Of a stretch of DNA of 64,000 bases, positions 1 through 64,000 are shown one piece after another. The DNA comes from a virus (taxonomy: Duplodnaviria; Caudoviricetes): IMG/VR virus record IMGVR_UViG_3300009787_000007, positions 1-64,000 of that record; one strand, 5' to 3'. Position numbers and translations under genes: made by a program. Numbering within the stretch: position 1 is the stretch's first letter; the number at the start of each line of letters is the position of its first letter. The notes beneath the pieces are model-generated. The model saw only the letters and a list, made by a program, of their open reading frames with translations, was not told where the DNA came from and made no database searches.

Positions 1-168
1 AAGCTTATAAAAAGGAATGAGTTTATTATAGACCATTGTAATAGAGTATTAGCATTATATTCAGGTATAGAAGAGGGAGGTACATATCATGCGATTAAGT
101 ATGCAGAAAGTAAAGGTAGAGAAGTATATAATTTATGGTTAGCATATAGATATTTAGAAGATATATAA
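1..168 (+). CDS. 3' end of YspA/DUF1273-like SLOG-family protein (partial, runs off window start)
   Basis: Manual translation of frame 1: KLIKRNEFIIDHCNRVLALYSGIEEGGTYHAIKYAESKGREVYNLW...*. It matches the RN..(M/I)(V/I)D....LA.(W/Y).G...GGT....YA signature of YspA-type SLOG proteins. Not in the ORF track. Confidence 0.75.
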   Translation, partial: KLIKRNEFIIDHCNRVLALYSGIEEGGTYHAIKYAESKGREVYNLWLAYRYLEDI

Positions 169-173
169 AATTA

Positions 174-201
174 TTGATCTTACTCATAATATTGATATAA
201 T
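174..201 (+). promoter_or_regulatory. sigma70-type promoter with extended -10, upstream of the replication genes
   Basis: TTGATC-16 nt-TATAAT with TG one base upstream of the -10 (TGATATAAT), about 45 nt before the ATG at 246. The AT-rich background lowers specificity. Confidence 0.45.
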
Positions 202-245
202 ATAGACTAATCATCTAAATTATCGATATTAGTAAAACTAAGTTT

Positions 246-1088
246 ATGAGCATAACATTAGAGAAAGTTAGTTATCAATCTGAGAATACCACAGAGAAAG
301 GTAGAGTATATAAAGGTACTGACAATTTAGCATATCCATCAGTAACTACGATATTAAAGCACTATGAAAACAGCAAAGAGTTAATAGCATGGAAAGAGAG
401 ATTAGGTAAAGAAAAGTCAACTAGGATATCTCAAGAAGCTGCTGCTAGAGGTACATTAACACATAGTCATATAGATAATTATTTACATAATAGAGCTAAC
501 TTTTCTAACGATAATGATTTAGTTAAATATCTAACTAGTATAGATAATATCTTTGCTAGTAATGCGATTAATTACTTTTATAAAAGAGTAGGTAATATTA
601 ATTCAGAACAAGCGGTATTTTATAAAGACAGTGTAATAAGATATGCTGGAAGATATGATTCGTTAGAAAATATTAGAGCTAATACATTTTTTTATAGAGA
701 TACTCAAGAGAATGTATTACCAGGAATAGCATTAGTTGATTTAAAGACTAAAGATAAATTACCTAGAATAGATAAAGTAGATTTCTTAGTTAAATATGCT
801 TTACAAGGTGCTGCTTATACTAATGCTATAGAAAACAGTAGTGATATCAAAATTAAATATTTTATTATAGTATTTGCTAGTCCTAAGAAGTCTATATGTT
901 TATTATTTAATAGAGATGATTTAGATTTTTATTATGAAAAGTTTTATAGTTTTGCTACTAATTACTTTGATGCGAGTAAATTTGTAATTAGTTGGACAAA
1001 GCTGATATCAGAAGCTACATCTAGATATAAATGGCAGGATATGTCATATGTAGACTCAATTCCTAGAGAAATTAGACCTATACTTTAA
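246..1088 (+). CDS. PD-(D/E)xK exonuclease (Cas4/MGME1-like phage exonuclease)
   Basis: YPSVTTIL, AAARGTLTHSHID, EQAVFY, YAGRYD, LVDLKT and Q.AAY motifs typical of phage PD-(D/E)xK exonucleases. Confidence 0.85.
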   Translation: MSITLEKVSYQSENTTEKGRVYKGTDNLAYPSVTTILKHYENSKELIAWKERLGKEKSTRISQEAAARGTLTHSHIDNYLHNRANFSNDNDLVKYLTSIDNIFASNAINYFYKRVGNINSEQAVFYKDSVIRYAGRYDSLENIRANTFFYRDTQENVLPGIALVDLKTKDKLPRIDKVDFLVKYALQGAAYTNAIENSSDIKIKYFIIVFASPKKSICLLFNRDDLDFYYEKFYSFATNYFDASKFVISWTKLISEATSRYKWQDMSYVDSIPREIRPIL

Positions 1089-1177
1089 TATGTATATACA
1101 TATGTATAAGTATATAAGTTTAATTAAAATACAAAGTAAGTTATTATAACCACTAATTATTATAAAGTATATATTAT

Positions 1178-2134
1178 ATGAAATTTAATATAATGGACTA
1201 CTTAGATAATATAGAGATAATCAAGAATAATTCTACTTGGATAGAAGCTAAATGTCCTGTATGTAATGGAAGGTTAAAGATTAGTAAGAATCCTAGTAAA
1301 TATGGTGCTTATGCTTGTTATACAGAGGAATGTCATAGTAAATCTAATAATTTAATTAGAAAGAAACTATATAAACCTTTTAGTCCATTTAACAGGAGTA
1401 ATATATATACTAAACCAGAATTAAAAAGAAAGATAACACATATTTTAGTAAAGAGATTAGAATTAGATTTTAATATAGATAAAAGTATTGATTATACTAG
1501 TTTTCTAACTAATATATCTTTCTTAGAACCTATTGAGAAAGTTTATAATAATCGATATGTTTATAAGAAAGAAACATATTATAATTATAATTCTTTCCTA
1601 ATAGTTAGGAATGATATTTTATTGAAGAAAAGTAATGAAAGAAGTAAGTATTTTTATCCTATATATTATAAAGATAATAATATAGTAAAAGGATTACCAG
1701 ATATGATTACTTTACCTATTTATAGGAAAGATTATATACAAGAATCAGTAATATTTGTAGAAGGTGAAAAATGTGCTACAATCTTACAGTCTTTAGGAAT
1801 AGCTAGTATAACATTAGCTCATTTTACATATACAGAAAGGTATTTAGATAGATATATTAATAATTTATATCTATCAGGAGTAAGAAATGTAATTTATTTA
1901 ATGGATAATGATGAAGTAGGATTACATAAAGCTAAGTTAGTTACTAATTTTCTAGCTAAGAATAGTATTAAGAGTAGATATATCAATATAGTTGATATAG
2001 AAGCTTATAAACAGTATACAGAGATAAAAAGATTTGATGTATATGATTTATATGAAGAAGGATTAGTTAGAAAAGATACTGTAAATCAATTTGTAAATAA
2101 TTTAATTAACTATTTACAAGAAACTAAATTGTAG
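1178..2134 (+). CDS. DNA primase (N-terminal Zn finger plus TOPRIM domain)
   Basis: CPVC...C...CH zinc finger; TOPRIM motifs VIFVEGEKCA and YLMDNDEVG; lies directly upstream of the helicase. Confidence 0.8.
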   Translation: MKFNIMDYLDNIEIIKNNSTWIEAKCPVCNGRLKISKNPSKYGAYACYTEECHSKSNNLIRKKLYKPFSPFNRSNIYTKPELKRKITHILVKRLELDFNIDKSIDYTSFLTNISFLEPIEKVYNNRYVYKKETYYNYNSFLIVRNDILLKKSNERSKYFYPIYYKDNNIVKGLPDMITLPIYRKDYIQESVIFVEGEKCATILQSLGIASITLAHFTYTERYLDRYINNLYLSGVRNVIYLMDNDEVGLHKAKLVTNFLAKNSIKSRYINIVDIEAYKQYTEIKRFDVYDLYEEGLVRKDTVNQFVNNLINYLQETKL

Positions 2135-2177
2135 TAGAATGATGAAAGTTAAAGTTATCCAAGGTGAGTGTGAGTAG

Positions 2178-3968
2178 ATGTCTATTGGAACTATAGATGA
2201 AATTCAAAAACTAGAGTATGATGTAAACGATCACTTAAGCTTATATGATAAGTATACTAATGATCTAAGACTATATATACAAGCTTGTGATAAATTTACT
2301 CCTGAAACATACCAAATTGGTACTAGACATTTATTTAATATTATATATGATAAATGGCTAAAACCTCTAGGCTTTACTCCAGCAGAGATTAGATCAGATA
2401 TTAGAGAGATACAAACACCTAAGACTAGTTTTAAGGAAAGTTATGACCTAAGATATGCTCTACAAAATTATAAACCTGGTTCAAGTTGGTTAATTCCTAA
2501 TTTTCTTAGAAATGTAGGATTACAACTAGTTCTAGGTGCTACTAAAGTAGGTAAATCTAAATTAGTCTATTGCTTAATATATGCAGTTACTGTAACTCAG
2601 AAAATACTTAATAGACCTGTGAAACCTGGTAAAGTTCTATTCTATCAACTGGAAGAACCTGAAGAAACTATTAACGAAAGACTATTTTACTGCGGTTTTG
2701 GTAATACTGATGATGAATTGTCTAGCTTAATAGCTAATTTCGGTGATTCAGTACGTATAAATAGGTCATTCCGTATAGATACCGATATAGATAAATTAAT
2801 AAAAGCTATAGCTGAATATAAACCAGCTTTAGTAATTATAGATTCGCTTAGAAAGGCTGCATTACAGTGTAATGTATCTGAGAACAGTGCTGAGATGGGT
2901 AAATTAGTGTATAGTTTACAGCAAGTAGCTAGTTACTGTGGTACGTGTATATTACTGATACATCATAAGAACAAAGCAAAGAGTAGTGATTCAGTAACAA
3001 GTAGTGCTGGTAGTACGAGTATTATATCAGCTACAGATGGTGTAATTGATTTATCTGCTAATGACAAATCTGATCCAGAGTTAATTACACTAAAGACATT
3101 ACCTAGAAATGGAATACCTATAACGATAGAGTATAAGATAAGAACAGATCCAAACGGGTTTTGGTATATAGATGTAGAGCATGAAGAAGCAGCAGCGAGT
3201 GAAAAGATTACTGGTAAGATACTTAGGTTTCTTGGAAACAATGTAGGAGAGTATTATAATCAATTTGCAATAGCTAAAGCTATAGGGCATGATTACAGAG
3301 ATAAAGAGTTCAAGAAAGCGATTTATTACTTACAGAACTCCCAGATAATTAGATATCAGCATATACAGAAGACATTAATGTTCTGTTTAGATGCAGATAG
3401 TGTATGGGTAGTTAATCCTCAAGATATGGCAGAAAATATAAGAACTCCAGCATTGTTAGCTGCTAATGCTTTAATTACCTGTTCAACTAAGAAACAATTA
3501 AGACAATTAGTAGTTGAACTAGGATTAGAACTAAGAAAAAAAGCTCAATCACTAATGTTTCCTAGTGAAAAAGCTAAATTAGCACAATATATTGCAATAT
3601 GGGAATTTAAAATAGGAGATGAAGTAACTTACTTAGGTAATGTACATAAAATTGAATCTAGAATAGGTGATACATCTGTAATAGATAATACCTATAAACT
3701 AGAAGGATTAGATGATATAGTGTACGAATCTCAATTAGAAATATATATTCCTGAATTACCACAAGAAGTAGAATCTGAGAATAGCGATACTTTAGATGAT
3801 TCAGAATTATCTATATTTGATGATGATAGTAATGATAGTTTAGATGATGATACTGATTTAAGTAATAATGAGTTACTTACTGAAGAAGTAGAATATGATG
3901 ATGAAAATGTAGATGAAATAGAAGATAGTCTAGATACAGATGATTCATTCTTTGATGAAGTTGAATAG
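2178..3968 (+). CDS. RecA-fold (AAA_25/RepA-like) replicative helicase with acidic C-terminal tail
   Basis: Walker A GATKVGKS, Walker B LVIIDSL, LLIHH.NK and AGSTSI motifs; the last ~60 aa are D/E-rich. Confidence 0.8.
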   Translation: MSIGTIDEIQKLEYDVNDHLSLYDKYTNDLRLYIQACDKFTPETYQIGTRHLFNIIYDKWLKPLGFTPAEIRSDIREIQTPKTSFKESYDLRYALQNYKPGSSWLIPNFLRNVGLQLVLGATKVGKSKLVYCLIYAVTVTQKILNRPVKPGKVLFYQLEEPEETINERLFYCGFGNTDDELSSLIANFGDSVRINRSFRIDTDIDKLIKAIAEYKPALVIIDSLRKAALQCNVSENSAEMGKLVYSLQQVASYCGTCILLIHHKNKAKSSDSVTSSAGSTSIISATDGVIDLSANDKSDPELITLKTLPRNGIPITIEYKIRTDPNGFWYIDVEHEEAAASEKITGKILRFLGNNVGEYYNQFAIAKAIGHDYRDKEFKKAIYYLQNSQIIRYQHIQKTLMFCLDADSVWVVNPQDMAENIRTPALLAANALITCSTKKQLRQLVVELGLELRKKAQSLMFPSEKAKLAQYIAIWEFKIGDEVTYLGNVHKIESRIGDTSVIDNTYKLEGLDDIVYESQLEIYIPELPQEVESENSDTLDDSELSIFDDDSNDSLDDDTDLSNNELLTEEVEYDDENVDEIEDSLDTDDSFFDEVE

Positions 3969-3996
3969 TAATTAGAATAGTTAGGAGTATTAGCTT

Positions 3997-5898
3997 ATGC
4001 AGATTAAGTACATTGATAGTGATAGAGAACTAAAAGTTTTAGTTAAAGAGTTGATAAATACTAATCTACATAATGTTAGCTGTGTAGGTATGGATACTGA
4101 AGGTACAGGTCTAGATCCTCATTCAAATAAGATTAGATTAATTCAAATAGCTATAACTCAGGAACTAGTCTATATCATAGACCTATTTAAAATAAATAAG
4201 GAAGTGTACTTAATCTGTTTAAAGCGGATTATAGCTTTATTCAAACAGTATAAAACTGTAGTAATATGGCAGAATTTCAAGTATGATTTACAGATGTTTT
4301 GGGGTATAGGAATAGACTGGTACAGAGTAAATTTATTTGATACCATGTTAGCTGCACAGATGTTAGATGCAGGATTAGATGTTAAATATAATTTACAGGA
4401 TATAGCTGGAAGATATTTATATTCATATGTAGATAAAGCTGAACAGAGATCAGATTGGAGTAAAGAATTAACTAAAGAGCAGATAGAATATGCTGCGTTA
4501 GATGCTGTATTAATGATCAAGTTATATAGAGTATTAGATAAGAAATTAAAAGAAGTAACAAATAATGGAACTACATTAGAAGCTGTATTTGATTTAGAAA
4601 TGAAAGCTATATTTCCTATAGCCAGTATGGAATATTATGGATTAAGATTAGATGTAGATAGATTAGTTAATCATGCTAAACCTGAATATGAAGCTTTGTT
4701 AGAAAAAGCTGAACAGACATTTTTAGAATTAATGCCAACTAGATATGCTAGGTATAACATATTAGGTGAATTAGTAGATAAAGGAATTGACTTAAATAGT
4801 AATAGTCAAATATTAGAAGTATTACAAGAATTAGGTATACCTAATCCTAATCCAGATATAGATGCTAAGTTAATTCAATCTACAGCTAGAACTACTGTAG
4901 GATTAGTAGATTTAGTAGAATATCCTATTGTATATGCTTTATTAGACCATAGAGGAGCTAGTAAATTATTAAATGGTTATGTAAATGCTTTACCTAATAC
5001 TATAAATCCTATAACTAATCGTATTCATGCTAGTTTTAGACAAAGTATAAATACTGGAAGAGTAGCTATTTCTTCTCCTAATTTACAACAAATTCCTAGA
5101 CCTAAACCTAATCAACAATATACAATTAGAAGCTGTTTTGTGCATGAAAGCGGTTATATATACGATTTAGCGGATTATAGCCAGGTAGAATTGAGAGTAA
5201 TAGCAGAGGTAATACATCAAGCTACTGGATGTGATGTAATGTTAAGAGAGTTTTTAGATGGAAAAGATCCATATGCTAATACTGCTGCGTTATTATCTGG
5301 AATGAGTTATGAAGACTTTTGTAAGTTAGAAAAGAGTGAATATAAGAGTAGAAGACAATCAGCTAAAGCAGTAAGACTTGGATTTAATTACTGTATGGGA
5401 GCTAAGAAGTTTAAGAACTATGCTAAGTTAAATTATAGTGTAACTATGTCTCAAAAGCAAGCTGATGAGAATAGAAAGACATACTTTAATGCTTATCCTG
5501 GTTTACAGAAGTACCACTATATGTTTAAAGATAAATCTATATTAGAAGCTTATACTTTACCTCCATTTAATAGAAGAAGATTATGGGAAGTTTATGAAGG
5601 TGCAGGTGCTTTAGTTAATCAAGGTATACAAGGTACAAGTGCTGATATTACTAAAGTAGCTATGTACTATCTATTCGATGAACTATATAATAAAGGTTAT
5701 CATCCAGCAGCTAGTCATGATATAAAATTAGTGCTACAAGTTCATGATGAAATAATCCTAGAAGCTAAAGAACATCTAGGTGAATATGCTTTACATATAT
5801 TAGAGAAATATATGATTCAAGCTGGACAAGAAATTATAAAATCTTGTCCTATCCTAGCTGATGGTAATCTAGTACATAGTCTAGCTGAAAAGAATTAG
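3997..5898 (+). CDS. polA: family A DNA polymerase (3'-5' exonuclease plus polymerase, no 5' nuclease)
   Basis: ExoI MDTEGTGL, ExoII QNFKYD, ExoIII YAALDA; TGRVAISSPNLQQIP; motif A DYSQVELRV; motif B RQSAKAVRLGFNY; motif C LQVHDEI. Confidence 0.95.
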   Translation: MQIKYIDSDRELKVLVKELINTNLHNVSCVGMDTEGTGLDPHSNKIRLIQIAITQELVYIIDLFKINKEVYLICLKRIIALFKQYKTVVIWQNFKYDLQMFWGIGIDWYRVNLFDTMLAAQMLDAGLDVKYNLQDIAGRYLYSYVDKAEQRSDWSKELTKEQIEYAALDAVLMIKLYRVLDKKLKEVTNNGTTLEAVFDLEMKAIFPIASMEYYGLRLDVDRLVNHAKPEYEALLEKAEQTFLELMPTRYARYNILGELVDKGIDLNSNSQILEVLQELGIPNPNPDIDAKLIQSTARTTVGLVDLVEYPIVYALLDHRGASKLLNGYVNALPNTINPITNRIHASFRQSINTGRVAISSPNLQQIPRPKPNQQYTIRSCFVHESGYIYDLADYSQVELRVIAEVIHQATGCDVMLREFLDGKDPYANTAALLSGMSYEDFCKLEKSEYKSRRQSAKAVRLGFNYCMGAKKFKNYAKLNYSVTMSQKQADENRKTYFNAYPGLQKYHYMFKDKSILEAYTLPPFNRRRLWEVYEGAGALVNQGIQGTSADITKVAMYYLFDELYNKGYHPAASHDIKLVLQVHDEIILEAKEHLGEYALHILEKYMIQAGQEIIKSCPILADGNLVHSLAEKN

Positions 5899-5931
5899 TA
5901 TCTATACATATATATATACAATTAAACCTAC

Positions 5932-6660
5932 TTAAGAATAAGTAGGAAGATTAGTATTTCTAGTTTCAAAGAAAGCTATTTGGCTATAAGTTTGAGTAAA
6001 ATTAAGTTCATCAGTAATTCCTCTATACATTAGATCATCTGAAGCTTTCATAAATTTATCCTTTGTATATGATTTTAAATTTAGGTTTTGTAATAACCAA
6101 GCTACAGTATCCTTTCTAAGTTGATCTAAGCTTTTAGATGGTCTATTATTAGTTAGTTTAGCTGCTTCTTTATGAGATTGTACATGGTTAACTTCATCTG
6201 CACTAATATCAAAAGCAGTTTTACGTAAAGCTGAACCACCTAGAAATCTATATATAGGTAATATTACAAAGAATACACCATTTTCTAACACTGCTACTTT
6301 AGTTATAGGAAAGTCAATATGAGATAACCATGCTTTTAGTATAATCTTAGCTTCATTTTCTAACTTACTATCATAATCTGGATATACTTTAACTATATTA
6401 TTTAGTGCTGTATCATGTTTATCTTCATCTAAGGTATTTCTAAGTAATGTTTCTACACCTAATTTACCTATTAAACCTTTTTCTATCTTACTTAATCCAT
6501 CTAGGATTAAATCTTTTACTGGTAACTCTAATAACCTTAATGCTAAACATCTATTTATTGTATCCTCTGCACCTTCTATAGCATATTCATTAGTTGTAGG
6601 ACTAATTGGATTCCATTGCTTTCTCTTATTCTGTACTTGCTTAAATATTACTGATGTCAT
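5932..6660 (-). CDS. nrdB: ribonucleotide reductase small (beta) subunit, ferritin-like, cyanophage P60/P-SSP7 (Cyano SP) type
   Basis: Metal ligands LELPV, DEDKH, LENGVFF, DEVNH; C-terminal Tyr (PTYS); adjacent to the alpha subunit. Confidence 0.85.
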   Translation of the reverse strand: MTSVIFKQVQNKRKQWNPISPTTNEYAIEGAEDTINRCLALRLLELPVKDLILDGLSKIEKGLIGKLGVETLLRNTLDEDKHDTALNNIVKVYPDYDSKLENEAKIILKAWLSHIDFPITKVAVLENGVFFVILPIYRFLGGSALRKTAFDISADEVNHVQSHKEAAKLTNNRPSKSLDQLRKDTVAWLLQNLNLKSYTKDKFMKASDDLMYRGITDELNFTQTYSQIAFFETRNTNLPTYS

Positions 6661-6805
6661 AACTTATTGCTCTATCTCTAATTACTGTTTTTATATCTTA
6701 ATCTAAATTTTAGTCTAAATCTTAATCTTTATAAAATTAATTTTATAGTTTTCTAACTTTTATCGCATTTTTAAATTATAAAATTACTAATACACTTATA
6801 TATGT

Positions 6806-6838
6806 AAAAATACACATAAAATATTAATCTATGTGTAT
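6806..6838 (-). terminator. candidate intrinsic terminator between RNR alpha and beta
   Basis: 9-bp stem ATACACATA/TATGTGTAT followed by a U5 run on the minus strand. Confidence 0.4.
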
Positions 6839-6916
6839 CAATACTATATAAAATTATCTGTTTTCTAACTAATTTAATACGACATATAAGCGTATTAAAA
6901 CTAATTAGTATTTACT

Positions 6917-8746
6917 TTATTCTGCACAAGCAGCACAATATTCTGTATTAGATATAGAGCAGGAAGCTGAATTAGTATCAGGAATAGTAATATTATCTTG
7001 AGGTAGACCTACAGATTCCAAGAGATATTTATTAAAAGCTTGCATTAGATTAGATTCAGTTTCAGTTAGAGGTTTAGATTGAGTTTCATCATCTTTTACT
7101 AAGTCTAATCTAAAGAAGTTATCATCATGGATTAAACCTACTGATAATCCAGCATTAATATTAGATTTATCATTAAATGCTTGATCAACCATCATACGAT
7201 AGTAAGTAGTAAGTATAGGACTATTTAACCAATCTTTAAACCAATCTATATCTACATCACATTGACTCCAGATATTGAATGAAATACAATGTGCTTTACC
7301 ACTACTATTCATTAATAATTGCCATGCTTTAACTAGTTTGTAATATACATCCCAACCTACTTGTTCAGCAGTTTCAATGTCAAAAGGATATTGATATTCA
7401 ACTGTACTAGAATCTGTTTCATTTACAGCACCTTTAATCTCAGAATCTCTTGTAATTCTCTTAGTTTCAGGATGACATATAGGTGGTGATATCTCAGGAC
7501 TAGTAGTATATCCATATTTATCTTTAGCTCTAAATGCAGTTGATACTGTTGGAGCAATAGCTACCATTCTATCCATTTTATAACTATCACCAATCTTACC
7601 TACAGCTATCATAGCTTTATGTAATTTTCTACATAGTCTTAGCTCTTTCATTCCATAGGATTTATTAAGAGATTTAATATGCTTATAAATCCTAGCTAAA
7701 TTATTCTTACTATAAGGTTCTAATAATGTAAACCAGTCATATAAAGCATCTGCAAAGTTTTTATAACTAATCTTTAACTCAGATAGTAAATTACCTAATC
7801 CTATTACTCCTAATCCTACTTGTCTATCTTCTCTAGGATTTAAATAGTTACTATTACCTACTCCAGTAATACTATGTAATCTACATAGAAATTTAGCTCC
7901 ATTACTGAATGCTCTAATGATACTATTATAACTACATTTACCTAAATTAATAGGAGTAAGTAAACATGTACCTCTACTATATAACTGTACTTCCATACAT
8001 AGTTGCGTATATAGTCTATATTTATATATGTCATTACTATCTGGAGGATAATTTACTTGTTTATTAGTTACAGGATCAAGCCATCTTTTTTTAGATAGCC
8101 ATAGAGTTCCATTTCTTACAGCTTCTAAGATTTTATCTAGATAAGGATTATTAAGGATATAATCTTTACTATTTGGATTATCATCGATATACAATGCTCT
8201 TTTTAACCAAGGTATTCTACTTACATCCATATTAATAAAGCCAGTAGTAAAAGCATTTTCTCTAGTTGGTTCAATATATAATTCAGGATGTTCAGCGTCT
8301 ATATAAGCTGAAATTCCACCTTTCTTATATCTAATTCCACCTCTACGTAATACTTCATTCTGTTTAGAGTAAAATTCCATGAATGAACATACACCTGAAG
8401 ATACTAATCCTTTACCATTATCATTACCTATAGGTCTTAGTTTACCTAGATATAATGAAACTCCTGCTCCATATCTTAAAGCTTTAGATGTAAATAACCA
8501 TGATTCTTCAATACCATCTTTACCTTCCATAGAATCTTCTACCACCATCATAGTACATGATACTGGATATCTAGATTCAGGATTAGCTAACCAATTTAGT
8601 ATCCTTCCTACTACTTCTATCTCAGGATTAGCTTTTAATAACTCTAATAACTCTGACTTAACTTTCTCTATCTTAGATTGTTTAGTAATCCACTTACTTC
8701 TACTTCTTCTAGGTTTATTAACAGTAATTATTTGTTTTCTAGACAT
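6917..8746 (-). CDS. nrdA: ribonucleotide reductase large (alpha) subunit, cyanophage P60/P-SSP7 type class I
   Basis: SRYPVSCT, EDSMEG, GAGV, LRRGG, (Q)LCMEV active-site loop, RQVGLG, IAPT, TYY tyrosine pair, C-terminal CAAC. Confidence 0.92.
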   Translation of the reverse strand: MSRKQIITVNKPRRSRSKWITKQSKIEKVKSELLELLKANPEIEVVGRILNWLANPESRYPVSCTMMVVEDSMEGKDGIEESWLFTSKALRYGAGVSLYLGKLRPIGNDNGKGLVSSGVCSFMEFYSKQNEVLRRGGIRYKKGGISAYIDAEHPELYIEPTRENAFTTGFINMDVSRIPWLKRALYIDDNPNSKDYILNNPYLDKILEAVRNGTLWLSKKRWLDPVTNKQVNYPPDSNDIYKYRLYTQLCMEVQLYSRGTCLLTPINLGKCSYNSIIRAFSNGAKFLCRLHSITGVGNSNYLNPREDRQVGLGVIGLGNLLSELKISYKNFADALYDWFTLLEPYSKNNLARIYKHIKSLNKSYGMKELRLCRKLHKAMIAVGKIGDSYKMDRMVAIAPTVSTAFRAKDKYGYTTSPEISPPICHPETKRITRDSEIKGAVNETDSSTVEYQYPFDIETAEQVGWDVYYKLVKAWQLLMNSSGKAHCISFNIWSQCDVDIDWFKDWLNSPILTTYYRMMVDQAFNDKSNINAGLSVGLIHDDNFFRLDLVKDDETQSKPLTETESNLMQAFNKYLLESVGLPQDNITIPDTNSASCSISNTEYCAACAE

Positions 8747-9081
8747 TTCTTGTACTCTTGATTCGCTATTATATCATCTGTATGTATTATATTACCATAT
8801 CTAACTAGATTTGTAAATAACTTTGACATAATACCAAGTACCTTAGTTTCTATAGCTTTAGCTACTAGTGATTGTTTAACTAATACTTCATTATTTATAT
8901 TCCTACACCATGATTCTAATTCAGGATCATATTCTAATAACTTAGTTGAACTACAAGGTATTTTAAATATAACTACTTTATCCGGTTTTAGATGACAGAA
9001 TAAAGGTAATGTATTAGCTGAATATACTAAGTTATTATATTTACATACTATATATATAAATGTTTCTTTATTTAATTCCAT
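8728..9081 (-). CDS. hypothetical protein
   Basis: 117-aa ORF overlapping the nrdA start, same strand and codon style. Confidence 0.6.
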   Translation of the reverse strand: MELNKETFIYIVCKYNNLVYSANTLPLFCHLKPDKVVIFKIPCSSTKLLEYDPELESWCRNINNEVLVKQSLVAKAIETKVLGIMSKLFTNLVRYGNIIHTDDIIANQEYKKCLENK

Positions 9082-9150
9082 TTTAATTCCATATTAATAT
9101 TAATTTAAATTATTTTAACTAGTATTATACAGTAATTATGGAACAAAGTA

Positions 9151-9179
9151 TTGACATTAATTTTTTTTAATTGTATAGT
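9151..9179 (+). promoter_or_regulatory. near-consensus sigma70 (early) promoter
   Basis: TTGACA-17 nt-TATAGT in the divergent intergenic region, 65 nt before the ORF at 9245. Confidence 0.7.
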
Positions 9180-9244
9180 TACTATATAAGTACAACTTCT
9201 AATTTCTAGGAGAGATTGGAGTAAAAAATCACCTTATAGAAAGT

Positions 9245-9802
9245 ATGGCAGATATAAAAACTAAATTTAATCAGATAGTAAGGAGATTAAATTATAATCA
9301 GATAACGGTATTAGATATAGATGCAGCTAAGATAGAATCCTGGTCATATAAGAATATACCTGATGTTGTAAGTCAATTAGAAACATTAGGATGGAATTTA
9401 GATAATGATAATACATGGGAAGAAACTATATTTTTAAATAGTATTATTAAATGGTATGGAAATAGAATAGGATTGTATATAACATCATCTTATTTAGATT
9501 ATAAATTAGCTTATTCTTTATTAGATACTATAGAATTTTCTAACTTAAGAAAGGATTTTGATCTTTCTAATCATACTGTATTATTATTAGATCCTATAAT
9601 TCTTATAGATTGTGAGGATTTAGATAGTATATATAATAATTTAGACTTTACTAAACATTATGGTTATATAGATTATAGTCATTATGATGATAAAGAACAA
9701 TTATATAAAGATTATCTAGATGAATGGAATTGGTTACAAGCTGAAGATCAAGATGATACAATATGGACAGCTAGACAAATTAATAAAGTATTAGCAAACT
9801 AA
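9245..9802 (+). CDS. hypothetical acidic early protein
   Basis: 185-aa ORF, first gene behind the consensus promoter. Confidence 0.7.
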   Translation: MADIKTKFNQIVRRLNYNQITVLDIDAAKIESWSYKNIPDVVSQLETLGWNLDNDNTWEETIFLNSIIKWYGNRIGLYITSSYLDYKLAYSLLDTIEFSNLRKDFDLSNHTVLLLDPIILIDCEDLDSIYNNLDFTKHYGYIDYSHYDDKEQLYKDYLDEWNWLQAEDQDDTIWTARQINKVLAN

Positions 9803-9819
9803 AGTCATAAGAAATACAC

Positions 9820-10251
9820 ATGAAGTACACAAGAGCATTAAAACATAGTGATTATAAACTTAGCTTAGATCAAGTTAAAGCTAAACAACCTAATACTAAT
9901 GTAATAAATATAGAAACTACTAAGTTAGAAGCTGAATATTATGCTAATAGAGATATTACAGTAATTAATTTAGATAAAGAAATTATAGCTATAGATAACA
10001 CTTTAGCTACTATAGATAGTCTTAAGCGTTTAGAGAAGAGTCTAAAAGCTAGAAAGAAGACATTAGTTAAATGTAAGAGTGAATTAGACAGTTTAAATAT
10101 AGAGAAAGAAGAAGATAAAATAGACTTTACAGTTAACACACTATCTGATATAGTAGAATTAGATAATTCAGAGTTAGAAAAGATTAAATCTTATACTAGT
10201 TCTGGAATTGAGATAGATATGCAGACTAGAATTAACAATGAATTTAAGTAA
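9820..10251 (+). CDS. hypothetical coiled-coil protein
   Basis: 143-aa ORF with a heptad-like central helix (IIAIDNTLATIDSLKRLEKSLKARKKTL). Confidence 0.65.
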   Translation: MKYTRALKHSDYKLSLDQVKAKQPNTNVINIETTKLEAEYYANRDITVINLDKEIIAIDNTLATIDSLKRLEKSLKARKKTLVKCKSELDSLNIEKEEDKIDFTVNTLSDIVELDNSELEKIKSYTSSGIEIDMQTRINNEFK

Positions 10252-11005
10252 AGAGCAATTAGAGCTTAAAGATAAGCTAGTTAAAGAATTAACAATGGAG
10301 TACAAAGGTATGTATGATAGTGCGATTTTAGATAATTTTTATAGTAAATATATTTATCCTAATGGAGTTCCTAAATTACCTATTGAGAAAGGTGGTTTAT
10401 TTGACTATGAAGGATATAGAAATGCTACTAAACCAGAGCAGTATAATACATTTAATTATAATGCTAGTAGAACTAATAATGAGATAGTTAATAGTTTATT
10501 AGAATTATTAAAGGATAAGAACAATGTAGATAATCAGGCTGAGAAGTTAAAAGCAGAAGTAGCTAAAGCTAATTCAATTCCTACTAAACCTAGAGTTGGT
10601 TGTTCAATTCCTAGTAACTTTCCTGTAAAAGAGGTAAAATTAACTGAAGATGAATATAGATTACCTAGAGTTGGTTCTTCAACTAATGATGAATCTAATA
10701 TTTATACTGAATTAGACAGTGAGAAAGTATTAACATTCATTGCAATACTTCCTGGTTTAGCTAAAGATACATTATTAGCTACATTTGAATATGGAGTATT
10801 TAATTTTTATGCTCAATATACTATATTAGATAGTGATACTAAGTTTGAAGTAGCTGATTTAAAATTCACATGGAATGTTAGTGATGAATTAGAGGTAGAT
10901 ATTTCTAAACCTATCTTAACTGACTATACTAATGGTATTTTAACTATTAATCTACCTCTAAAACAAAAGTGTATTTCTAAAAAAGTAGAAATTAAATTAA
11001 ATTAA
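10238..11005 (+). CDS. protein with C-terminal alpha-crystallin/Hsp20 domain
   Basis: C-terminal ILPGLAKDTL...DYTNGILTINLP...KKVEIKLN matches small heat-shock protein motifs; the N-terminal ~150 aa are unassigned. Confidence 0.7.
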   Translation: MNLSKEQLELKDKLVKELTMEYKGMYDSAILDNFYSKYIYPNGVPKLPIEKGGLFDYEGYRNATKPEQYNTFNYNASRTNNEIVNSLLELLKDKNNVDNQAEKLKAEVAKANSIPTKPRVGCSIPSNFPVKEVKLTEDEYRLPRVGSSTNDESNIYTELDSEKVLTFIAILPGLAKDTLLATFEYGVFNFYAQYTILDSDTKFEVADLKFTWNVSDELEVDISKPILTDYTNGILTINLPLKQKCISKKVEIKLN

Positions 11006-11102
11006 CTATAAGTTATATCTAAATTAATTTATATGTTAATATAAAGATAGTTAGTATTATCGTAATATATATATATATATATAAAGATGTACTAGCTTTC
11101 AT

Positions 11103-11175
11103 GCCAGAGGAGAGAAATGGTTTAAATAGCTGGTTCATACCCAGAAGACAGTTGGTTCGATTCCAACCTCTGACA
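11103..11175 (+). tRNA. tRNA-Met(CAT), elongator-like, with degenerate D-stem and no encoded CCA
   Basis: Acceptor GCCAGAG/CTCTGAC (one mismatch); anticodon arm CTGG-TTCATAC-CCAG; T-arm GTTGG-TTCGATT-CCAAC; 73 nt. Confidence 0.8.
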
Positions 11176-11209
11176 TTAGATTACATTATATAAACAAAGG
11201 ATTAAGTAA

Positions 11210-12196
11210 ATGAAGACTATTTATTTAGGTGGTTCTATTGCTGGAATTAGTTATGATCAAGCTACGATATGGAGGAATAGAGTTAGAAAATTACTAACTA
11301 AAGACTTTCAAGTATTTCAAATACTAGATCCAATGAGAGATAAAGAACATTTAAGTGATATAGAATTATTGGATATTGATCATACTACTAGACCTGAAGA
11401 TATATTTAATAGAGATATGTCAGATATAGATAAGTCAGATATAATTCTATGTAATCTAATGACTAAATCTTTAGGTTCACTATTTGAAAATGGATATGCT
11501 TATGCTAAACATAAACCTGTAATATTAGTCATAGATGAAGATTATATAGGTCATCCTTTCTTAATGACACCTAGTAGATACGTCACTACAGATATAGATA
11601 AAGCAGTAATGTATATAAATACTAACTTAAGAGGTATAGTAGATAGAAGTGTATATATAAACTTTATTAATCAAGTACAGATAAATCAAAGACATTATAA
11701 ACTAGAAAAAGATAATTTATTTAAGACATTCAAAGCTGGATTAGCAGAAGAAGTAGCAGAATATATAGAAGCTAAAGAAACATTTACTTATTCTAAAACT
11801 AGTAATAATTTGAATAATTTATTACTAGAAATAGGTGATGTATTTACATATTTAATATTGCTAATAAATGTAGAAACTAATAAGAATAAAACATTTTTAA
11901 ATATACTAACAAAAGCTGAAGTTAGGTATGCAGAACTAAAAAAAATAATTCAGAATAACTATCGTAATATAGATATTCATGATCATGTAAACAAAGCTAG
12001 TTTAATCGTTAATGCTTACCTTAAAAGAGTATTTAGAAACGATAAACTTAGTCCTGAAAGAACATTAATCTCAACTTATACTGAAGCACTAGCTCATATA
12101 TTATTAGCTTGTGATAACCTAAATACTCCTCTAGAATATCTTATGCAACTAAATAGAGAAAAGATTAATAAACGTTTTAGTATAAAACCTAAATAA
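11210..12196 (+). CDS. nucleoside 2-deoxyribosyltransferase/N-glycosidase (NDT/DNPH1-like) fused to a MazG-like NTP pyrophosphatase
   Basis: N-terminal IYLGG, IFNRDMSDIDKSD, GSLFENGYAYAKHKPV; C-terminal LAEEVAEY and LEIGDV, ending LMQLNREKINKRF. Confidence 0.85.
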   Translation: MKTIYLGGSIAGISYDQATIWRNRVRKLLTKDFQVFQILDPMRDKEHLSDIELLDIDHTTRPEDIFNRDMSDIDKSDIILCNLMTKSLGSLFENGYAYAKHKPVILVIDEDYIGHPFLMTPSRYVTTDIDKAVMYINTNLRGIVDRSVYINFINQVQINQRHYKLEKDNLFKTFKAGLAEEVAEYIEAKETFTYSKTSNNLNNLLLEIGDVFTYLILLINVETNKNKTFLNILTKAEVRYAELKKIIQNNYRNIDIHDHVNKASLIVNAYLKRVFRNDKLSPERTLISTYTEALAHILLACDNLNTPLEYLMQLNREKINKRFSIKPK

Positions 12197-12325
12197 TTTA
12201 ATTCATTTATATAAAGATATATATATCTATAATATATCTTAGCTAGTATTTACTTTACCTTTTTAAGCGGTTCAAAGTAAATATTAGTAGATATTAATTC
12301 ATTTAAGCATCCCTAGAGTAACAGA

Positions 12326-12871
12326 TTGAATAAGGTAAATAGTAGATATATGAATACTATCAGTGTAATTAATGGTTACAGTTTAAATTGGAAATTAGGA
12401 TTAGAAGAATATAAATATGGATTTATATTTTATAAAGCTTCTAAGAGTGCTAATAGAGATTGTGATTTATATAGATTATATATAGGTAGAACATTTAGTT
12501 TTTACAATTTAGAAGCTTCTATATTACATAATCCATATAAATTAGATTATGAGAAAGATAGAAAGGATGTAATAGATAAATTTATCAATAGATTTAACAA
12601 GAGAATGGAGAAGAAAGGAGCATTTAGAACTTTAATTAGAGTATTAGTTAAGTTAATGTTACTAGGTGCTGATATTGAATTAGCTTGTTTCTGTAAACCT
12701 AAAGATTGTCATGGAGATCATATAGCTAGTCAAGTTAGTTATTATTACATTCAATGTTATAAACTATTACAAACTAAATTAGGTAATGCTAGTCATATAG
12801 GTTTAGCTCAATTACATCAATTAATAGATGAAATATTAACTAAATATATTGATGAACCTATAGATTACTGA
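12326..12871 (+). CDS. DUF4326-like protein
   Basis: YIGR...LHNPY...RKDVIDKF...LACFCKPKDCHGDHI signature. The start could be the TTG at 12326 or the ATG at 12350. Confidence 0.8.
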   Translation: MNKVNSRYMNTISVINGYSLNWKLGLEEYKYGFIFYKASKSANRDCDLYRLYIGRTFSFYNLEASILHNPYKLDYEKDRKDVIDKFINRFNKRMEKKGAFRTLIRVLVKLMLLGADIELACFCKPKDCHGDHIASQVSYYYIQCYKLLQTKLGNASHIGLAQLHQLIDEILTKYIDEPIDY

Positions 12872-12905
12872 TTTTACAATTACTTTGTTTTTACAATGAT
12901 TCTAA

Positions 12906-15596
12906 TTAAGGTACTGTTCTTACATTGCTTACATTAGAATAAGCACTTACACTATTTGCATTATATCCATATACTCTTACATAGTAAGTTATACTACCTA
13001 TTAAATTAGATAATAATGCAGTAGTTATATTTGTATAAGTATAAGTAGCTGTAGTATCAAGATAGGTAAAAGTATTACTTTGAGATATTTCAATAATATA
13101 ACCTGTAGCACCAGTAATAGCTGAATGAGATAGAATAGCTTGATTATTATTTACAATGGTAATAGAAGTGATTGTAGCAGCAGTAGATAAAGCACTTGGT
13201 AAACTAGGTAAAGCATTAGTAGTAACATTAATATTTTCTACCGTTGTAGTATTACTACCACTAACTCCTGCTGATTTAATATAATAAGTAATTCCAGGTT
13301 CAGCTAAATATTCATAACTACTGTTACTAGTTTCTATATATTTCTCAATATTAATAAAGTCACTTCTTCTACTAATTTCAATTAAATATAATGAATAAGA
13401 ACTATTAAAATTAATTGTAAATCTATCAAATCCTATATTACTTGTACTAGAATTAGCTGCACTTAAACTAGAATTTACTGTTAAGTCAGTTAAACTTGTA
13501 TAGTTATTTGTTAGAAAATATGCTGGTAATGATGGATTACTATAAGCATTTAAAGTTGTATCAAAATACTGAATTGTAATACTATATTCAGTGTTAGCTG
13601 TTAGATTATTTAGATAAACTGTATCTGTATCTCCTATATCTAAAGGTACTATATATCCAGTTAAAGGTGTAAATGTTCCACTAATATTTTTACTAATTTG
13701 TATTTTATAATCAGTTGATATTCCTTTCTTTAATCTAACTATTGCAGTAGTATTAGTAACATATGTATTCATTATCTTAGGATATTGATTATATGTTGAA
13801 ACTATATTACTATATAAACCTTTAATATTACTACTGTTATTATAATAATATCCTCTAATATAATAATTAATATTAGACTGTAATATATTAGCTAACTTAA
13901 ATTCATTGGTTGAACTAGTTATAGCTAAAGGATTATAACCTTGTTTTAAAAATATAAAATTAGCATCTGTAGCTACTTCAATATTATTTAAATTACCAGA
14001 CCATTCTATATACTGCATATCACTAGATATTTGTAAGATAGGACTAGAACTTAATGTAGTAAATTGATTTACACTAGAATTAATCTGATCTCCAGAACTA
14101 GTTACTCCTGTTATAAAATAATTGTAAACTGTATTCGCTTCTAGAAATACATTTAATATATAACTGGTTATATTTCCTATACTTAAATATTTATAATATC
14201 CATTACCTAAATAATTACTAGTTCCTGTAACTGAACTGTCATCTATACTCTTATATACTGTTAATAAATAATTAATATACTCACTGTTACTACTCCAATT
14301 TAATGTTATACTACTATCACTTATACTCGTATTTGTTAATAACGTAATACTAGGTAAAATAGTATTTGTAGTAAAACTACTAACACTAGATACATTTGAA
14401 CATACTGTATTTGATAGTCCAGTTATTCTTATATAATATGTAGTATTAGGTGTTAAACTATTTATATATAAACTATCAACATTACCTGTAAATGTACTAT
14501 ATATAATATTACTGAAATTACTTGTTGTACTTACTTCTATATAGTAATTACTAGCATAACTTCTCTTAACCCAAACTATCTCAACGATAGTTGAATATAA
14601 TACTATCGGTGATAATAATTGTGGTGCATCTAAATTACTATTTACTACTAACGTACTAGCACTAACTACTGTATAAGCACTACTAGTTGTACTATTAACT
14701 GCTAGTATACGTATATAATATAAAGTAGCTGTAGATAGTCCAGTAATGTTAGCATAATTTAGAGTTGTAGTATTATTCTGACTAACAAAAGTAGAAAAAT
14801 TAGGATTTGTACTAACATCATAGTTATAGCTAGTAGCACCTGATATTAAACTCCATTGTACTTGTAATGAAGTTGTATATATATTAGTTATTTGACTAAC
14901 TATAGGACTATCTAAACTAAATGTAAGATTAGCTATTGTATCAGTAGCATCTAATGTCTTGAAATGAATGATATTACTGTAATTCGATAGAGATACCGTA
15001 CTTCCAGATGTTATTTTAGTTCTTACTCTGAAATAATAGTCAGTTAATTCTGACAAAGCATTTACTTGTAGATAGTTATTTGTATTTCCTGTATCTTGTT
15101 CATTAACTACTAACGTTCCTGTACTAAAGTTATATGTTGTACTTACATCTACTAAATATGATGTAGCAGAATTTACTACGTTCCAATTCACTATAGCTGT
15201 AATCTGAGTTAATTCAGTTACACCTATTGCAACAGGTATTTGTACGTTATTAAGCGTTGTAAAGGTAAATGTAGTATAACTTGAACAAGAGTTTTTATTA
15301 CATGTTTGTAATTTTCCGTAGTAAGTAGTATTAGGAGTTAAATTACCTATATTAAATATATTATATCTAATTTCGTTATATATATAAGTATTTACACCTA
15401 GAGGATAATTATATATAAAGTTATTATAAATAGGAGAAGAGTAATCACTATTAACGCTAAGTACGAGATTAAGTTGAGTTATATATTGACTAGGATCAGG
15501 AATTTCTATAACTATATAACAGTTATAGGAATAAGGAATTAGTTGATATATAGAAGGAGGTAAAGCAGGATTAGGAGTAATTAGTACTATTATCTG
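12906..15596 (-). CDS. multi-fibronectin type III (FN3) tail fibre/adhesin, main reading frame
   Basis: About 9 FN3 repeats (W..V..AT.Y...VST..NF...L.PNT.YY.R). Manual translation shows the frame stays open 405 nt upstream of the tracked GTG at 15191, with no ATG, up to a TAA at 15599-15597. Confidence 0.8.
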   Translation of the reverse strand, partial: QIIVLITPNPALPPSIYQLIPYSYNCYIVIEIPDPSQYITQLNLVLSVNSDYSSPIYNNFIYNYPLGVNTYIYNEIRYNIFNIGNLTPNTTYYGKLQTCNKNSCSSYTTFTFTTLNNVQIPVAIGVTELTQITAIVNWNVVNSATSYLVDVSTTYNFSTGTLVVNEQDTGNTNNYLQVNALSELTDYYFRVRTKITSGSTVSLSNYSNIIHFKTLDATDTIANLTFSLDSPIVSQITNIYTTSLQVQWSLISGATSYNYDVSTNPNFSTFVSQNNTTTLNYANITGLSTATLYYIRILAVNSTTSSAYTVVSASTLVVNSNLDAPQLLSPIVLYSTIVEIVWVKRSYASNYYIEVSTTSNFSNIIYSTFTGNVDSLYINSLTPNTTYYIRITGLSNTVCSNVSSVSSFTTNTILPSITLLTNTSISDSSITLNWSSNSEYINYLLTVYKSIDDSSVTGTSNYLGNGYYKYLSIGNITSYILNVFLEANTVYNYFITGVTSSGDQINSSVNQFTTLSSSPILQISSDMQYIEWSGNLNNIEVATDANFIFLKQGYNPLAITSSTNEFKLANILQSNINYYIRGYYYNNSSNIKGLYSNIVSTYNQYPKIMNTYVTNTTAIVRLKKGISTDYKIQISKNISGTFTPLTGYIVPLDIGDTDTVYLNNLTANTEYSITIQYFDTTLNAYSNPSLPAYFLTNNYTSLTDLTVNSSLSAANSSTSNIGFDRFTINFNSSYSLYLIEISRRSDFINIEKYIETSNSSYEYLAEPGITYYIKSAGVSGSNTTTVENINVTTNALPSLPSALSTAATITSITIVNNNQAILSHSAITGATGYIIEISQSNTFTYLDTTATYTYTNITTALLSNLIGSITYYVRVYGYNANSVSAYSNVSNVRTVP

Positions 15597-15696
15597 TTAA
15601 AGTTGTAACAGATATTGTATTAGAGTAATTACTTTCTGAATCAGAATTTAATGCTTTAACTCTTAAGTAGTAAGTAGTATTAGGTAATAGTGACAT
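15571..15696 (-). CDS. 41-aa FN3 C-terminal half; likely true 5' end of the FN3 fibre gene, joined by a +1 frameshift
   Basis: ATG at 15696 gives MSLLPNTTYYLRVKALNSDSESNYSNTISVTTLTDNSTNYS*, ending TCC TAA and overlapping the open frame of the FN3 gene. Confidence 0.65.
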   Translation of the reverse strand: MSLLPNTTYYLRVKALNSDSESNYSNTISVTTLTDNSTNYS

Positions 15697-15729
15697 TTCT
15701 AGGTAATTTATCTTTTACTTAAATGATAT

Positions 15730-16062
15730 TTAATTAATTACTAATGATTTAATTTCAGTAGTAAGTACAGTAGGATAAGTAGAATCATATGTATATGCTA
15801 TATTAGCTGTTATACCTAAAGATGCAGAAGAATAAGCTATTTGACTAACAACTTGATTAGATTGTCCTTTATTAGTATAGGAATAAGTAGTTACTAAATC
15901 ATCTGCACTTAATAATCTTGTCCAGTTAGATATTAAAGCATTATTTACAGAAGCTTTATTTCTAATTATTTCTCCTAAATCATTAACAGTATTATCATTT
16001 ATTAATGCTATATCTAATTGATTAGCATATGCTTGTAATTGAGAACTAGTTGTTATTGCCAT
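15730..16062 (-). CDS. small virion/tail-associated hypothetical protein
   Basis: 110-aa ORF within the fibre cluster with TYSYT/AYTYD beta-strand motifs. Confidence 0.65.
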   Translation of the reverse strand: MAITTSSQLQAYANQLDIALINDNTVNDLGEIIRNKASVNNALISNWTRLLSADDLVTTYSYTNKGQSNQVVSQIAYSSASLGITANIAYTYDSTYPTVLTTEIKSLVIN

Positions 16063-16134
16063 ATTTATAGTTATATTTATATATAATTCGTATTTTAGTT
16101 ACTTATATTTATTATACTTTAGTTACTTCATACT

Positions 16135-16473
16135 TTAGTTATTAGTTCCATTTATAAATGGATAGATTTGCCCTACCGTTGGAATACTACTTTGTGCGGT
16201 AGGTTCGGTCATAGCTGCTCCAACTATAACTGTACTTGAGTAATATAAACCTTTAGTTACAGTGTTTGTAGTAGGAGTTGATGTATTTACTGATGAGTAT
16301 TTAATGCTAGTACTGATTACATATGCTCCTAATGCATTAGCGGTAGTTTCTACTATTGTATTTATAGAAGAATAAGCAATGCTTGTACTACTTTTATAGG
16401 TTCCATTTACAGTACTAGCACTAGTAACAGTATTAGAAGAAGAACTTGCTATATATCCAGTTAATGTAGCCAT
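16135..16473 (-). CDS. small Ser/Thr-rich tail-associated protein
   Basis: 112 aa; the start overlaps the upstream stop (TAATG), implying translational coupling; the C-terminal GQIYP motif is common in fibre proteins. Confidence 0.65.
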   Translation of the reverse strand: MATLTGYIASSSSNTVTSASTVNGTYKSSTSIAYSSINTIVETTANALGAYVISTSIKYSSVNTSTPTTNTVTKGLYYSSTVIVGAAMTEPTAQSSIPTVGQIYPFINGTNN

Positions 16474-17294
16474 TATGCTGTTCTTATACCAAATCCAATT
16501 CCACCAAAACTAACTGGAGCACTAAGTAATGTATACTGTTGGCTTCCTATACTCCATACATCTAATAAGTTCTTATTATAAGCAGCACCAAAGCATATAT
16601 CAGTGCTTGTAGTTCCTGCACTACCAGATAAATAACCTCCACCAGAAGGCTGACCTAATATCAATCCTGTAACTATTTCATACTGATTACTGTTGTTCGG
16701 ATTACTATTTATAAATGAACCAGAGTATACCCAGTAATTACAATAATTACTATTAGTAGTATTAAATGGATTACTACCACAAGCATAATACTCTCCAAAA
16801 CCTTTTGCATTGTTACTATTACCATAAGCATTTGCAGAAAAAGCATATAGATAATTATTCTCATTCCACCAAGTAGGTATATTTGCTGGTCTTAATATGC
16901 CAATAATTGAACTATAGGAACCTTGTACTATAACTACTCCTCTAAATTCAGGATGATTTATTGCAGTTAATGTAATAGCAGTTGAATTATAGTTTAACAT
17001 TGCCCATTGCGAACTAGTGATATATTGTGGATTAGTACCTGTATTAGTAGTATTATTCCATGAATCATATAAGATTGGTTGTATATATTGCCCACTACTA
17101 GTAAAGGCTATATTTAAATACGCAGTACCTTTTGTAGCTGCACTATTATATTGATAATAAAATGTTTGATAATAGGTAGAGTATACACTATAGGAACTAA
17201 ATCCTGCATTTGCCATTGCAGTTTGAAATCCAGCTTGAACAGAGGCTACTGTTAAGGTTGGAGATATTATTGTTTGAGTTAATGTTGCTACCAT
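16473..17294 (-). CDS. putative receptor-binding/tail protein, paralog B
   Basis: 273 aa; colinear paralog of 17345..18160 with shared blocks such as AINHPEFRGV, PANIPTWWN and LDVWSIGSQQYT. Confidence 0.65.
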   Translation of the reverse strand: MVATLTQTIISPTLTVASVQAGFQTAMANAGFSSYSVYSTYYQTFYYQYNSAATKGTAYLNIAFTSSGQYIQPILYDSWNNTTNTGTNPQYITSSQWAMLNYNSTAITLTAINHPEFRGVVIVQGSYSSIIGILRPANIPTWWNENNYLYAFSANAYGNSNNAKGFGEYYACGSNPFNTTNSNYCNYWVYSGSFINSNPNNSNQYEIVTGLILGQPSGGGYLSGSAGTTSTDICFGAAYNKNLLDVWSIGSQQYTLLSAPVSFGGIGFGIRTA

Positions 17295-17344
17295 TTTTAG
17301 TTAGATTTTATAATTAGATTAATTGGGTATGTATATTTATTAAT

Positions 17345-18160
17345 TTATGCTGTTCTGATTCCATATCCTAATCCAGCCATACTTTGTGGATTATTTATAA
17401 TAGTATATTGTTGGCTTCCTATACTCCATACATCTAAACAGTTTTTACCATAAGCAGAACCAAAAGCTAAATCAGTACTTGTAGTTCCTGCTCCTCCTGC
17501 TACATATCCTGCACCTGTAGGTTGAGCTAGCAATATACCAGTAACTACATCATAGTTATAACTGTTATTTGGATTTGGGTTTTCAAATACGTTTGAGCTT
17601 ACTACACTTAAAGCATTATTACCATTAGTAGTATTAAACGGATTGCTGCTACAAGGTAATAAACTTCCCCATCCCCACGAAAAATTAGAACCATTCATAT
17701 GTGGCATAAAAGCATATAGATAATTAGTTTGATTCCACCAAGTAGGAATGTTTGCTGGTACAAATACTCCAAATAGAGAGTAGTTTGTTCCCGATTGCAT
17801 CAGTACTCCTCTAAATTCAGGGTGATTTATTGCAGTAAATACTACTTGTACTGTGTTATTAGAGTTCAAATAATAACTATTTGAAGTAGCATAAGAAGGA
17901 TTAGTGCCTGTATTTGTTCCACTATTCCATGAATCATATAATAATGGATAGAACTGAATATTACTATTTATCTGCATATTTAAATACGCAGTACCTTTAG
18001 TTACTCCACTATTATATTGATAATAAAATGTTTGATAATAGGTAGAGTATACACTATAATGACTAAATCCTGCATTAGTCATTGCAGTTTGAAATCCAGC
18101 TTGAACAGAGGCTACTGTTAAGGTTGGAGATACTGTTGTTTGAGTTAATGTTGCTACCAT
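17345..18160 (-). CDS. putative receptor-binding/tail protein, paralog A
   Basis: 271 aa; tandem paralog of 16473..17294. Confidence 0.65.
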   Translation of the reverse strand: MVATLTQTTVSPTLTVASVQAGFQTAMTNAGFSHYSVYSTYYQTFYYQYNSGVTKGTAYLNMQINSNIQFYPLLYDSWNSGTNTGTNPSYATSNSYYLNSNNTVQVVFTAINHPEFRGVLMQSGTNYSLFGVFVPANIPTWWNQTNYLYAFMPHMNGSNFSWGWGSLLPCSSNPFNTTNGNNALSVVSSNVFENPNPNNSYNYDVVTGILLAQPTGAGYVAGGAGTTSTDLAFGSAYGKNCLDVWSIGSQQYTIINNPQSMAGLGYGIRTA

Positions 18161-18212
18161 CTAATATTTTAGGGCTGTTTATATTTTATAATTATAATAC
18201 TATAATTGTACA

Positions 18213-20903
18213 TTAATTTAACTGTATATAATTTACTACTAATGTTAGGGTACTAATAGTTGCTCCACTAAGATTAGATATAGTACATGGAATATTAGCT
18301 GTACTGCACCAGCCAAATACTAATGGAGCAAGATTAATTACATTCCATGTATTTGATGTTATTCCTTCAAATAATAATCCAACATCTCCAGTTGGAGCTG
18401 TACCTACTACTCTACCTAAATCATTAGTTTGATATGTACTATTTAGATAGAATCTAATTCGTACTGGTGTACCGCATGTAACTTTAGTTAATACATATTT
18501 AGGAGCTAAAGCTATAGTAGAGGTAAAGTTTGCATTATTAGATAAACCTACACTAAAACTAAATGCAGTAGTGCTAGTTAATATACTTGTAGTAGTAGAT
18601 ACATTTAATGAGCTATATAAATCGTAGAAAATACCTGGAGGGCTAAATGCACTAGCATATCTAGCAGATTTAGTAATCCTTAGTTGCATATATCCTGTAT
18701 AAGTACTAGAACTACCTGTGCTACCTACATATAAAGTACTTGCACTAAGGCTTCCTGTAATACTACTTGTAGAATAATCTAAATTACCATTTATAAAGTA
18801 ATATGTAACTCCGCTTAATCGTACCCAAGCTATATGATATAAGGTATTTAAAGCTAATGCTGTATTACCTGCATAGTTTGTAGTACCGGTATATATATTC
18901 ATATATCCACTAGAATTTATCTGAAATAAATAACCATTTAATGCTACTACGCAAGGAGAAGTACTGAACGAACTTATATACACATAAGCTTCTATGGTAT
19001 AGTTAAAAGTACTGAATTGTAGGGTGCTACTATTTGCTACGGTTATATATGCACTTCCATTGAAATATAAATAATTACCAGTTGGAGCAGATTGTGTACT
19101 AGCTACAGTTACTGCACTATTTGTAATTGTAGAACCATCTAATGCACTAGTATCTATAATGTTTGTACTTCCATTACTTCCAGAACCATTAAATATTAAT
19201 ACTGTATTTGCATATAAAACATCTATTGAGTTTGATACTAATGTAGTTCCTGATCCTCCTGAACCACTAGCACCTGTAGCACCTTGAGGTATTCCAAAGT
19301 TAAATACTGCTGCATTACTTGTTCCTGCATTAGTTACAGTTGCACTACTTCCAGGACTTAATGTACTTACTGTACCTACAGATATTGTAGCTGCTGTACC
19401 ACTAGCTCCACTAGGAATACCGAAATTAAATATTGCATTACTATTTGTACCTGAATTAGTTACAGTAGGTGTACTTCCAGCACTTAAACTTGTAACTGTA
19501 CCTACTTGTATCGTAGCTGAACCATTACCAGGAAACTCACTGGTAGCTGGAGTAAAATTACTTGTATATCTAGCATATCCATTAGTTACTCTAACTTCAT
19601 CTATATAACCTGTAAAATAACTATTATATGTAGTATCATTAGATACTAATCCTATAGAAAAATTACCACTATATATACTACTAGTTGTACTACCACTAGT
19701 TCCTTTAACTCCATTAACAAATACGTCTAATACTGTACTACTATGTTTTACACCTGCTACATGATACCAAGTGTTTGCTGATATTGTACTAGCACTAACA
19801 GCAGTAGTGGAATTATCATACCAATGTCTAAATACTATATAACCATTCTTTATACTTAAGAATAGTCCTGCATCACCACCTGCACCACTATAAGCATTAC
19901 TTAATATAGTAGAGAAATTTAAACTACTAGGATTAACTGTGCAGTATATCCAACATTCAAAGGTTAAATCATTACTTCCAAATGTTAATAAACTATCAAC
20001 TGTGTTTATATATAAATATGAACTTCCATTTAAATATAATGAACTTCCACCAAACATAGATTGAGTAGTAGAAATTATAGGACTTCCAGATGTAGTAAAT
20101 ATATGATTTAGTACATCTGTAAATACTGTACTATTATTACTATTATCAAAATGACATAAAACACTTACATCACTATAATATGGATCTCCACTACTACTAC
20201 CTGATGTACCTTGAGTAATACCTAAATTTAATGTTAAATTAGGTGTTGTACCTGTTATAGATGCTGTAGCTGAACTTCCACTAGCTAATGTACTTACTGT
20301 ACCTATAGTTATATTAGGTGTAGCTCCTGTATTACCTATAGGTAATCCTAAATTTAAACTATAACTATTACTTCCATTATTTACTAACGTAGCTGTAGCA
20401 CTTGAACCTGCACTTAATGTAGTAACTGTTCCTATACTTAATGTAGGTGTTGAACCTGTAGATCCTGTACTTCCTACATTTCCTTGTGGTAATCCTATAT
20501 TTAATACAACATCTCCATTAGTTCCTACATTAGTCACTGTAGCATTTGAACCAGCAGATAGTGTAGTTACAGTACCAATCGATATATTAGCTGCTCTAGG
20601 TAAATTAAAGGTTAATTGAGAAGGTGTTCCAGAACTAGTTACACTAGGACTAACATTAGGATATTCAATATTTACATTATTTATACTTACTGATGAAGCT
20701 TGAGACATTCTATACCATCTACCGTTACCAGAATTAGGTGTAATGATATAGATATTATCTGAAGTATCTGTACCACTAGAGTTATATATAAACCAAGCTT
20801 GTAATGAAACTACAGCTAATATATAACCTGTAATTACTGTTGAATCAGGTACAGCTTTTAAATCATTTAATGTATTTACTGAATATCCTATTGATGTAGT
20901 CAT
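18213..20903 (-). CDS. tail fibre with N-terminal attachment module, Gly/Thr repeats and two ConA/LamG-like domains
   Basis: N-terminal LNDLKAV...ITPNSGNGRWYR; about five IGTVTTLSAGS.AT repeats; LamG motifs FECWIY, WYHVAGV, FTGYIDEVRVT. Confidence 0.8.
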   Translation of the reverse strand: MTTSIGYSVNTLNDLKAVPDSTVITGYILAVVSLQAWFIYNSSGTDTSDNIYIITPNSGNGRWYRMSQASSVSINNVNIEYPNVSPSVTSSGTPSQLTFNLPRAANISIGTVTTLSAGSNATVTNVGTNGDVVLNIGLPQGNVGSTGSTGSTPTLSIGTVTTLSAGSSATATLVNNGSNSYSLNLGLPIGNTGATPNITIGTVSTLASGSSATASITGTTPNLTLNLGITQGTSGSSSGDPYYSDVSVLCHFDNSNNSTVFTDVLNHIFTTSGSPIISTTQSMFGGSSLYLNGSSYLYINTVDSLLTFGSNDLTFECWIYCTVNPSSLNFSTILSNAYSGAGGDAGLFLSIKNGYIVFRHWYDNSTTAVSASTISANTWYHVAGVKHSSTVLDVFVNGVKGTSGSTTSSIYSGNFSIGLVSNDTTYNSYFTGYIDEVRVTNGYARYTSNFTPATSEFPGNGSATIQVGTVTSLSAGSTPTVTNSGTNSNAIFNFGIPSGASGTAATISVGTVSTLSPGSSATVTNAGTSNAAVFNFGIPQGATGASGSGGSGTTLVSNSIDVLYANTVLIFNGSGSNGSTNIIDTSALDGSTITNSAVTVASTQSAPTGNYLYFNGSAYITVANSSTLQFSTFNYTIEAYVYISSFSTSPCVVALNGYLFQINSSGYMNIYTGTTNYAGNTALALNTLYHIAWVRLSGVTYYFINGNLDYSTSSITGSLSASTLYVGSTGSSSTYTGYMQLRITKSARYASAFSPPGIFYDLYSSLNVSTTTSILTSTTAFSFSVGLSNNANFTSTIALAPKYVLTKVTCGTPVRIRFYLNSTYQTNDLGRVVGTAPTGDVGLLFEGITSNTWNVINLAPLVFGWCSTANIPCTISNLSGATISTLTLVVNYIQLN

Positions 20904-20942
20904 TTTATATAAATATAAATATTATTAAAATTGTTTTCTAAC

Positions 20943-21620
20943 TTAATCATCTTTAATTACTGTTGGTGCTATAAAATCTATAGCATCTATAAACTTAATT
21001 CCTAATTTCTTTGCACATTGTTCATCTTCATCTCTATCACCTACAAATATAGATTCTTTTAATACTTGTTCTGTAAAATCTTCATAAGTTAGAAAATCTT
21101 TATAACTTAAAGAATTAAATACATTAAGATAACTTTCTTCATAAAAATTATCTATTGCTAACTTAACCATTCCTATATCTGGTTTTCTAAAACTATATAC
21201 AGGTGTATTATCTGATACAGAATATCTATTAGAGTATTTATCTGTATTTGTAGAAATATAAGTATCTCCAGTTACATCGTTATATTCTTTCCATAATCTA
21301 ACTCTTATAGCTACACTTCCATTTAAACAAGGACAGAAATATATAGAATCTAACATAGGTAATAATTTGATAGTATTTGCCATCTCTGTAATGGCACTTT
21401 CTATAGTCTTGAATGGTTTACCAGTAGTAATATCTACTGAATCACATCCACCTTGATTAGAAATTCCTACAATCGTATAACCTTTAATTAGATAATATAT
21501 TAATGCACCTCTAATTTCCTTATTAAGCACTAAAATATCTTCTGAATGCTCTTTAAAAGGTTTACCAGATATAGTTTTAGTTAATGTACCATCAATATCA
21601 CAAAATAAGAATTTAATCAC
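20943..21620 (-). CDS. HAD-IIIA phosphatase (polynucleotide 3'-phosphatase/GmhB-like)
   Basis: FCDIDGTL, ISNQGG, RKPDIGM and FVGDRDED motifs. Confidence 0.85.
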   Translation of the reverse strand: MIKFLFCDIDGTLTKTISGKPFKEHSEDILVLNKEIRGALIYYLIKGYTIVGISNQGGCDSVDITTGKPFKTIESAITEMANTIKLLPMLDSIYFCPCLNGSVAIRVRLWKEYNDVTGDTYISTNTDKYSNRYSVSDNTPVYSFRKPDIGMVKLAIDNFYEESYLNVFNSLSYKDFLTYEDFTEQVLKESIFVGDRDEDEQCAKKLGIKFIDAIDFIAPTVIKDD

Positions 21621-21823
21621 TTTCTTTTACCTCTAATATAGTGTTTCTTTATTAGATATTGTATATTAAAATTTGCATATTGTCTAGCTTCATCATATAA
21701 TTCTTTAAACTCTGGTATCTTATCTATAACAGTAAAATCATCATTATATTCATTTTCTTTACTTCTAATCTTATGTCTTAATCTTAAAGGTATCTTATTC
21801 CATTCTTTAGGTTCAATATACAT
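21617..21823 (-). CDS. hypothetical protein
   Basis: 68-aa ORF overlapping the HAD start (GTGA/ATGA-type coupling). Confidence 0.55.
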   Translation of the reverse strand: MYIEPKEWNKIPLRLRHKIRSKENEYNDDFTVIDKIPEFKELYDEARQYANFNIQYLIKKHYIRGKRK

Positions 21824-21864
21824 TATTTAATCTATTTAATCTATTTACATATATATAAAATTTT

Positions 21865-22662
21865 CTAACTTATAATTGTATTCCAATTTAAACTACTTAT
21901 GCTATTCCATTGATTACTACTTATCTCATGCCATATAATATTAGGATTAAGTAATGTAGTTACAATATTATTTATGTCTGTATTTCCTATAGCTGGAATA
22001 AATATTAATAAATGTCTAAAATAATTTCCTAAAGGCTTACTAGCACTAGAACTATTTCCTAAATATATATTATTTAGTATATTTGTACTAAAACTACCTC
22101 TATCTTTATTTAAATAAGTTATATAATTACCTTGATTATATGAGAACTCAGTTATTCCATATTTAATATTATGATTTATTACAAATACTTGTATATTACT
22201 TACTTCATTACTATCTGTTAATCCTATATAAGTTAAATTATTTATAATCGTATTATATATATTTAATCTACTATGTTGCTGCATTATATCATAGGTTTCT
22301 ATGAAGTATTCTAATCCTGCTGGACTTGTACTTATACTCTTACTTCCTTCTAATAACTGATTACTTGTAAATGTGCTTCCAGTTAGAAAATTTATAATAG
22401 TATATGAATCTGCATTATCAAATAAATTACTATTCCTACTATATAATTTCTGATTACTATTAAATACTAATCCTTCATTACCATTTATACTAGGAAATAA
22501 TGTACTATTACTCTGTATAAAATCATAATTAGTATTTCCTATTAAATTAACTAATGTAAATATTCCACTACTATTTATATAAACATTATTTGTATCTGTA
22601 CCATCTAAACATACTTTACAGGTTAAATTATTATTGCTTATATAATCTAATGTAGTTTGCAT
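21865..22662 (-). CDS. ConA/LamG-like structural protein
   Basis: Beta-rich N/S-rich sequence with GLVFNS, YTII and IYLGNS...LLIF LamG-like strands. Confidence 0.55.
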   Translation of the reverse strand: MQTTLDYISNNNLTCKVCLDGTDTNNVYINSSGIFTLVNLIGNTNYDFIQSNSTLFPSINGNEGLVFNSNQKLYSRNSNLFDNADSYTIINFLTGSTFTSNQLLEGSKSISTSPAGLEYFIETYDIMQQHSRLNIYNTIINNLTYIGLTDSNEVSNIQVFVINHNIKYGITEFSYNQGNYITYLNKDRGSFSTNILNNIYLGNSSSASKPLGNYFRHLLIFIPAIGNTDINNIVTTLLNPNIIWHEISSNQWNSISSLNWNTIIS

Positions 22663-23060
22663 TAAAAATCAACCATATATTTAGTATATATAGACATATC
22701 AGCAGTTTTCTTCTTTCTTCTCCATTTAGGATTAGTATCTTTCTCTCCTCTACCACTAACATTTGTTCCTGGTAATGCTACATTAAGTAATGCTGATTCA
22801 TCATCTAAGTCTGTTTGTTCACTAGCTGGTGGTATATATTTCTCATTCATTGCATAATCTAAATTCTGTGCATCTTGAGTAGTAACCTTTACATTACCTT
22901 TATCTACTGGTGTACCTTCAGCAGTTCCTTTCATTACATCTTTACCTTTAGAATCAGTTCCAGGATTAGATTTACCTTTCGCATATACCTTGGTATTCAT
23001 AGCTTTCTTATTAGGATTACTTACACTAGGCATCGCTTCTGTATTTGTATATAATTTCAT
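22662..23060 (-). CDS. hypothetical hydrophilic, probably disordered protein
   Basis: 132 aa, K/D/G/P-rich, ends KYMVDF; stop overlaps the next start. Confidence 0.6.
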   Translation of the reverse strand: MKLYTNTEAMPSVSNPNKKAMNTKVYAKGKSNPGTDSKGKDVMKGTAEGTPVDKGNVKVTTQDAQNLDYAMNEKYIPPASEQTDLDDESALLNVALPGTNVSGRGEKDTNPKWRRKKKTADMSIYTKYMVDF

Positions 23061-23141
23061 ATATTCTATATTTATTAATTTTATTAGATTACTTGTATTG
23101 CTTACGTTACTTATGATATTTATATTATTAATACTATTCTA

Positions 23142-23498
23142 CTATACAAATACTATCTGATTTATTGAACCTATTACACTTATATAGTTTGTAATTGATG
23201 CAAAAGCACTTATTACTACTGAACCTGTAAATCTTAGACCATTTATAACTGGAATTAGACCTCTACCTGTAGGAATAACTAAACTCATTTGTTGATATAT
23301 TGAATTACCACCAAATAATATAGTTAATGAACTATCTGAAGCACCATAATTATATGCACTTAACCATATTTCATCATAATTAGTTGATGAAGCTGTATGG
23401 ATTAAAGTAGGTGAAGATGCAGTAGTAGCAGTAATATTTATAGGTAGAAAATTAGTTGAATTAGATAATGTAGCTATTTGATATGTCGCAGTAGTCAT
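23142..23498 (-). CDS. small beta-sandwich virion protein
   Basis: TLIHTA...DEIWLSAYN...LTILFGG...IP...GL pattern recalled from freshwater phage structural clusters. Confidence 0.6.
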   Translation of the reverse strand: MTTATYQIATLSNSTNFLPINITATTASSPTLIHTASSTNYDEIWLSAYNYGASDSSLTILFGGNSIYQQMSLVIPTGRGLIPVINGLRFTGSVVISAFASITNYISVIGSINQIVFV

Positions 23499-23595
23499 AA
23501 TTATAATTAGTTTTAGTTAAAATATTATATCATCTTAAATCTTATATAAATTATATATTATAATCTTAGGTAATGTTACTAATTACTAAGATTAA

Positions 23596-24129
23596 ATGAT
23601 TGATTATACTAAGATTGACTATACAAAAGAGAATAATATTATTGTAGGAATAGATCCAGGTGTACAACATATAGGTATAGCTATATTTGATATATTAAAT
23701 CCTCAGAATATTATTACAATGGAATATTCTTTAGAAAAGAAGAAATCAGCTTACTTTTTACTATATATGTTCTTTATAGAAGATGTTATAGATACGTATA
23801 AACCTAGTTATGTAGTTATTGAAAAACCATTCTTTACTCCTAAAACATTAGCTAATAATATTAGAACACTAGAAGTAATAGGTATAATTAAAACTGCTTG
23901 TCAAACACCTGAAGTTATAATACCAACTACTGAATTATCACCTTGTACTATTAAAAAACGTATTACAGGAACTGGTAAAGCTAAGAAAGATGATGTAATA
24001 AAATCAGTTAGAAAACATTATCCTAATACTTCTTTCTCTAGTCATACTGCTGATGCTTTAAGCGTAGCTCTAACTTTCTATGCTGAAAAAGAATCTATTA
24101 ATATAGAACAAATATTTATCGAAGATTAG
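23596..24129 (+). CDS. ruvC: RuvC-like Holliday junction resolvase
   Basis: VGIDPG, VVIEKPF, IKKRITGTGKAKKDDV and HTADALSVA catalytic motifs. Confidence 0.92.
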   Translation: MIDYTKIDYTKENNIIVGIDPGVQHIGIAIFDILNPQNIITMEYSLEKKKSAYFLLYMFFIEDVIDTYKPSYVVIEKPFFTPKTLANNIRTLEVIGIIKTACQTPEVIIPTTELSPCTIKKRITGTGKAKKDDVIKSVRKHYPNTSFSSHTADALSVALTFYAEKESINIEQIFIED

Positions 24130-24876
24130 TTATTTCTTCTTCTTATCAGCTACTTTAATCATATTCTCTATTAATGAAGTAGCTTTATTAAATATTCTTT
24201 GTATCTGTCTATCACCTATTATACTTTTTTCACATGGTTTGAAATAATGTAATTGCATAATTCCATATATATTATCATTACCAAACTGTAACAATCTAGT
24301 ATATACAGTGCTTATACTTAATGAATCTAAGTATTTCTTACATTTAGGATCTAACTTAGAATCATCTACGTCTATTCTCATAAATTCTTCTGAATTACCT
24401 AATAATATCTCAGCTTCTATATGTTCTATAGCTATATCCTTTACTGTAGTCTTTAATGATACAATACCGTCTTTAACAGCTTCATATACTAATGACATCT
24501 TAGTAAAATGTATATTACCTATCGTAGTTCCATTATGAAATAATCCTACTGCTACTCTATCACATGCTGTAATAGCTCTAATCTCATGTAGTAAGTTCTC
24601 TATCTCAGTCTTCTTAGCTAAATCTCTCTTACTTACAAAAGCTAATATATCCTTTGTAGCTACTTTTAATATGCTTAACCTGTTCATCCATTGTTGTACT
24701 AACACTAATGCTGTACTTAATAATATAGCTCCATCAAATAGATGATTCACTAACGGTGTATCAGTTTTATAATTCTTTGCTATATCTTTTAATGCTTGTA
24801 CTTCTTGTATCGTTACAGGATTACTATTCTCTGTATTAGCTATTAAATATTGTCTGTAATTACTAAAATCTTTCAT
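24130..24876 (-). CDS. single-TM GAF-domain protein, putative T4 gpT-like holin
   Basis: Hydrophobic stretch LFDGAILLSTALVLV followed by the GAF-like CDRVAVGLFHNG...FTKMSLVYEAV..GI. Confidence 0.55.
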   Translation of the reverse strand: MKDFSNYRQYLIANTENSNPVTIQEVQALKDIAKNYKTDTPLVNHLFDGAILLSTALVLVQQWMNRLSILKVATKDILAFVSKRDLAKKTEIENLLHEIRAITACDRVAVGLFHNGTTIGNIHFTKMSLVYEAVKDGIVSLKTTVKDIAIEHIEAEILLGNSEEFMRIDVDDSKLDPKCKKYLDSLSISTVYTRLLQFGNDNIYGIMQLHYFKPCEKSIIGDRQIQRIFNKATSLIENMIKVADKKKK

Positions 24877-24929
24877 TTTATATTCTCTTATATATCTATT
24901 TACATTTAACTGATTTACATCTATTTATA

Positions 24930-25730
24930 TTAGAATGTTATACCTTTATTAAGATAATTAGTTTTAGTATAGCTAAAGTTATTTATTCTTTCTACTAAAC
25001 TTAAGCATCTATTATATATTCTTAACATAGCAATACTACCGTTTAAATATCCGTCACTACTCCAATTACTTTTACCTATATAATTACTAGTTCTAGTAAT
25101 ATTAGCTGGTATAGCACTAGTTACACCTGATGCTACATTAACTAAATTTATATATAAGTTCATTGTTGTACTAGCTAATGTACTTTGTATATATATCCAT
25201 TTATATAATGGTACTAATATACTACTAGTAATTAATCCTTCGCCATATATCTCTGTATATGGATATCCACTACTATTACATGCACTTAGATCAACATTAT
25301 TATTAGCTTGACCATTTCCTATATCTATCAACTTAGCATTTTGAGTATAATTTTTTAGTAAATATAATACTTCAACTGTATAATCTCCACTAAACCATAT
25401 ATTACTTGGTAAACTAACATATTGACTATTATTACTATTAAAATCTAATCCTATAGTGCTATTTACACTCCATGTAGGTGCATTAGTGCCATTAGCTAAA
25501 GTACCATTTAATCCATTACCTGAATAATCAGTTAAACTATTACCTGAACCATTATCGAATTGATAATTAGCTAATAATCCACTAGTTACTATGCTATTTA
25601 CACTTCCTGAACCAAATAAATTCTGTTTACTTATCGTAGCTGTCTGCAATCCTACACTATCATAAATTAGGAATAAATCATTGTTAGCTATACTACTTTT
25701 ACTGTTATACTGCGGTATCGTTTTTCCCAT
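24930..25730 (-). CDS. LamG-domain tail fibre protein
   Basis: N-terminal attachment-like DLFLIYD...TISKQNL; LANYQFDNGSG, DYSGNGLNGTL, YTVEVL, YIGKSNW, GSIAMLRIYNR. Confidence 0.8.
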   Translation of the reverse strand: MGKTIPQYNSKSSIANNDLFLIYDSVGLQTATISKQNLFGSGSVNSIVTSGLLANYQFDNGSGNSLTDYSGNGLNGTLANGTNAPTWSVNSTIGLDFNSNNSQYVSLPSNIWFSGDYTVEVLYLLKNYTQNAKLIDIGNGQANNNVDLSACNSSGYPYTEIYGEGLITSSILVPLYKWIYIQSTLASTTMNLYINLVNVASGVTSAIPANITRTSNYIGKSNWSSDGYLNGSIAMLRIYNRCLSLVERINNFSYTKTNYLNKGITF

Positions 25731-25757
25731 AAAATTTTATGTATTACTAATGTACCA

Positions 25758-28700
25758 TTAACTTAATATGTAATTACCATATTCATCAACTATAGCATTA
25801 GTTCCATCACTAAGATAAGTTTGATTATTACTAACATAATCAGTTAAAACATTATAAAAACTATAATTTTCTAACTGAAAATATCTTAGTAAAACATTTT
25901 CTATAGTTAATATCTCATTCTGTTGTAAGGCTCTATTATACATAACTAAACCATAAAATAATCCATTTAATCCTATTCCAGTCTTACTATTTCCTATTTC
26001 ACTAATGTTTAAATTAGTATTACTTACAAAACTTAATACTTGAATATTAGTAGAATCTAGTAAATCACTTAAATTAGCTGCATTACTATTCTGTCTAACT
26101 TGAACTATATTCTGTGTAACTGTACTACCATCATTAGAATATAAATCAATTACATTATTAAAATTAGATATTAATATATCTGAATCACTCTTAGATATTG
26201 AATATCCATAATCATTACTTCCATTAAAACTTATTGGAGTAGTATAATTATCACTTATAAAATATATGTAAACTTTATTCTCTATCGGACTAGCTATAGC
26301 TATATTCTTATTATTATCTATATCAACTGCATATCCATAATTACTATATACACTATTTAATGTCTTTACTAATGTAACTGTATAATTATTGTTTATATTA
26401 CTAAAATTTAATGAATATACTAATACATTTGAACTAGTGTAATTACTAATAATTAAATTTAGACCATCTTTAGAGAGATAAAAATCTTGTACGTTAGAAA
26501 ATGTATTAACTATAGTCCATGTATTACTAATTAAGTTATATAGTCTTAAATTCTGACTATCTAGAGCTAATATAGCTAATAATGTTCCATCACTAGATAC
26601 TTTTAACTTATATCCAAAGTTAGTATCTGAGTTAGTTATTATAGCTGTAGGAATAGCTGACCATATACCACTAGTTCTAGTAAATTCATACACTTTATTA
26701 CTACTAATTTCATTTACATATATTCTTTGATAATCATCTCTTATACATACTGCATTACCAAATCCTCCATAATATGGTGATGGAACAGGACTACTTAAAT
26801 CTAAATCTTTACTCCATATACCATTATTTTCTAACCATACTTGTACTCTACCTGCTCCTGTATCAGCATTCTTTATTCCTATTACTAATGCTGTACCATC
26901 TTCATTAAAATCAAATACAGTATTATATGAATAATTAATATCAGTTATTCCAGTATTTAATGTTATATAATTACTATTCCATATTCCACTATCATTTTTA
27001 GTATATAAATATAAAACGTTATTTACTTCATCACTTACTGCATAGGCATTACCAGATTTAGATATACATACATTAAACGATTTTATAGCTAATGTATTTA
27101 TCTTTGAATAATCATTACTAGCTAAATATAAATTACCTACTAATTCTCCATTTACTCCACCATTAAATGTATAACTATTACTATCTCCTACATAAACTCT
27201 ATACTCAACTAAATTTAACTCTTTATATATGAAAAATATTGTTTGTACATTACTATATTCTTTATTTAAACTAATTACATCATTTACACTATTTAATATA
27301 TAACAATTACCTAAATCTATATTATTAACTAAACTAGCTGAGGTAGTAGCTGTATTACTATTATTAATATTAACTAAACTTCCTGCATTAGTAAATTTAT
27401 TGACTATATAAGCATCATTAAAATTAGCTACACTACTTAATTGATTTAGTAACCATGTACTATTAAATAAATTAGTATCAACTATATATATTAGATAATT
27501 ATGAGTAGTTAAATTGTTAGTTATAGTTAATTTAAATCTTCTTTTATATTCATTCTGTAATATATTACTTAAACTAATACTGAAACTAATTTGATTAGTA
27601 TTAGCTTCCATTACTAATGTATTACTACTAATATTAATATCATTTAATACTAAATCAGTATAATTTATACTATTACTTAGATTACTATCAGTCATATTAC
27701 TATCAATTAAACTAACTTGAATACTATAAGTAATATTATAATTCTTTATTCCATTTTGAACTATATAAAATAAATTAAAACTATTTAAACTAATTACAAA
27801 TTCTCCTGATAAATTAAAATCTAATTTATCTATCTCTCTATTACTAAATATATTAAATTCATCTCTGTAATTTACTATCGCATTAGAATATATCTTATTT
27901 AACACTGTATTACTAGAACAATATGTTAAATAATTACTAAGATATTTTCTACCATAAGATATATTAAATGTCTTTAAATATAAAACTGAATTAATATTTA
28001 TATTAGCATTGACATTATAATTGAATGAATAAGCTATAGTAGGAGGTATTCTAAGATTTATTACTGAACTATATTGTTTAATTCCATTTACATATAATTC
28101 AATAGTTCTTAAATTATAATTAGAACTATCATTAAATACTTGTAATGTTAAATAATTATAATAATCTAATACTATTCCATCTAAATTTAATATATTGACT
28201 ATATTACTTCCATTAACTTTATATATAAACTGAATAATATTTAAACTAGTATTATATATAAAATAATAATATTGATTATTACTTAATAACCAATTAGATA
28301 TTATAACTATATTCTGATTACTACCATTTATTGAAGTAATTGTATTACTTAATATTTTAAATTGTACTTCTAATGTAAATTCTAGTGGATGTTCTATATC
28401 TCTACTAGGATATAATGTTAATCCTTGATTATTATTTATAAATCCTAAATTTAGATTACTAGGATATATATACCAATTCTCATTAATTCCATCATAATAT
28501 GTAGCACTGTATGTACTTGAATTAGTAATATTAAAATTATTAATTATAGTAGGTAATACTAAAACATTACTACAGTAATCATAATTGTGTAAATTAACTA
28601 AGTAATATAAACTATTCTCTGTTACACTGTTTTGTACTAAATATTGTCTAACTAAAGGATTTGTATTACTAATATTATTCTGATTATTACTAACTAAAGA

Positions 28701-29402
28701 CGTTATATTAGGATATAAATTAGTAACTGATGTTCCATTAGTATTAATGATTTGATAATTACTAAGATTAGCTGAAAGATAAGATGTAGTAGCACTAATA
28801 TCTTCTTTACCTAAATATAAATTACCTTTAGGAATATTATGATAATAATTATTAATTTGAGAAGTCTGTTCTAAGTTTAAATATAAAGTAATTACATTGT
28901 ATTTTCTAACTAATGCTATATGACTCCAAGTAGATATACTTTGAACTAGGGATAAGTATCTAATATCATATTTGTAAACATTAGAACTGATATTAACTTC
29001 AATAAGTCTAGATATAACTAACTTAGATAAAGTTAAATTATAACTAATTGAGAATAATGTATAAGTATTAGTTAAATCATAGATAGATAACAAAGGATAG
29101 TAATTAGTAGAATTACTAAGTAAGTATAAGAATGTCTGGAAAGTATAGTTATATGAAATATCTAAGTATATAGACTGTATAAAACCTGAATTAAATTTAA
29201 CACTAGAATTATCTAATAAGTAATTAGTAGTATCTAATGAACAGTTAGTATAACTTAAGATATTACTATCAGAAAGTGTATTAATTAAAGGTAAGTATAA
29301 ATTACTGTAAGTTAGTGAACTATCAACAGTAGTAGTTAAAGTATTATATGAAGTTAAAGAAGGTAATTTATATTGATCTATATTTCTTTTATGTCTATAC
29401 AT
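25758..29402 (-). CDS. large tail protein with LamG domains and an FG-GAP-like beta-propeller
   Basis: LamG strands (YTFQTFL, WSHIALVR, FTLEVQF); propeller repeats FNEDGTALVIG, FGNAVCI, FGYKLKVSSDG, YGYAVDI; ends VDEYGNYILS. Confidence 0.75.
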   Translation of the reverse strand: MYRHKRNIDQYKLPSLTSYNTLTTTVDSSLTYSNLYLPLINTLSDSNILSYTNCSLDTTNYLLDNSSVKFNSGFIQSIYLDISYNYTFQTFLYLLSNSTNYYPLLSIYDLTNTYTLFSISYNLTLSKLVISRLIEVNISSNVYKYDIRYLSLVQSISTWSHIALVRKYNVITLYLNLEQTSQINNYYHNIPKGNLYLGKEDISATTSYLSANLSNYQIINTNGTSVTNLYPNITSLVSNNQNNISNTNPLVRQYLVQNSVTENSLYYLVNLHNYDYCSNVLVLPTIINNFNITNSSTYSATYYDGINENWYIYPSNLNLGFINNNQGLTLYPSRDIEHPLEFTLEVQFKILSNTITSINGSNQNIVIISNWLLSNNQYYYFIYNTSLNIIQFIYKVNGSNIVNILNLDGIVLDYYNYLTLQVFNDSSNYNLRTIELYVNGIKQYSSVINLRIPPTIAYSFNYNVNANININSVLYLKTFNISYGRKYLSNYLTYCSSNTVLNKIYSNAIVNYRDEFNIFSNREIDKLDFNLSGEFVISLNSFNLFYIVQNGIKNYNITYSIQVSLIDSNMTDSNLSNSINYTDLVLNDINISSNTLVMEANTNQISFSISLSNILQNEYKRRFKLTITNNLTTHNYLIYIVDTNLFNSTWLLNQLSSVANFNDAYIVNKFTNAGSLVNINNSNTATTSASLVNNIDLGNCYILNSVNDVISLNKEYSNVQTIFFIYKELNLVEYRVYVGDSNSYTFNGGVNGELVGNLYLASNDYSKINTLAIKSFNVCISKSGNAYAVSDEVNNVLYLYTKNDSGIWNSNYITLNTGITDINYSYNTVFDFNEDGTALVIGIKNADTGAGRVQVWLENNGIWSKDLDLSSPVPSPYYGGFGNAVCIRDDYQRIYVNEISSNKVYEFTRTSGIWSAIPTAIITNSDTNFGYKLKVSSDGTLLAILALDSQNLRLYNLISNTWTIVNTFSNVQDFYLSKDGLNLIISNYTSSNVLVYSLNFSNINNNYTVTLVKTLNSVYSNYGYAVDIDNNKNIAIASPIENKVYIYFISDNYTTPISFNGSNDYGYSISKSDSDILISNFNNVIDLYSNDGSTVTQNIVQVRQNSNAANLSDLLDSTNIQVLSFVSNTNLNISEIGNSKTGIGLNGLFYGLVMYNRALQQNEILTIENVLLRYFQLENYSFYNVLTDYVSNNQTYLSDGTNAIVDEYGNYILS

Positions 29403-29553
29403 AGTAAGTAGTAATTAAATTAGTTATATATAATAATTAGTTATATTCTACTATACTATATAATATATTAATTTAATACTTATTAGTTACTTATATTTTA
29501 TTAAGTTAACTCTTTATTAAGAGTAATATAATCTAGAGATGCTACGTAGTACC

Positions 29554-29581
29554 TTGAAAGGCGACCCCCGCGCATTATAAT
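29554..29581 (+). other. isolated GC-rich element: candidate cos/packaging site or promoter spacer
   Basis: GGCGACCCCCGCGC (29560-29573) in an otherwise extremely AT-rich intergenic gap, flanked by TTGAAA and TATAAT with a 16-nt spacing. Confidence 0.4.
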
Positions 29582-29762
29582 TTTTTTTATGTCAAGTCTT
29601 TTATTTATTACTATATAATACCATATCTAATTTTATGAAGTAAATGAGTATAAATACCTAATTTAAAGATAATATTAGTTATAGATATTATTTATAAGAG
29701 GTAATAAAGAAATTAGATTATATAGGATATAGAATAGAGATTAGATTAGAGAGGATTAGTAT

Positions 29763-30086
29763 ATGACTTTAGAGTATATAGTAGGTAAGAGAACTAGACC
29801 AGCTAAGAAATCTACATTTATTCCGAATAAGTTTGTTAAAAATAGTGTAAGCAGCAATATTATTTATATAAACTTAAGTAAGATATGGTATAGAAAAGGT
29901 GCTAAAGAGGGTAAAGATCCTATGACATGGTATGAAATTAATAAAGTTAAATCAATATTATACAGTTTACATAAAGAACTAGGATTAAAATATAATGAAA
30001 TGTTATATATTAAAACTAAAGATATGAGATATATGTATGCTATAACGCAAGTAGCTAGATTATATATAGCTTATCTAAATAAATAA
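29763..30086 (+). CDS. small basic hypothetical protein (possible nucleic-acid binding)
   Basis: 107 aa, K/R/Y-rich, AGAGG-like SD upstream. Confidence 0.6.
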   Translation: MTLEYIVGKRTRPAKKSTFIPNKFVKNSVSSNIIYINLSKIWYRKGAKEGKDPMTWYEINKVKSILYSLHKELGLKYNEMLYIKTKDMRYMYAITQVARLYIAYLNK

Positions 30087-30149
30087 ATAGTATGTAATGT
30101 TCTATAATTAGTATAATCAGTATAAATTAATTTAATATAATATATTAAT

Positions 30150-30653
30150 ATGGTATATAATCAATCATTTCAAGATATAACTAATAATCAGCCTTTGTAC
30201 GAAAAACAAATGCAGTTACAGCAGCAGAATATTACACCAGCTAGGTCTACAGGAGGCAAGAGAATACCTTTTGCTCAACAATTAGCTAATACACCATCTA
30301 GACAGATAGACAGTTCTCAGGCTCAATATTTAACTAATGTAGATAGACCTAGTAATGCACCACCTTTAGTAACTAAAACTAAACCTTATCAGACAGAAGA
30401 TTTAAGTCAGTATATAAATACAGTTAAAAGACCTAGTAATGCACCTGATTTACCTATACAAGCTAAACTTCCTAATCAAGCAGAAGATTTAAGTAAATAC
30501 ATGACTAGTCCTAAGTATGTAAGAACTAGTAAAGCGCCTATAAGGGATAATCATTTCTTCAGTCAATTACAGAAGAATGCAGAAGAAAGATTAGGTAGTA
30601 ATAATAATCCTATAAGAAGATTAGGTAGTTTCTTAAATAAGAAGATATGGTAG
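30150..30653 (+). CDS. hypothetical protein with two 28-aa repeats
   Basis: RPSNAP..L...K.P.Q.EDLS.Y occurs twice; the DNA repeat AGACCTAGTAATGCACC occurs at 30345 and 30429 (84-nt period). Confidence 0.65.
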   Translation: MVYNQSFQDITNNQPLYEKQMQLQQQNITPARSTGGKRIPFAQQLANTPSRQIDSSQAQYLTNVDRPSNAPPLVTKTKPYQTEDLSQYINTVKRPSNAPDLPIQAKLPNQAEDLSKYMTSPKYVRTSKAPIRDNHFFSQLQKNAEERLGSNNNPIRRLGSFLNKKIW

Positions 30654-30669
30654 AAGATATATAAATATA

Positions 30670-30699
30670 TTGACATTAGCTAAAAATTTAATATATAAT
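30670..30699 (+). promoter_or_regulatory. consensus sigma70 promoter
   Basis: TTGACA-18 nt-TATAAT, 35 nt before the ATG at 30735. Confidence 0.7.
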
Positions 30700-30734
30700 A
30701 AAAGAGTAAACAATTCTAGATACAGTTTAAACAT

Positions 30735-31298
30735 ATGACTAATTTTTCAGTTCCAGATAGTACAGATACTACATCAAGTGCTACACAAGATACAGTTGAT
30801 TTGCTAGTAGCTATCTTTACTCAAATTCAATCAGATACTACAGAAGTATTAGCTCAAAAGAATCAAGTAATTGATACATTAACAACTAAATATCAAGCTG
30901 CATTAACACAAGATGCTGCTGATCAAGCTAGTTTAGCTACTGCTAATGCTGAGATTGCACAATTACAAGGTGATGCTAGTAAAGAGGCTACATTGTTAGC
31001 TAATCTACAGAATTTCAAAACTACATTAGATAGTGCTTCAAGTGCTAGTAATACTTCAAGTACATCTACAGTTAGTTCATCTACTCCAGTAAATTCAGGT
31101 ACAACAAATGTTAGTTCTAATGGTTCTGCTAGTGTTACTTCTACAGATTCTAGTGCTACTGGAACTACACCAGCTACAGGAAGCACTACAGTTCCCGCTA
31201 GTTCAAGTACAGATGGAACAGCAGTAGATAGTTCAACTTCAACACCTGCTCAAGTAGCTACATCAGCTAGTGCATCTACAGCAAGTACAGGAAGTTAA
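30735..31298 (+). CDS. coiled-coil plus Ser/Thr/Ala-rich low-complexity protein
   Basis: 187 aa; helical N-terminal half, S/T/A tail; contains no R, H, W or C. Confidence 0.75.
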   Translation: MTNFSVPDSTDTTSSATQDTVDLLVAIFTQIQSDTTEVLAQKNQVIDTLTTKYQAALTQDAADQASLATANAEIAQLQGDASKEATLLANLQNFKTTLDSASSASNTSSTSTVSSSTPVNSGTTNVSSNGSASVTSTDSSATGTTPATGSTTVPASSSTDGTAVDSSTSTPAQVATSASASTASTGS

Positions 31299-31392
31299 TA
31301 AAAATGTTAGTCTTACTAAAAAGATTAGCTGAATGGATTGAACTAGTTAGAAAAGTAGATAGTTAGTCTAAAATTAAAATACTAATAGAATT

Positions 31393-31427
31393 AAACTAAG
31401 ATAATTAAATTTATCTTAGTTTTTTTA
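31393..31427 (+). terminator. intrinsic terminator, possibly bidirectional
   Basis: Perfect 12-bp stem AAACTAAGATAA/TTATCTTAGTTT followed by a T run, between convergent genes. Confidence 0.75.
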
Positions 31428-31446
31428 TTGTTTATCTATTTTCTAA

Positions 31447-33105
31447 CTAAGCACCTTGAGATGGATATTGCATATCTTGAGAGTTAGATTGACTAGAAGT
31501 AGATTGTTGAGTATTAGAATCATTAGGAGTATTACCTTGTTGATTAGGATCAGAAGTATTAGATTGAGGATTCTGCAACTGTTGTTCCTGCATAGCTATT
31601 TGTTGTTCTTGCATTTGAACTTGTTGAACTTGCAACTGTAGTTGTAACTGAGTTAATTGATTTTGAACTTCTTTAGCTATTTGAGCAGCCATAGCATCTT
31701 GTTCTTTTTCAGCCTTATCAGCTTCATTTAGAGCAGGTAGACCTAAATTCTTTCTAATTAGACCTATAACTTCAGTATCATTTTGATCTAATATTCCTGA
31801 AGCTATTAATGAAGATATAGTAGATAATCTACTATTTATAGTAGTTTGATCTTCTTCTGCATCGAATACAAATTCACCGTAGTTATTTTTAAACCAGTCA
31901 AAGGGAAAGTTAAAATATAATAATCTTTTAACTACTTTATTAATTAATTCTTCTTTAATTGAAGTAGTTAAAGCATAGATAGTTGTATCAAATACTGACT
32001 TAAAGTTTTGAGATAGACCTACATTAGTTGTACCTGAAATACCTGAATCAAAAATACCTACTGGAACACCGAATGCTCTTTGTAAACCTCTATCGATATA
32101 GTTAAGAATATAATCCCAGAATCTCTCATCATTTTGTATTTGTATTCTAGTAATTTCAACATCTACATCAGTTACTATATAATCTTTCTTATAAATATCT
32201 TGTAATTGATAATTTAAAGCTATTTGTTTAGTAACTTCAACTGGTTTACCACTACCATCTTTTAATGGATTCATTTTACTATCTACTAGGATAGTTCTAC
32301 CAGTATTAGGAGTTTTAGCATGAAGTATACCAGTAGAATTATTTTTAGTAGCAATAGCTAAATGAGTCAATACAATTCTTTTCAAAGTGTAATAATTTAA
32401 AGCTATTATTCCATCACCTATTCCCCATACTTCTCTTTCATTAAAAGTAGCACCTGAGTTATTAATAATATGAATACATTTCTTATAAGGTATTTTTACA
32501 TAAATACCATGACCATTATCATATTCTATAGTTTCAATCCTACCTCTTTTACCTAATATTCTTATAATTCTTTCAGGATCTAGAACATTAATATTTTCTA
32601 ATCTCCATTGACCTCTATAACCTCTAGCTTTAGAAGTCATAGTAAATTCTGCTATACAAAATCCATAAAGTATAGTAGATGAAATCATTTTAAATAAAAC
32701 TCTTTTAAATGATGTTCCTAATGTAGTTAAATTACTATTAATAAAATTCTCTATCTCTTTCTTAGGATGAGAAAAGTTACCAAACGATTGTACTGTTCTT
32801 AATGCTTTTAAACTTATACACTGAGATACAACTGGATCTCTCTCTTGCATCTCATTTAAAGCTTTTATAGGTGGTCTTTTATCAACTGCTGGATATGCAA
32901 ACTCACTAATAGCTGTAGTATATAAATTAGCTATATGAGAACTATATTGACCTTGATGATATACATTTAAAGGAGTTGGAACATTACTAAATAATAACTC
33001 TAAATCTAACTCTCCAATTGGTATATCATTCTTTAAACTTTGTAATATCTGACTATTACTTGTATTACTACTAGCATAACTATTACTAAAATCTCTGTTA
33101 TTCAT
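31447..33105 (-). CDS. portal protein (DUF935/Mu gp29-like) with Gln-rich C-terminal tail
   Basis: LNEMQERDPVVSQCISLK, TILYGFCIAEF, R.ENINVLDP.RI, IPYKKCIHI and NYIDRGLQRAFGVP helical portal pattern; 552 aa. Confidence 0.8.
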   Translation of the reverse strand: MNNRDFSNSYASSNTSNSQILQSLKNDIPIGELDLELLFSNVPTPLNVYHQGQYSSHIANLYTTAISEFAYPAVDKRPPIKALNEMQERDPVVSQCISLKALRTVQSFGNFSHPKKEIENFINSNLTTLGTSFKRVLFKMISSTILYGFCIAEFTMTSKARGYRGQWRLENINVLDPERIIRILGKRGRIETIEYDNGHGIYVKIPYKKCIHIINNSGATFNEREVWGIGDGIIALNYYTLKRIVLTHLAIATKNNSTGILHAKTPNTGRTILVDSKMNPLKDGSGKPVEVTKQIALNYQLQDIYKKDYIVTDVDVEITRIQIQNDERFWDYILNYIDRGLQRAFGVPVGIFDSGISGTTNVGLSQNFKSVFDTTIYALTTSIKEELINKVVKRLLYFNFPFDWFKNNYGEFVFDAEEDQTTINSRLSTISSLIASGILDQNDTEVIGLIRKNLGLPALNEADKAEKEQDAMAAQIAKEVQNQLTQLQLQLQVQQVQMQEQQIAMQEQQLQNPQSNTSDPNQQGNTPNDSNTQQSTSSQSNSQDMQYPSQGA

Positions 33106-33266
33106 TGTAAATTTATATCTATATTTATATTTATACTATTTATATTAATTAGTTATTTTCTAACATATAGTTTCTAACTTATATTTATATGTACTATATA
33201 ATAATTATACTAACTATAACGTATAATTATAACTTATAGATAATTTAATTAATATAACTAACTATT

Positions 33267-34067
33267 ATGAGTAATACATTAAACAATATTTCATTAATAT
33301 CTACATATAATTATGGTTCACCTAGATATCATACTATACTTAATCTTCCTACAGTTATAATTCCAGAAGATTATGTAACACATGATGCAGTTCAAGGTAC
33401 ATATGATATGAATTTTCCATTATATGTAATGACTAATAATAATCCTCCTGTAATAGAATTAGTAGATGAGAATAGTAATATAAATCAGATTAAAGGTTCA
33501 TTAGCACCATACCTTAGTCAGAAAGCATATATGACTAAACAGATAGGTAAACAAGCTACTACAACTATTCCAACTAACACTAATTTAGATTCTCAAACTA
33601 TTTCATATGATGAATATTTACATATAAATGTTAATCCTAGTTGGTGTACTATTCAGAATAATTACGTTAGTAATACTAACTCTAATACTACTATTACACC
33701 TAGATTTCTAGTTAGAGTATTAGGTAATTCTATATTAATATCTGATATATATGCTTTAACACTAGCTTCATCTAACTTAGGTGTAAGTAATACACTATTT
33801 CCAGTAGGAATTATAGTTAGTTATAATAATAATTTATGGATAAATACTCAATCAACTAATCTTTATCCTCCTAGTACAGCTAATGCTCAATCAGATTATT
33901 GGAATAATCTAAATGGTATAACTAATATATTTAATGCAGATTTATTCTTTCTATCTAGTAACGGTACTTCATATTTTACTTCAGTTTCAGATGATTCTAG
34001 AGATTTTAATCCATTAACTGAAGATGATACCTTAGTAGCTTGGAATTTATCTTACTATCAAGAATAA
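33267..34067 (+). CDS. hypothetical virion-like protein on the opposite strand
   Basis: 266 aa, N/T/S-rich composition like the structural genes. Confidence 0.65.
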   Translation: MSNTLNNISLISTYNYGSPRYHTILNLPTVIIPEDYVTHDAVQGTYDMNFPLYVMTNNNPPVIELVDENSNINQIKGSLAPYLSQKAYMTKQIGKQATTTIPTNTNLDSQTISYDEYLHINVNPSWCTIQNNYVSNTNSNTTITPRFLVRVLGNSILISDIYALTLASSNLGVSNTLFPVGIIVSYNNNLWINTQSTNLYPPSTANAQSDYWNNLNGITNIFNADLFFLSSNGTSYFTSVSDDSRDFNPLTEDDTLVAWNLSYYQE

Positions 34068-34085
34068 TTTATACTACTATACTTC

Positions 34086-34120
<35 letters not shown>

Positions 34121-34162
34121 TAAATTAGTTAATATATTTACTATTATGTACATATAAGATTA

Positions 34163-36073
34163 CTAATTAGAGACAGTAGAGTTTACATTTGTCCAGAATT
34201 TATTAGGGAAGTAATGAGGATTACTACTTAATACAGACAGTTGATTAGCATTAGGTTCTCGCATAAGTAAGGTATTAGTTTCATTAGCGGCTATATTTAC
34301 ATTACCTATATCATATTCTGATAAACCTTCTCCTCCCATACCAGCTAATATTTGACTATAGTATTGTTGCATTTGGTCTAAACTAGCTACATCTGAAGCA
34401 TCTTGACCAGCATCATTATAATTATTATCTGCTGAACCACCATCTATTGCAGGTGGATTTATCTGGTAATAATATATAGATTGATGTCCAAATATAGGCG
34501 GATTGTTGTAGTTTATGATGAATGTAAGCGTACCAAACAGATATTCAAAGTAACCAGAAGGTGGATTAACAGGAGAGTTCCAAGTAGTTTCTACAGCATT
34601 AGGAACACCTGGAGCTAGTATTAATTGACCTAGATCAAACATACTACCTACAGGAACACCAGCTAAAGATTCGCTAGTTTTAACGCTTTGATATAAATTA
34701 GTATCACCTATAGGATAGAAAGATATAACGTTACCATAACACCACCATAGTTTATAATCATATGAATAACCATATGATCTAGAACCTGAAGTAGCTTGTA
34801 CTTGAGAAGGATGATTAATATTACCTGTAGCAGAACCAAAGTTAAATCTAAGTAATATAGAAGCATCATTAGACATAGCTAATACAGGAGTGTAACATAG
34901 ATTCTGATCAGAATATTTATTAGGAGTTACTGAATTAGAACTAATATTAGTTAAACTATTAGGTCTAATACAGTTAGTAGATTGAGAATATGATTGTAGT
35001 GAAACTCTTAAAGCATCTGTACCATAATCTGGACATTGATAAGGAGAACATATTTTATCATTAGTAGTGCTTACATAATTAGCTAAACCATTACTAAACT
35101 CATTAAAATCTAATTCCTTTCCATAACCTAATACAGTAGTTAAATTTACTCTTTGAGTTAGGTTTAGATTATAGTTAAATTGTTTTTCTAACTGAACAAT
35201 TCCATTAGCTATTGTATATGTTGAACTAGCTGATCTAGTTCTTTTATTAAGGTTTAAGATACCTCTACACCATGTAAAAGAATAAGTTGGAGTAAAACTA
35301 TATTCTACTACAGAATTAACCTGTATTGTACCGTTATCTACTTGTAAAGGAGTTCCTAAAGGTATATAATTACCTCCATCAGTAGGAGCTATAGAAGTAA
35401 TAGGTATTCTATCTTGTACATCTACACCTATTGCAGTCCAAGTACCACCACCTAAGTAATATAGACTATTCATATCAAAGTTATATGAGAAACAAATAGG
35501 TAAACTTTGAGATTCTATAAAATATGAATTATAAACACCATTTAAATTAGAATCTATACTAAATAATCTCCAATTTAACTGTATAGTTCCATCAGGATTA
35601 GTAATTTGACTAACTTGATGAGCTATATGTACTGAGTAAGCATCATCTTCTACTCCATTAGCGGTAATATAACATTTGATTACTAAATTACTTGTAGTGA
35701 ATATATAAACAGGTGTAATTAAACCATATATATCTTCATCTATAAATACTCCATATACATTAGTAGCTGTATTACTATTATTATTAACTGGACTATTAAA
35801 TGGAATAGGTTGACCAGTTAATAAAGCTATATTATTTAATTCAGCTTGTTGAGTAACTAATAAGTTAGTTATATCTGTACTACTAAAATTAGTTAATCTT
35901 CTAACAGTAACTAATTTAAAGTTAAACTCTTTATCTGTAGTCTCTGATTTACTTCTCTCAGTTATATTCTTTTCAGATAATGTTTGAGTAGTAACTAAAT
36001 GTTCTATATCATCTCTACCTCTTAAATATATCCTTCCTGTACCATCTAATCTAATGAAATCTGATGTTGGCAT
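34163..36073 (-). CDS. tail tip/structural protein (hypothetical)
   Basis: 636 aa, beta-rich, downstream of the tail genes. Confidence 0.6.
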   Translation of the reverse strand: MPTSDFIRLDGTGRIYLRGRDDIEHLVTTQTLSEKNITERSKSETTDKEFNFKLVTVRRLTNFSSTDITNLLVTQQAELNNIALLTGQPIPFNSPVNNNSNTATNVYGVFIDEDIYGLITPVYIFTTSNLVIKCYITANGVEDDAYSVHIAHQVSQITNPDGTIQLNWRLFSIDSNLNGVYNSYFIESQSLPICFSYNFDMNSLYYLGGGTWTAIGVDVQDRIPITSIAPTDGGNYIPLGTPLQVDNGTIQVNSVVEYSFTPTYSFTWCRGILNLNKRTRSASSTYTIANGIVQLEKQFNYNLNLTQRVNLTTVLGYGKELDFNEFSNGLANYVSTTNDKICSPYQCPDYGTDALRVSLQSYSQSTNCIRPNSLTNISSNSVTPNKYSDQNLCYTPVLAMSNDASILLRFNFGSATGNINHPSQVQATSGSRSYGYSYDYKLWWCYGNVISFYPIGDTNLYQSVKTSESLAGVPVGSMFDLGQLILAPGVPNAVETTWNSPVNPPSGYFEYLFGTLTFIINYNNPPIFGHQSIYYYQINPPAIDGGSADNNYNDAGQDASDVASLDQMQQYYSQILAGMGGEGLSEYDIGNVNIAANETNTLLMREPNANQLSVLSSNPHYFPNKFWTNVNSTVSN

Positions 36074-36128
36074 ATCTTATAATGTTAATAGTAATATATA
36101 AATTTTATAATAAATTAATTTAATTAAT

Positions 36129-36533
36129 ATGAATACATTATATATGGTTGAGTTTGGTTTATCTCCTGAACAAGAGAAACTACTATATGGAGCTACAGTA
36201 GGTCTAACTTTAGGAGATGTAGTAGGTAATGTAGCTTCAGGTATTGATAGTTATAGTAAAAGAGAAGATATAGAGAAAGAAAAAGCTAGAAAATTAGCTG
36301 AAAAGTTTAATAAAGATTTTGAAACCTTTAATACTAAGAATAATTCTAATGGTTTCTTTATATCAGATGCAAATACTCCTGAAGGTAAAAGATATATAAA
36401 ATCAGCTAATAAATTCTTAGACAATGAAAATAATTTAAATAATAAATACTATAATCCTTATATTATTCCTGGTACTGCTGCTGCTGGTACACTATTAGGT
36501 GTAGGTATAGCTCATTATCTTAATAAGAAATAA
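36129..36533 (+). CDS. small protein with two Gly-rich hydrophobic segments
   Basis: YGATVGLTLGDVVGNVASG and PGTAAAGTLLGVGIAHYL flank a charged linker. Confidence 0.65.
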   Translation: MNTLYMVEFGLSPEQEKLLYGATVGLTLGDVVGNVASGIDSYSKREDIEKEKARKLAEKFNKDFETFNTKNNSNGFFISDANTPEGKRYIKSANKFLDNENNLNNKYYNPYIIPGTAAAGTLLGVGIAHYLNKK

Positions 36534-36561
36534 GTTATATACACATTTATAATAATAAATG

Positions 36562-36981
36562 TTATTCATCAAAAGGATTATCTATTAGTTTTTCTATATT
36601 TAATTGTTCCTTTGGTATACCTAAACTTTTACCATAATTTTTAATAGTATTAAAAGATTTACGATTATTTCTTTTAGCTGTAAATATTTTATTAGGAAAT
36701 GCAACATGAATAGTATCTCCATTTACTAGATGTGCATAAAATGGATTATTAATATTACTAGAAATGGACTCTAGAGTAGTAGGTAAATTATCATTATCTA
36801 CTTCTACTTTATGTAAATTATATACTTTTGATTGTATATCATTTTCTAATTTAGTCTTTTCAGTATTTACTATATTTATATTATTTAGTAAAGAAGGGTT
36901 GTTTAAACTTTCTTCTATAATTACACCTTTCCACTTATTACTATCTTCTTTATTAAAATAAACTATATCTACCATATACAT
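36562..36981 (-). CDS. hypothetical protein (KGVIIEESL...YGKSLGIP.EQL family)
   Basis: 139 aa with a perfect AAGGAGG SD (36990-36996). The motifs resemble a conserved hypothetical family I recall from CPR-type genomes (unverified). Confidence 0.7.
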   Translation of the reverse strand: MYMVDIVYFNKEDSNKWKGVIIEESLNNPSLLNNINIVNTEKTKLENDIQSKVYNLHKVEVDNDNLPTTLESISSNINNPFYAHLVNGDTIHVAFPNKIFTAKRNNRKSFNTIKNYGKSLGIPKEQLNIEKLIDNPFDE

Positions 36982-37010
36982 ACTATAAACCTCCTTGTCT
37001 AATTTATTCT

Positions 37011-40000
37011 TTAACTAGTAGGATAAGGTAAACTAGGTGGTGTAAATGGTTGTAAATATCTAGCTATTCCTTTAGTTATTCTTATTCCACTAATTAATGC
37101 ACTAATATAACCTAAGTAATATCCTAAACTTGTACTAACATTACTCCAACTAACATTCTTTATACTATCTTCTAAACTTCCATTTCTATATAAATTACAT
37201 GTTCCATTTCCATATATGTCAACTACATTCACTAAAGCTATATGTGTCCATGTAGATACGCTTATATCCTCTATAATAGCTGGTATAGTATAACCTGATT
37301 CATTATATAATCTAACACTAGATTCTTCTAGGATATACAGTAATTGAGGATAGTTAGATTGAGTTAATAAACCTGTAATTAAAGTACCATTACCTAAAGT
37401 AGATTGACTACTATTAGAATTAGAACTATTAGTATTACTATTATTTCCAATATAACTGAGTTTGGATAAATTACCAGCAGTGATAGTATTACTATTAATG
37501 AATCTTTCATTATATTCATAAAGTATATTATTAAAATTGTTATCTAGAGCTATGTCATAATAATAACCTATATTAGTATCTACATCATATATAATTCTTT
37601 GTGCAAAACCTTTACTTCCTATGAAATTATTTACATCAAATACTGGAACACTTGTACTATTTATATTTCCTATAATTATATCTGTAACATTACCAGTGTT
37701 AAGTGATTCATATCCTGGTACATATGTATCAAAATTAGATTCTGTAGATACATCTATTTGATAATTTTCAGCATTAGTAACTATATTCCAGTTAGCTTGA
37801 AATGAATTAGTAGTAACACTAGAAGAAGGTAATAAAACTGGTTGAGTTAGACGTAATATACTACTACTTTGTATATAAGCATAGAACTCAATAGTGTAAT
37901 TAATAGTAGAAGGTAAAGACTGATTTAAGTTAAATAATAGACTAGAATTAGTACCATTAAATAACATAGATTTACTTAATCCTACTGGACTATTTTGACT
38001 AGTTAAAGTTACATTATTTACAGTTATAGAAGTATTAGTATTTGATTCATCGATTATATTTATAGTAGGTTGTAATAAGAATATTACATTACTAAAATAC
38101 TGATCTGGAATATAAGCAGGTACAACAGTAGTTCTAGTTAAAGTATTACTAATTGAATTATAATTTCCTGCTAAATCTTGCATAGTATTAGCTGGTAAGT
38201 ATATACTAACATTACCTGAACTTGAAGCTACTATAGTAACTTTATATAAATTCTGATTAGGATATGAGAATAAATTACTAGCTATACCATTACTAACATT
38301 TAATAAATCTAAAGTTAAAGGATTAAGTGTATTGTTATTAAAGCTAATAAATATATCAAATTGATAAGAATTATCATTAGGTTCATTAGTATATACTGTA
38401 CAATTTAAAGCTGATAACATTATATCTACATAGGAATTATCTGTAGTAGAACTAAATACTTTATTAGGTAAATTAGGTTCATTACTTATAGCTATAGAGA
38501 AATTAACTATTCCATTAGAATAAGTATTATCTACTGTTACTGTTGAATAGTAATAATTATTGCTATATGAAGTATTAGCAATGATATTATTTATAGTTAC
38601 TGTTGGTATATTAACTAGATTAATAATAGATGAATATTTAACTGTAATTACATTGTTTATAGTAGCTAGATTTGAATTATAATTATCTGAATATATTGAT
38701 ATGTAATTAAGTAAATTAGTAGCATCAGTAATATTTTCTAATACTGTATATGGTAATCCAGGAATGTCTACTGAAGCAGCAGTATATAAAGCTTGTCCTA
38801 ATGTAACTCTTATATTAGATAGCCAATAATTACAATCAGTTATTCTATTTTGGTAATATCCTACTTTAATATCTCCTCTAGTTACATCTATTCCAGGTGT
38901 AGCAACTATTAATGCTATCCTTATTCCATTCCTATAAAATCTATATACTCCACTTTGACAAGTTACTGCGAAATGTGGATATAATTGCTGTAAACTATAA
39001 CCTGCTGTACCTAATGCTATAAAATTACCTGTATCTAAATCAGGATAACTTAATCCACTAAATAATTGCGTAGTATTAGTAACGCTTCTATATATTAATA
39101 ACTGCTTATTACTACTAAAGAAACATATACCTGTACTAGAGTTTTCGATAGAAAAGATATGACTTGATTTATTATTAGATGAATCTATTCTTAGAAAGAA
39201 CTCTATAGTCCAATCATAACTAGTTCCTGCTGTAGTAGTATTATCTGAACCTATAGCATTGAATCCTGTATATACTAATCCAGATTGTTCATTAGTAGGT
39301 TGTACTTGTAATGAACTAGTTTCTCCAAATGGATAAGTAGTTGTATCAAATGTAATTTGGTTAGCTATTACAGGAGTTAAAGTTAATCTAGCTGGACTTA
39401 GATCATATACAGTATTAGCAGTATCTAAAGGTAATTGAAGTATAGGAAATGAACTAGAATATATTCTAACTAATGAAGCACTAATAGCTGATGTTATATT
39501 GCTATCTGTAACTCCTGTTCCTTGCATACATTGTACTATTACTGGTGCTTCTTTTATAGGTTGTACTGTTATCTGATATACAGAACCTATAGTTATAGTA
39601 GAAGTATTAGTTATTGTACCATTCTCAACACCTATCTTAGTAGGATCAAATGTTGCAATAGCAGCATTAAATGTAATAGTAACTAGGAAACTACTATTTA
39701 TATAAGGATTACTACCTGATGTAAGTATAGGTAAAGGATTAGATTTATTTATAGTATATTGATTACCTTGAAAACTTAATTCACCTGCATAGTTACTAAT
39801 TAATATGTTAGTTCCACTAAACTTTAATGTTTTTCTATCTAAGAAATTTAATCCTAATATTCCATTTCCTGAACCAGTATTGGCAACTAAAGTATATACA
39901 TAATTATTATTCTTTGTTAATGAAACTATACTAGCTCCTGTTACTCCTTGTAATTGAGTTAATGAAAAATCATCTGTAGTTAATGTGTCTACTTCTTGAC

Positions 40001-42086
40001 TTAAATATATATTCCATGAAACTGTAGTTGTTGATACAGAAGCTAATGTACTTGTACAAAGAATAGCTATTATTCTAGCTCTAGGTTCAGTTATTACATT
40101 TGTACTTAATGGTAAATTAAAAATGTTATCATATGCAAAATATTCATTACTAGTAGTTGTAGAATATCTAGCTTGATTAGTAATTCTTAGTCCTTTAATG
40201 CCTACTGTTAAGTTATAAATACCTTCATTAATTCCATCATTAACACTATTGCAAGTAATTGTAGGATAGCTATTACTATTACTAGATAAACCTAAACTAT
40301 TAGTTACACTAAATAGAGTGTAATTAAAAGGTATTGTATTAGCTAAATTTCCATTTATAAATACATATAGATAATTATTAAATCTTTCAATAGCTATATG
40401 AGTTTGAGCTTCTTCATATCCTGAATTAACAGTTATAGTATTGTTATTATAATTATCATGTCTATATAGAACTAATTCATTAGTAGGTATAGTAGCTGTA
40501 CCTCTAGAATCTCCATCCCAATATATTAGAGTAGGTGAAACATTAGCTAACCAATTAGTTCCATCTTCAGATATTTTCAATCCTAAATAGTAACCACCTA
40601 CATCATATCCATCATTATAACCATATGATTCAGCTTCATATAACCATCTTAGGTTAATAGTTAATATTTTATTATTAACTGAAGTACCACTAGTTAAATT
40701 TAGTACATTCATAGTGCTATCTACATATACACCAAATCCAGTTGTAGGTACTTTAGATATTTGTTGATTAGCAGTTAATTGAGGATAATTATTATTACCT
40801 GTAGCTACACTATAGCCAGGATTAAAACCTTTATATGGAACTCCATTATGAAAATAAGTTAGATAAAATTCTATAGTCCAATTAGTATTACTTAAATTAG
40901 TATTTATAGGATTTCTACTATATACATTCTTACCATCTAATTCAACAAATCCTGTTATATAATTAGGTGTTAATTCTAATAAACTAGGATTATTTAAATG
41001 AGTTTGATAAGGAGAATAATAATATAAATCATATAAAAATGGAAAGTTAGCTAACACATAATTATAATAATTATCTATAGGATTAGCAATAGAAGTTATA
41101 TAGAAAGGTAATGAACAGCTATAAAATGATTGTTTATATCTAGATATTCCAGTAGTAATTCTAATATTAGCTAAACCACCTGAAAATGTTAATTCAACTT
41201 GATTATTATTTACATAATAAATTCCTTCTGTAGTATTCCAATAATTACTAAAAGTTCTAAAATAATTACTTCCACCTATACTTAATCTAGCTCCAGTAGT
41301 ATTAGCATTTACTCCAACTGAATAATTAAAATTATGTGTGTAATTAGTATAACTATTTACTAAATTAAAATTAATATATGTTTCTAATACATTACCATTT
41401 CTTTGTAAACATACATGATACCAAGTATTAGCTGTAATATTATTAGCTATTATATATTGATTACTACTATCATAGAAAGTTAATACATTATTAGCTAAGA
41501 ATATAGAATAACCTAAACCAGTTACATAAGTATAACTATTAATAGTAGCTATAGTTAAATTATCAGCAGGAGCAAAACAGTCTGCATAGTTAATAATAGG
41601 TTGATATTTCCAAGGTAGTGTTACTGAATCAGCATAAAAACTAAATTCTATAGTCCAATCATTAGTTCCAAAGTTAATAGGTTGTTGACCATTTAACATC
41701 ATCTCTAAAAATGTACCTTTAATACTTCCATAAAGAGTACCACTATTTAACTCAGCTACTCTTAATGTGTGATTATATTTATTAGGAATAGTTAGAAAAC
41801 TATTTACTTTATTATTACTGGTTAAATTAGCATTTATATCTGGATAATTACTATAATCTGAATCATTTATGTTAATAAAAGCTATATCTGATTGACTAGA
41901 ACTTCCTATAAAATATCTAAATTGTCTCTGTTTTGTAGAATAATCTTTATAGAACGGTAATCCTAATGTGTTTAAACTATTATCTAATCTTAATAGTAAA
42001 TCTACATTGTTAAAGTACACATCATTTACTGTAGCAGTTGTTACATTACTACATAATAAATATTTACTTAATGTTTTCTTATCCAT
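37011..42086 (-). CDS. giant tail adhesin with multiple LamG domains, bacterial Ig-like domains and an FN3 half-domain insertion
   Basis: Repeated WTIEF...HIA...GIRIT...RY LamG units; Ig-like units ending QDLAGNYN; the FN3-like SFQANWNIVTNAENYQIDVSTESNF lies inside the last LamG. Confidence 0.8.
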   Translation of the reverse strand: MDKKTLSKYLLCSNVTTATVNDVYFNNVDLLLRLDNSLNTLGLPFYKDYSTKQRQFRYFIGSSSQSDIAFININDSDYSNYPDINANLTSNNKVNSFLTIPNKYNHTLRVAELNSGTLYGSIKGTFLEMMLNGQQPINFGTNDWTIEFSFYADSVTLPWKYQPIINYADCFAPADNLTIATINSYTYVTGLGYSIFLANNVLTFYDSSNQYIIANNITANTWYHVCLQRNGNVLETYINFNLVNSYTNYTHNFNYSVGVNANTTGARLSIGGSNYFRTFSNYWNTTEGIYYVNNNQVELTFSGGLANIRITTGISRYKQSFYSCSLPFYITSIANPIDNYYNYVLANFPFLYDLYYYSPYQTHLNNPSLLELTPNYITGFVELDGKNVYSRNPINTNLSNTNWTIEFYLTYFHNGVPYKGFNPGYSVATGNNNYPQLTANQQISKVPTTGFGVYVDSTMNVLNLTSGTSVNNKILTINLRWLYEAESYGYNDGYDVGGYYLGLKISEDGTNWLANVSPTLIYWDGDSRGTATIPTNELVLYRHDNYNNNTITVNSGYEEAQTHIAIERFNNYLYVFINGNLANTIPFNYTLFSVTNSLGLSSNSNSYPTITCNSVNDGINEGIYNLTVGIKGLRITNQARYSTTTSNEYFAYDNIFNLPLSTNVITEPRARIIAILCTSTLASVSTTTVSWNIYLSQEVDTLTTDDFSLTQLQGVTGASIVSLTKNNNYVYTLVANTGSGNGILGLNFLDRKTLKFSGTNILISNYAGELSFQGNQYTINKSNPLPILTSGSNPYINSSFLVTITFNAAIATFDPTKIGVENGTITNTSTITIGSVYQITVQPIKEAPVIVQCMQGTGVTDSNITSAISASLVRIYSSSFPILQLPLDTANTVYDLSPARLTLTPVIANQITFDTTTYPFGETSSLQVQPTNEQSGLVYTGFNAIGSDNTTTAGTSYDWTIEFFLRIDSSNNKSSHIFSIENSSTGICFFSSNKQLLIYRSVTNTTQLFSGLSYPDLDTGNFIALGTAGYSLQQLYPHFAVTCQSGVYRFYRNGIRIALIVATPGIDVTRGDIKVGYYQNRITDCNYWLSNIRVTLGQALYTAASVDIPGLPYTVLENITDATNLLNYISIYSDNYNSNLATINNVITVKYSSIINLVNIPTVTINNIIANTSYSNNYYYSTVTVDNTYSNGIVNFSIAISNEPNLPNKVFSSTTDNSYVDIMLSALNCTVYTNEPNDNSYQFDIFISFNNNTLNPLTLDLLNVSNGIASNLFSYPNQNLYKVTIVASSSGNVSIYLPANTMQDLAGNYNSISNTLTRTTVVPAYIPDQYFSNVIFLLQPTINIIDESNTNTSITVNNVTLTSQNSPVGLSKSMLFNGTNSSLLFNLNQSLPSTINYTIEFYAYIQSSSILRLTQPVLLPSSSVTTNSFQANWNIVTNAENYQIDVSTESNFDTYVPGYESLNTGNVTDIIIGNINSTSVPVFDVNNFIGSKGFAQRIIYDVDTNIGYYYDIALDNNFNNILYEYNERFINSNTITAGNLSKLSYIGNNSNTNSSNSNSSQSTLGNGTLITGLLTQSNYPQLLYILEESSVRLYNESGYTIPAIIEDISVSTWTHIALVNVVDIYGNGTCNLYRNGSLEDSIKNVSWSNVSTSLGYYLGYISALISGIRITKGIARYLQPFTPPSLPYPTS

Positions 42087-42124
42087 TTATATTAACCATA
42101 ATATATAATCAACTAACTAACCTA

Positions 42125-43762
42125 CTAACCTACATTAGCTTGTACTAGAAAGATTCTTTTCTTTAATGTTCCAGAACTATCTTGATTAATTATAACAATA
42201 AATATATCTGTCTTTCCATTACCACTTAGTACAGGTATATTACCACTTGGAAACATTAAACTGCTATTCCAAGCTATAATTCCTGTCTGTTGTCTTATTT
42301 CTAATACACATGAATATGTTTGATTGTCTCCTATCGTACTAGCTACTATATTAAATGTAGTAGTTCCACCATCATTAGGTGTATTTATAATGTAATAATC
42401 ATAATTACTACTAGCATTTAAGTCTATTGAATAGCTAACAGATGTACTTATATTTATAGTAGTAGTTTTAATTGTAGGTGTAATTAAAGCTAACACGCTT
42501 GTACTTAAATCAGCAGTTGTAATACTTCCTGGTAATATAGAACTAGTTAAAACTAACCATCTTCCAGTGTTAGGGTTGCTATTAGGAATGATAGTAGTTA
42601 TACCATCATCTACACCTGTACTAGCAGCTATAAAAGCAAAACATTGGTTAACAGATTCTACAAATCTAATTTGACCATCTATATAATTAGAACTAGGAAT
42701 AGCTCTTAGTGAGGATAAATTAGTTACAGGACTAGACCAGTAACTTAATGAAGTAATTGTACTATAATCATTAATTTTAGGATAAGTAGTTATAAATAAA
42801 CCATCTGGAATAGTAGTAATAAAGTCTAATATAGGATAGACAACTAAAACTAAAGCATTATAAGCAGGTAATGGAGTGCTTAATGTAATACTATTAGCTG
42901 GATAAGCTATTAAAGTATTTACATAAGTAATACCTGTTGTAGATAAAGTATTAGCGTTATAGTCAAAATAACCTAGAACTTCTATATTAAATGAATAAGT
43001 TAAGGAAGCATCTGAACAGTAATCATTTAGTGCTATTTCACCATTACTATATGCTACTGCTGAATCATTATATATATAATACATAATAGGTACAGAGTTA
43101 TTTAGTACAGTATTTAATGAAGCACTAATTAGTTCTGTACTATTAACTTCATATAATTCCTTTCTATAATTAACATTTAATTCAGCTAATGTATTAGATA
43201 TAACTAATGACCATATACCATTTACACTACTAAAGGAATTAAAATTATCTGCTATATAACTATTTGTAGTACCATTATTATTACTTAAATATTCATAAAC
43301 ATTATTATTTGAAGTAACAGCTATTCTAAATCCGTTAGGTAATGAAGTTGTATCAGGAAATGAAGAAGTATTAGCTATAGTAGTTGTACCATTGATTACA
43401 TAATCATCATTAATAACTATATTTTCTAACGTAATAGCAGTTATACCATCTGCTTGATATAATTCTTGTTCATATATTACTCTAGCTGAACTATAAGTAT
43501 TAGTAGTTGAAACTAGTATAGCTATACTTCTCCAATCTTCATAAGCATAGGTAGAAAATGAAGTTGAACTAATAGTTATTGATTTATTATTAGCTATTAC
43601 TAAAGATGTACTAGTTGAAGGATTATTATACCCTACTCTATTTCTAGCTATAGTCCAGAAGTAATAAGTAATATTATTACCTTGAATTAGACCTGTATTA
43701 TTAGCTGTAATACTAGGTGCTGGTAAACTACTTCTACCATTTCCATATTGTGTTCTTAACAT
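42125..43762 (-). CDS. tail fibre/baseplate-associated protein
   Basis: 545 aa; contains the LSSLRAI...DDGITTIIPNSNPNTGRW module shared with the N-terminus of 18213..20903. Confidence 0.65.
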   Translation of the reverse strand: MLRTQYGNGRSSLPAPSITANNTGLIQGNNITYYFWTIARNRVGYNNPSTSTSLVIANNKSITISSTSFSTYAYEDWRSIAILVSTTNTYSSARVIYEQELYQADGITAITLENIVINDDYVINGTTTIANTSSFPDTTSLPNGFRIAVTSNNNVYEYLSNNNGTTNSYIADNFNSFSSVNGIWSLVISNTLAELNVNYRKELYEVNSTELISASLNTVLNNSVPIMYYIYNDSAVAYSNGEIALNDYCSDASLTYSFNIEVLGYFDYNANTLSTTGITYVNTLIAYPANSITLSTPLPAYNALVLVVYPILDFITTIPDGLFITTYPKINDYSTITSLSYWSSPVTNLSSLRAIPSSNYIDGQIRFVESVNQCFAFIAASTGVDDGITTIIPNSNPNTGRWLVLTSSILPGSITTADLSTSVLALITPTIKTTTINISTSVSYSIDLNASSNYDYYIINTPNDGGTTTFNIVASTIGDNQTYSCVLEIRQQTGIIAWNSSLMFPSGNIPVLSGNGKTDIFIVIINQDSSGTLKKRIFLVQANVG

Positions 43763-43774
43763 ATTTTATATTAC

Positions 43775-43969
43775 CTATCTACTTTGTATAGTTTTAATTG
43801 TTTGATATTTAGTAATAGGGATTATATAACTATTACCAACGTGATCTACTTTTAATCTATCACCTTGATTAGTTATATTAGGTCTAATAGCTATAAAAGC
43901 ATTGGTAAAATTAGCAATAGTTTGACTATCTATATTAGGATCTGTTTGTTGATTAAAATTAAATCTCAT
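43775..43969 (-). CDS. small hypothetical protein
   Basis: 64-aa ORF filling the gap between co-oriented genes. Confidence 0.55.
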   Translation of the reverse strand: MRFNFNQQTDPNIDSQTIANFTNAFIAIRPNITNQGDRLKVDHVGNSYIIPITKYQTIKTIQSR

Positions 43970-43983
43970 GTTAATATATCATA

Positions 43984-46635
43984 TTACTGATTAGGTGATA
44001 AATCTAACCATCTACTAAAATTAGTTGGTATAGAGGTTATAGGTGTTCCAAAGTTACTAGGTAAGTTAGGATTAATTAATACTTTTACTGATGAAGTATT
44101 ACTATTTACATTAGCTAATTGTACAGTATTTGTACTTATTCCTAAACTAGTAATATAATTACCTGCTTCTATATTTATTGGTTGTAGAAAAGAATTACCT
44201 TTAGAATATTGTACACTAATTACACTTCTTTTCACTATCCAGTTACCTGTAATTCCTGGTACTTGTATATAAGCATTTGTAGTTATATTACTTATACCTT
44301 TATTGAAATTTAACTGGCATGAGATAGTAGAACCATTATTAATGTTATCCATTATTAGTTTAAATTTTGCACCATTTAAAGCTTCTTGTAAATTCTCACA
44401 TGCTGATATATTTACACTAGCTATATATTGTCTAGCACTATTCTGTATTGTACTAGTAATATATGTAACACTATTTAAATAACTATTATTTATACTAGTT
44501 TTAGATTCTTGATACATAGGTTTAACTATAGTAGCTCTAGGTGGTCTACCATCACTTAAGTTAAATGAAGTGTGTGTAACTCTACTTTTATAGCTATTAT
44601 CTTGTGCTACTCTAATACTAGTTAATGTAGTATACTGATCATCTTTATCTAATATCTGATCTGGAAAACTAGTATTAATATTACTTGTACTAATACTAGG
44701 TAAACTATTACTTTCAATACCATAATCACTTACTTTCATATAAGTATGTACATTATTATAATATGTACCAGTATCACTTAAACCAGCATTAATATTATTT
44801 AATATATCACTGATGCTTGAATACTCACTATATATGAGAGGTAATTGAGGTCTAGTATTTTTAGATGGAAGTATACCATATTTAGTAAATTCATATTCTT
44901 CTGAACCAGAAGTAATTACAATAGGATTAGTACCGTAGTAATTTCTAGAGAAAGGACTATAATTAGGATTACCTGATAAACCAATAGAAGTTTTTAGTCT
45001 ACTTTTAGCTGTAATCATTAAATTAGGTTCCCAATTAGGATCTGGAAATAATACTGGAATTGGTGTAGTATCTGTTTCAGATTGATTTACTTGATTAGCT
45101 GGAATATATTGTACAGTCCAATCTACATTATCTGTATCAGTATAGTATTTACTATAAGGTTCTACTACATAATCTACTCTTTCAAATATAGGTATCTTTC
45201 TATATAAATATTGTTCTAAATTAACTTTTGCACTATATAACATCCAATTATACTGCTGCTGAGTTAGTGAATTAGCACCACTAGTAAGTACACTTTTAGA
45301 ATTAACTATAGTATTTAAATTTAACCACGCTGATATACTACCTTTAGTCCATTTAGTAGCATCTTCAGTAGCAAATCTTTTTAATTCCCATCCTGTAGTC
45401 TGTTCTGCTACTAATACTTGCATATTAGAATATAAATACTGTTGATAATTACTAGGAATTGTTACAGGTGTTAATGTACCATCACTATTCTGTAACATAG
45501 GATTAATTTGAGGATTAAAACTTTGATATATATATGTAGTAGCTTTAATACTTATTAATCTCCATACCATAGCATTACTAAACGCTGCACTATCTGGATA
45601 ACCTAACTTATTAGCTTGTATACTAGTTAGTACTTCTTGAAAAGCATTACCACTATTTATTACATCAGATGTAATTTGACTAATTATCGCATCAGTTTCA
45701 GTATTTGCATATGTAGGATCAGCTACTAATTCTAAAGCTGAATGAGCATAACCCCAAGTAGCACTAATTTCAGTAGCAGGTTGACTAAATTTATATGAAG
45801 TAATCTTACATGATTTAGTTTCACCTGAACTATCAAACATTATAGATAAGTCTCTAGGATATATACTATTGTTCATAGTTTCTGGTGGTGCTAAATGAGG
45901 ATTATAATCACCTTCATATGTTACATAGTCACTAGGTTTAATCTGAATATAAATTTTAGCGTTAACTCCTGTATCATAGTTATCTTTCTGTGACCATGTT
46001 AATAATGTATTTTTATATGTAGGAACACTATTAACTCCTAAAGTTACATTAGAAACTATTCCTGAGTTAATTCTTCCACTAGAACCTAATGAAGTGAATG
46101 ATAGATTATCATTATTAAATTTATAAACTAAACCTAATATATTTAACTTATCATCTATTAATTGCTTTAATGTAATAGTATCACTAACACTAGGATTATT
46201 TGATATCTCAACTAAAAATGCAGGTGGTGAAATTGTACCAGCATTAATTACTTTACCTAAAGCATAATTAACTAATAATCCTATAGAAAAATAATAACTT
46301 GAATTAGTTTTTATACTGTATTGATTCTTATATGCAGTTAGAAAATCTTTAGTTACTATTGGATATTCATATAATCTTTTACTTATATGAGTATAAGTAT
46401 ATGTAATCTGTTTTTGATTAGCTGAAGTAATATTATTTTGTATACATACATCAGCAGTAAAATTTTCTAACGTAAAAGTCAGTCCATTGAATATAAAATT
46501 ACTTCCTATTGACCTAGTTACTAGATCAGGTATATATTCAACTAAAGTTAATCTAGGATAATCATTTAAACTAGATTCACATTGTATACTACCATTCTGT
46601 ATTAAAGATTGTACTAGATTTAAATTAGTTGACAT
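43984..46635 (-). CDS. central tail/tail-tip hub-like protein
   Basis: 883 aa; size and position a few genes after the tape measure. Confidence 0.55.
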   Translation of the reverse strand: MSTNLNLVQSLIQNGSIQCESSLNDYPRLTLVEYIPDLVTRSIGSNFIFNGLTFTLENFTADVCIQNNITSANQKQITYTYTHISKRLYEYPIVTKDFLTAYKNQYSIKTNSSYYFSIGLLVNYALGKVINAGTISPPAFLVEISNNPSVSDTITLKQLIDDKLNILGLVYKFNNDNLSFTSLGSSGRINSGIVSNVTLGVNSVPTYKNTLLTWSQKDNYDTGVNAKIYIQIKPSDYVTYEGDYNPHLAPPETMNNSIYPRDLSIMFDSSGETKSCKITSYKFSQPATEISATWGYAHSALELVADPTYANTETDAIISQITSDVINSGNAFQEVLTSIQANKLGYPDSAAFSNAMVWRLISIKATTYIYQSFNPQINPMLQNSDGTLTPVTIPSNYQQYLYSNMQVLVAEQTTGWELKRFATEDATKWTKGSISAWLNLNTIVNSKSVLTSGANSLTQQQYNWMLYSAKVNLEQYLYRKIPIFERVDYVVEPYSKYYTDTDNVDWTVQYIPANQVNQSETDTTPIPVLFPDPNWEPNLMITAKSRLKTSIGLSGNPNYSPFSRNYYGTNPIVITSGSEEYEFTKYGILPSKNTRPQLPLIYSEYSSISDILNNINAGLSDTGTYYNNVHTYMKVSDYGIESNSLPSISTSNINTSFPDQILDKDDQYTTLTSIRVAQDNSYKSRVTHTSFNLSDGRPPRATIVKPMYQESKTSINNSYLNSVTYITSTIQNSARQYIASVNISACENLQEALNGAKFKLIMDNINNGSTISCQLNFNKGISNITTNAYIQVPGITGNWIVKRSVISVQYSKGNSFLQPINIEAGNYITSLGISTNTVQLANVNSNTSSVKVLINPNLPSNFGTPITSIPTNFSRWLDLSPNQ

Positions 46636-46692
46636 ATACTATATACACTATACACATTACATACACTACTTTTTATATACTTTATAACTTAT

Positions 46693-47532
46693 CTACAACT
46701 TATCTATCAATATAAAGTAATTAGGATTAGATAGAAAACTATGTACTTGACTATCATCTACGTTATTATTAATATAATCAAATAGATTATCTATGTTATA
46801 TAGATTAAAATATTTATTATTTCTATATATTAAATAATCTAATTCTATATATGGAATAGTATTAACTAAACTAACTGAACTAAAGCTAAATAATCTAGCA
46901 TTGAATTTATTAATTGTAGCTGTATTAAATCCTATATTTTGATTTATATAACTAAGATTAATGCTGAATAAATATGTAATATTTACTATGTTATTTACAT
47001 TAAATGCTTTGTTAGTTAGAAAATTAGATGTAATAGCTAAAGGTATAGATGAATAATTATCTTGATATGAAATATTAGTTATATTACTATGATTACTTAT
47101 AAAACAATCAATGTTAGCATATTGATTTATATTACTTATACTATATGTAACTTCAATATTAATATTACCTGTATTACTAGAGAATATATATAAATTATTT
47201 AAGTTTGAATTAGATTGAGTATTGTAATTAGTGATATAACATTTACTAGTATCAACTAATTCAATACTAACTAAGTTGTAATCGGTTGTAATAGATGAGA
47301 TTATATCATTTATATCAGTATATTCAACACTTACAATTAAATCTCCATAGAATTGTTTATTAATAGTTAGATTATCTATTGTAATAGCATATAAGTTAGT
47401 TACTAATATAGGAGTAATAGTTGATATATCTGTATATATATAATTAGTTTCATCTATAAATTCTTGTCTAATAGGTGGATTAGCTACTAATATACTATTT
47501 ACTTTATTTATTTGATTAGTTGTTATCCACAT
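46693..47532 (-). CDS. tail-associated hypothetical protein
   Basis: 279 aa, N/I/S-rich, in the post-tape-measure cluster. Confidence 0.55.
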   Translation of the reverse strand: MWITTNQINKVNSILVANPPIRQEFIDETNYIYTDISTITPILVTNLYAITIDNLTINKQFYGDLIVSVEYTDINDIISSITTDYNLVSIELVDTSKCYITNYNTQSNSNLNNLYIFSSNTGNINIEVTYSISNINQYANIDCFISNHSNITNISYQDNYSSIPLAITSNFLTNKAFNVNNIVNITYLFSINLSYINQNIGFNTATINKFNARLFSFSSVSLVNTIPYIELDYLIYRNNKYFNLYNIDNLFDYINNNVDDSQVHSFLSNPNYFILIDKL

Positions 47533-47560
47533 ATTAGTATTGTTATTATTATTATTATTA

Positions 47561-47920
47561 TTAAGCTAATTTAATTCTAGGAGTATTTAAATCTGTACCT
47601 GTACAAGACCATGTATCATAAACAGCAGTTCCAGCTATAAAGAATTTTCTACCTTCAATTGTATCTAATAATGTCCATGTTCTACCTCTAAAGTTAAAAT
47701 TAACTGAACCTATATTAGATGCTAAAGGTTTACTAAAAGGTTCTGATTGTATTCCTCTTAAAGTAATAGTTACAGTATCAAAACAATAATTACCTTCAAA
47801 TAAAGTGTTACTTGAAGCTATATAAGTTTTAATTCCACTAGCACTAATACTAGAAAAAGCTACACCATCAGGAGGTATAGGATAATTATAAAATATCTCT
47901 GATGTGTAGATACTAGACAT
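47561..47920 (-). CDS. small tail protein (distal-tail region)
   Basis: 119 aa, positional call. Confidence 0.5.
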   Translation of the reverse strand: MSSIYTSEIFYNYPIPPDGVAFSSISASGIKTYIASSNTLFEGNYCFDTVTITLRGIQSEPFSKPLASNIGSVNFNFRGRTWTLLDTIEGRKFFIAGTAVYDTWSCTGTDLNTPRIKLA

Positions 47921-47978
47921 ATATTTAAACTGATATTGCTATTACTGATATACTACTAATATTATTATTTTCTATCTA

Positions 47979-48380
47979 TTAAATAGATGTTACAGTAATA
48001 TTTGTTAAACAAGTTACTTGGAATGAAGTATAATTATTTGATGAACTTCCTACTTGTAAAGTACCACCATCTTGATATGAGAATGGTAAACAAGTACCAT
48101 TTCTATATAAGAACAGTCCTGCACCTGTAGGATTAGTTAAATCGATTTGTCCTAAAGCTAAACTTTCTGCATTAGTATTACAAGTATCAATAATTGTATT
48201 AGCTAATGTATCTGGAATACCTTTTAAATCAAAAGTATATGTTTTTAAGTTTAGATTAATAGTGATAATGAAATCACCTGTAATCGCTGGATATGATACT
48301 AATGATGCTGTACCTGTTGAAATAGAATCTGGTGAAACTGGAACACCAAATACTTTCTGGAAATTAATTTGTAAAGCCAT
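47979..48380 (-). CDS. small tail protein (distal-tail region)
   Basis: 133 aa, immediately after the tape measure. Confidence 0.5.
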   Translation of the reverse strand: MALQINFQKVFGVPVSPDSISTGTASLVSYPAITGDFIITINLNLKTYTFDLKGIPDTLANTIIDTCNTNAESLALGQIDLTNPTGAGLFLYRNGTCLPFSYQDGGTLQVGSSSNNYTSFQVTCLTNITVTSI

Positions 48381-48497
48381 ATTTTTAATTTATTCTCTTA
48401 TTTACTATTTTTAATTTTATATTTGATTAATAACTACATTTAATTTAATTAATATCTATAACTAATATAGATATTTATATAATAACATTTACAGAAT

Positions 48498-51400
48498 CTA
48501 TTTACTTACAGCAGCTAACAAAGCTTGAGATAGTTTATCTAAGCTAGTATTTACTTGTTTACCTACGAATACTTTTAAATCATTCTGAAAATTCTCATCA
48601 CTAGCAGCACTACTTGTCCCATTAACAGGAATAGTTATACTAATAGGTGCTTGTACACTAACTGTTCCATTAGCATTACCATTAGCGTTAAAACTACTAG
48701 CTAATTTATTTAATGAATTAGCATCACTAGGATTAACTAAATGAATTTGATTCTTTAATTTATCTAATCCTGCTTTATATTCAGGATCAGATAAGCTAGG
48801 TGACTTATAATCGTTATAATTAAAATCCTCTAAAGCTTTTTTAGTTCCATTTACATTATCTTTAATTAAGTCAAAGTTAGCTGGTAATAGATTACTACCT
48901 AAGATATTATTCTTTTTAGCCAAAGCATCTCTATCTAAGTTAGTATTTTTAGTATCTAATTCAGTAGGAACATAATTTAACTTCTGATCTATCAAATCGC
49001 TTTTAGCAGCATTTAGTCCTCTACTTTGTTGTATTTTCTGAGTTATATTAGCTATCGATTGTTGAACTAAATCACTAGAACTAAAATTAGTTTTTTCACC
49101 TTTTAAAGTACCTAAAACATCACCTAGTAAAGCTGTTTGAGTTAAAGCATTTTCATAACCTTGTTCTTCTAAACTAAGTTGAGCCTTTTGTAAAGTTAAA
49201 TCTAATATTTCTTTTTGAGCATCTGTAGTATTTTTAGCTTTAGCTAATTTAGTATCTTCATCTACTCCTTTTACATCTAATCTTTGTTGAAGTATATCAG
49301 TAATAGGACTGTTCTTACCTAAGAAACTAAAGAAAGATGATTGAAGATTAGCACCTGATTTATTACTAGCACTAGCTAAATCTCTCTGTCTTTGTTGAAA
49401 ATCAATACTATCTTTAGTAATACTTGACTCTTTAGTTAATATATCTATCTGTTCAGCTATAGTTGTACTTGATTCACTTAACTTAGCTGAGAATATAGAT
49501 AATTTATCATTAGCATCTTGTAAGCTATTTCTTTGATTAACTAAATCTTTAGTTATTCCTATTTCCTTTACAGTATCATTTCTAGTAGTAGTTAATTGTT
49601 TAATTTTATTAGGATCAACTCCAGTTTGTTTAGATACTTCTATTAATTGATCTAAGCCTTTTAATCTCTCATCTAATAAGTCAAACTGTTTATCTTTACT
49701 AATTCCTCTGGTTTCTATATCTGCACTAGCTTTAGCACTTACAGCTTGTGTATTTAGTTTAGCTGCATATGAACTATTAGGAGATATACTATTTAATACT
49801 GAACCTAATCCTGAACTAAATGAACCATAAGCATTAGCTACTTCAGATGAATTGTTAGAGAAAGCTTCTCTTTGAGCATATTTACTCTTTATACTTAATG
49901 TATCTTCTTGTAATTGAGTATATACTTTACCTATTGCAGTATTCTGATTAATACTATTTAAATCACTAGCTGCTTCACTTTTACCTAAATCTCTCTGTTT
50001 AATAGCTGTATTTCTACTATCACTAATTTTAGCTATAGTTTCTTTACTAGCTCCTGAATTAACTGCATCAGCTAGTAGTTTATCTAATCCTGTAACAGCT
50101 TTCTCTCTTAAATTCTGTGCATTACCTACTTGTTTTCTAGCTTCTTCTGCATCTTTATTTAACCTTTCATATGGTTTAGCAGCTTGGAAATTAATTAACT
50201 CTAATCCTGCTCCTGCTACTGAATTACCAAATATATCTGTTAATCCTGATATCTTACCTAGTGATTGAGCTAATAATTCTCCCTGTTTAATACTCTTTTC
50301 TCTAGCTGCATATTCATTTTCTATAGTTAAAGTTGATACCTTTATAGCTCCTTCATAATCAGCATTGAATAACTTTAATTCATTTAAAAACTTACTGTTA
50401 CTAGCATCCTGTTGTGCTGTAGTTAGTTTACTATTATTACTAGAATTAATATTATTACTGTTAATATTGCTAGAATTAGAATTACCTATTATACCTTTAA
50501 TATTATCTGAGTTATAATTAGCTACATCTCTATTTTGATTAACTTTATTAAAATTAATATTAGTTTTATTTATTGCATCATCATTATTACGATTAGCTAT
50601 ATTTAATTCTTTATTTCTATTTTGTCCAGCTTTTATATCTGAATCTAATTTACTTTGATCTCGATCATTAAGTATTTTACCTGCATTATCTACTGAACCT
50701 GCTGGTGTATAGAGATTTAATCCTGTAGCTAATTTAGTCAAAGGATTATCATAGTTTTCACCTAATCTATTTCTATTAATTAGATTAGTTATTTCTTTAC
50801 CATTATTTAACTTATTACCTGTAAACAGTAATGATTCAGTATCTTTATCTGGTATAGTAGCTTGATTTAGTTTATCTGCTTTATCTTTACCTAGTATTCT
50901 TTCTAAATCTTTTTGATTTTGAGGATTAGCTGAATTTCTAGATATATTTATTAAAGCATCAGTAATAGCAGCTTTATCATCTGCACCTTTCTGATTATCA
51001 TCAAATGTATAAGCATTATCACTAGAAATCTTCTTTTTACTTAAATATTCTTGATTAATACTATCTATTTTTTTCTTAGTATTATCTTGAATAGATTTAA
51101 TATTAGATTGTTGTTTATCAGATAAGTTAGTATCACCTAAATTAGATACTGTATTAGCATTATTTTTATCTCTAGTAACTTTATCTTGTAAAGATGTTAT
51201 GATAGCTTGTTTTTTAATTTCATCTTCTCTAGAGCTAATTTCTAAACCTTCTTTTTTAACAGCTACTTCTTTAATAGCTGCATCTAATTTAGCTTGAGAT
51301 AGAGACATAGAGAATAAATCAAACTTATTTTCTTGACTATATAAACCTAATTTAATTTGTTCTAAATTAAGTAATTCTTGTGCTACAGATAATGTTTGTT

Positions 51401-54400
51401 TTCTACCATCAAGTTCTGCTCTTATTTGAGCATCTGCATTTAAACTTAATCTTTTAGCTTCTAGTTCTTCTATTTGAGCTAATATTTCAGCTTGTCTAGC
51501 TAATGATGTAGCAGGATCAGCTAATTCTTTACTTAGATTAGTTGCTAGTTCATTTATATAAGTTAAATTAGATTGATATTTATCTAAAGCTATAGCAGTA
51601 GAATTACTACCTAAGTTACTAGCTGAATCTAATACAGCAGTTTTACTAGTCAAAGTATTTTGAGCATTTTTACTTATACCTTGAGTAATAGCAGCATTAG
51701 TAGTTGAAGCACCTTGTAATAGTTCAGGATTAGCTTTATATAATTTAGTTAAATTATCTTTACCTAGAGAGTTTTCTAATTGTTCTTTTAACTTAACTGC
51801 TGATTGAGGATCTAACTCTGCTTCTGCTTGAATACCTTTAAAAGTAGTGTCTAATTTATTCTTTAGATTATTAAAAGCTTCTGGTTTATCTAATACTCCA
51901 TTAATTCCATCTTTAAATAAATCTGTAACATCTTTAATTTGAGCCTTAACAGCTTCTTCTCTATCAGTAGATAATTGAATATTTAAAGGTATAGTAATAT
52001 CTAAACTTTGTAATCTTCTAACTGCATCTTTTAATTCTAATTGTTTAGTTTGTAATCCTAGTTGTTTCTTCTGTTCCTCACTAGTCTTTTCTAATGTAGT
52101 TAAATCAGTCTTTAATTGATTACCTTCTTCTTTATTACCATCACCTTTAGAATCGAAAGCAGCTATTTTCTGTCTTTGTAAAGCTATTCTTGCATCTATT
52201 TCTTCTATTCTATGTCTTTGTTCTGCTTCTAATGCACTCTTATCTTCTGAACTTAAATCTAATCCATTATTTAATTTATCTTCTGCTATCTTTCCTGCAT
52301 CAGTCTTAGCACCGAATACTCCTTTCTTAGAATTACTTAAATTCTCATCTATATCACTAGTTAGTTTACCTTGAGCATCATTTATTGTATCTTTAATTAC
52401 TCCATATACTTTAGTCTGTCCTGTTACACTTTTCCAAGCACCACCTAAAGCATTTACTATATCAATACTTTGATCTAAAGCTTCATTTACTCCTGTTACT
52501 TTACCAGCTAATGGATCTAAATCATCTACTATATCTGATATACCTTTAACATCTTTGAAGTCATTCAATGTATCTCTCATTGTCTGTAGTTCAGGTATTG
52601 TAGAATGATCTAATAACTGAGTTAATGAACTAAATACAGTAGTTACATAACTTATAGCTCCTCCTACTATACCTATAATAGCTGCACTTCCAGCAAACAT
52701 TAGTAACATTTCTTTACCTGTAGCTAATACAGCACTAAAAGCAGTCTTTAATCCAAAAGCACTGTTTTTAAACATATCAAAACCTCTAGCTGCTGTACTT
52801 ATACCTTGTCCTAGTTTTTGATTTGCTCCTTCACCTATTACTTTTTCTATTCCACTTTCTCTACCTTGAAAAAATGTATTAGCTCCAGCTAAATGTTCTG
52901 TAAAAGTTTTACCTGTAAACTTAGGTTTAACAGCTTCTTCTTCTACAGATTCAGCAGTTGTTATAGCACTATTAGCTTCTAATGCTGATCTTCTTCCACT
53001 TCTATCTACATAAGGTGCTTTATAAGCATCTTCTCTACTATAAGTTAAAGGTGTAGATGATGCTTCACCTTCACTATTACTTCCTACTTGACTTACTTCA
53101 GCATTTAATTCTTTTACTTTAGCAGCTATTCTAGCTATAGCTTCACTAAATCTATTTTCTATATTATCAGCAGCTAAACTAGCATTTCTTTTAACTGATT
53201 CCCATATAGTCTCATTTTCTTTCTTAAATCCAGTTAATAATCCTTTTTTACCTGTAGTAACACTACCATCATCATTAGTTTTATCTTTAGTACCAAATAG
53301 TGAATCCTTTACACCACCTAGTACACTTCCTACACCTTTAAATGCAGCAAAGAAACCTAATATTCCAGTAGCAGATAATAAAAATCCACCTATAGCTTTA
53401 GCTTTAGTTGCAATGCTAGTTAGAAAACCTACTGTTTCACCTGTAGTAGTAGCTGTTTTATCTGCAAATTCTTCAATTAATTTATTACCTTGAATTAAAC
53501 CTTGTAAAGCATCAGGTTTAAATCCTTTACCAAAATCTTCTATACTAGCTTGAGATTTATTAATACCTTCTTCATATGCACCAACTAATGTTTTAGCTCT
53601 ATTCTTAGCTTCACTAGATAAATTTTCTGTACTAGCATTTTTAATTCTATCTACAAATTGTCCATAATCATCACCTAATGATATTAATAACTTAACAGCA
53701 TCTTGAGCTTCTTTGGTAGAAAATAACTTTTGTATTACTGATGTATCACCACCTGTAGCTGATTTTAAATCATCAATTATACCTTTTAATCCTTTCTCTT
53801 TTAAACTAGAAGCATTTAATTGAATAGGTTTACCTGCACTATCTCTAAAGTTAGCTAAGTATTTATTAGCTTCTTCACTTCCTGATGCTATCTCATTGAA
53901 TAAAGCATTAATCTTTGTACTAGCTTCACTTGTAGTAACACCTTTTAATGTTAATCCAGCTAAAGCTGCTGTAACATCTTCAAAGTCTACTCCTAATGAC
54001 TTAGCTTGTACAGATAAACTACCTATTTCACCTGTTAATTGATCTAATGTTAATAATCCTACTTTAGTTGTAGTAAATAACTGTGCTGCTCTTTTCTCTG
54101 CTTGATCTGAACCTTCATCTAATGATTTTAATACTCTTACAATTGCATTAGTTGAACCTCCTACATTACCAAATCCGGCTTGAGATAAGTTAATAGATGC
54201 TTTACCTACATTATTAGTATCTTTCTGTTTAGTAAAACCTGCTGATGCTATATCATATTGAGTATTTAATAATGCTACTGAACCTACTGCAAAGTTAGTT
54301 TGTTTTTGTAACTCTCTCATTGATTCAATAGTTTTATCTATAGAATCTATACTCTGTTCATTACCTTGTACTGTAACTGTACTTAATCTATATGCAGCTT

Positions 54401-54893
54401 GTTCTACTTTTGCAAAAGCATTTATAGCTTTACCCGACCATTCAACTACATATTCAGTATTAAATACTGCATCAGCAGCTAATCCTATCTTCTTAAATAC
54501 ATCTGATGTTTTCTCTAAGTCAGCTATATTTTCAGATAACTCTTCACTACCTGATATGGCTTTAGCAAAAGTTAATCCTTCAGCTACACCACTAAATTCT
54601 CTAATAGCTTTCTTACCTTCTATAAAGATTTCTTTAGCTATATCTAAATTAGTAAATACTGCATATAAACTAGCACCAACTCCTACTAAACTACCTAGTG
54701 ATTTACCCATAGCAGCAATACTTTTATCTGCTTTCTCTGCTACTCCAACTATTCCTTTTAAATCACTATCTAATTCTTTAAATCCACTTAGACTTTTCTT
54801 AAAACTACCTAAATTATCTTTTAATCCATCAAATTCTTTATTTAAATCTAGGAAGAAACTACTTAATGTCTCATTATATACTTTAGCTGTCAT
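48498..54893 (-). CDS. tail tape measure protein (TP901-like core)
   Basis: 2131 aa, helical and A/K-rich; TP901-type core AFAKVEQ...QYDIASAGF...SQAGFG...LFTTTKVGLLT...GVDFEDVTAALAGLT.KG; follows the frameshifted chaperone. Confidence 0.92.
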   Translation of the reverse strand: MTAKVYNETLSSFFLDLNKEFDGLKDNLGSFKKSLSGFKELDSDLKGIVGVAEKADKSIAAMGKSLGSLVGVGASLYAVFTNLDIAKEIFIEGKKAIREFSGVAEGLTFAKAISGSEELSENIADLEKTSDVFKKIGLAADAVFNTEYVVEWSGKAINAFAKVEQAAYRLSTVTVQGNEQSIDSIDKTIESMRELQKQTNFAVGSVALLNTQYDIASAGFTKQKDTNNVGKASINLSQAGFGNVGGSTNAIVRVLKSLDEGSDQAEKRAAQLFTTTKVGLLTLDQLTGEIGSLSVQAKSLGVDFEDVTAALAGLTLKGVTTSEASTKINALFNEIASGSEEANKYLANFRDSAGKPIQLNASSLKEKGLKGIIDDLKSATGGDTSVIQKLFSTKEAQDAVKLLISLGDDYGQFVDRIKNASTENLSSEAKNRAKTLVGAYEEGINKSQASIEDFGKGFKPDALQGLIQGNKLIEEFADKTATTTGETVGFLTSIATKAKAIGGFLLSATGILGFFAAFKGVGSVLGGVKDSLFGTKDKTNDDGSVTTGKKGLLTGFKKENETIWESVKRNASLAADNIENRFSEAIARIAAKVKELNAEVSQVGSNSEGEASSTPLTYSREDAYKAPYVDRSGRRSALEANSAITTAESVEEEAVKPKFTGKTFTEHLAGANTFFQGRESGIEKVIGEGANQKLGQGISTAARGFDMFKNSAFGLKTAFSAVLATGKEMLLMFAGSAAIIGIVGGAISYVTTVFSSLTQLLDHSTIPELQTMRDTLNDFKDVKGISDIVDDLDPLAGKVTGVNEALDQSIDIVNALGGAWKSVTGQTKVYGVIKDTINDAQGKLTSDIDENLSNSKKGVFGAKTDAGKIAEDKLNNGLDLSSEDKSALEAEQRHRIEEIDARIALQRQKIAAFDSKGDGNKEEGNQLKTDLTTLEKTSEEQKKQLGLQTKQLELKDAVRRLQSLDITIPLNIQLSTDREEAVKAQIKDVTDLFKDGINGVLDKPEAFNNLKNKLDTTFKGIQAEAELDPQSAVKLKEQLENSLGKDNLTKLYKANPELLQGASTTNAAITQGISKNAQNTLTSKTAVLDSASNLGSNSTAIALDKYQSNLTYINELATNLSKELADPATSLARQAEILAQIEELEAKRLSLNADAQIRAELDGRKQTLSVAQELLNLEQIKLGLYSQENKFDLFSMSLSQAKLDAAIKEVAVKKEGLEISSREDEIKKQAIITSLQDKVTRDKNNANTVSNLGDTNLSDKQQSNIKSIQDNTKKKIDSINQEYLSKKKISSDNAYTFDDNQKGADDKAAITDALINISRNSANPQNQKDLERILGKDKADKLNQATIPDKDTESLLFTGNKLNNGKEITNLINRNRLGENYDNPLTKLATGLNLYTPAGSVDNAGKILNDRDQSKLDSDIKAGQNRNKELNIANRNNDDAINKTNINFNKVNQNRDVANYNSDNIKGIIGNSNSSNINSNNINSSNNSKLTTAQQDASNSKFLNELKLFNADYEGAIKVSTLTIENEYAAREKSIKQGELLAQSLGKISGLTDIFGNSVAGAGLELINFQAAKPYERLNKDAEEARKQVGNAQNLREKAVTGLDKLLADAVNSGASKETIAKISDSRNTAIKQRDLGKSEAASDLNSINQNTAIGKVYTQLQEDTLSIKSKYAQREAFSNNSSEVANAYGSFSSGLGSVLNSISPNSSYAAKLNTQAVSAKASADIETRGISKDKQFDLLDERLKGLDQLIEVSKQTGVDPNKIKQLTTTRNDTVKEIGITKDLVNQRNSLQDANDKLSIFSAKLSESSTTIAEQIDILTKESSITKDSIDFQQRQRDLASASNKSGANLQSSFFSFLGKNSPITDILQQRLDVKGVDEDTKLAKAKNTTDAQKEILDLTLQKAQLSLEEQGYENALTQTALLGDVLGTLKGEKTNFSSSDLVQQSIANITQKIQQSRGLNAAKSDLIDQKLNYVPTELDTKNTNLDRDALAKKNNILGSNLLPANFDLIKDNVNGTKKALEDFNYNDYKSPSLSDPEYKAGLDKLKNQIHLVNPSDANSLNKLASSFNANGNANGTVSVQAPISITIPVNGTSSAASDENFQNDLKVFVGKQVNTSLDKLSQALLAAVSK

Positions 54894-54924
54894 TTATATA
54901 CCTTCTATATAATCTATATAATCT

Positions 54925-55712
54925 CTATTTACCATATAGTAAATCAACTGATTTATCTTTAATTCTGAATAGATTAAACGGTTTATCTAGATGTAACCAG
55001 TTATATTTATTATAAGCTTTTCTATCTAAGAAGTTATTAAAGACATTATTTTCTATCTCCTGTATTTCATCTTCAGGATAAGCTTTATTATTACCATTAA
55101 TATCTATTAACTCTTTACAATCCCAATAATCTAAACTTTTATATAAATTTAATCCATTTTCAGGATATGCACATAATAAACAATTTAATAGTAATAAACT
55201 ACCTTTGAAATTATTCTCCTTTAATCTAGGATAATTTAATTCAGTTAATCTTTTTCTTTCTCTAACTTTTCTTTCTCTAACTTTCTCTTCTCTTGTAATG
55301 CTTGATTCGCTATCTTGTTGTATGGCAAAAAATGTAGTTGACTTACCTTTGATGCTGATACATCACTAATTTCTCTAGTATTATGGTCTAAAGCACTATT
55401 GAAGAATAAAGTAATTAATTGTTCCCAGTTATCCTCTATATCACTAAACTCTAAATGTTTTTGTTCAGTATTCTTACTAGAAATTATAGGTAATAATGAA
55501 CATGCAATAGTTAAATCACTTCTAATTTCTGGATCTGTAATTATTGAACCAAATGCTCCATCTAACTCAATATATTTATTGATTAACCTATCTTGAATTT
55601 CTAGTAGTTGATCCATATCAGCTAGTGCTGCTCTACCTATATCTACTACTGAACCGTTATCTAGAGTAACTTTTAATGTGTTATAACTTGGTTTTGATTT
55701 TACAATAGTCAT
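54925..55712 (-). CDS. tail assembly chaperone, long -1 frameshift product (lambda GT-like), about 262 aa
   Basis: Slippery heptamer T TTT TTG at 55332-55326 in the 155-aa ORF; the -1 frame is open without an ATG to a TAG at 54927-54925 (manual translation ...LLNCLLCAYPENG...DLLYGK*). Confidence 0.8.
55245..55712 (-). CDS. tail assembly chaperone, short form (lambda G-like)
   Basis: 155-aa ORF two positions upstream of the tape measure, carrying the slippery site. Confidence 0.75.
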   Translation of the reverse strand: MTIVKSKPSYNTLKVTLDNGSVVDIGRAALADMDQLLEIQDRLINKYIELDGAFGSIITDPEIRSDLTIACSLLPIISSKNTEQKHLEFSDIEDNWEQLITLFFNSALDHNTREISDVSASKVSQLHFLPYNKIANQALQEKRKLEKEKLEKEKD

Positions 55713-56076
55713 CGTATATTTCCTCTGTTCCTATATTTAATAGAATATTACCTTCCATAAAAGAATATTTACCTTTATATCCATACATATCTGTATTACT
55801 CTCAGTCTTAATTATATTCTCTACTAATACTGTTCCTAACTTATATTCAAAATCTAATAAGTAGAAAAATAACTGAAAGTAATTATCTATAATTAATATA
55901 GAATCATAATATGAATTAAACTTAAATTCTAATATGTTTTTAGTATTCTTAGTTTCATTCTCTATAGTACCATATATAGATAATGGTGCTGGAAATACAT
56001 AATCATTACTCTCTATATCTCTAGTAAATAAATTACTTACCGCTTTATACTTCTTTTCAAATATCTCTATAGTCAT
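55681..56076 (-). CDS. hypothetical tail-module protein
   Basis: 131 aa, overlaps the chaperone start. Confidence 0.6.
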   Translation of the reverse strand: MTIEIFEKKYKAVSNLFTRDIESNDYVFPAPLSIYGTIENETKNTKNILEFKFNSYYDSILIIDNYFQLFFYLLDFEYKLGTVLVENIIKTESNTDMYGYKGKYSFMEGNILLNIGTEEIYDDYCKIKTKL

Positions 56077-56111
56077 TATATTTTATATATTTATATATAT
56101 ATATATATATT

Positions 56112-56145
56112 AAAATATCTCTATTCATATAAGAATAGAGATATT
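56112..56145 (-). terminator. hairpin/intrinsic terminator after 56240..57100
   Basis: Perfect 13-bp stem AATATCTCTATTC/GAATAGAGATATT with a short U run on the minus strand. Confidence 0.55.
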
Positions 56146-56239
56146 ATAACATTCTACATACGTAGAACTCGTAGGTTAAACCTATATTTATTATATACTA
56201 TATGCTATACATTATCTACTATATGCTTTGCATTATCTC

Positions 56240-57100
56240 CTAACTAGGTGAAGGAACTCTAGCATTTAACAGGAATGAATCAATATTAACTGAGAATGTT
56301 CCTAATACACCATATGATAATGCTGTGACATCTACTCCATTAAATCCACTAATACTACCTAATGCTTTAGTGCCATCTAATGTAGCTGCTGATACACTGA
56401 ATGTAGCTTTACCACTAGTTGAACTACCAATAGGTACTAATGATAAACATCCAAACATACCATCTAATGCTCCTGGCAATACAGTTAATGTAGCAAAAGT
56501 AATTGTAGTAGCTATTGTAGTGCTAATATCGATTTGATTAGGATTACTAGTAGCTGTACTAGGTCTAACTGCTATTACTCTTATAGCTGGTGTAATAGTT
56601 AATGTTGCTATTCCATCTGCTGTACAAGCATTAGTTAAATAAATTCTTCTATTTGTATAATCTATTGTATTTACTTGTGTACTACTTGGAATACCTGTAC
56701 CACTAATTGCATCTCCTGATTGCATAGGTAAATTACTAGATGTATATGTATGAGGATAAACTATATAATTTAATCCACTAGAAGTATAACAACTAATAGT
56801 TGATGTACTAGGTGATGTTAATGAACCTGTAGTTACACTAGTAATTATATCTCCTACATATATACCTGAATCGAATACTCCTGCTGTACCTACGCTTGGA
56901 GCTAATGCTGTTATAGTGCTTGTACTAGCTACTCCATTTACATTAGCAATAGTAAAAGTTGGAGCAGCAATACCTGATAAGAAGAAAGGTAAATAATATA
57001 CATTGCTTATATCCTGTACACCTGTAGGATACATACTCATTGTATATGGTTCTTGTGTAACTGCTCTACCTCTTTCAATTACAACTGAAGTTAATGTCAT
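56240..57100 (-). CDS. abundant virion protein (major tail or collar/fibre candidate)
   Basis: 286 aa, T/S/G-rich; sits between neck genes and the chaperone and is followed by a terminator; contains an inserted GDAISGTGIPSSTQV...IYLTNA beta module. Confidence 0.45.
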   Translation of the reverse strand: MTLTSVVIERGRAVTQEPYTMSMYPTGVQDISNVYYLPFFLSGIAAPTFTIANVNGVASTSTITALAPSVGTAGVFDSGIYVGDIITSVTTGSLTSPSTSTISCYTSSGLNYIVYPHTYTSSNLPMQSGDAISGTGIPSSTQVNTIDYTNRRIYLTNACTADGIATLTITPAIRVIAVRPSTATSNPNQIDISTTIATTITFATLTVLPGALDGMFGCLSLVPIGSSTSGKATFSVSAATLDGTKALGSISGFNGVDVTALSYGVLGTFSVNIDSFLLNARVPSPS

Positions 57101-57201
57101 ATCTTTATATTATCTTTATTTTATACTTTTAATTAATTGAACTAATTTATATATTTTCTAACTATATTAATTTCTTAATCTATATACTTTATATTGTACT
57201 A

Positions 57202-57738
57202 CTAATCTGATTCTGCTGGTATTGAATATTCATAAGTATTTGTAATAGGACAAGTGTAAACATTAAATACTATATTAGTATATTTATAAACTAATTGATT
57301 AGGATCTATCATAGTTTCATATGTAGTTGTTACAGGTTTATCCCAATTAATTTGAAATAAATTACATAAATCAGCATTCTTTAATAACCTTTTAATCTCT
57401 TGAGCTACATAACTTGATACATAAGCTAACTTAGTTAATTGTGTATAAGCTAATACATAACTAACATTTATAGTTACATCTGAATATTGAGCAATGTTAT
57501 AATTATCTACTTCATTTAACTTATATACTTTTAATACTGGAAAATCTAAATTAGGAATAAATATATCGTTAAATGTTCTATATGTTGTAATTATATTTGT
57601 ACCTAAAGGTGTTAGAAAAGTTGTATTTACTTCATTAAATAAATAATTAGCTATAGTTAAACAATCATTATCTATGAAACTAAAATTACTATCATATATA
57701 GGTCTAGGTATTACTAAATCTTCATATATATCAGTCAT
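57202..57738 (-). CDS. tail terminator/completion-like protein
   Basis: 178 aa; DFPVLKVY and TINVSYVLAY pattern; positional support. Confidence 0.5.
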   Translation of the reverse strand: MTDIYEDLVIPRPIYDSNFSFIDNDCLTIANYLFNEVNTTFLTPLGTNIITTYRTFNDIFIPNLDFPVLKVYKLNEVDNYNIAQYSDVTINVSYVLAYTQLTKLAYVSSYVAQEIKRLLKNADLCNLFQINWDKPVTTTYETMIDPNQLVYKYTNIVFNVYTCPITNTYEYSIPAESD

Positions 57739-57968
57739 TAAACTACTATTCCTTTCTTATTTATTCTACTAATATTTGTTATAGGATTTCTATTAACTAA
57801 ACCATCTAAAGGTTTAGATTTATTTATAGCTGTAGCAACTAACTTATTATTTTCATCTATATGAATATCTTTAATCATATTAGGAAATAAATCATTAGCT
57901 TGTTTAGTTAGTGAATCAGCTACTAACTTTAATATATCTTTAATACTATCATCTTCTAAATTACTCAT
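57738..57968 (-). CDS. small hypothetical protein
   Basis: 76 aa; stop/start overlap at 57738. Confidence 0.55.
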   Translation of the reverse strand: MSNLEDDSIKDILKLVADSLTKQANDLFPNMIKDIHIDENNKLVATAINKSKPLDGLVNRNPITNISRINKKGIVV

Positions 57969-58015
57969 AATTATGTATGGTTATTTATATAACTTATATT
58001 GTTTATATTACTTAA

Positions 58016-58705
58016 CTAGAATAATGATTGAAAGAAATCTACATCAGCATGGTTAGGATAGATAGGTCTTAACCAAGGTCTAGTTCTTACACCTTTAAAT
58101 ACTGGTGGTTCATTAGGATCTGTAACTTGTTTTAAATCTCCTGCATTATAGAAACTAGGAGATACATTAGTATTCATTTTAAATAAATCTGTATCTGATA
58201 ATCCATCTCCATTAAAGTCATATCCTATTAGTGGTTTTAATACTTCTCCAGGTAAGATTAATGTTTTAACTATCTGTTGTTGTCTATTTTCATCGTTTTG
58301 TAAACTTTGAGATTGATTAGTAGCTCCTGGTACAAATATTCCTGTACCATCAAATAATACTTGAAATTCATTTAATGCTTGTTGTCTTAATACTGATGCG
58401 AAGTTACTTGTATTACTGTTATCTTCCATTTGACTAGGAAAATAACTACCATAAACATCTGCTACAATTAACTTCTCTGCAATATTAGATATATAAGGAT
58501 GACTATTTTGTAAAGGAAATACATATAACATACTAAGATATATAGTAATCATTTCCTCTATAGGTTCACCAACTATGAATATTAAATCAGTTCCAACTTG
58601 TGTTCCTGTTACACCAGTAATTCCATAATCATTTATATTTACTACTGTAATTCTTCCAGCTAATCTTTTTATAATTGCATCTAATCTAGCATATTGAAAT
58701 TCCAT
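58016..58705 (-). CDS. head-tail adaptor (Mu gp36/DUF1320-like)
   Basis: YARLDAIIKRL...IYLSMLYVFPL...HPYISNIAEKLIVADVY...LRQQAL pattern. Confidence 0.7.
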   Translation of the reverse strand: MEFQYARLDAIIKRLAGRITVVNINDYGITGVTGTQVGTDLIFIVGEPIEEMITIYLSMLYVFPLQNSHPYISNIAEKLIVADVYGSYFPSQMEDNSNTSNFASVLRQQALNEFQVLFDGTGIFVPGATNQSQSLQNDENRQQQIVKTLILPGEVLKPLIGYDFNGDGLSDTDLFKMNTNVSPSFYNAGDLKQVTDPNEPPVFKGVRTRPWLRPIYPNHADVDFFQSLF

Positions 58706-58710
58706 ATTAC

Positions 58711-59283
58711 TTATCTCCCACTAAGATATTTTCCCCATGCTCTGGCTTCTGCTGAACTAGCTAAGAATGTTCTATATCCTGTTCTTACTTGTCTAGTATT
58801 AGCTCTAATTTCATCTGCATTAGTTAAATCTTCTTCTCTCTTTTTCTTATTATATAAAACACTGAACTGTTCAGGTGTTAATTGCGCTTTTTCTGAATCT
58901 AGTAAATCATCTAAATTTAACTTTCTATTAAATATAAATGGTTTTACATTATTATTATTATTAGGTTTAGTTATAGTTTCTTTAACTTCTTCTATATCAC
59001 CATTAGTTGATGTTCCATTACTTTTTTCAGGTAATATTTTAACTTGTTTTCTATCTAATAATCCAGTTGGTTCTATCTTTACTTCATCTTCTATATCATC
59101 ACTAAAATTAGCTATATCACACATATACATGAAACTAACTTTAGGTATACCTATTCTTTTAGTTCCCATAGCTCTAAATTCCTCATTGATTTTACCACCA
59201 AATGGTATTCTATTAATCTTTCTTCTTTTACCTCCAGGTGAATAATTCCTCCAATTCTGAGGTAATTGATTTACTATATTCAT
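58711..59283 (-). CDS. hypothetical head/neck-module protein
   Basis: 190 aa; basic N-terminus, acidic middle. Confidence 0.6.
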   Translation of the reverse strand: MNIVNQLPQNWRNYSPGGKRRKINRIPFGGKINEEFRAMGTKRIGIPKVSFMYMCDIANFSDDIEDEVKIEPTGLLDRKQVKILPEKSNGTSTNGDIEEVKETITKPNNNNNVKPFIFNRKLNLDDLLDSEKAQLTPEQFSVLYNKKKREEDLTNADEIRANTRQVRTGYRTFLASSAEARAWGKYLSGR

Positions 59284-59295
59284 AGTTCAATCCTA

Positions 59296-59793
59296 TTAAA
59301 TATATTCAATTAAATTAGGTAATAATTTATCATGTTTAAAATCTATTGCACAGATATCTATCCATGATTTCTTAGAAATTAATGGACATCTAGAATCTAA
59401 ATCAATATAAGATATAAAAGGTGTTTTACTTCTCTCTATAATTACTTTTTTTGCACTAGTTTTACCTACATACTTAATAGCAGCTAATTCATCTTCTGAA
59501 CATTCATTAATATAAATCTTTTCTATCTTTACTTCAGTTAGTTCAGGTAAAATCTCTGTTTCTTTATAATCTAAATTCATATTAAATTTCTGTACAGGCA
59601 TAGCTATTTCAATATTACTAGCAGTTAAAGCTATTTCTACATCTTCTAATGTCATTATTGTTTTCATTCTAGCTTCTGCTATATCTATTAAATCCTCTCT
59701 ATATATTCCTGGTTTAATTATCACTCCATTCATATCTATATACGCTATATGAATCTTATAATGTCTATACTCTTTATCTTCTTTATTATTCAT
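59296..59793 (-). CDS. protein with C-terminal helix-hairpin-helix (ComEA-like) DNA-binding domain
   Basis: KIYINECSEDELAAIKYVGKTSAKKVIIERSKTPFISYIDL matches the ComEA HhH consensus (ININ.AS.EEL..L.G(I/V)G...A..I...R...F.S..DL). Confidence 0.75.
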   Translation of the reverse strand: MNNKEDKEYRHYKIHIAYIDMNGVIIKPGIYREDLIDIAEARMKTIMTLEDVEIALTASNIEIAMPVQKFNMNLDYKETEILPELTEVKIEKIYINECSEDELAAIKYVGKTSAKKVIIERSKTPFISYIDLDSRCPLISKKSWIDICAIDFKHDKLLPNLIEYI

Positions 59794-59811
59794 AACTAAA
59801 TTTTATTTATA

Positions 59812-59847
59812 TAAAAATAGATAGCATAGATTAACTATACTATCTAT
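59812..59847 (-). terminator. intrinsic terminator after the major capsid gene
   Basis: 13-bp stem ATAGATAGTATAG/CTATGCTATCTAT (one G-U pair) followed by U5 on the minus strand. Confidence 0.7.
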
Positions 59848-59914
59848 ATCATATCACTCTAAACTAAATACTCTAACTCTTACTTCAATTAGTAACTTTT
59901 TACTAATATTACTA

Positions 59915-61108
59915 TTAATAATTAGTATATGATTGTCCTGAAAACTCGAAGTCTGCAAGATTCTGAGTTGTTTGTAGATTAGCAATTGTTGTTACTTGTC
60001 TACAAAATCCTCTCTTAGCTATAGCTGGTGCTGTAATTATCATCATTGAAGCTGTAGCTGTAATATCTAATGGAGGTTCTTTCGATTCTTCATATGTTCT
60101 TTGATATATTCCTGCTTTACCAGCATTTTCTAATGTTCCACCTAATACTCTTTCTGCCATTCCTTTCTTTAAGAATACTACTTTAGATGGGTCTAAGAAT
60201 CTTACTGGATGATTCATACCATCATTAGCTGTATCTAATGAGAAGAAATCATCAACTAAAGTAATTGGAGGTAAAAATCTTCTTCTTAATACTTCATTTA
60301 ATTGATCTACACTTACAGTTCCAGTAATTGTTGAACCAACTGTTAATGATGCTACTACAGCTTCTCTAGTTGAATCTTGTCTTAGTAACATATTAAGTAA
60401 TTGTTCAGACATTGCTATCTCATCTGCTCCAAATCCATTATCGAATTTGTAAACATAGTGCATATCTACTAAATCTTGTATACCATTAGCTGTACTAAAC
60501 TGTGTCCAATCTCTAGTACCAGTTAATGCAGCAGGGAAGTGATTATAGATAGCTGTAATAGCTGGTTTCCAATCCATATTAATAGCTAAACCTGTTCTAG
60601 TATCACTATATGCCATCGCACCAGTTTGTAATACCTGCCAAGCTAGATAATCTAGTAAATTAACATGACCTCTTACTAATGATTGAATAGTACCAAAGAT
60701 CATTTCAGCTAAACTATTATCTTGACCTATAGATATCTTACCTTCACCTACACTAATATTCTGTACTGTAATACCTCTAGCTGCTGCAAATTCTTTTACT
60801 TCTTTTAATTTCCATTGAATATCTTCAGTCCATTCGTGTTTCAATGCTGCTTTGAATAATCTTGTAGCAATTTGATTGAATTGACCTTTTTTAGTTGATG
60901 GATATTCAGCACCAAATGAAATTAGAGAAGCAATTGGATCAATTTGCATTGTAACATATGCTAACCAATCTCTACCTTCTTTAGTCTTCATTGGTACATA
61001 CTTATCTAATACTTTAGACCTTTCTTTTAATTGTCTTAAAGTATTATCAACTACTAGATTCGCTGTTCTAGCTTGTCTCTGTTCTTGTAACCAACTTTCA
61101 ACGTACAT
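59915..61108 (-). CDS. major capsid protein (HK97 fold, lambda gpE-like family)
   Basis: 397 aa; LAWQVLQTG, GIQDL, ADEIAMS..LL..LL and LDPSKVVFL patterns; AAGGA SD; followed by a terminator. Confidence 0.85.
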   Translation of the reverse strand: MYVESWLQEQRQARTANLVVDNTLRQLKERSKVLDKYVPMKTKEGRDWLAYVTMQIDPIASLISFGAEYPSTKKGQFNQIATRLFKAALKHEWTEDIQWKLKEVKEFAAARGITVQNISVGEGKISIGQDNSLAEMIFGTIQSLVRGHVNLLDYLAWQVLQTGAMAYSDTRTGLAINMDWKPAITAIYNHFPAALTGTRDWTQFSTANGIQDLVDMHYVYKFDNGFGADEIAMSEQLLNMLLRQDSTREAVVASLTVGSTITGTVSVDQLNEVLRRRFLPPITLVDDFFSLDTANDGMNHPVRFLDPSKVVFLKKGMAERVLGGTLENAGKAGIYQRTYEESKEPPLDITATASMMIITAPAIAKRGFCRQVTTIANLQTTQNLADFEFSGQSYTNY

Positions 61109-61295
61109 TTATATATATATTCCTTTTAATTTTTAATTAACTATAAATTTTATTTATTCTTATTTATTAATTCTATTAATATTTACTTAACTATAATTAA
61201 ATATATTTTGTATATACTTTTATATACTTAATTATAGTATAAATTAATTAACTACATATTCAATACTTAATATTCAGTAATTAAACACTTAAATA

Positions 61296-62207
61296 TTACT
61301 TATAGAAGTAAGCATTAATATTTAGACCTATAAACATTCTCTTTAATTGCATATCAATATAAGGTAAGTTATTTTGATATACACCATCTGCATTAGTAAT
61401 AGGTGCAATAAATTCTGTAGGAACCATAGTGAAATCTAAAGGTTCTGAGTAAATACCTAGAATTTTATTGTATTTCAATCCTACTGGAGTATTAATAGGT
61501 AATGCTTGTGTTGCATTTCCACTTAATGTAACTACTCTTTGACCAGCAGTATTAGGACTAGCTATACTTGCAATAGTTCCTAATGGAATTATAGAATCTC
61601 CTAAGTAACTATGCTCTGTACTTACAACTACTCCTTGTAATGCACCATCAGTTGAATTAGTAGCAATAGAATATGAGTCAATACCATAAAATAGTAATGA
61701 ACCTGTAATTCCTCTCTGAGTTACTGTAGTCTGACTATCAGTAAACATCTGTGTAGCATTAGCTGATACAAATGCAGCAGCAACACTAGCTAATGTAGGA
61801 CTAGCTGGTACAGTTACACTATATGCAATATTATTAATTGCAATAGTAATTATGTCTCCAGCAGTTGGTGTACCTTGTAATACTACTTCTGCATAACAAG
61901 CTTGAGCATATAATACATCACCTACTTCAAATGAGAATGATGGAGCATTTAATGTAACACTTGTAGAATTAGTAGCTGTAGCTGCACCTAATCTAGTTCT
62001 AGGTAAACATCTAGTAGCGTTACCTGTAGTATTACCTGAAGACATTTGTACATTTGCAATAAACATACCTTCAGGTACTAATCTTTGTAGATTTACATCT
62101 GGTAATACATCTGCTTGGTATAAAGGCACTGAGAATGGCGCTCTCATGCAATTTAAACCGTATAGAATTGGTTTACCGTTAAAAAACTTTTGAATAGTTA
62201 AATACAT
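61296..62207 (-). CDS. head decoration/cement protein (gpD-like, with inserted domain)
   Basis: 303 aa, directly upstream of the capsid gene; VPEGMFIA...GVYQNNLPY.D framing a T/A-rich insert. Confidence 0.6.
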   Translation of the reverse strand: MYLTIQKFFNGKPILYGLNCMRAPFSVPLYQADVLPDVNLQRLVPEGMFIANVQMSSGNTTGNATRCLPRTRLGAATATNSTSVTLNAPSFSFEVGDVLYAQACYAEVVLQGTPTAGDIITIAINNIAYSVTVPASPTLASVAAAFVSANATQMFTDSQTTVTQRGITGSLLFYGIDSYSIATNSTDGALQGVVVSTEHSYLGDSIIPLGTIASIASPNTAGQRVVTLSGNATQALPINTPVGLKYNKILGIYSEPLDFTMVPTEFIAPITNADGVYQNNLPYIDMQLKRMFIGLNINAYFYK

Positions 62208-62276
62208 TCTGTTATATTTCCTTTTATATATCTTTAATTTTATTCTCAGTAACTATACTTAATCTTATATTTACTA

Positions 62277-63131
62277 TTAATCAATTAAGTTAAGTGCAAA
62301 ATTATCTCCAAATATAGCATCGATATCACCTTCAACAGCTTTATCTAAACTAGCTGAGAATTGAGCTACATTTACATCTTTCTCACTTAATGAATAATCT
62401 TTAAATTCTACAAACTGAGAAGCATCATTAATAAACTGTAGAGCAAATTCAGCAGCAAATAGCATTACATCGATAGGAACATTATGTGTTTCTGCCATCT
62501 GTGCAAATCTAGCTACTCTATCATCACTAGCTGAGAAATTACCTACTAACATCGCTTTATGTGCTGGAGGTAAAATACCTTCATTTACTAAACTTTCAGC
62601 AGCTACATTTAAGTTATTTAGTCTATTTGAAATAGCACTATAAATCTCAAAATTAGCTAACTTTTGTTCAATTTCATTGATTCTTTGAAATTCTGCTGTA
62701 TTCATATTATTTCTGTTATATTGTTCAGTTTGCTTTACTTCTTCTTCACTTGGATAATGCTTCTCTTCTTCTCCTGTATCTCCTTCACTCATTCCTGCTT
62801 CTGGAGATTCAGAATTACCTTTCATTGCTTCATGCTGCTCAATCTGTTCAATTAATGCTTTCTTATCATCTTGATCTACAGCATCAGCTACATTTACAAT
62901 TACTTCTAAATCATGTTCATCTGCATCAGGAAAAGCATCTATAATAGCAGCTAGTAAATTCTCATCTTCTACTATATGTTTACCTTTTATAATACCAACT
63001 ACTTCTTCTTCACTTAATCCACTTGTCTGTACTAAAGCTTGTATACCTTGATCTATATCTCCACCATACTGAGATTCAATTAGGTCTAATAGTAATTCTC
63101 CAAATGGATTGCTAGGATTTAATTCTTCCAT
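62277..63131 (-). CDS. capsid scaffolding protein
   Basis: 284 aa, highly acidic and helical, upstream of the decoration and capsid genes. Confidence 0.55.
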   Translation of the reverse strand: MEELNPSNPFGELLLDLIESQYGGDIDQGIQALVQTSGLSEEEVVGIIKGKHIVEDENLLAAIIDAFPDADEHDLEVIVNVADAVDQDDKKALIEQIEQHEAMKGNSESPEAGMSEGDTGEEEKHYPSEEEVKQTEQYNRNNMNTAEFQRINEIEQKLANFEIYSAISNRLNNLNVAAESLVNEGILPPAHKAMLVGNFSASDDRVARFAQMAETHNVPIDVMLFAAEFALQFINDASQFVEFKDYSLSEKDVNVAQFSASLDKAVEGDIDAIFGDNFALNLID

Positions 63132-63389
63132 ATCTATATATTAATTTTTTAATTTCGTTTTAAACTATCTAAAATATCTAAACTGTCTAAACTTCTTTGT
63201 TTATATGTCTATTATTACTTTATGTACCATTAACTGATGTTTTACTAATATATTCTTATATATATTTCATATATTAATATACTACTACATTTACTTGATT
63301 TATGTATAAAAATATTATACTTGTTTAATACTTATCTAATTACTATTTACTATTTACTAATTAGTATTTAACTGTTAACTATTTTCTAA

Positions 63390-64000
63390 CTAATTTCCCA
63401 CATCCATATAATTTTTAGATTCTGGAGATATGCTAGAACAAGCTACTCTATAACCACAAGTCATATCTTTATTTCTCATTCCACTACCTTTATTAGCTAA
63501 AGCATTTGTAGCTACATTTATATCTCCAGTCTTCATATTTGAAGTATTAGTAATTCCATCTGTTTTATGTTTCTTAGAATCAGATGTATTATCTTCTTTA
63601 CCTCTATAGTTATCTAACTTATTCTGTGTAGTATTTTCTTTATCCTCTTGTATATTGAATTTAGCTGTCTTTCTACTATTACTAAATCCATTCTGAGTAG
63701 GTTGAGTAGTATTTACATTACTCGGATTCATAGGTTGAGTTTGATTAGATTGATTTCCACCACCAGCTAATCTATATCCTCCATAACCTACACCTGCTCC
63801 TATACCTAATGCTCCATATCCAGTTAAGGCATTTTCACCATCTGTAGGTTCTATTCCACCTATAGCTTTATTTATTCCTTCTCCTGCATTAGTAACTGCT
63901 CCATGTATTTTCTGTCCAACATTTTGAGCATTTTGAGCTATATTTTGTAGAAATCCAGGTTTCTTAGCATTACCTTGAGCTACATTAGCTACTCCTTCTA
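63390..64000 (-). CDS. Gly-rich protein, partial (start lies beyond the window end)
   Basis: The tracked ORF 63390..63731 stays open in frame to the window edge: ...EGVANVAQGNAKKPGFLQN...GYGALGIGAGVGYGGYRLAGGG...QPMNPSNVN... Confidence 0.7.
   Translation of the reverse strand, partial: EGVANVAQGNAKKPGFLQNIAQNAQNVGQKIHGAVTNAGEGINKAIGGIEPTDGENALTGYGALGIGAGVGYGGYRLAGGGNQSNQTQPMNPSNVNTTQPTQNGFSNSRKTAKFNIQEDKENTTQNKLDNYRGKEDNTSDSKKHKTDGITNTSNMKTGDINVATNALANKGSGMRNKDMTCGYRVACSSISPESKNYMDVGN

What the first reader, a model, noticed from the sequence alone, without database searches (positions are those of the whole stretch)
11210..12196. N-glycosidase (NDT/DNPH1-like) fused to MazG: a two-step nucleotide-destroying enzyme?
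Seen: the NDT-fold catalytic set (Tyr in IYLGG, Asp in NRD, nucleophile Glu in GSLFENG) is joined to a MazG EExxE...ExxD module plus a second, degenerate MazG-like half. Established: MazG-fold enzymes turn NTPs into NMPs, and DNPH1/MilB-type NDT enzymes cleave (modified) NMPs into base plus sugar phosphate. Inference: the fusion could channel one triphosphate to irreversible destruction. Candidate targets are a modified or damaged dNTP, (p)ppGpp, or a nucleotide immune signal such as dITP. That would make it an anti-defence or pool-shaping enzyme in a promoter-proximal accessory operon.
Basis: partly seen in the sequence, partly recalled or inferred. Interest (0 to 1): 0.7.

Follow-up and report, generated by a model that had tools for sequence, protein, structure and literature searches.

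The report
Phage glycosidase–pyrophosphatase nucleotide-destroying fusion enzyme
An uncultured moss-associated phage encodes one protein that joins a DNPH1-like nucleotide base-removing domain to a MazG/dimeric-dUTPase-like triphosphate-cleaving domain. It probably degrades an unwanted DNA building block in two steps, but the target nucleotide and any anti-defence role are unknown.

Summary
The ORF at 11210-12196 (+, 328 aa) is real and has two domains. Residues 1-142 have the nucleoside-2-deoxyribosyltransferase fold (Pfam E 6e-11; Z 13-16 to NDT, MilB and DNPH1). They carry Tyr5, Asp69, Glu93 and the DNPH1-type phosphate-binding Ser87. Residues 143-328 are one all-alpha NTP-pyrophosphatase domain. 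It passes the MazG Pfam cut-off, keeps EExxE-22-ExxD intact, and folds like dimeric dUTPases (Z 12.0 and 10.9). The "second degenerate MazG half" is therefore not a separate unit.

The fusion occurs only three times among 1.84 billion representatives, all in one syntenic phage lineage. In each it is followed by a DUF4326 gene and preceded by a tRNA gene. One ortholog has Ala at the Asp69 position.

Stand-alone relatives of the N-domain are mostly viral. In 14 phage loci they lie directly beside dNMP kinase genes (4 loci) or NTP-diphosphohydrolase genes (2-3 loci). This fits action at the dNMP level.

Best reading, at about 0.5: (d)NTP is cut to dNMP plus PPi, then dNMP to base plus deoxyribose 5-phosphate, as pool sanitation or pool shaping. 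Channelling, the target and anti-defence are untested.

This scan has noted independent DNPH1-like/MazG and DNPH1-like/Nudix fusions on other DNA. I rate it a new variant of a known kind, of moderate interest.

The parts
11103..11175 (+). tRNA gene (anticodon loop reads CAU, Met-type) directly upstream of the fusion gene
   Evidence: Rfam RF00005 scores 34.3 bits against a gathering score of 29. ARAGORN does not call it. Relatives have a tRNA at the same place: L020 2359-2431, and L021 tRNA-Met 7721-7793 plus tRNA-Tyr.
11210..12196 (+). Fusion gene, 328 aa: DNPH1/NDT-like N-glycosidase domain plus all-alpha NTP pyrophosphatase domain
   Evidence: ORF list; Pfam; AF2 model pLDDT 90.8; two full-length orthologs, P0002 at 47% and P0003 at 34% identity.
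11210..11635 (+). N-domain, residues 1-142, nucleoside 2-deoxyribosyltransferase fold. Tyr5 is at 11222-11224, Asp69 at 11414-11416, Ser87 at 11468-11470 and Glu93 at 11486-11488.
   Evidence: PF05014 E 6e-11. Z 15.9 to 7m5h, 15.0 to NDT 7o62, 13.9 to MilB, 13.8 to DNPH1. In the family alignment A3, Y5 and E93 are in 106/106, D69 in 104/106, and S87 in 82/106 and never Asp.
11636..12193 (+). C-domain, residues 143-328, MazG / dimeric-dUTPase-like all-alpha NTP pyrophosphatase. EExxE is at 11747-11761 and ExxD at 11828-11839. Conserved basic residues are R252, K272, R273, R276, K318 and R322.
   Evidence: PF03819 scores 24.3 bits against a cut-off of 22. 5myd_A Z 12.0 and 1w2y_A Z 10.9 span 143-328. 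E180, E181, E184, E187, E207 and D210 are invariant in all three orthologs.
12350..12871 (+). DUF4326 gene (rhodanese-phosphatase-like). The start is probably the ATG at 12350, not the TTG at 12326. It is the conserved downstream neighbour of the fusion gene.
   Evidence: PF14216 E 2.9e-12. It occupies the same position in L020 and L021. Alignment A5 shows orthologs starting at M9 and an invariant C-x-C-x-P-x-x-CHGD motif.

Best explanation
The gene encodes a bifunctional nucleotide-catabolic enzyme of the phage's replication and nucleotide-metabolism module.

Step 1 (inferred from family membership): the C-terminal all-alpha domain binds Mg2+ through E180/E181/E184 and E207/D210. It hydrolyses a (deoxy)nucleoside triphosphate, perhaps also a diphosphate, to the monophosphate plus pyrophosphate. 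MazG enzymes and dimeric dUTPases do this.

Step 2 (inferred): the N-terminal DNPH1-like domain binds the 5'-phosphate with Ser87. It accepts a 2'-deoxyribose (Tyr5) and protonates the leaving base with Asp69. Glu93 forms a covalent deoxyribosyl-5-phosphate ester that water then resolves, releasing free base plus deoxyribose 5-phosphate.

The net effect is irreversible removal of one kind of dNTP/dNMP from the pool, that is, sanitation or composition shaping. The downstream DUF4326 protein may process the sugar phosphate. The substrate base is not known.
For: Domain identities: Pfam, PHROG; model; fold matches.

DNPH1-type markers: the alignment to rat Rcl places Y5, D69, S87 and E93 on Rcl Y13, D69, S87 and E93, with identical D-to-E and S-to-E spacing. 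PMC10603095 assigns these residues the roles of deoxy marker, acid/base, phosphate binder and nucleophile. It also states that true NDTs lack the phosphate pocket. Position 87 is never Asp, the NDT state, in 106 relatives.

Metal motif: EExxE-22-ExxD is invariant in three orthologs that are only 25-38% identical in this domain.

Independent genomic linkage: stand-alone N-domain relatives are directly followed by a dATP/dGTP-diphosphohydrolase-type gene in L010 and L019, and by a weak MazG match in L017 next to ThyA. They are directly adjacent to dNMP kinase genes in L001, L004, L009 and L011.

Literature: LOG/SLOG-type NMP N-glycosidases are repeatedly fused to DUF4326 (PMC9503650; bioRxiv 10.1101/2025.06.06.658234).
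Against: No biochemical data exist for any member of this N-domain family or of this C-domain type.

The closest ortholog, P0002, has Ala (GCT) at the Asp69 position. Either the chemistry tolerates this, or that copy is impaired, or it is an assembly error.

Fold scores do not separate hydrolases (DNPH1, MilB) from transferases (NDT). All tie at Z 12-16.

The second DNPH1 phosphate ligand (S128' from the partner subunit) has no demonstrable counterpart here.

The three fusion loci are syntenic relatives, so the conserved DUF4326 adjacency may reflect shared ancestry only. DUF4326 is not adjacent to stand-alone relatives.

The Z of 12 for a helical domain lies in the range where the tool warns of common arrangements. 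The sequence does not match PF08761.
Confidence: 0.5

Rival explanations
1. Constructive base exchange. The N-domain is a natural phosphodeoxyribosyltransferase that swaps the base on a dNMP supplied by the fused pyrophosphatase. One example would be converting surplus dGMP/dCMP into dAMP/dTMP for a 27% G+C genome. Another would be installing a non-canonical base. The product then goes to a dNMP kinase.
For: NDT-fold enzymes use the same covalent intermediate for transfer and for hydrolysis (PMC10603095). Direct adjacency to dNMP kinase genes in 4 of 14 loci suits a producer of dNMPs as well as a destroyer. A phage NDT with dA preference has been linked to diaminopurine genomes (bioRxiv 10.1101/2025.10.22.683976). 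The genome is 27% G+C.
Against: No base-synthesis or modification genes were found in the 86 kb held. ThyA, ThyX, PurZ and dUTPase are absent, and only structural and recombination families turned up. No dNMP kinase was found there either. No natural phosphodeoxyribosyltransferase is known to me (own knowledge). The only characterised dNMP-acting relatives hydrolyse.
Confidence: 0.13
2. Counter-defence. The enzyme removes a deoxynucleotide that a host immune system uses as a signal or signal precursor. The example is dITP/dAMP of Kongming-type systems. It would act as a functional analogue of T5 Dmp, but would cut the base off instead of the phosphate.
For: T5 Dmp defeats Kongming by depleting dAMP, and Dmp genes co-occur with phage dNMP kinases (bioRxiv 10.1101/2024.12.20.629578). 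Stand-alone relatives of the N-domain likewise sit next to dNMP kinase genes. A LOG-like predicted AMP phosphoribohydrolase (ORF83) is an anti-Avs protein whose viral homologs carry DUF4326. DUF4326 is tied to NAD/ADP-ribose conflict systems by comparative genomics.
Against: No dNMP kinase was found in the held 59% of this genome. There are no PADLOC hits. The gene sits in the replication/nucleotide module between RNR and tRNA genes, not in an obvious anti-defence island. No host or defence system is known for this phage. All of this is analogy.
Confidence: 0.15
3. Two independent activities on one chain. The C-domain is the phage's housekeeping dUTPase or a general house-cleaning NTPase. The N-domain acts on an unrelated nucleotide or nucleoside. 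The fusion is a lineage-specific accident of gene order.
For: The best fold matches of the C-domain are dimeric dUTPases. No other dUTPase is present in the 86 kb held although an RNR is encoded. The fusion exists in only one lineage. In most other phages the N-domain stands alone.
Against: The fusion has been kept down to 34% identity with both motif sets. NTP-diphosphohydrolase genes recur directly beside stand-alone relatives in unrelated phages. The product and substrate classes match.
Confidence: 0.15
4. The N-domain is a non-catalytic nucleotide-binding or regulatory module for the pyrophosphatase.
For: P0002 lacks the general-acid Asp. Related SLOG/TIR-like folds serve as sensors (one search lists STING-TIR and TIR folds at Z about 10).
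Against: The Glu93 nucleophile and Tyr5 are in 106/106 relatives and Asp69 in 104/106. The N-domain is more conserved than the C-domain, at 57.6% against 38.5%.
Confidence: 0.05

Closest known systems
DNPH1 / Rcl (2'-deoxynucleoside 5'-phosphate N-hydrolase; hmdUMP hydrolase), PDB 8qhq, 4fyh, 2khz
   Same: Same fold (Z 13.8, rmsd 2.8-2.9 over about 130 residues). It has Tyr, Asp and the Glu nucleophile. It has the phosphate-binding Ser six residues before the Glu, with identical spacing.
   Different: Identity is only 15-18%. The Arg of the GSIRGG loop is Ala here. The partner-subunit Ser is not identifiable. There are family-specific invariant residues (W21, R22, P41, H115-P-F) of unknown role. 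It is fused to a pyrophosphatase. Its activity is untested.
Nucleoside 2'-deoxyribosyltransferases (PF05014; e.g. 7o62, 1f8x, 1s2d)
   Same: Pfam family membership (E 6e-11), the fold (Z up to 15.0) and the catalytic triad.
   Different: NDTs have Asp where this protein has Ser87, and they lack a phosphate pocket (PMC10603095; own knowledge for Asp92 of L. leichmannii NDT). A nucleoside substrate is therefore less likely here.
MazG-type all-alpha NTP pyrophosphohydrolases (PF03819) and dimeric dUTPases (5myd, 1w2y)
   Same: The EExxE-(12-28)-ExxD metal motif. The Pfam MazG score is over the cut-off. The whole C-domain superposes on dimeric dUTPases (Z 12.0 and 10.9).
   Different: It is about 186 aa, against about 100 aa for a minimal MazG. 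There is no sequence match to PF08761. There are no close relatives outside the three orthologs. The base specificity is unknown.
Human DCTPP1 / DCTD / DNPH1 sanitation route and phage MazZ-PurZ type pathways
   Same: The logic of an NTP pyrophosphatase supplying a dNMP to a dNMP-level enzyme.
   Different: There the enzymes are separate proteins. Here the pyrophosphatase and the N-glycosidase are one chain.
T5 Dmp (5'-deoxyribonucleotidase), an anti-Kongming factor
   Same: A phage enzyme that removes dNMPs and is genomically linked to dNMP kinases. Stand-alone relatives of the N-domain share that linkage.
   Different: It has an unrelated fold and a different chemistry, since it removes the phosphate and not the base. 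No defence phenotype is known for this family.

Membership tests
NDT superfamily (PF05014 / PF15891) | Profile match over the family's curated cut-off | tested here: met
   PF05014 scores 42.9 bits (cut-off 28.8) and PF15891 scores 40.2 bits (cut-off 30).
NDT superfamily (PF05014 / PF15891) | Rossmann-like NDT fold | tested here: met
   The model has pLDDT 90.8. Z is 15.9 to 7m5h, 15.0 to 7o62, 13.9 to MilB and 13.8 to DNPH1.
NDT superfamily (PF05014 / PF15891) | Catalytic Glu nucleophile, general-acid Asp and active-site Tyr | tested here: met
   E93, D69 and Y5 align to Rcl E93, D69 and Y13. They are conserved in 106/106, 104/106 and 106/106 relatives. The ortholog P0002 has Ala at position 69.
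DNPH1-type dNMP N-hydrolase | Phosphate-binding Ser six residues before the nucleophile, in place of the Asp of NDTs | tested here: met
   S87-x5-E93 matches S98-x5-E104 of human DNPH1. The position is S in 82, G in 10 and T in 5 of 106, and never D.
DNPH1-type dNMP N-hydrolase | Second phosphate ligand from the partner subunit (S128' in human) and a homodimer | tested here: inconclusive
   No counterpart could be assigned from sequence.
DNPH1-type dNMP N-hydrolase | Hydrolysis of a 2'-deoxynucleoside 5'-monophosphate to base plus dR5P | not testable with these tools
   This needs an enzyme assay.
MazG / all-alpha NTP pyrophosphohydrolase (PF03819) | Profile match over the curated cut-off | tested here: met
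   The C-domain alone scores 24.3 bits in the window protein and 26.0 in P0002, against a cut-off of 22. P0003 scores 17.2, below it.
MazG / all-alpha NTP pyrophosphohydrolase (PF03819) | EExxE-(12-28)-ExxD metal-binding motif | tested here: met
   E180-E181-V-A-E184, then 22 residues, then E207-I-G-D210. All are invariant in the three orthologs.
MazG / all-alpha NTP pyrophosphohydrolase (PF03819) | NTP to NMP plus PPi activity | not testable with these tools
   This needs an enzyme assay.
Dimeric dUTPase (PF08761) | Sequence profile match | tested here: not met
   PF08761 gave no match in the genome at E <= 1 and none on the C-domains at E <= 10.
Dimeric dUTPase (PF08761) | Fold of the whole domain | tested here: met
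   5myd_A: Z 12.0, rmsd 3.4, 148 residues aligned over 143-324. 1w2y_A: Z 10.9, 153 residues aligned over 144-328. These are the only matches to the C-domain among the top 50 rows. For helical domains this Z range calls for caution.
Dimeric dUTPase (PF08761) | Uracil-specific binding residues | not tested
   Identity is 11-16% and no coordinates were available for inspection.
DUF4326 (PF14216), the downstream neighbour | Profile match and the conserved Cys/His motif | tested here: met
   E 2.9e-12, 47.5 bits against a cut-off of 25. C121, C123, P125, C128-H-G-D131 are invariant in the three orthologs.

The most novel reading that the evidence does not exclude
The mostly viral family of 140-150 aa NDT-like proteins, and this fusion as its most elaborate form, is a dNMP-destroying counter-defence or pool-control device. 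It would work like T5 Dmp but cleave the glycosidic bond. The fused pyrophosphatase would extend its reach to the triphosphate, for example the dITP immune signal or its dATP/dAMP precursors. DUF4326 would dispose of the deoxyribose phosphate. If so, phages would have a second, chemically distinct way to blind nucleotide-based immunity.
Probability: 0.15. Interest if true: 0.75.

Novelty: new variant of a known kind. Interest (0 to 1): 0.45.

Why it matters
If both domains act in series, this would be a natural single-chain route from a deoxynucleoside triphosphate to free base plus sugar phosphate. In human cells that job is spread over separate enzymes (DCTPP1 or dUTPase-type enzymes, then DNPH1). 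It would also give a biochemical handle on a large, mostly viral and wholly uncharacterised family of NDT-like proteins. These proteins sit next to phage dNMP kinases, and dNMP kinases are now known to trigger the Kongming defence. Knowing the substrate would show whether phages use base removal to sanitise their pools, to skew them, or to hide them from the host.

Tried and rejected
- A single-sequence AlphaFold2 model was useless (pLDDT 35). It was replaced by the alignment-based model.
- A profile of the C-domain found nothing among PDB sequences.
- Word-indexed searches with the C-domain, or with its alignment, found only the three orthologs plus one marginal 131-aa protein, P0151 (E 0.013).
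- Scans of viral contigs and metagenome contigs with the C-domain profile found no relative.
- tblastn against 50,697 phage records found only two N-domain-only matches.
- NCBIfam and PADLOC gave no useful hit.
- ThyA, ThyX, adenylosuccinate synthetase/PurZ, trimeric dUTPase and dUTPase_2 were not found in the 86-kb record. The record is only 59% complete by CheckV, so their absence is not established.
- The longer N-domain relatives (P0008, P0010, P0090 and others) have no MazG motif in their extensions.
- Two ORFs that I read by eye as MazG-like (L017 5860-6462 and L007 11250-11675) gave no Pfam hit, so I do not count them.
- hhalign of the C-domain against the L017 MazG-like ORF was insignificant.
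- The contexts of the closest stand-alone relatives (P0004, P0007, P0013) were uninformative ORFans.
- RNA-library contigs hold pieces of the locus (11117-11388 and 12627-12806), but most of the fusion gene has no cover. DNA carry-over cannot be excluded, so transcription is not shown.
- The Rhodanese-phosphatase superfamily paper on DUF4326 (doi 10.1093/nargab/lqad029) is not held.

Full report
OBSERVATION

The window is a 27% G+C fragment of an uncultured tailed phage. It comes from an 86,345-bp IMG/VR record that CheckV rates 59% complete. The fragment encodes a DnaB-like helicase, a family-A DNA polymerase, a ribonucleotide reductase and a Mu-type portal. The polymerase is 43% identical to those of Pseudanabaena phages PA-SR01 and Pam2.

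The flagged ORF, 11210-12196 (+), is open and encodes 328 aa. An AAGGA motif lies 8 nt upstream of its ATG.

Pfam assigns residues 4-110 to the nucleoside 2-deoxyribosyltransferase families: PF05014 at E 6e-11 and PF15891 at E 4.8e-10. It assigns residues 172-230 to MazG (PF03819) at E 1.2e-4. Scanned alone, the C-terminal 188 residues score 24.3 bits against the MazG cut-off of 22.

STRUCTURE

A single-sequence model failed (pLDDT 35). A model built on an alignment of 106 relatives reached pLDDT 90.8 and pTM 0.79, with confident helices throughout the C-terminal half.

Residues 1-142 superpose on all branches of the NDT superfamily with tied scores:
- an E. faecalis protein (7m5h), Z 15.9
- YtoQ, Z 15.3
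- true NDTs, up to Z 15.0
- MilB, Z 13.9
- DNPH1, Z 13.8

The fold alone therefore does not separate hydrolases from transferases.

Residues 143-328 superpose as one unit on the dimeric dUTPase of a staphylococcal phage (5myd_A: Z 12.0, rmsd 3.4, 148 residues). They also superpose on the Campylobacter dimeric dUTPase (1w2y_A: Z 10.9, 153 residues). These are the only matches to this half among the top 50 rows.

In BFVD the same half aligns over 190-200 columns with viral MazG-like proteins of 195-225 aa from Tenacibaculum phage pT24 and Cellulophaga phage phiST. PHROG 173, an NTP pyrophosphohydrolase profile of 196 positions, weakly matches most of the domain in two orthologs. PHROG 229 matches the last helix. 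Language-model neighbours of the C-domain are viral MazG, PRA-PH and dUTPase_2 clusters of 169-201 aa, but at score 0.83 this is only a lead.

I conclude that the C-terminal part is one long all-alpha NTP-pyrophosphatase domain. It is not a MazG unit followed by a degenerate second unit. There is no sequence match to the dimeric-dUTPase Pfam family. The Z values lie in the range where the tool warns about helical bundles, so the assignment rests on the combination of the Pfam hit, the motif and the fold.

ACTIVE SITES

HMMER's alignment to rat Rcl/DNPH1 puts Tyr5, Asp69, Ser87 and Glu93 on Rcl Tyr13, Asp69, Ser87 and Glu93. The Asp-Glu and Ser-Glu spacings are identical.

The DNPH1 structure paper (PMC10603095) assigns the human equivalents these roles:
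- Y24 marks 2'-deoxy specificity, whereas MilB, which prefers ribose, has Phe.
- D80 is the acid/base.
- E104 is the nucleophile.
- S98 is a phosphate ligand.

The paper also states that true NDTs lack the phosphate pocket.

In 106 relatives, Tyr5 and Glu93 are invariant and Asp69 is present in 104. Position 87 is Ser in 82, Gly in 10 and Thr in 5, and never Asp. The family also has its own invariant residues (W21, R22, P41, H115-P-F) whose roles are unknown.

This supports a 2'-deoxynucleoside 5'-phosphate as the ligand. It does not identify the base.

In the C-domain, E180, E181, E184, E187, E207 and D210 (EExxE, 22 residues, ExxD) are invariant in the three orthologs. So are the basic residues R252, K272, R273, R276, K318 and R322. 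This domain is only 25-38% identical between orthologs.

One inconsistency remains. The closest ortholog, P0002, has Ala (GCT for GAT) at the Asp69 position. Yet its N-domain is better conserved than its C-domain, at 57.6% against 38.5%. It is a single metagenomic contig, so the change may be an error, a variant with slowed chemistry, or a sign that invariant Asp72 can substitute.

DISTRIBUTION

An exhaustive HMMER search of 1.84 billion representatives gave 1418 hits. Only P0002 (47% identity, 323 aa) and P0003 (34% identity, 317 aa) are full length. The rest are stand-alone N-domain relatives of 140-150 aa, which are mostly viral by Atlas cluster labels.

JGI's pipeline had already labelled P0002 'nucleoside 2-deoxyribosyltransferase/NTP pyrophosphatase'. 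No further relatives of the C-domain were found in viral or metagenome contigs.

Both orthologs lie in syntenic phage contigs with the order helicase, PolA, RNR, small ORFs, tRNA, fusion gene, DUF4326, and then a convergent FN3 fibre gene. The fusion is therefore a single lineage-specific event that has been kept during long divergence. The conserved DUF4326 adjacency could simply be inherited.

NEIGHBOURHOOD SURVEY

I looked at 14 non-redundant IMG/VR loci that hold stand-alone relatives.
- A gene of the dATP/dGTP-diphosphohydrolase type (PF18909) overlaps the stop codon of the NDT-like gene in L010 and L019. Neither record has a PurZ-like gene.
- In L017 the NDT-like gene is followed by a weak MazG match (E 3.8e-4), a thymidylate synthase and a SLOG-like gene.
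- dNMP kinase genes (PF21448) are directly adjacent in L001, L004, L009 and L011, and 3 kb away in L017. L009 has two tandem NDT-like paralogs before the kinase.
- HD, NADAR and Nudix genes also occur nearby.

These phages differ widely in G+C (0.39-0.6), so the linkage is not one inherited arrangement. It places the family at the dNMP/dNTP node of phage nucleotide metabolism. It also provides independent 'split' versions of the pyrophosphatase-plus-glycosidase pairing. DUF4326 is present in two of these genomes but lies far from the NDT-like gene.

MECHANISM AND ROLE

The best-supported reading is a two-step degradation. The pyrophosphatase domain makes the monophosphate, and the DNPH1-like domain removes its base through a Glu93-linked intermediate. 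[quoted passage not shown] Amoeba-virus homologs of the LOG-like anti-Avs protein ORF83 also carry it. A role on the deoxyribose phosphate product is therefore plausible but untested.

The physiological purpose is open.
- Sanitation or pool shaping fits the location of the gene in the replication module.
- A counter-defence role is possible by analogy. T5 Dmp defeats Kongming by depleting dAMP, and Dmp genes co-occur with phage dNMP kinases.
- Constructive base exchange at the dNMP level cannot be excluded.

The 86 kb held contains no thymidylate synthase, PurZ, dUTPase, dNMP kinase or base-modification gene. However, 41% of the genome is missing.

OCCURRENCE IN SAMPLES

A moss metagenome of 2017 holds 99% of the sampled words and may be the source. 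A plant metagenome of 2025 holds 90%. The 2025 contig differs at 10 positions across 9200-12900, none of them inside the fusion gene.

Three metatranscriptome libraries from two studies hold small contigs of the locus. One spans the tRNA and the first 180 nt of the fusion gene. Since DNA carry-over cannot be excluded, this does not show transcription.

EARLIER NOTES OF THIS SCAN

Word search found unrelated earlier cases on other DNA. They include a DNPH1-like/MazG fusion (e1-1076569), a DNPH1-like/Nudix fusion (e1-1556117) and operons of the same enzyme types. None shares sequence with this protein. I did not check these notes. If correct, they show that the pairing has arisen more than once. 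That lowers the novelty of the idea and raises the plausibility of coupling. One earlier case (e1-382498) found such neighbours to be independent, which is a caution.

VERDICT

I class it as a new variant of known enzyme kinds, of moderate interest.

Noticed in passing
window 11103-11175 (+): A tRNA gene with a CAU anticodon loop and a weak D-arm. Rfam finds it (34.3 bits) but ARAGORN misses it. Relatives have tRNA genes at the same place. L021 has tRNA-Met and tRNA-Tyr before the fusion gene and tRNA-Leu(TAA) between it and DUF4326.
   Followed up: partly
window 12326-12871 (+): The DUF4326 ORF is listed from a TTG at 12326. Both orthologs start at the position of the ATG at 12350 (MNTISVINGYS...), so the real start is probably 12350.
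   Followed up: yes
L020 2461-3432 (P0002): The closest ortholog has Ala (GCT) instead of the general-acid Asp (GAT) of the NDT-like domain. The N-domain is nevertheless more conserved than the C-domain.
   Followed up: partly
L009 8016-10171: Two tandem paralogous NDT-like genes, followed by a dNMP kinase-like gene and preceded by a DNA polymerase, in a high-G+C phage contig.
   Followed up: partly
L017 5860-9552: A compact nucleotide cluster: a 200-aa ORF with repeated E..E / E..D helices (no Pfam hit), an NDT-like gene, a weak MazG match, thymidylate synthase and a SLOG-like gene.
   Followed up: partly
window 10185-11138: Contigs from three metatranscriptome libraries (two studies) each cover most of the 255-aa orphan ORF 10238-11005. 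One runs on into the tRNA gene. The ORF has no family match.
   Followed up: no
window 11056-11093: A run of (TA)n lies between two copies of TATAAAGAT(A/G) just upstream of the tRNA, and a third copy follows the fusion gene at 12210. The decamer is not enriched over shuffles (5 found, 4.4 expected).
   Followed up: yes
window 9200-12900 in public runs: Near-identical DNA (10 differences in 3.7 kb) occurs in a moss metagenome of 2017 and a plant metagenome of 2025.
   Followed up: partly
genome beyond the window or in the window's later part (member of alignment A6, position not resolved): One ORF carries a polynucleotide kinase 3'-phosphatase (PF08645) domain and another a T5orf172/MUG113 domain. 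I did not determine which ORFs these are.
   Followed up: no

Follow-up and report, generated by a model that had tools for sequence, protein, structure and literature searches.

The window analysed here is a stretch of 64,000 nucleotides from an 86-kb IMG/VR virus record, which is estimated to be 59% complete. Two of its genes, both on the minus strand, contain FN3 sequence (Table 1). The first encodes a 1691-aa protein, P0001, in which two tandem FN3 modules interrupt the last LamG domain; both modules stop after strand E. The second encodes a fibre protein, referred to below as the donor, which begins with an orphan F-G hairpin and continues with nine FN3 repeats at a spacing of about 95 aa.

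The nearest cultured relatives of this virus are the Pseudanabaena cyanophages PA-SR01 and Pam2, whose adhesins share 36-37% identity with P0001. The G+C content of approximately 27% and the Asn/Ile-rich proteins encoded in the window suggest a different, AT-rich host. "Adhesin" is used as a working name for the 1691-aa protein and seems a reasonable one. The orthologue of this protein in PA-SR01, a siphovirus whose tail measures about 300 nm (PMC10286775), is encoded downstream of the tape-measure gene; this points to P0001 being a tail-tip or fibre protein. Presence of the adhesin and the donor in the virion is a prediction.

Table 1. Position of the adhesin and donor genes and of their parts in the window.
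Feature	Coordinates	Strand	Remarks
1691-aa tail adhesin-like protein P0001, putative socket carrier	37011..42086	(-)	ORF; Pfam Laminin_G_3 and Big_12
Last LamG jelly roll, N-terminal part	37863..38114	(-)	aa ~1325-1408
FN3 half 1	37659..37850	(-)	aa 1413-1476; strands A, B, C, C' and E; without F-G
FN3 half 2	37449..37643	(-)	aa ~1482-1546; strands A-E and a short F remnant; half 1 duplicate
Linker back to LamG	37383..37442	(-)	aa ~1549-1568; low-complexity, poorly conserved
Last LamG jelly roll, C-terminal part	37014..37382	(-)	aa 1569-1691; AF2 pLDDT 88-97
FN3 fibre (donor) gene	12906..15696	(-)	orphan F-G hairpin and nine FN3 repeats; broken in this contig, intact (930 aa) elsewhere
N-terminal orphan F-G beta-hairpin, candidate plug	15598..15696	(-)	aa 1-33, MSLLPNTTYYLRVKALN...SVTT
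2-bp (TA) deletion site	15584..15585	(-)	relative to L036, L037 and L038; creates the 41-aa ORF and a +1 shift

Complementary FN3 fragments in two genes

An FN3 profile of 79 positions was built from the fibre's own repeats and used to scan the adhesin. The sole match found by hmmsearch covers aa 1422-1477 and corresponds to profile positions 4-56; the adhesin of the complete relative G003 gives two partial matches, at positions 4-53 and 9-60. Profile-profile comparison of the orthologue alignment with FN3 (hhalign) places half 1 at positions 1-53 with a probability of 97.8% and half 2 at positions 1-61 with a probability of 76-87%. Both are FN3 (PF00041) fragments, with no end-to-end profile match. 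The interruption of the last LamG of the adhesin by two N-terminal FN3 halves, first described in an earlier note made from the DNA sequence, is confirmed by both methods.

The two halves are separated by a linker of only 7-8 residues and share the same motif spacing: G/S-F-x3-W, then Y-x-[VI]-D...F, then I-x-x-G-[ND]. Half 2 is therefore considered a duplicate of half 1. It ends in a short remnant of strand F, which is followed by a disordered, low-complexity linker. A hairpin-only profile found no F-G-like hairpin in the adhesin. Completion of half 1 by the hairpin that follows it in the adhesin was considered and rejected; this hairpin has the same motifs, at the same spacing, as strands A-B, to which it is hence homologous. 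It may have a structural role in half 1.

In an AF2 model, the strands of half 1 lie at model residues 102-156 (pLDDT 80-87) and those of half 2 at model residues 166-230 (pLDDT 63-88); the linker after half 2 has a pLDDT below 50 at model residues 233-252. A LamG/ConA-like jelly roll (PF13385) spans both flanks of the insert, with structural matches covering model residues 9-371. Foldseek and VIA searches with this model returned LamG-type matches only, none of which is informative on the insert. These matches include the lectin-like receptor-binding domains of clostridial neurotoxins, which have only the jelly roll in common with the adhesin.

The donor gene starts with the F-G part that the halves lack, as the earlier note had also proposed. 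The 41-codon ORF at its start (15571-15696) matches the last third of FN3 only, at positions 55-83 of 84 in the Pfam fn3 profile and at positions 51-77 in the fibre-derived profile. The donor N-terminus is thus an FN3 (PF00041) fragment (positions 50-79) with no end-to-end profile match; with the hairpin profile the candidate plug scores 36 bits, the second best of all hairpins. The repeats that follow were said to be complete. Nine FN3 repeats are indeed present, but two of the nine match the profile only from position ~25. Since the donor consists of a hairpin and whole FN3 repeats and lacks an open socket, it is not expected to polymerise head to tail.

Within the window, the region that was first described as one FN3 fibre gene occupies two frames. 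The 41-codon ORF ends in TAA, and the +1 frame is open for 896 codons (12906-15596); no ATG, GTG or TTG is found in this frame before 15191. This is explained by a 2-bp TA deletion. The same phage has been assembled independently as L036, L037 and L038, of which two are Logan contigs (60.6 and 29.2 kb) and one is from JGI; all three have the identical 110-aa gene upstream. At ~15584 they read TATA instead of the TA of the window, and they contain an uninterrupted gene for 930 aa, located at 1475-4267 in L036. The sequence at this site is ...AATAGTACTAATT... in the window and ...AATAGTATACTAATT... in the other assemblies; L036 shows no other mismatch to the window over 2791 nt. The donor gene is therefore whole in this phage population.

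A DUF4326 gene (window 12326-12871, plus strand) lies directly after the donor on the opposite strand, and the same arrangement is found in L036 and in the divergent relatives L032 and L033. This makes the donor the last gene of its late operon there.

The adhesin halves and the donor hairpin jointly cover the FN3 profile. The acceptor halves end at profile position 53-61 while the donor starts at 50-53; as half 1 ends at 53-56, the break between half 1 and the donor lies in the E-F turn. The acceptor end reads ...I-x-G-[NDS], and the donor start reads L-x-P-x-T-x-Y, one or two residues after the Met.

Conservation, exclusivity and co-occurrence

A blastn search against phages gave no match. 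Scans of IMG/VR with single proteins also gave no match; relatives were found when alignments were used. For the adhesin, a full profile search of 1.84 billion representatives yielded 18 full-length orthologue clusters, and the clusters together with IMG/VR loci form a set of 26 sequences with 27-55% identity over the C-terminal region. Both F-G-less halves are present in the same loop in 21 of 21 cluster representatives (inspected residue by residue) and in five of five IMG/VR sequences (by alignment). Six residues are invariant in the 26 adhesin orthologues: L1413, P1416, F1429, W1433, Y1442 and F1452. The conserved core of FN3 includes a Trp in strand B and a Tyr in strand C; of the six residues, W1433, Y1442 and F1452 belong to this core in half 1. 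Conservation is lower in half 2, with a column identity of 0.28 compared to 0.39 overall; the column identity of the linker is 0.15. In one adhesin orthologue, P0049, the disordered linker after half 2 is the exact site of an insertion of ~75 residues, which indicates that this position tolerates added modules.

The donor start M-[ST]-L-x-P-x-T-T-Y-Y is found in all of approximately 30 orthologue clusters (31-100% identity) and in 13 IMG/VR loci. The motif TTYY.R.KA, which includes the Tyr corner in strand F, shows little or no variation. Of all 30-aa windows of this ~900-aa protein, the hairpin is the most conserved, within the top 0.1% of windows; its mean pairwise column identity is 0.67, compared to 0.42 for the donor overall and 0.53-0.56 for the best internal hairpins.

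The earlier note had raised the case of a homologue in which the FN3 gene begins with a whole first domain; such a homologue was looked for, and none was found among about 40 donor orthologues. An A-E part encoded upstream of the donor was also considered. It was rejected, as an in-frame stop precedes the donor orthologues by no more than 14 codons and the genes upstream of them vary between clades. Other viral FN3 proteins recovered by the scan that yielded the donor orthologues start with whole domains; consequently, the orphan hairpin is not a general habit of such proteins.

The adhesin and donor genes contain the sole FN3 sequences in both the 86-kb record and a 100%-complete relative of 148 kb, and the hairpin profile found no F-G hairpin outside the donor gene in either genome. 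The two genes occur together in all 13 informative genomes: that of the window, ten further IMG/VR records, PA-SR01 and Pam2. The ten records are G002-G010 and the 40-kb record 3300035689_000034, which is behind L011 and L048. If only cultured isolates and genomes with a completeness of at least 98% are counted, the pair is present in seven of seven; one 58%-complete record contains the adhesin only. The question of whether related phages keep both half-domains as a pair can thus be answered in the affirmative. The paired plug and socket sequences represent four distinct clades only.

The distance between the adhesin and donor genes is 9-22 kb. They are never adjacent, and in the PA-SR01 clade they are located on opposite strands; this arrangement is not that of a simple end-to-end gene fission.

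A candidate split-FN3 joint and its alternatives

On balance, the two features probably form a split-FN3 plug-and-socket joint, in which the donor hairpin docks into one or both of the F-G-less adhesin modules and fastens the fibre to the tail protein. The fibre protein (930 aa, made up of a 30-residue F-G hairpin and nine FN3 beads) would be made separately from the 1691-aa adhesin. Two FN3 modules in one surface loop of the last LamG, both without strands F and G, would offer the sockets. The hairpin would insert beside strand C of one module, or between both; the C'-C-F-G sheet would then be whole again, with the conserved Trp/Tyr core buried. The product would be a complete FN3 sandwich built from two chains, with the flexible nine-bead fibre fastened to the last LamG of the adhesin. 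A free amphipathic F-G hairpin should expose core residues, as should an FN3 domain without half of its C'-C-F-G sheet; both the hairpin and the F-G-less FN3 are under strong constraint. We infer the binding of the two pieces, the choice of half and the stoichiometry from sequence.

A number of observations count against docking. Each genome has a single recognisable donor hairpin for two acceptor halves. The lower conservation of half 2 and the separation of the adhesin and donor genes also count against it, as does the AF2 model of the insert alone, which is of fair confidence (pLDDT 63-88); going by this model, the fold of the insert may be self-sufficient.

A self-sufficient insert would be the outcome if the two A-E modules in tandem form a pseudo-twofold pair by packing together, giving a closed 10-stranded sandwich that forms without the donor. 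The hairpin would then serve elsewhere, for example in homo-oligomerisation of the fibre or on another tail protein. The clear duplication of the halves and the shortness of the linker between them are consistent with such a pair, whose geometry would bring the ends of the insert together, as insertion into a loop requires. Two sockets and one plug are a poor fit to simple 1:1 docking, and AF2 is fairly confident over the insert as a monomer with no partner present. However, AF2 often gives good pLDDT to the remaining strands of a truncated domain; the pLDDT of the insert is therefore non-discriminating. In addition, a self-complementing insert gives no account of why the sole orphan hairpin and the sole F-G-less modules occur together in every genome and abut at the same loop. 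It is the strongest of the alternatives, though less likely than docking.

A more elaborate form of docking would use one plug for two half-sockets. In this form, the two A-E modules would share a single F-G hairpin located between them; its strand F would pair with half 1 and its strand G with half 2, in each case along strand C, and a three-piece double sandwich would form only when both proteins meet. Split-FN3 docking could then be a general, exchangeable wiring code for the appendages of environmental phages. This proposal is speculative and must be considered improbable.

The half-domains could also be an evolutionary scar, i.e. the tolerated, functionless result of an old rearrangement; this was the alternative offered in the earlier note. 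Fibre genes commonly recombine at repeat boundaries, and the region looks mosaic, as the neighbouring 896-aa LamG protein has no full-length orthologue but has partial matches to many proteins. The conservation data contradict a scar and make it very unlikely. No orthologue has lost either feature, even at about 30% identity; no other donor segment is as well conserved as the hairpin, and half 1 shows no variation at its FN3 core residues. Furthermore, simple gene fission offers no way for an N-terminal half to end up in the LamG loop of a gene that is not linked.

A search of 5.8 billion proteins gave no full-length orthologue of the 896-aa LamG protein itself (window 18213-20903, minus strand). 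Its matches to many unrelated collagen-like or fibre proteins are limited to short modules, which make up 8-10% of its length and have 55-70% identity; it looks like a mosaic, recently assembled fibre gene.

A free 41-aa peptide acting as the plug, which the earlier note had put forward, or a programmed +1 ribosomal frameshift at UCC-UAA producing the fibre, would fit the TAA at the end of the 41-codon ORF and the open +1 frame beyond it in this contig, but can be dismissed with near certainty, since the peptide arises from the contig-specific 2-bp deletion, a shift is not needed in the three same-phage assemblies that encode the intact 930-aa protein, and the donor frame is uninterrupted in all other orthologues.

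Known fold-completion systems and cultured relatives

In chaperone-usher pili, an Ig-like fold without its last strand is completed by the N-terminal extension of another subunit; the resulting non-covalent joint is very stable. Docking of the donor hairpin would be similar in that an Ig-like fold is completed by the N-terminal extension of another chain. However, pili lack one strand (G) whereas two strands (F-G) are missing here, and pili polymerise head to tail with the help of a chaperone and an usher whereas the joint proposed here would connect two different proteins. Fragment complementation has also been engineered in FN3. Going by the title of their 2005 article in Protein Sci, Dutta, Batori, Koide and Koide reportedly rebuilt an FN3 domain from two fragments with high affinity; the split in that case is artificial, and the likeness is drawn from the title alone.

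The earlier note described a joint of this kind as not known in phages. This is too strong, as one solved precedent shows a phage virion protein completing the fold of another. In the baseplate tripod of Lactococcus phage Tuc2009, the C-terminus of BppU is a hairpin of 25 residues that completes a sheet in domain 2 of BppA; in the crystal structure, this composite domain resembles a titin domain (PMC4742702). As in Tuc2009, a terminal beta-hairpin is found on one protein and an incomplete sandwich on another, here at the level of sequence and profile. In contrast to Tuc2009, where the hairpin is C-terminal, the hairpin is N-terminal here and is recognisable by sequence as an FN3 F-G hairpin. 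The putative socket also differs, as it consists of two F-G-less FN3 modules in tandem within a LamG loop; nine FN3 repeats make up the fibre part of the donor, whose gene is 9-22 kb from that of the adhesin, and the pair is known from sequence alone. No solved structure of the adhesin or donor protein, or of a relative, was found.

What appears to be new here is a socket that would be internal, nested in a LamG loop and duplicated, together with a candidate plug formed by the N-terminus of a multi-FN3 fibre that is encoded far away. The family is also new in this context, as some of its members are cyanophages in culture that allow a test of the idea. Should the joint prove real, it would explain how an accessory FN3 fibre is attached to a tail adhesin in a family with almost no annotated structural genes. 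It would represent a type of fold-completion joint that can be recognised by sequence, beside the one solved phage example. It would also provide an annotation rule, by which an orphan F-G hairpin and an F-G-less FN3 predict virion partners that bind each other.

Only 17 of the 166 ORFs of PA-SR01 have homology to genes of known function, and its virion proteins were analysed by SDS-PAGE only; a 99-kDa band was assigned to ORF46 by size alone (PMC10286775). The PA-SR01 FN3 donor, at 899 aa, has approximately the same predicted size as this band, which makes the assignment to ORF46 ambiguous. The relevant spans in the PA-SR01 genome (L034, MT234670) are 42604-45288 and 62255-64954. Since PA-SR01 and Pam2 are both in culture, the docking prediction is directly testable. 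Homing endonuclease genes are located near both genes in PA-SR01: a putative group I intron endonuclease gene (54863-55642), on the opposite strand, overlaps the 3' end of the adhesin gene, and another homing endonuclease is encoded about 2.7 kb from the donor gene.
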